From Thermoproteota archaeon (GTDB lineage Archaea > Korarchaeota > Korarchaeia > Korarchaeales > Korarchaeaceae): a DNA stretch of 16,921 bases. Shown here one piece after another: positions 1-16,921 of the stretch; the stretch's first letter is position 1; each line of letters begins with the position of its first letter. The position numbers and the translations under genes were made by a program. The notes under the pieces were generated by a model, which ran no database searches, was not told the DNA's origin, and worked only from the letters and a program-made list of their open reading frames with translations. The DNA is taken from NCBI GenBank assembly GCA_027491395.1, contig JAOZFI010000062.1, forward strand, positions 1 to 16,921, read 5' to 3'.

Positions 1-554
1 TAGCCACCAAATACTCCGGACCACATCTCGTTGAACTCGGCCTCGTAAGCCCCAGCGATGTCCTCCCCAATCACTACTAGGAGGTTCTCGTCGTTCCTAG
101 TATCAGCCTGCTTTGTGTAGTTGTAGCTGCCCGTCAGAACGACCCTACCGTCGATGACCATGAACTTGTTGTGCATGTAGGCCGGATTTCCATCGAGTCT
201 CACCTCTATCCCAGCTCCCCTCAGCCTGTTGTACTCAGACCACCTGTTTATCTGGTTCCTCTCCATTATGACCCTGACCTTGACCCCCCTCTCGTGGGCC
301 CTTACTAGGGCATCACCTATGGAGTCCAAGGTGAAGGAGTAGATCGCTAGGTCCACGCTCTCGTTTGCCCTTGAGATCCAGTCGATCACCACACTAGAGC
401 AGTGATCCTCGGGGCAGAAGAACGGCCCGATGATTCTATCCACACCGGAGGAGATCGGACTGTAGCCAGATTCACCCGTCCTGAGAGAGTATCCCAGCAC
501 CACGCCCGCTGCCAACATGATGAGGGGGAGGACCCACCCCCTGCTCTTGTTCAT
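1..554 (-). CDS. Membrane-anchored phospholipase D / Nuc-like nuclease with one HKD motif; runs to the window edge and is absent from the ORF track
   Basis: Manual translation from ATG at 554 gives MNKSRGWVLPLIMLAAGVVLGY...FFCPEDHC...AIYSFTLD...MHNKFMVIDGRVVLTGSYNYT...NDENLLVV...MWSGVFGG. It has HxKxxxxD and GSxN motifs, an N-terminal hydrophobic anchor and a GGTGAT RBS. The last partial codon is TA, possibly the stop. Confidence 0.92.
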   Translation of the reverse strand, partial: MNKSRGWVLPLIMLAAGVVLGYSLRTGESGYSPISSGVDRIIGPFFCPEDHCSSVVIDWISRANESVDLAIYSFTLDSIGDALVRAHERGVKVRVIMERNQINRWSEYNRLRGAGIEVRLDGNPAYMHNKFMVIDGRVVLTGSYNYTKQADTRNDENLLVVIGEDIAGAYEAEFNEMWSGVFGG

Positions 555-914
555 GGGATCACCGTCCAGATGGACCTGACCCCTTTAAGAGGACTTCTAC
601 ATGGATGCCCCCAGATACTCTCCCATCGATTCCCAAGGAACATTCAAACCGTGAAGGTGGTCGACACAATTCTCTCACGAGGGCCGCCAACTGGGATTCA
701 CTCATATACATGCCTTGGGTGAGCGATATCCCGATGGCACCGTCCCAGCTCCATTGAGCATCATGCCCCTAGATCCAAGTTCGATTCCTCGTCAACTCCT
801 CGACCGTGCGAGCCGTTGGGAGCTGATCCCCAAGTGACTTAGCTAGAGATCGCAGTGCGAGGGCCTGTTGAAATGCCCGGACCTTATACTGGAGCGTGGA
901 TCTACGGGAACCCC

Positions 915-1307
915 CTACAGATCGGAAGTTGACAAGACTTCGATGCTCCCTTTAACCCTCTTCGCGAGTTTCACATCGTCTGTTACCATTGCAAGGCCAT
1001 TCTCTATGGCGTAGGTGAGGTAAGATGAGTCGTAGACTGTCAAGTCGTATCTAATGGCATTCTCCAATACTCTCCTCTCTAGGCCAGCAATGGTCCTGAC
1101 CTCGATCGCCTCGAATATCCCGAGCAGTATATCCACGTATTCGGCCACAAGATCCCTGCTCATTCTTTTAAGGAGGGAGTGCTCCTTCCATAGAGCATTT
1201 AGGGATTCATAGAGGGCCAAATCTAGGGTACAGCCCTCGCTCAGTACTCTCAGATCCCCCTTCCTGATCAGATTGATGATGGCGGACGCATCGAACAGGA
1301 ACCTCAA
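915..1307 (-). CDS. vapC: VapC-family PIN-domain toxin
   Basis: FDASA, LYESLNAL, TVYDSSY and VTDD supply the four acidic PIN residues. The likely start is TTG at 1307, just after the antitoxin stop; the ORF track extends it to 1328. Confidence 0.9.
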   Translation of the reverse strand: MRFLFDASAIINLIRKGDLRVLSEGCTLDLALYESLNALWKEHSLLKRMSRDLVAEYVDILLGIFEAIEVRTIAGLERRVLENAIRYDLTVYDSSYLTYAIENGLAMVTDDVKLAKRVKGSIEVLSTSDL

Positions 1308-1308
1308 G

Positions 1309-1536
1309 CTACCTCTCCCTGTCCTCACGTATCAACTCGGCTACCTCCTCATCGCTTATTTCTGGAAGCCTCTTCCTCAGCTTCTCAGCTCTCTTCTCCA
1401 GCTCCTCAAGGATCCTCTTCCTGACCTCCTCTTCCAGCGCCCTCCTCATCACGGGGCTAGGTTTGATCCCCAGCTTATCCATGAGCTCCTTGAGCCTGCG
1501 GGGGATCTTAGTGGCCACCACCACGTAATCTACCAT
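1309..1536 (-). CDS. vapB: VapB-type (ribbon-helix-helix-like) antitoxin
   Basis: 75 aa (VVVATKIPRRLKELMDKLGI...MRRALEEEVRK...ELIREDRER) with a typical archaeal VapB pattern including the IREDR tail. It lies directly upstream of the PIN gene. Confidence 0.85.
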   Translation of the reverse strand: MVDYVVVATKIPRRLKELMDKLGIKPSPVMRRALEEEVRKRILEELEKRAEKLRKRLPEISDEEVAELIREDRER

Positions 1537-1562
1537 CTCCCCTCCCGCTTACAAGACCTTAT

Positions 1563-1597
1563 GGTTTACCTACTTAATGTTTACCACTAGGTTTACC
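1563..1597 (-). promoter_or_regulatory. Putative vapBC promoter/operator with three GTTTACC direct repeats around an AT-rich box
   Basis: GTTTACC occurs at 1564-1570, 1579-1585 and 1591-1597. ATTAAGTA (minus strand) lies between the first two copies, about 35-40 bp upstream of vapB. Confidence 0.55.
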
Positions 1598-1761
1598 AAG
1601 CTGTTAGATGCTGGAATAGATGATAGCCAAAGTCAGCGGGTCACATAGCGATCAAAAATACGTCAAAATCCGATTTCGATGAAATAAATAGGATGGGAGA
1701 GAGGGCATCATCGGGCTAAGCGCGCGGAAGGAACCGGCCAGATCGATTGGTATAGATGCAG

Positions 1762-2397
1762 TTAGCTTGCTGACTCGTACACTATCTTTGAGAGCCTCTT
1801 AGCTAGGGCGACTATCGTCAGGACTGGCGGTTCTCTAGGTGCTCTCGGGAGGGCGCTCGCGTCTCCCACGTATAATCCACTTATCTCGGTCTCGTGCTCC
1901 CTGTTTATCACCTTGCCCATTGCGGCCGTGCCACCCACGTGCGCCCCTCTCACGCCAGTAGTGTATATCGAGGAGCTCTCAACTCCCACCTCCAGCAGGA
2001 TCTCCTTGGATATCCTCACTCCCTCATCCAGCTTCTCCCTGTCATTAGGGGTCACGGGCTTCACGACCCCCTCCTCCCTGACAATGCCCGAGGCATCGCG
2101 CGCGCCTCTCCTGAAGGCCATGAGCTTCTTCCTGAGGGGCAGGTACAGGAGCATGTGGATTTGAGTATCAAGGATGGGGGAAAGAATGTACCCCTCTCGC
2201 CTGATCACTGTGGCCATGCTCATCTCCTCTCTCCATCTAGCTCCCCTCATCATTCCATAGGTGTTCACGAACAGGTCGGCGAACAACCCATCTCCGGCCT
2301 CTATACCTGATCTGAGGAGTATCTTGGGGGTTTCCAATCCTCCCGCTGCGAGCACCACCAGATCAGCACTCTCCTCACGCAGTCCAGATCGATCCAT
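1762..2397 (-). pseudogene. GMC-family oxidoreductase, C-terminal fragment
   Basis: VVLAAGGLETPKILLRSG, GAHVGGTAAMG and GLYVGDASALP...PPVLTIVALA are GMC C-terminal motifs. It is continuous with the upstream fragment if one G is added to the G6 tract at 2415-2420. Confidence 0.85.
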
Positions 2398-3002
2398 TAC
2401 AACGACCCCTTTAGCCCCCCATTCCTAACGAGGACCTCCCTAACCTCGCTCTCCATCAATATTCGGGCTCCAAGCTTCCTGGCCTCGGCTAGATAGTTCT
2501 GTGCTGTCCACTTTGCACCGTAGGCGCATCCAGTGACGCACATGCCGCAGCCTTCACACCTCCCGAAGTCGACGAACTTGGGCATGGGCTCCACCTCGAA
2601 CCCCAATCTACTGGCTGCCTCTTCCAATAGAATGGTCCTCTCCCCCATCATTTCCCGAGGCATGGGAGTTATCCCCAGCTCAAGCTCCGCCCCACTGAAC
2701 TCATCCTCCAGATCCACACCAATTGCCCTGAACTCCTCCAGCGCCCTTGGACCGTTAGCGAGCGTGACCATCGTGGAGCCACCCGCCATGAGAGCCCTCA
2801 GGAGTTCCACATTCCCCTCTGAAACCTCCCCTGGGGTTAACCTCCACTTGGATCTCGGATAGAACTTCAGGGCCTCCATCTCGGTTCCAAGCCTGTGATG
2901 TCTCCCCCTCTCCAACACGGTCACATTTAACCCTCTCCTAGCAAGTTCGACGGCCACCGTGGATCCGCCGGCTCCGGATCCGACCATAATTACATCAGAC
3001 AA
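2397..3002 (-). pseudogene. GMC-family oxidoreductase, N-terminal FAD-binding fragment with a ferredoxin-like Cys motif
   Basis: DVIMVGSGAGG...LERG Rossmann motif, MAGGSTMVTLAN, and CEGCGMCVTGC. It ends prematurely just after a homopolymer run. Confidence 0.85.
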
Positions 3003-3040
3003 ATGAGTTTCCTCGTCATCACCTCACACCGAGACTAATA

Positions 3041-3058
3041 AATGTATATGTATACATT
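3041..3058. promoter_or_regulatory. Perfect palindromic operator-like site upstream of the GMC gene
   Basis: AATGTATA-TG-TATACATT (8-bp arms, 2-bp spacer), next to a TTTATTA box on the minus strand at about 3036-3042. Confidence 0.55.
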
Positions 3059-3102
3059 CATTCTAATTTACTTGGTCCGAGGAGGGGGAGCCCCCACGAA
3101 GC

Positions 3103-3381
3103 CTAAGGGTTCTCGAACATCCCACTCAAAGACTCGATCTGCTGACGTAAAGGCTCTAATCCTCTCCTGAGATTGTCCCTGTAGTGGATGAGTCCCAACC
3201 ACTCCTCTCTTTCCTCCTCGCTCACCCCCGACCTGTCCTCGAGGAACTCCCGGCTACTCTTCCTATACTTACTCTCCAGCTCGCTGATCCTCTTCTCAAC
3301 GTCCTTGAGTTGGGCTTCCAGATCCTCGAGCATGGCCTTAACCGACTCGTAGTCCTTCTTGAGTTCTTCTCTGAAGCTCAT
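3103..3381 (-). CDS. Small charged coiled-coil protein, possibly an orphan antitoxin (TumA-like)
   Basis: 92 aa with a heptad pattern. LESKYRKSSREFLE...EEW resembles the E-x-KYGMSSEEF...EW small antitoxin family. A GAAAAACGAATTAAG BRE/TATA-like element lies about 25 bp upstream. Confidence 0.6.
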   Translation of the reverse strand: MSFREELKKDYESVKAMLEDLEAQLKDVEKRISELESKYRKSSREFLEDRSGVSEEEREEWLGLIHYRDNLRRGLEPLRQQIESLSGMFENP

Positions 3382-3442
3382 GGGCGAACCTAGTGATACT
3401 TGCTTAATTCGTTTTTCATCTCATGCGACGCCTTCGATCACT

Positions 3443-3620
3443 TCAGCACCTCATTGGGGGTATATATTGCCGCGCGTTGCCTTGAACCCTCCACTGCATC
3501 CTGAACGGCTTCCACTTTGTAACTGATCTTATCCGATGCCAAAGAGTCTCCACCTTCCCGTTGGTGTTAACTCCCCTTCTTCCAAGCTCCTCCGCGTACT
3601 CGCTCCTCAGCACGCATGTT
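3443..3620 (-). mobile_element. Degraded transposase fragment, IS1595/ISXO2-like
   Basis: RSEYAEELGRRGVNTNGKVETLWHRIR resembles the EY...VHTNxIExxWxxLK segment carrying the catalytic Glu of IS1595-family transposases. No N-terminal part or terminal repeats were recognised. Confidence 0.45.
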
Positions 3621-3695
3621 CGCGCTAGAATCTGTCCAGCTGACCGGTGAGTCAATACAATATATTACAGTTTCGATATATTACGTGATGGTACC

Positions 3696-4010
3696 TTGGT
3701 TGTGAGCTTCAGGATAAACAGGGAGCTCAAAGGGGAGAAGGATCGACTCAAACACATAAACCGGAGCGAGGCAGTCAGTAGGCCATAGCGGAGATCATAG
3801 GGGGAGAGGAGAAGTTGGAGGAAGTTGCCTCGATACTGGAGGACTTTCATAACATCCTGTTCGAACTCTCTGGAGAGCTAACAAGCAAGACACCGTTGAA
3901 CTGGCCGTGAGGAAGGGATAACTGTTTATGACGAGCCTCATACGAGGTCCTAGCTGAGATGCTGGGAGCCTAGGGTATACAGCCGACGAAGAGTTCTTGA
4001 AAAAGGTAAG
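3696..4010 (+). pseudogene. Decayed vapBC relic with the antitoxin N-terminus fused by deletion to the toxin C-terminal half
   Basis: Stitching frames from TTG at 3696 gives MVVSFRINRELKGEKDRLKHINRSEAV / AIAEII (VapB-like, compare INWSEVxR.AI). It continues EEKLEEVASILEDF...ELSGELTSK / TVELAVRKG / TVYD / ASYEVLAEMLGA / YTADEEFLKKV (PIN C-terminal motifs). Several frameshifts and stops are present. Confidence 0.75.
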
Positions 4011-4014
4011 CGAT

Positions 4015-4050
4015 CGGCGAAGCACACAAAAGCGGCGAAGCACACAAAAG
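4015..4050 (+). repeat. Exact 18-bp tandem duplication
   Basis: CGGCGAAGCACACAAAAG at 4015-4032 and 4033-4050. Confidence 0.95.
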
Positions 4051-4290
4051 ATGTGACGAGTAACCTACGAGCTGATGACATTCTTGCGGGCAATTTTTGC
4101 AAAAAGTTGATCGATCGATACGGATGCAACCATCGAACTTTTAGGGCACAAACCAGCTGCTAATTGATGCATCGGCGTTCATATCCTCAAGGTTAGGCGC
4201 CATTTAGGTGGTGGTTGTAGGTCACGCGGTGCTTAATCCTTCGCCTCTCCGGAGTATCTGCCAGTGCTCGGAAGATGTACGAGCTGATCT

Positions 4291-5367
4291 TCAAGGAGGG
4301 ACCAAGCACAAATTCCCTTCCCTGTACACGGCCACCCTGTCCTTTACCCAACCCCCTAAGAGCCCCCTGACAGTGATCAGTCCATTTCCGGCCACCCCTG
4401 TCATCCCTCCTTGAATTGAGAAGGCGAGTCTGCTCCCGTCGGGGCTCCACTGCAGATTATAAGGTCTTCCATCCAGCTGGAAGATCTGACCATCCATGTA
4501 GATTGACCAGCTGCCGTTGACCTGAATGGCAGCAGCGACCCCTTTATCACAGTTCACCTCGATCACGCTCCCATTCACCAATTTCCTCAAGGAACCGTCG
4601 TAGATGTAGAGACCCCCCTCCCCTCCGAGGTACAGCTTCCCCTTCCTCCAGCAACCCACGGATGCTGCCACTGGGATCTCCTTCTCCCTTCCTTGGGTGT
4701 CGATCACGACAACCCTCTCACCAGAGGAGATCGCAGCTTCACTCTCCACATCCAAGACCTTACCACTGATAGGTCTCTTCAGGACGGGGCCGCCCATACC
4801 GATAAGCTCGATCCACGACGAGCTGCCGTTTTCCAAGGCTACAAGCACTAATCTATCGAGCCAGCCCAAGTAGGTGGCGTAACCTGAGAACTCCACTTTC
4901 CAAGGGAGCTGGAGGGTGGCCACCTCCCCCTTGGGCGTGACTACCCTAGTCACGACCGCCAGTCTTCCGTCCTCGCTCCAGCTGATGAACTGAACCTCTC
5001 CTCTGAACTTCATCTTGCCTAGGACAGAGCCGTCCTCTTCCACGATCACCAAGGCTCCTGAATCCGTACCTATCGCTATCCTATTCCTCCACCAGAGGGA
5101 GCGGGCGGCCCTTCCAGGCAGCTCCATTTTCCAGACAATAAAGCCGTCCGATCGTAGGGCGTAGGTGTCCACGCCCGGGGAATCAGTGTTAACTACTAGG
5201 AGGGGACCTGTAGCGAAGAGCACGGGCTTCCCCTCAAGCTTGAAACACTTTTCCGCTTTGACGGGATTAGGTATGGGCCCTATTTCTGGCCCAAGCCTGG
5301 AGATGATCCCATAGGCGATCAAGGACAGGAAAATGACGATCAGGAGCTTGGTCCTTGTTGACATCAC
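4291..5367 (-). CDS. Membrane-anchored beta-propeller (WD40/PQQ-like) protein
   Basis: N-terminal hydrophobic helix LLIVIFLSLIAYGII, followed by blade-like repeats (DGFIVWK, ISWSEDGRLAVV, LQWSPDGSRLAF). Its start overlaps the stop of the upstream gene. Confidence 0.75.
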   Translation of the reverse strand: MMSTRTKLLIVIFLSLIAYGIISRLGPEIGPIPNPVKAEKCFKLEGKPVLFATGPLLVVNTDSPGVDTYALRSDGFIVWKMELPGRAARSLWWRNRIAIGTDSGALVIVEEDGSVLGKMKFRGEVQFISWSEDGRLAVVTRVVTPKGEVATLQLPWKVEFSGYATYLGWLDRLVLVALENGSSSWIELIGMGGPVLKRPISGKVLDVESEAAISSGERVVVIDTQGREKEIPVAASVGCWRKGKLYLGGEGGLYIYDGSLRKLVNGSVIEVNCDKGVAAAIQVNGSWSIYMDGQIFQLDGRPYNLQWSPDGSRLAFSIQGGMTGVAGNGLITVRGLLGGWVKDRVAVYREGNLCLVPP

Positions 5368-5879
5368 AGCACACCCCTAGGGGGCCTTGGACCCCTTCCC
5401 CTTCTGCCCCTAAAAGGTCTAGCCGAGTGTATCTTGGTGAGGACCGCCTGATAAACGTGAGGCGCCTCCCACTCGTACATCAAGCAGTTGCCGTGCTCCC
5501 ATACCCAGTACTCAGCATCTAGGTAGTAGGATCCAGTGGGCAGGAATGGAAGATCACCGTACTTCTTGAACGGCCGTCCTTCTGAATCTATGGAGGTGCT
5601 TAAGCCGCAACCATCGTCTGGGCACGCGCAACCGCAGACCACTACTAGTCCGGGCAACCAGCTCCCGTACTCCCAGCACTCCTTAGGGAGCTCGATCGGG
5701 AGCTTCACCCATCCCTCTATATGTATATCACAGTTCTCTTCATCGCTCAACCATCTTCTGCAGCCGCTGTCTTTATCGAAGTCGCTGCACAGGTGGGCGA
5801 AGTACTTCACTCCTTCCCCATACCAGAAGACCCCTCCCCTCCCGCTAATCCTCAAACTCTCGCAGTCCATCACAAGCAT
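5364..5879 (-). CDS. Hypothetical Cys/Trp-rich protein
   Basis: 171 aa with a GGAGG RBS before the ATG, 9 Cys including CGCACPDDGC, and an Arg/Pro-rich tail. It overlaps the propeller gene by 4 bp. Confidence 0.65.
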   Translation of the reverse strand: MLVMDCESLRISGRGGVFWYGEGVKYFAHLCSDFDKDSGCRRWLSDEENCDIHIEGWVKLPIELPKECWEYGSWLPGLVVVCGCACPDDGCGLSTSIDSEGRPFKKYGDLPFLPTGSYYLDAEYWVWEHGNCLMYEWEAPHVYQAVLTKIHSARPFRGRRGRGPRPPRGVL

Positions 5880-6069
5880 ACCCTCCTCTCAGATTTAAGT
5901 TGTCTGTAGGCAGTTGGGTGGTAAGTTCAATGATAGACGTAGAGGAAAAGGTCTAGCTGGGATGGATGAAATACAGCAGCCCCTCCGATATATGGCCAAA
6001 ATTCCCAATTGAATAGTCAGGAAAGCAGAGAGATAAGGAACGAAGGGGGAGCGAGGTGGACCACATCCA

Positions 6070-6167
6070 GTTTTGTCAGCCCAGCCTATTAGAGCAACGG
6101 TTTCTACAATGCAAAATCACTCTACATGTAGCATCATTATGATAGGCATCCGGGCTGACACGAAAAC
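6070..6167. other. Long imperfect inverted repeat (stem-loop) in an intergenic region
   Basis: GTTT/AAAC, TGTCAGCCC (6074-6082)/GGGCTGACA (6152-6160) and GCCTAT (6084-6089)/ATAGGC (6142-6147) nest correctly, with bulges on the 3' arm. Confidence 0.6.
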
Positions 6168-6576
6168 ACTCCTGAACAGGAGATCTGACCAATCTATTTG
6201 CTTTCGCCGCTCTCGATACCTAAGGGATGGGAAGTCAGCCCATCGGTTTTAAAAATTCACCTAGAGGTCATAGATGATACAAAGGTCTCTTCTCCTGCCC
6301 TTAGGAGGACTCGATTCTAGTCAAGTCCTCGAGAGAGTCAAGCAAAGATCTAAGCGGGCTTAAGTACCGGTAGGGATAATTCTTACTAACACTATGTGGT
6401 TCGCATGGACGCACGCTATCCATGGATCATTGAGACGATCCGAGCTCTCGTTGAGGGATCTTGCCGAGTAATTAGGTGGATCACGTACTAAAGAAGGATC
6501 AACAGTTCCGAGGCAAGTAGCATGGAATGGACGATTATTAATTAAGACTACTCAAGAGGAATCTCTCGCATAGTGT

Positions 6577-6748
6577 TCATTCAATAAGCTTTTCAGGTTC
6601 CTTAGATGCTTTCTCCAGCTCTATAATCTTCAGTAGCTCCTTTGCATCTATCCAAAATCCTTCCTCTTTTGCTTCATTTATTGCCTCCAACTCACTTGGT
6701 TTCAGGTTCAACTTCCTGCATACTCTCAGGTTTAGGCATATCTCTCAT
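6577..6748 (-). pseudogene. Frameshifted small acidic ORF resembling an archaeal RelB-type antitoxin C-terminus
   Basis: MRDMPKPESMQEVEPE / PSELEAINEAKEEGFWIDAKELLKIIELEKASKEPEKLIE*. The span is 172 nt, one base more than a whole number of codons. The EVEPxPxELEAI...W.x..EL pattern is seen in small archaeal antitoxins. Confidence 0.4.
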
Positions 6749-6832
6749 CTCACATCCATCATGTACCCTAAGACCCAACTGTAATGTTACCATAGGAAAG
6801 GGAAAGAGATATTCAATATATTCGACCCCCTG

Positions 6833-6861
6833 CTGGCTAGATCTAGGAGTCTCGCGCGCGA
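6833..6861 (+). repeat. Left copy of an imperfect direct repeat flanking the AbrB-VapC module
   Basis: CTGGCTAGA-TCTAGGAGT-CTCGCGCGCGA; matches 7712-7742. Confidence 0.7.
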
Positions 6862-7000
6862 TCTCGAGCGAGCGTAGCAGGTATTCTAATGGATCTAACC
6901 ACAGATAGCCGTGGGCTAGAAAGGAGGCCTCAGTATTATCCTACTAATAATTTTTTAATATATTCAATCAATAACCCTTTTAAAGATAGAATAGATTACG

Positions 7001-7018
7001 GGCATGGTATATTATGCC
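7001..7018 (+). promoter_or_regulatory. Imperfect palindrome over the antitoxin start codon (putative autoregulatory operator)
   Basis: GGCATGGTA|TATTATGCC (7 of 9 positions symmetric). A TTTTAAA TATA-like box lies at 6978-6984. Confidence 0.4.
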
Positions 7019-7316
7019 TAAAATGAGGTTCAAAGTGAACTCGTATGGACATATAATTATCCCTGACGAGATCAGGGAGAAATACGGTATTAAAAAAGAT
7101 GATTATGTCTCGGTGGAGCTCAGGGGGGAGGGGATACTGATTCTCAATCATGGGAGCATAGAGACGGCGCTGGAGTGGTTGAGACAACTCAGGAGGGAGA
7201 AACAATTTTCACGCTGGGGGAGGGAAGTAAATGATCCGATAGATGACGTAGAAAGGGTGCTTGAAGAAATCTTCAACTCTAAGAGATGGTACTACTCGTG
7301 GGACATTATCGATTGA
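7014..7316 (+). CDS. AbrB/MazE/SpoVT-family antitoxin
   Basis: KVNSYGHIIIPDEIREKYGIKKDDYVSVEL is the AbrB swapped-hairpin signature. It lies 9 bp upstream of a PIN gene. Confidence 0.88.
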   Translation: MPKMRFKVNSYGHIIIPDEIREKYGIKKDDYVSVELRGEGILILNHGSIETALEWLRQLRREKQFSRWGREVNDPIDDVERVLEEIFNSKRWYYSWDIID

Positions 7317-7325
7317 GGTGGTCCG

Positions 7326-7760
7326 ATGGACATCTTTGTTGATTCCAACCTATTGGTTTACCTGAACGTGTGCTTATTTGATAGGGCTAAGATCTTGGAG
7401 GAATTCTGGGCACGCTTAATTAGGGATCACAACCTATACATAAGCCAGTTTGTGCTGGAAGAACTCAACTACACGTCAGTCATTTACAGGGGAGGGCTAG
7501 TTAGGATATACGAGTTCGTCGATAGGATAGTCCTTCCATTCGTCGAGATGCTGCCCCTAGACCACGACGTGAATGCACTAGCCTTCCACTATGCACGCAA
7601 ATACGGTTTAAACCTCTCAGATGCGCTTCACGTCGCTACTATAAAGCTATACGAACTGGATGCGATAGCCAGCGATGATGAAGACTTCGATAGGGCGGGG
7701 ATAAGGAGGATCTGGCTAGACGATCTCGGTGCTCGCGCGCGAGGTGAAACCGAAGTCTGA
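7326..7760 (+). CDS. vapC: VapC-family PIN-domain toxin
   Basis: IFVDSN, VLEEL, LSDALHVAT and ASDDEDFD motifs, with a GAGGTG RBS. The last ~12 codons appear to be read-through across a junction. Confidence 0.92.
   Translation: MDIFVDSNLLVYLNVCLFDRAKILEEFWARLIRDHNLYISQFVLEELNYTSVIYRGGLVRIYEFVDRIVLPFVEMLPLDHDVNALAFHYARKYGLNLSDALHVATIKLYELDAIASDDEDFDRAGIRRIWLDDLGARARGETEV
7712..7742 (+). repeat. Right copy of the imperfect direct repeat, containing a perfect palindrome
   Basis: CTGGCTAGA-CGATCTCGGTG-CTCGCGCGCGA. CTCGCGCGCGAG (7732-7743) is a perfect 12-bp palindrome. Confidence 0.7.
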
Positions 7761-8283
7761 AGGTCTCTCCAGCAGGCCGTAGCTCACCTGAAATAGATCA
7801 TCCAGGGGAGTTCCCTTAACGCGGGAGGCAACGTATATCTTCAGCCTCATCTCTTTGAGGACCTGCAGCTCTGCCCCTCGATCCCCTCATCCCTTGAGTC
7901 AATCCCCAGCTATCACAGGGGCAGTCCCAGAGACCTTCTTAACGTACTCGTAGCCGCCGCGCGCGGGAATAGCCCTCGACTATGGGGGCGTGACTCTCGA
8001 ATCCCCGGAGAAGCCTCACTTTCTCCTTTTGGGTGATGTTCTCCAGTCTTACGCACCTCCCTTCGTAGTAGGCGAGGTATATGAGGGAACTCGCTGGGTG
8101 GGGCGGCCTGATGTGATAGTTAGCTCCCATGCCTATCTCCCTGATTTTATTGATTACCTCGGGATGGGTCTCCAGCAGGACCCTGAGTGCTGGTCCGGTG
8201 AAGTAGAAGTCAGCCCTGATCCCGCTAGCCTCGTATATGCCGAGGAGTCTGCTGAGAGTCTCAGCGCACAGATCCGGGTCATA
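7742..8283 (-). pseudogene. Decayed 3' continuation of the 649-aa gene (second deacetylase/NodB-like domain)
   Basis: In frame after the TAA at 8284-8286: YDPDLCAETLSRLLGIYEASGIRADFYFTGPALRVLLETHPEVINKIREIGMGANYHIRPPHP.... After frameshifts it reads GGYEYVKKVSGTAPVIAG and AELQVLKEMRLKIYV...YGLLERPSDF, ending at the vapC junction. Confidence 0.75.
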
Positions 8284-10233
8284 TTAGTCATTCACATTTA
8301 CGGCTAAGTAGACGTAATAACGGGGCCCATCCGGATCTACCTGCCTCCACAGGCCTCCCTTGCCGCGCTCGTACCTCTGCCTAGCCTTCTCCCACTTAAG
8401 GTAAAGCTCGGTCATTTCATCGAAGGTCATCCACACCACTTTCCCCTGCTTGGCCAGGGGATCTACCACTTCACTAAACCACCTCTCATAAGCTTGGAGA
8501 ACTCTCCTCAGCTCCTCGCCGGTTCCAGTCTGGTAGAGGTGGGAGCTGGCCCACCACACGTTTATGTGATCAGCATCCATGTCTAGGAGGGCCCTCTTGA
8601 GGCTCTCGGTGGCGGCGTCGAAGCACCTTGGGTTGGTCCTGCAGTCCACCTCGAACTCACTGCTCGAGTACCATCCCGGTAGGTAGACTATCGAGCCTGA
8701 GGGATCGTGCTTCAGCCACTCCCCGCTAGTAAGGTCGAGCATCGATACTGGGGGGAGTATCCAGGGGTGCAGCCACTGGGGCGGCTGGTGCGTTGCCCTG
8801 TAGTACGGCTTCTCCACTGAGGTCATGCTGGTGAATCCCAGGCAACCATCGCACACTCCCAGCAGGTTCACGTTCTCCAAGTCGAATCCCGCTCCCAAGT
8901 TCGTGGGCTCCTCCCCTATCGCCTTTGCAACGGCCTCCTTCACTTCCCTATTGTATTGAAGTCTGGCCTCATCGGTGTTAAGCCCCAGCTCCTCCATGTG
9001 ATGACCCAGATGACTCTGTACCCCTATCCCATGCCCTCTCCTCTTCAGCTCCCTTAGGATGTATCTTCCGAACTTCACATCGCCCCAAGCGAAGTTCTTC
9101 TCGGGCTGGATGGAGAGCTTGGCCCCGTGCTCCTCGAACTTCTTAGCGAGGGCGTCGAGCGAATCCGCGTACATGTTGAAGACCTCCTGGTCCTGATCAT
9201 AGTAGAGTCTCCTTACACCATCCGCCTTGACCTTAACTATCTCCTCGATGTGTAGCTGGAAGCCCACGAGCAGGGCCTCCCTCCTGCAGTCAAAGGGACA
9301 CGACTCCCAGGATTCAGAGGCGTCACACACCCCGTTACCACACGTATCCGGGATCTCGACAGTATCCAGCAGCGAGCCGCTCCCGATCCGGCGCCCTCCA
9401 GAGGAGAAGAAGGAGAGCGCCTCCTCGAAGTACTCCTCAAGGGGCATCTCGTGCCCCGTATCGTGCCAGAAAATCTTTCTCTCCCTAGCCGAGGTGGCGG
9501 CCTCGTATGCGAACTCGCAGGCCTCTGGGGTGAGCAGATCATCGCGCTTCCCGCAGTGGAAATGCACTTCTCCTGTGTACTTGGGTAGGTAATAGAGGGG
9601 ATCTATCTGCCTGAGCACCCTCTCGTCTTGGGGCAGGGAAGCCCTTCCAACCCTCCCGTGCTTCTTCACATAACTCAGGTTGGCAGCTGCCAACAGGAGT
9701 TCAGCCTTGTCCACGGCAGCCCCCTTTCCCAAGGCTACTCCCGAGACTATGCTGCCTAGACTCCTTCCCACCAAGTAAACCTCTTCCGCACCCTCCTGCC
9801 TCAAGAATTGGGAGATGAGCACGATCTCATCAGATCCTTTCTTTATGACTAGAGCAATTTTTCTAGGATCTTTCAGGGAACCTCTCTCACCGTGCATCGG
9901 AAGGTCGAAGGCGAACGTGCAGAAACCCTCTCTCTCGAAGGCCTCCATGTCCTCAGACCATCTCTCCTTACTACCGCCCAATCCGTGGACGAAGATTATG
10001 CACCTCCCGTTCCAGCCGGAGGGCCTGTGGTAGATGTGAGGGATCTTCGATATGATATCCGTCGCTCCTCGACTCCGGGTCTGCGTTCCGGAAGTGGTCG
10101 CAGTCGATCTGGATGTAGGGTTGGTCACAGCTGAACTAGTACTGATGCGTTCTTGATGGCGGTATTCGGTGATAATTAAGAAAACCAGCCCAACGGCAAG
10201 GAGGATCATGAGGAGAAGCGCTAACCTACTCAA
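8284..10233 (-). CDS. Membrane-anchored alpha/beta-hydrolase fused to a polysaccharide-deacetylase-like domain; prematurely terminated
   Basis: N-terminal TM helix and S/T linker, then IFVHGLGG, FDLPMHGER, GRSLG (GxSxG), GKRDDLL and TGHEM. A CGNGVC...CPFDC linker follows, then GFQLHIEE, FEEHGAKLSI and GHGIGVQSH (NodB-like). Confidence 0.85.
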   Translation of the reverse strand: MSRLALLLMILLAVGLVFLIITEYRHQERISTSSAVTNPTSRSTATTSGTQTRSRGATDIISKIPHIYHRPSGWNGRCIIFVHGLGGSKERWSEDMEAFEREGFCTFAFDLPMHGERGSLKDPRKIALVIKKGSDEIVLISQFLRQEGAEEVYLVGRSLGSIVSGVALGKGAAVDKAELLLAAANLSYVKKHGRVGRASLPQDERVLRQIDPLYYLPKYTGEVHFHCGKRDDLLTPEACEFAYEAATSARERKIFWHDTGHEMPLEEYFEEALSFFSSGGRRIGSGSLLDTVEIPDTCGNGVCDASESWESCPFDCRREALLVGFQLHIEEIVKVKADGVRRLYYDQDQEVFNMYADSLDALAKKFEEHGAKLSIQPEKNFAWGDVKFGRYILRELKRRGHGIGVQSHLGHHMEELGLNTDEARLQYNREVKEAVAKAIGEEPTNLGAGFDLENVNLLGVCDGCLGFTSMTSVEKPYYRATHQPPQWLHPWILPPVSMLDLTSGEWLKHDPSGSIVYLPGWYSSSEFEVDCRTNPRCFDAATESLKRALLDMDADHINVWWASSHLYQTGTGEELRRVLQAYERWFSEVVDPLAKQGKVVWMTFDEMTELYLKWEKARQRYERGKGGLWRQVDPDGPRYYVYLAVNVND

Positions 10234-10534
10234 TGTCCCACTTCCCCACCAGCGCCTAGGGTCGCCGGACTTACCCTCGAATTAATGATTGGACCAACAT
10301 AAATATATAGCTCAATAGTTCATATGCACGCTTTATCCATTCCACTAAAGCGAGTAAGTGTATATTTCTGATGGTTTCCAACGGGAAGATAATGCGATCT
10401 TCGACGTTACTTAGAGAGTTGAGCGAACAAGGATCCGCCCGCGATCCTCCATTCAACGAACGCTCGTGACGCTGGAGCGCTAGAGTACCGAAGCATACGA
10501 CGGGACTATCAATCAGAGTTCGAGGTGAAGGGGT

Positions 10535-11053
10535 TCACCAATATTCATATTCACTACCTGCTGCCTCAGAGGGACCTATCCACCTGCCGACTGGGTTGGC
10601 AACCTCTACGCCGTACCTTTCCCCTATGACCCTGAAGAGGGGATCCGATGAGTACGCTATGTCCACGAACCCCCTGACCGGTAAGAAGCAGAGGAAATCC
10701 CACACGTGGATGCGGGTTTCAGAACTCTCCTTTAGGGCTTCTCTGATCACATCAGCGGTTATGGGTACCTTCACAATGGATTCATCCTCCATTATTCGCT
10801 CTACGATGGCTAAAGCCTCGTGTAATGGTACTCTGAGCCCCCGAAAAGCCATAACGTGGAATATCTCAATCAGCTGATGGTGAGAGATGTAAATGTGGAG
10901 GGACGGAAATACATCCCTGAAGAACTCCACCACCCTCTCGTGGATCTCCAAGGCTAGGTTAAACTCCTCCTCTGATTTGAATCTGCGTCTTACAGGTCTC
11001 TTCTTGGCGAAACTCCAGAGTTCGGTGTCAACGAAGGCTCTCAATTCAATCAC
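10535..11053 (-). CDS. PIN-domain (VapC-like) protein
   Basis: AFVDTELW, HQLIEI, IHVWDFL and YSSDP supply the acidic residues, with a VANP C-terminal motif. The GTG start overlaps the stop of an upstream mini-ORF. Confidence 0.82.
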   Translation of the reverse strand: MIELRAFVDTELWSFAKKRPVRRRFKSEEEFNLALEIHERVVEFFRDVFPSLHIYISHHQLIEIFHVMAFRGLRVPLHEALAIVERIMEDESIVKVPITADVIREALKESSETRIHVWDFLCFLPVRGFVDIAYSSDPLFRVIGERYGVEVANPVGRWIGPSEAAGSEYEYW

Positions 11054-11156
11054 CGAGATCCTCGTACCCGTACTCCGTCAGATCATCGGGACCCGCGCCT
11101 TCCACGGGTCTCAGGATTAGATCCACTAGTTCTTTCCTCTTCCTACCGCCATCCAT
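11046..11156 (-). CDS. 36-aa antitoxin-like peptide, probably the C-terminal part of a truncated antitoxin
   Basis: MDGGRKRKELVDLILRPVEGAGPDDLTEYGYEDLGD* has an acidic tail, and its TGA overlaps the PIN start (GGTGATTGA). An in-frame stop 12 codons upstream leaves no room for a DNA-binding domain. Confidence 0.55.
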   Translation of the reverse strand: MDGGRKRKELVDLILRPVEGAGPDDLTEYGYEDLGD

Positions 11157-11399
11157 ATACTCCGCAGGGTATCCCAGGCCGGGACCTAGTCATTAATGGT
11201 AACTCCGGTTGCCTCCCGGTCATCATCAACCACGATCGTGCCGGGGAGCACACTCCTTGTCTTAGTCCATGTCCACGGTAGCTTGGTGGGATGATAAAAT
11301 GCAGGTCCTTGACGATAGAACTCTGATTGATTGGCTGTGAGATTAGTGAGAGGAGGGCTTTGAGCACCTCCGAACTCCACATCCCAACGCTCTCAATAA

Positions 11400-11690
11400 A
11401 CCTCCCTTACCGGCAACCTCAACCACAACGATAGATGTAGGGTCCTGACAAGACTCGCTAGCTCGCAGAACGTCGTTAGATGAACAAGTTTAGGAAGCAG
11501 GAGGAGGACACGATTCACCAACCTCACATTGCCGACAGTATCTATATGTACACCCTACTATCTACTATCTCTCTGGCTCATTCCAAGGAATCTCGAGAGG
11601 TCCCGAAGAGGTCACGAACATATTCCTTCCCAGTAGTGGGAGGGAGGAAGAAAATCGAGTTTAACCGAAGCTGCTAGAGTCGTAGCACTC
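11400..11690 (-). pseudogene. Possible heavily degraded M20-family peptidase/deacylase remnant
   Basis: Ordered fragments in different frames: PTTGKE, EIVDSRVYI / DTVGNV / EVGE, and DPTSIVVVEVAGKGG. These echo the PSxSGxE, DxxGNV and VxGKxxH motifs of ArgE/DapE-like proteins. Confidence 0.3.
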
Positions 11691-11722
11691 ACCACGACAT
11701 CCTTCCTGATCTCCTTCATTCG

Positions 11723-13396
11723 CTACTTCGATCGGTTGCCCGATCTCCTGTACTTCACCAGTAGCAGCACCCCTAGCAGCAGTATCAGAACCCCCGATAG
11801 CGCGAGCCCCCACAGGTAGGTCCTATCCATCACTTCTCCTCTGCCCACCCCTCCCTCCTGAGTAGTGATCCTAGAGTTGACAGTTGGGCTTATCCCCCTC
11901 CCTTGAGTGGTGCTGACAGAGGTCTTTGGAGTTTCCTCGCCGCGAACCGATTCTTTGGTAGTGGAACTCCGAGCCGTCTTAGATCGCTCGCTCCCTCCTT
12001 TCTCGATGACGACGGATGCCTCGTCTCCCACGGTGATCTCCCCGCTTCTCCCCACCACCTTCACCACCAACAGACCGGGCCTCGCTTCCTCGGGCACCTT
12101 GAACCTGACGATCGACTCGAACGGTGGGACCCCGGTTGGTGGATCGATGCTCGCCACCTTGGGTCTCACCTCTAACCTCACAGTATCCCTGAACCCGCCC
12201 AACCCGGTGACATTAACTTTGAGGATCACATCATCTCCCGGTTCGACTTCCACGAGGGGCGGGGAGACCTCCAAGGTGAAGTAGGGGCTCGCAGCGCCGA
12301 CTACCCTCACCCTCACAGTCCTCTCCCTACTTTCCGTCGACGACTCTCCGATAATTCTTATCCCGTAGCTCCCCTCTTCGGCTCCCCTGCTGCCTATCGT
12401 GAGGTTTGATGAGAACGGAGCTGTACCGCTAGTCTTAGAGAGGGAGCACTGAATTACGGGCGGACAAATCACCCTCAGATCCACCCTCATCGGCGAGTCG
12501 GAGATCACATCTATGAGCACCCTTCCCTCGGATCCCCTCACCAGCTGCAGATAGGCTGGACGGACCCTGAGGTGGAATTCCGTAGGAGCGGTGGGCGAAC
12601 CGGATGTAGTTGGGGCGGGGGTAGTGGTGAGTGATGTGGTCGTTGTGACCGTGGTGGTCGATGACGAGGAAGCCACGGTGGTGGTCGAACTCGTTGCACT
12701 GGTCGTGACTGGAGGGGGCACTCCAGGCACGGGGAGGGAGGTGCAAGTCACTTCTATCCTAGGCGGATAGGTGGATTCCTTGCTGTAGAAAAGAGCGTAA
12801 CCACCCGATCCCCCGGAATCGAGTATGAGGCCGTTCGGTATGCTCATCTTATTGGATCTGACCCATTCGGTGACATCTAGCCTCACCTCATCCCCATCCC
12901 TCAATTCGGAGTAGTATTTGTGATCGAGCTGGTCAGAGGTGTCGTACTCGCCTCCGCTCCAAGGGTCTCCCTTCCTAGCCTCCTCCCAAGTGACTTCCCC
13001 CTCGACAAACCCCTTCTTTAGGGCATAGACCCTCACCATGATATTCCTGCCCTCCTTCGCCCTTAGAACGAGCTCAGCCCTACCAACGGGACAGGATACC
13101 GAGGTGAGAGGGAAGTTCAGGACAACCCTCCCGACGTAGAGCAGGTTCATGCTGCTCGAGCTTCCCAAAGTCAGCTTCCACATTTTCCCTAAGAAGAGAG
13201 TGGAGTCGCTCCCGTAGTTCCTCCCATCTAACACATTTCCTCGGTTGTCCTTTCCGTGGATTATGCTCGAATCGGCCACCGGAGTTATGGTGATGGGTCC
13301 AGTGGCCATCGCGTTGCTAGTAATTAGTAGCAGGGAGACGAGCAGCACGATCAAGCAGTAGTAGACAGGTCTGGTGCGGAGAGGACCTACAGGCAC
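11723..13396 (-). CDS. Cell-surface protein: signal peptide, DNRLRE/disaggregatase-like domain, Thr-rich linker, two Ig-like domains, C-terminal TM anchor
   Basis: ITPVADSSI, NYGSDSTL, VTWEEA...PWSGG, LDVTEWV, NGLIL and FYSKES..PPRIEV are DNRLRE-type motifs. Two repeats (SGTAPFSS / TGVPPFES) follow. It ends LWGLALSGVLILLLGVLLLV-KYRR. Confidence 0.82.
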   Translation of the reverse strand: MPVGPLRTRPVYYCLIVLLVSLLLITSNAMATGPITITPVADSSIIHGKDNRGNVLDGRNYGSDSTLFLGKMWKLTLGSSSSMNLLYVGRVVLNFPLTSVSCPVGRAELVLRAKEGRNIMVRVYALKKGFVEGEVTWEEARKGDPWSGGEYDTSDQLDHKYYSELRDGDEVRLDVTEWVRSNKMSIPNGLILDSGGSGGYALFYSKESTYPPRIEVTCTSLPVPGVPPPVTTSATSSTTTVASSSSTTTVTTTTSLTTTPAPTTSGSPTAPTEFHLRVRPAYLQLVRGSEGRVLIDVISDSPMRVDLRVICPPVIQCSLSKTSGTAPFSSNLTIGSRGAEEGSYGIRIIGESSTESRERTVRVRVVGAASPYFTLEVSPPLVEVEPGDDVILKVNVTGLGGFRDTVRLEVRPKVASIDPPTGVPPFESIVRFKVPEEARPGLLVVKVVGRSGEITVGDEASVVIEKGGSERSKTARSSTTKESVRGEETPKTSVSTTQGRGISPTVNSRITTQEGGVGRGEVMDRTYLWGLALSGVLILLLGVLLLVKYRRSGNRSK

Positions 13397-13403
13397 AGTT
13401 AGA

Positions 13404-14135
13404 TCACCCGTATCCTAAGAGTACGCCCTCAGATTCACCGGAAATCCACCTGACCAGCAGTCCCTCCTTGGAGATCCAAGCCTTGTAATTCGATCCCTGG
13501 AATATCCAACAGTCGAAGGTGCCCGCAGGTACGGTGACCCTCTCCTCTCCAACGTATCTCATTCCCTCCCCACTCACCGGCATCTGGGAAGCTTGAGAGC
13601 ACGGTACATCCCTCTTTCCAATCCCAGGTATTTCTATTGCGGCCTTAACACACCTTCCTGTGCCTTTATCGTACCAGATCTCCATCTCACTGGTCTGAGG
13701 TCCCTCTACGGATATCCTCTGGTGGTAGCATTCCCTACCATCCACCCGTTCCTCACCGAGGTTCTCCAAGGTGTACCTGATACGGTTCCCCTTCACAACC
13801 ACTTCATACTTCAACCAAGCATAGCGAAATATCCCAGTCTCATATGAAGGGTTTTCTCCCCTAGAAGTACTTGAGGATCTAACCGAGGTCTCAGCCCTCT
13901 TAGTCACTTGCGGGGTGGATCTGGTCTCGGTGCCACTGGATCCCCTGGCCTTCTTTCCCGGTTTCTGCTTCTGCTTAAGCTTCGGCCTCGCCTTAGACTT
14001 AGTTACCTGAATGGTTGATGTAGGCCCCTGATCCCCCTCTTGAGAACCCTGAAGGTAGAGATACCCAGCGTAAATCAGTATCAGGACGCCAACAGCGATC
14101 ATGATGAAGGCAATCTTGCCACTCATCATGATCAC
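13404..14135 (-). CDS. Membrane-anchored exported protein with a VTVPAGTFDC motif (DUF3108-like beta-sheet fold)
   Basis: N-terminal TM helix, K/S/T-rich linker and two related repeats (LGEERVDGRECYH, VGEERVTVPAGTFDCW). It ends 7 bp before the next gene. A TTTATTAA box lies at about 14157-14164. Confidence 0.75.
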   Translation of the reverse strand: MIMMSGKIAFIMIAVGVLILIYAGYLYLQGSQEGDQGPTSTIQVTKSKARPKLKQKQKPGKKARGSSGTETRSTPQVTKRAETSVRSSSTSRGENPSYETGIFRYAWLKYEVVVKGNRIRYTLENLGEERVDGRECYHQRISVEGPQTSEMEIWYDKGTGRCVKAAIEIPGIGKRDVPCSQASQMPVSGEGMRYVGEERVTVPAGTFDCWIFQGSNYKAWISKEGLLVRWISGESEGVLLGYG

Positions 14136-14697
14136 CTAGTCTTCTTTACTGAACGAATTAATAAACTTCCAAGCAATAAAATTTCTAGATAATTGGGTTG
14201 ACGTGGGGAAGCTACCGGCCAGATTTCTCGGGTTATTCATGGGTAATGAAGATACCGGAGCAGCAAGAGTGCCCTTAGGGAATAAATGCAGCGGAGATTC
14301 TCACCTCATGGATTCAAACTTACTCCTCTTAGGTGGTTTCCACTAGTTATGTCCCATTCATAACTACCTTTACCCACATAAGGGTTATTCAGTTAATCTT
14401 CACTGCTCTAATCCACGGATAATCTTCTCTTATTAATAAATACCAATATCTCTAGGAACAGATTGTGCTTTCCTAGGCGTACTTCCCCCCTTTGACTTAA
14501 CAGATCGTCTCTAGGTAGAGATCCTCCTAGCTTGAAAGCCCCAAGAAGCTGGTGAGGTCATCTATCGGTAGAGAGGACGCATTGCCATCACGGGATTATC
14601 TCCTGCGAACTCCTTCATGGAGTCCTCCCATCCGTGTGGTAGTGTGTGAGAAGTGAGTCGCACTCTCCCCTGGTGTAGTAAGCGCGCCATCCGGTCT

Positions 14698-14714
14698 TGA
14701 AGTCACTCACTTCA
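14698..14714 (-). terminator. Small hairpin just after the MFS stop codon
   Basis: TGAAGT-CACTC-ACTTCA, 3 bp past the stop. There is no U-tract, so its function is uncertain. Confidence 0.25.
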
Positions 14715-14717
14715 GGT

Positions 14718-15845
14718 TCATAAGGAGAGCCTAAGTGTTGAGGCTAAAGCCATAAGGGTGAACGGTCCTAGGAAGGCTATAAGAGGTGAAATCCACTCCA
14801 AACCAAAGGAGGGAAGTAGATCCATCCCAGCACCGATCGCTAGGAGGCCAATAACGGTTCCAATGTTCCCGAGGGAGTTTAGCCTCCCGACTGCTAATGC
14901 AGGATCGGGGAAGGCATAAGCGATGGCCCTAGATACAGGTATGAACGCACCGACGACCATAGAGATTATAGCTAGGCCGATGAGGAGGAGAGGCAGACTC
15001 CTCACTCCTGTGAGCAGCGTACCGATTAACAAGAGGACGGTGAGGGACTTTAGAATTATACCCACTCCAATCCTATCCAAGGCGTAACCCGAGATAAGCT
15101 TGGATCCCACAGACAGCCCTCCCACTAAACTCAGAAACAGGGCTACGGCCCCCTTGCTGAGCGCGAACCACTCCCTCAGAAAGACGTAGACGATTGAGGA
15201 GCCCACGAGGCTGGCCACGCCCCCAATTCCAAACCCCAGCATCAGCAGCCAGTAAACACCTCCCTCGCTTGACGCCTCCTTCACCACCGTTTCCCCCACC
15301 TGAATGTTCAGGGATCCCAAATAGGCGAGGAGCGAGGAGAGGACGTAGAGCGGGAGGGAAGCCAGTACCACGCTTGTCACAGGAGAGGTGCTGAAGAGAA
15401 CCCCGTAGACTGCATCACCGGCAGGGCCGGCTACGGATCCTACGAAGAAGTAGATAGATATTGCCCTCCCAGTTCTTCCCTCCCCTGCTGAGGCCATCAC
15501 CAAGTACTGAATGAAGGGCCAAGTGAGGCCCATCAGAGCCCCCTGAAGGAAGCTCAGTCCCGCGACCTCATACCACCTTCTAGTTAAGGGATACAGTAGG
15601 GTCAAAAGAGCGTTGAGGATGAGGCATAGGGAAGGAAGATATCTCCACCTCCTTCCTATACTACCGCTGAAGTAGGCCGTCAGGGAGCGGCCAAGCATGT
15701 AACCAGAGGTAAGAGTTGATACTCCAAAGAAGGAAGCCCTCAACCCCTCCCTCAGGAAGAAGGATAGGGCCGGGGTCAGCATCCTAGTGGCGAGAGAGCC
15801 CGTGAAGGCTAGCACCGTGAAGGCGACCAGAGCTAGCGTGTTCAC
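14718..15845 (-). CDS. Major facilitator superfamily transporter
   Basis: 375 aa with about 12 hydrophobic segments, the motif-A-like SGYALDRIG, and GRAISIY. A GGTGAGGGG RBS lies upstream. Confidence 0.9.
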   Translation of the reverse strand: MNTLALVAFTVLAFTGSLATRMLTPALSFFLREGLRASFFGVSTLTSGYMLGRSLTAYFSGSIGRRWRYLPSLCLILNALLTLLYPLTRRWYEVAGLSFLQGALMGLTWPFIQYLVMASAGEGRTGRAISIYFFVGSVAGPAGDAVYGVLFSTSPVTSVVLASLPLYVLSSLLAYLGSLNIQVGETVVKEASSEGGVYWLLMLGFGIGGVASLVGSSIVYVFLREWFALSKGAVALFLSLVGGLSVGSKLISGYALDRIGVGIILKSLTVLLLIGTLLTGVRSLPLLLIGLAIISMVVGAFIPVSRAIAYAFPDPALAVGRLNSLGNIGTVIGLLAIGAGMDLLPSFGLEWISPLIAFLGPFTLMALASTLRLSL

Positions 15846-15888
15846 CGAATCCCCTCACCGGTAGTTCGATATATATTCAACGGAGCCT

Positions 15889-16626
15889 TCACCTGACGAA
15901 CGAGCTGAGGAAGTGGTAGAAGGATCGGGCGACCAGTCTCACGTTCTGAATCGTGTTCCTACCCAGTTTCCCAGTCGTCCCGATGGCCCATTCCAAGAGT
16001 TCCTCTGGAGCACCCGAGATATCGCGAACGAGATCCTCGCCCAAGAGCGATAGGGAAAACAGGATCTCTTTCAGCTGGGCCGCGAGTGCCATAGCGCTGG
16101 TCAACTTGTTCCGTCTGAGTTCCTCCCACGGAAGAGGTTCTAGGGGAAGCATCTCCTTCATCAAGGGCCATTGAGTATGGGCTAGACCCCTCTCAGCTAG
16201 GTATCTCGAGACCTCGTAGTCCCTCACCGCTATCGAAAGCAAGTAGAGCACCTTAGGGGCCGCGTTACCCAAGGGAAGATCGTCCCTTGGCACGGATATC
16301 TCGTAGTATCTCCTGTGACCGTGTAATTTTACGTGACCCAGATCGTGGTATACTGAGTCGGTTAGCAGGTCCCTAGGCACATCCAACCTGACCTCGACTG
16401 TGGGTCCCTCCAAGGCTATATGTAGAGCATAGAAATCTGACGATTCCGGGGTCCAATAGTCACCGAGCACCTCCCTGAGGTCCTCTCTTCCCTTCACCAC
16501 GACGAGGTCGAATCTTCCCACGGTAACCTCCCGGCTGGCCCTCTCAACCAATTCGACTACGGGAAGGGCCTCTCGAGGGGAGACTCCCACGAGCCTTATC
16601 ACAGGGAGTAAGTGCTTAGAGGTCAT
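15889..16626 (-). CDS. Hypothetical protein with a zincin-like HDLGHxxxH motif
   Basis: YHDLGHVKLHG...LYLLSIAVRDYEV. The likely start is ATG at 16626, because the ORF-track extension to 16764 overlaps sixA on the other strand. Confidence 0.7.
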   Translation of the reverse strand: MTSKHLLPVIRLVGVSPREALPVVELVERASREVTVGRFDLVVVKGREDLREVLGDYWTPESSDFYALHIALEGPTVEVRLDVPRDLLTDSVYHDLGHVKLHGHRRYYEISVPRDDLPLGNAAPKVLYLLSIAVRDYEVSRYLAERGLAHTQWPLMKEMLPLEPLPWEELRRNKLTSAMALAAQLKEILFSLSLLGEDLVRDISGAPEELLEWAIGTTGKLGRNTIQNVRLVARSFYHFLSSFVR

Positions 16627-16701
16627 ATAAGGATAAGAGGGTGAGAGTGGAAGAAAGGGAAAGGTGTATACCTGTAAATTTCGATTGAGGAGGGAGCGCA
16701 G

Positions 16702-16921
16702 ATGAGGGTTTATCTGGTGAGGCACGGTGAGGCCAGAAGGAAGGAAGAGGATCCCGAGAGACATCTCACTGAGAAGGGGGCGGTGGAGGCCAGTAAAATT
16801 GCCAAATTCCTATCAGAGATAGGGGTTCGTGTGGAGGAGGTGCTCCACAGTGGTAAGACGAGGGCAAAAGAAACAGCTGAAATAATAGCCTCGGAGCTGG
16901 GAGTTCGGGTCAGGGAAGTAA
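16702..16921 (+). CDS. sixA: Phosphohistidine phosphatase SixA (5' part, truncated by the window end)
   Basis: MRVYLVRHGEARRKEEDPERHLTEKG...VLHSGKTRAKETAEII has the RHG motif, RxLTxxG and HSxxxRAxETA. A GAGGAGG RBS lies upstream. Confidence 0.93.
   Translation, partial: MRVYLVRHGEARRKEEDPERHLTEKGAVEASKIAKFLSEIGVRVEEVLHSGKTRAKETAEIIASELGVRVREV

Follow-up and report, generated by a model that had tools for sequence, protein, structure and literature searches.

The octamer CGCGCGCG looks like the signature of a so far undescribed way of rejoining broken DNA. We propose that its copies are end-joining scars, in which a fixed self-complementary (CG)4 filler lies between the rejoined ends, a reading whose probability we put at about 0.7. 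In the window, that is, the whole stretch of 16,921 nucleotides that was analysed, the octamer occurs four times (2097-2104, 6853-6860, 7734-7741 and 7958-7965), exactly as a preliminary description of this DNA had it. The same description had guessed a GC content of ~53% and an expectation below one copy, and both estimates were sound: the genome has a GC content of 53.2%, the shuffled windows held a mean of 0.03 copies, and none of 200 dinucleotide-preserving shuffles reached four.

The excess extends to the entire genome (1.72 Mb, CpG observed/expected ratio of 0.68), where 27 overlapping hits correspond to 26 loci, 25 of them unique, two loci being one sequence in a contig-end overlap. Markov models of orders 1 to 4 predict 2.6 to 4.0 copies and the model of order 5 predicts 8.7, so that the frequency is not that of the background, which it exceeds about 7 fold. 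Among the 256 palindromic octamers, CGCGCGCG ranks first in over-representation, with 6.7 times its expectation compared with 2.6 times for the runner-up, and the presence of four loci in a window representing 1% of the genome is significant (p=1e-4). The length is fixed: exactly 8 nt for 25 of the 26 runs, with 91, 25 and 1 maximal (CG)n runs for n=3, 4 and 5, and 122, 29, 26 and 3 alternating runs of 6, 7, 8 and 9 nt genome-wide. The phase is also unequal, 27 copies of CGCGCGCG being found versus 8 of GCGCGCGC. The runs are unevenly distributed over the contigs: a contig end lies no more than 3 kb away for 13 of the 26 (p=7e-4), and the six largest contigs, which make up 45% of the genome, carry only 2 of the 26 (p=4e-5). 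Control octamers show the spread expected. The scars accumulate in variable, toxin-antitoxin-rich DNA, of which the window is an example. The sister genome G010, 92-98% identical to the genome studied (G000), has 7 copies versus 27; the G000 lineage went through a recent burst of scars.

Further evidence comes from the sequence that congener genomes carry at the sites of the runs (loci are named below by contig and position in G000). Among the 25 unique loci, 14 runs coincide exactly with a junction left by a deletion or a patchwork, five are micro-replacements in which 2-6 nt have been swapped for the run, three show substitutions only, which is about the chance expectation, and the remaining three fall into no class; as these loci were picked for holding runs, they do not give an unbiased share of filler among all indels. 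The flanks are up to 100% identical in relatives, which hold the intact sequence without the run. At nine bridged loci a relative spans both flanks, intact and free of the run at either end point, with C31:7143 as a partial exception, since GCGCG is already present there at the left end point in the relatives. The runs are thus absent from intact orthologues, a comparison that the preliminary description had proposed and that supports its idea of filler added during end joining: the run was written de novo, at rejoining. The losses concerned can be large, as at C2:27031, where ~141 nt of a VapB start became 8 nt (relative to G010, G002 and G012), C22:30585 (1.84 kb of an FG-GAP gene to 8 nt, relative to G010 and G002), C52:2228 (317 nt to 8 nt, relative to G010) and C48:11140 (1644 nt to 9 nt, relative to G002). 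Microhomology is found at the end points of three of the five best-resolved large deletions (CCT/AGG, CCTTGC and CAT(T)ACCAGC, i.e., 3, 6 and 9-10 nt) and is absent or weak at the other two. No CGCGCG lies at or beside the end points in the intact alleles of 2097, C2:27031, C22:30585 and C48:11140, and the CGCGCG nearest to the 2097 run is ~370 nt away, unlike a templated insertion, which is copied from beside the break.

All five small events within open reading frames change the length by a multiple of three (-27, -15, +3, +6 and +6). Runs at C7, C8, C16 and C26 decay by substitution in sister species, and G002 and G011 have junction runs of their own. From these alignments, the scars look real and heritable. 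Two loci, C16:4093 and C6:1204, look as if a short tract of older date had lengthened step by step, and C47:6590, which fits no class, lies in a strongly diverged stretch and has the same length as in the relatives. The same loci also show indels without filler (12- and 24-nt duplications; 13-, 16- and 21-nt deletions), as does a 3.2-kb deletion in G010; the filler pathway is therefore one among several.

Two of the runs in the window mark deletions inside genes. The run at 2097-2104 replaces 35 nt (net -27, nine codons) in a gene for a GMC-type FAD oxidoreductase (Pfam GMC_oxred_N/C), in an alignment with G010 where ~150 nt on each side are identical. The protein reads RRG-AR-DASG at this place, whereas four of four orthologues have nine further residues with a G-x-M/L-x-T-K-I segment, in agreement with the lack of such a segment previously suspected. 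This gene (1762-3002, reverse strand) is a pseudogene composed of two open reading frames, 2397-3002 and 1762-2397, with a frameshift near 2397 in addition to the deletion marked by the run; it is one continuous frame in G010 and an intact 441-aa gene in G020. The run at 7958-7965 accompanies an internal deletion, of net -35 nt in the alignment with G020 (77% identity) and so causing a frameshift, in a gene relic at 7742-8283 (reverse strand), across which G020 has a single 834-aa frame. The relic had been described as that of a deacetylase; its relic status holds, while the deacetylase label is weak (Polysacc_deac_1, E=0.0037, below the Pfam cut-off). It is the decayed C-terminal third of a long hydrolase gene, whose N-terminal two thirds remain intact at 8284-10233 (reverse strand) as an alpha/beta-hydrolase fusion (Pfam Abhydrolase_1/6) colinear with G020 and G002.

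The other two runs flank a toxin-antitoxin module encoded on the forward strand by vapB (7014-7316; AbrB/MazE-type antitoxin, Pfam MazE_antitoxin, E=3e-6) and vapC (7326-7760; PIN toxin, Pfam PIN, E=1e-16). The run at 6853-6860 is intergenic, to the left of vapBC as first reported, and its own left flank is a short remnant resembling a vapC 3' end (GATCTAGG motif), the flank motif being common to this run, the one at 7734 and C60:10815. Between 6410 and 7616 the window is no longer syntenic with G002. The run at 7734-7741 joins the vapC 3' end to the shortened hydrolase relic: homology to the G020 gene starts at 7742 while that gene continues leftwards, confirming that the relic stops here against vapC. 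The last vapC codons come from the run and the relic DNA (..LGARARGETEV), and the G002 and G011 homologues end differently. Two shorter runs had also been listed, and both exist. CGCGCG at 1721-1726 is part of a GCGCGCG at 1720-1726; G010 has GCGCGC at the same place, and this run is older or ordinary. The CGCGCG at 3471-3476 lies 90 nt upstream of a coiled-coil gene (3103-3381); G011 has a CGCGCG as well, 65 nt upstream of its homologue of that gene, with other neighbours after it.

The surroundings of vapBC raise the hypothesis of a site-specific cassette exchange, where CGCGCGCG would be the recombination site bounding integrase-less cassettes, mainly of toxin-antitoxin genes, and the runs within genes would be by-products. 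The module at 7014-7760 is indeed flanked by the runs at 6853 and 7734, runs at 13692 and 14898 enclose a vapBC of G002 (L052:13704-14329), and the vapBC modules of G000 and G002 at the syntenic place share only 43-50% protein identity, suggesting cassette replacement. Moreover, many toxin-antitoxin genes are found near runs, and the GATCTNGG motif of vapC 3' ends occurs 3-5 nt before three of them (6853, 7734 and C60:10815), where ~0.04 such cases would be expected by a rough estimate from motif counts. This association looks more site-specific than random breakage and counts against the end-joining reading. Nevertheless, we consider such a cassette system unlikely: at the nine bridged loci the homologous places of intact orthologues lack the run instead of holding the single site of an empty locus, no conserved position is found past the base adjoining the run over 52 half-sites, no recombinase was detected by Pfam near any run, and neither the 2-6-nt micro-replacements nor the deletions within the GMC and FG-GAP protein genes are cassette events. 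The fixed 4+4 palindrome could also recall the footprint of a cut-and-paste element with CGCG tips that leaves four bases per end after excision, the more so as the base adjoining the run shows a bias, being T at 26 of the 52 half-sites and G at 3. This origin appears improbable, since host DNA, from 2 nt to 1.84 kb, was lost outside the supposed tips, which excision cannot do, and the segments retained in the relatives are ordinary gene sequence rather than elements. No target-site duplication was seen, the Pfam hits of the 139 open reading frames near the runs include no transposase, integrase or recombinase, and G000 has no multicopy repeat of at least 200 nt at at least 85% identity beyond the contig-end overlaps, hence no multicopy element.

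That an assembly, library or curation artefact wrote CGCGCGCG at misjoins had to be envisaged, given that half of the runs are near contig ends, that every genome compared is a metagenome-type assembly and that exact 40-mers spanning the junctions at 2097 and 7734 had no match in another metagenome collection. We regard it as very improbable: the joins are local and colinear rather than random chimeras, the small events within frames respect the multiple of three, and species that were assembled separately share runs, with mutations between them. The overlap of contig ends is 127 nt, and if this is the k-mer length, as it seems, each run within a contig was spanned by reads. We know of no assembler or linker emitting such an octamer. 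The least probable explanation in our opinion is that alternating-CG, Z-DNA-prone tracts existed beforehand as fragile sites where deletions end. C31:7143, with its GCGCG at the left end point, and the apparent stepwise growth at C16:4093 and C6:1204 speak for it, but at eight of the nine bridged loci neither end point has a CG tract in the intact relatives, and the intact orthologues largely refute this explanation. Pre-existing breakage-prone or recombinase core sites were the other reading offered in the preliminary description; it finds no support at the bridged loci, and may apply to the runs at vapC 3' ends.

Several candidate machineries were searched for in the 21 genomes of the genus, G000 included. 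Ku (PF02735) is found in none of them, the control search being positive in Bacillus subtilis, which leads us to reject Ku/LigD non-homologous end joining. Reverse transcriptase (RVT_1, PF00078) is likewise absent from the 21 genomes, which speaks against end healing of the reverse-transcriptase or telomerase-like type, and Prim-Pol (PF09250) was found in none. The idea that the burst followed from lost homologous recombination was set aside after a search for NurA (PF09376), which is present in 20 of the 21 genomes and in two copies without internal stops in G000. CRISPR repeats were discarded as a possible template, since no array turned up when G000 was scanned by a crude k-mer method. The truncated DNA ligase that an open-reading-frame filter had hinted at near C60:10815 is an intact 555-codon frame.

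In the end-joining reading, the DNA would be broken and rejoined with the fixed self-complementary octamer (CG)4 put between the two ends. The filler would be added whatever the loss, from 2 nt to 1.8 kb, sometimes with the capture of foreign or cassette DNA. Sealing would be an end joining of the microhomology type that needs no Ku and in which a primase may be the driver. The 3' ends would be lengthened with C and G up to the point where a CG tract is able to pair, and would then be ligated. This enzymology, snap-back or primase synthesis, is inferred. Two features count against such a mechanism: an exact 8-nt product starting with C is not obviously explained by a terminal transferase, and a filler is superfluous where microhomology is present. 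A tentative alternative, which we judge possible and clearly less probable, is a dedicated end-sealing activity writing the fixed octamer as tails or as a linker, and also capturing the integrase-less toxin-antitoxin cassettes. Such an activity might add an exact (CG)4 tail to each 3' end, with ligation once the two tails have paired over 8 bp; alternatively, a CGCGCGCG duplex formed by self-annealing might be ligated in like a linker. If it exists, the runs would be a record of all illegitimate joins that the genome has undergone.

To our knowledge, the way in which most archaea mend double-strand breaks in the absence of Ku has yet to be settled, and we found no paper in the literature describing CGCGCGCG scars or CG filler at archaeal deletion junctions. 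A signature of illegitimate joins would make the pathway readable directly from genomes, with its sites, the DNA lost, the lineages and the timing. It also hints at a route by which small toxin-antitoxin cassettes could travel when no integrase is present, and defines a precise product, (CG)4, that biochemists can seek with purified primase, polymerases and ligase.

Known systems share some of these features. Alternating CG tracts forming Z-DNA or other non-B structures are fragile sites in which the tract is present before the break; here the same sequence class is tied to breakpoints, but the tract is absent from the intact alleles. An integron-like cassette system differs by its recombinase and conserved arms, which were not found around the runs, three of which share the GATCTNGG motif. 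The highly iterated palindrome HIP1 (GCGATCGC) of cyanobacteria is another over-represented GC-rich palindromic octamer and is linked with deletions. It is 15- to 300-fold over-represented, with up to ~1 copy per gene (PMC5861425, PMC4390886), and the parts of PMC4390886 available to us make no mention of CGCGCG or archaea. A HIP1-like palindrome would be expected to be hyper-abundant throughout genes and to have spread by substitution, whereas the present genome has only 27 copies, most of which have arisen with indels, as insertions at junctions. Cut-and-paste transposons of the Tc1/mariner type leave excision footprints of fixed size, hence a constant short palindromic insert at the site; in our case there is neither an element nor a transposase nor a target duplication, and host sequence is missing from the flanks. 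The fillers or N-nucleotides of non-homologous end joining and of polymerase-theta-type microhomology-mediated end joining (MMEJ) are either variable in sequence and length or templated by neighbouring DNA. The runs resemble them in being extra bases exactly at deletion junctions, often with microhomology nearby, in local and colinear events, and differ from them in that one fixed palindromic octamer recurs at ~20 independent junctions in the absence of Ku. The sole published archaeal activity known to us that resembles scar formation is that of the replicative primase PriSL. In Saccharolobus islandicus, this enzyme is described as performing MMEJ by terminal transfer and annealing through 2-4 G:C pairs, with insertions that create C/G-rich junctions (PMC12019639). 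In the portions of that report we can cite, the products are mostly 1-2-bp indels and (CG)4 does not appear (PMC12019639), which counts against the primase idea. The resemblance is that both processes are archaeal, apparently Ku-independent and productive of C/G-rich junctions.

In the window, the (CG)4 octamer CGCGCGCG occurs at 2097-2104, 6853-6860, 7734-7741 and 7958-7965, all four positions agreeing with the preliminary description, and the two shorter CG runs reported there are also present. Its rough estimate of less than one octamer expected by chance in the window is borne out by dinucleotide-preserving shuffles, which gave a mean of 0.03 and four copies in 0 of 200 cases. The proposed count against a Markov background was performed on the whole assembly of the genome under study (G000; 1,715,985 bases in 62 contigs, GC 53.2%, CpG observed/expected 0.68), and 27 overlapping matches were found for 2.6-4.0 expected at orders 1-4 and 8.7 at order 5. 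These matches represent 26 loci, 25 of them unique since one sequence is counted twice in a contig-end overlap. Among the 256 palindromic octamers, CGCGCGCG shows the highest over-representation, 6.7 times the expectation (2.6 times for the runner-up). The excess is restricted to a single length. Counted as maximal (CG)n runs, there are 91 with n=3, close to expectation, 25 with n=4 and one with n=5; among alternating runs, the counts at lengths 6, 7, 8 and 9 are 122, 29, 26 and 3, respectively. Of the 8 copies of the mirror word GCGCGCGC in G000, 6 lie at most 3 kb from contig ends, and this word may represent a rarer version of the scar.

Thirteen of the 26 runs are located at most 3 kb from a contig end (expected share 0.20, p=7e-4), 2 of the 26 in the six contigs of at least 90 kb, which make up 45% of the genome (p=4e-5), and four in the window (p=1e-4); as a control, three further palindromic octamers that are over-represented are distributed over G000 as expected. 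The palindromic octamers CGGCGCCG (36 vs 14 expected) and CGGATCCG (45 vs 19) are also over-represented and, in contrast to CGCGCGCG, even across contigs. Overlaps of 127 nt between contig ends (end of the window contig C14 with start of C6; end of C59 with end of C60) suggest a de Bruijn assembly broken at polymorphic places. Both ends of the window (1-127 and 16795-16921) overlap neighbours by this length. As the end of C14 is the start of C6, and its start adjoins the start of C7 (via contig 31 of the congener G010), the order is C7(rc)-C14-C6, which is syntenic with contig 11 of the congener G002.

Congeners were compared at every locus, G010 being 92-98% identical and G002, G012, G020 and G011 more distant. 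At 2097, within the GMC oxidoreductase pseudogene (1762-3002, minus strand), approximately 150 nt on each side are identical in G010, which has 35 nt in the place of the octamer, a net change of -27 nt or nine codons in G000. The protein segment suspected to be missing is indeed lost: relatives read RRG-SILGMITKIGD-DASG instead of RRG-AR-DASG, and the segment is kept in G010, G020 and two further Thermoproteota genomes. The same gene carries at 2380-2400 a second lesion, which has no connection with CG runs: a TAATG-overlap frameshift giving two ORFs where G010 reads through. The lesion at 7958, in a relic (7742-8283, minus strand) that is the decayed C-terminal part of a hydrolase gene, is likewise found, with about 43 nt of the G020 homologue represented by the run and two bases (net -35 nt), and 7734 is the boundary between this relic and vapC, as homology to the G020 gene begins directly after the run, with the vapC end on its left. 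At 915-1328 and 1309-1536 (minus strand) lie a second PIN-domain gene, of weaker score (E=4e-4, under the Pfam cut-off), and a small upstream ORF; they are probably another vapBC-like pair, which has no CG run. Relative to window 11144-11147, G002 contains 165 nt extra (its contig 11, 18469-18637) with a small ribbon-helix-helix-like ORF recognized by eye; the last bases of this sequence, at the precise position of the synteny break, are CGCGCGCG, and the window has no run there.

Elsewhere in G000 (contig:position), the run stands for ~141 nt that take in the start of an AbrB/VapB-like gene at C2:27031 (segment kept in G010, G002 and G012), for 1.84 kb of an FG-GAP-repeat gene at C22:30585 and 110-129 nt at C31:7143 (both kept in G010 and G002), for 317 nt at C52:2228 (kept in G010), and for 1644 nt at C48:11140 and ~750 nt at C1:5642 (both kept in G002). 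At five loci the run replaces 2-6 nt or a shorter tract is lengthened: C60:12204 (TC to octamer, net +6), C24:1587 (net +6), C59:11353 (net +3), C16:4093 and C6:1204. The suspected association of runs with breakpoints is recovered against orthologues, 14 of the 25 unique loci coinciding precisely with a deletion junction or a patchwork junction. Micro-replacements account for 5/25, substitution-only differences from relatives for 3/25 (C7:1988, C8:2563 and C26:13065), about the chance number, and 3/25 (6853, C60:10815 and C47:6590) were assigned to none of these classes. Of all copies of CGCGCGCG, the run at C8:2563 alone lies in a conserved, colinear promoter-like spacer, which separates the genes for a periplasmic binding protein and an ornithine/aspartate carbamoyltransferase; G002 carries it unchanged, and its presence is probably ordinary, due to chance or to a regulatory role. 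At C47:6520-6900, within a 731-aa DUF11/CARDB surface-protein gene, divergence from G010, G002 and G012, which resemble one another, is far above that of the surroundings; CGCGCGCG lies inside with length unchanged, and the pattern may reflect an allelic replacement.

Exact 40-mers across two run junctions matched nothing in the metagenome collection, and the evidence that the runs are real DNA is good, if indirect. Joins at runs are local and colinear, and in all five small in-ORF events the length change is divisible by three (-27, -15, +3, +6, +6; p ~0.004 at a one-in-three chance each), one of the five genes being already frameshifted elsewhere. Decayed forms of shared runs occur in species whose genomes were assembled separately: G010 has CGCGCACG at the C7 locus, G010 and G012 have CGTGCGCG, one base off, at C8, G002 has CACGCGCG at C26, and at C16 G002 has (CG)3 and G010 TGCGCG. 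G002 has scars of its own, with GCGCG at the join where it lost ~215 nt still present in two G000 paralogues, and four (CG)3-4 runs at synteny block ends of its contig 11; in G011, a vapC homologue is truncated at its 5' end where a run lies. G000 homology extended across only one of ten unique runs in 475 kb of sequence from relatives' loci.

The runs had been read either as filler added at end joining or as pre-existing breakage or recombinase core sites. Both flanks are bridged by a relative in 9 of the 14 junction loci, and at 8 of these 9 the intact alleles lack a CG tract at the end points, which indicates that the run is made at rejoining, in support of the former reading and against the latter. 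Where the junction is best resolved, the filler consists of the octamer and nothing else. Of 52 half-sites, 26 have T and 3 have G beside the run (genome-wide before C: T 0.30, G 0.20), and three of the five best-resolved large deletions show end-point microhomology (CCT/AGG; CCTTGC; a 9-10-nt direct repeat). Since other indels at the same loci have no filler (12- and 24-nt tandem duplications; 13-, 16- and 21-nt deletions), as is also the case for a 3.2-kb deletion with a 10-nt overlap in G010, the filler is the mark of one of several pathways. Runs arose in a recent burst in the G000 lineage: CGCGCGCG and GCGCGCGC number 27 vs 8 in G000 and 7 vs 6 in its close sister G010, and the bridged events covered by G010 are all G000-specific (5/5).

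For part of the runs, a reading as cassette boundaries stays alive, because the motif GATCTNGG, the coding end of vapC-type genes, stands 3-5 nt before three runs (motif at 6840-6852 and 7722-7733, runs at 6853 and 7734; C60:10804-10814, run at C60:10815; ~0.04 such cases by chance, estimated from counts), and because vapBC modules are bracketed by runs in G000 and G002. This pairing reflects either one old junction copied with the cassette, the run being conserved, or some site preference. Upstream of the runs at 6853 and C60:10815 there is only a short vapC-end remnant, and in G011 the motif lies 21 nt before its run. From sequence comparison, the vapBC module at 7014-7760 looks like a cassette replacement with conserved 3' end relative to its syntenic counterpart in G002 (contig 11, 14807-15526): protein identity is only 43-50%, yet DNA identity over the final 100 nt of vapC reaches 78%. 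An origin of the runs as transposon tips was without support, as the Pfam hits from 139 ORFs lying up to 2.5 kb from runs outside the window contained no transposase, integrase or recombinase and no multicopy repeat was found in G000. Toxin-antitoxin genes are numerous among these ORFs (PIN, MazE/AbrB, HEPN, MNT, HepT, HicAB, DUF433/DUF5615), and a crude k-mer scan of G000 found no CRISPR array.

The runs are a new variety of junctional filler insertion and fit a Ku-independent end joining that inserts stereotyped filler; a literature search found no account of such a filler. None of 21 genomes of the genus yielded RVT_1, Prim-Pol or Ku, and NurA is intact in G000. Speculatively, the observed product would arise if both ends received a self-complementary tail of exactly 8 nt, or if a self-annealed octamer were ligated in. 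The work on the replicative primase PriSL of Saccharolobus islandicus (PMC12019639) leaves a fixed (CG)4 with initial C unexplained; the PriSL products described there are for the most part 1-2 bp, with insertions creating CC, GGC, CGG or CCG. PriSL, which lengthens 3' ends by terminal transfer and anneals strands via as few as 2-4 G:C pairs (PMC12019639), is the nearest activity in print to an end joining that writes such runs.
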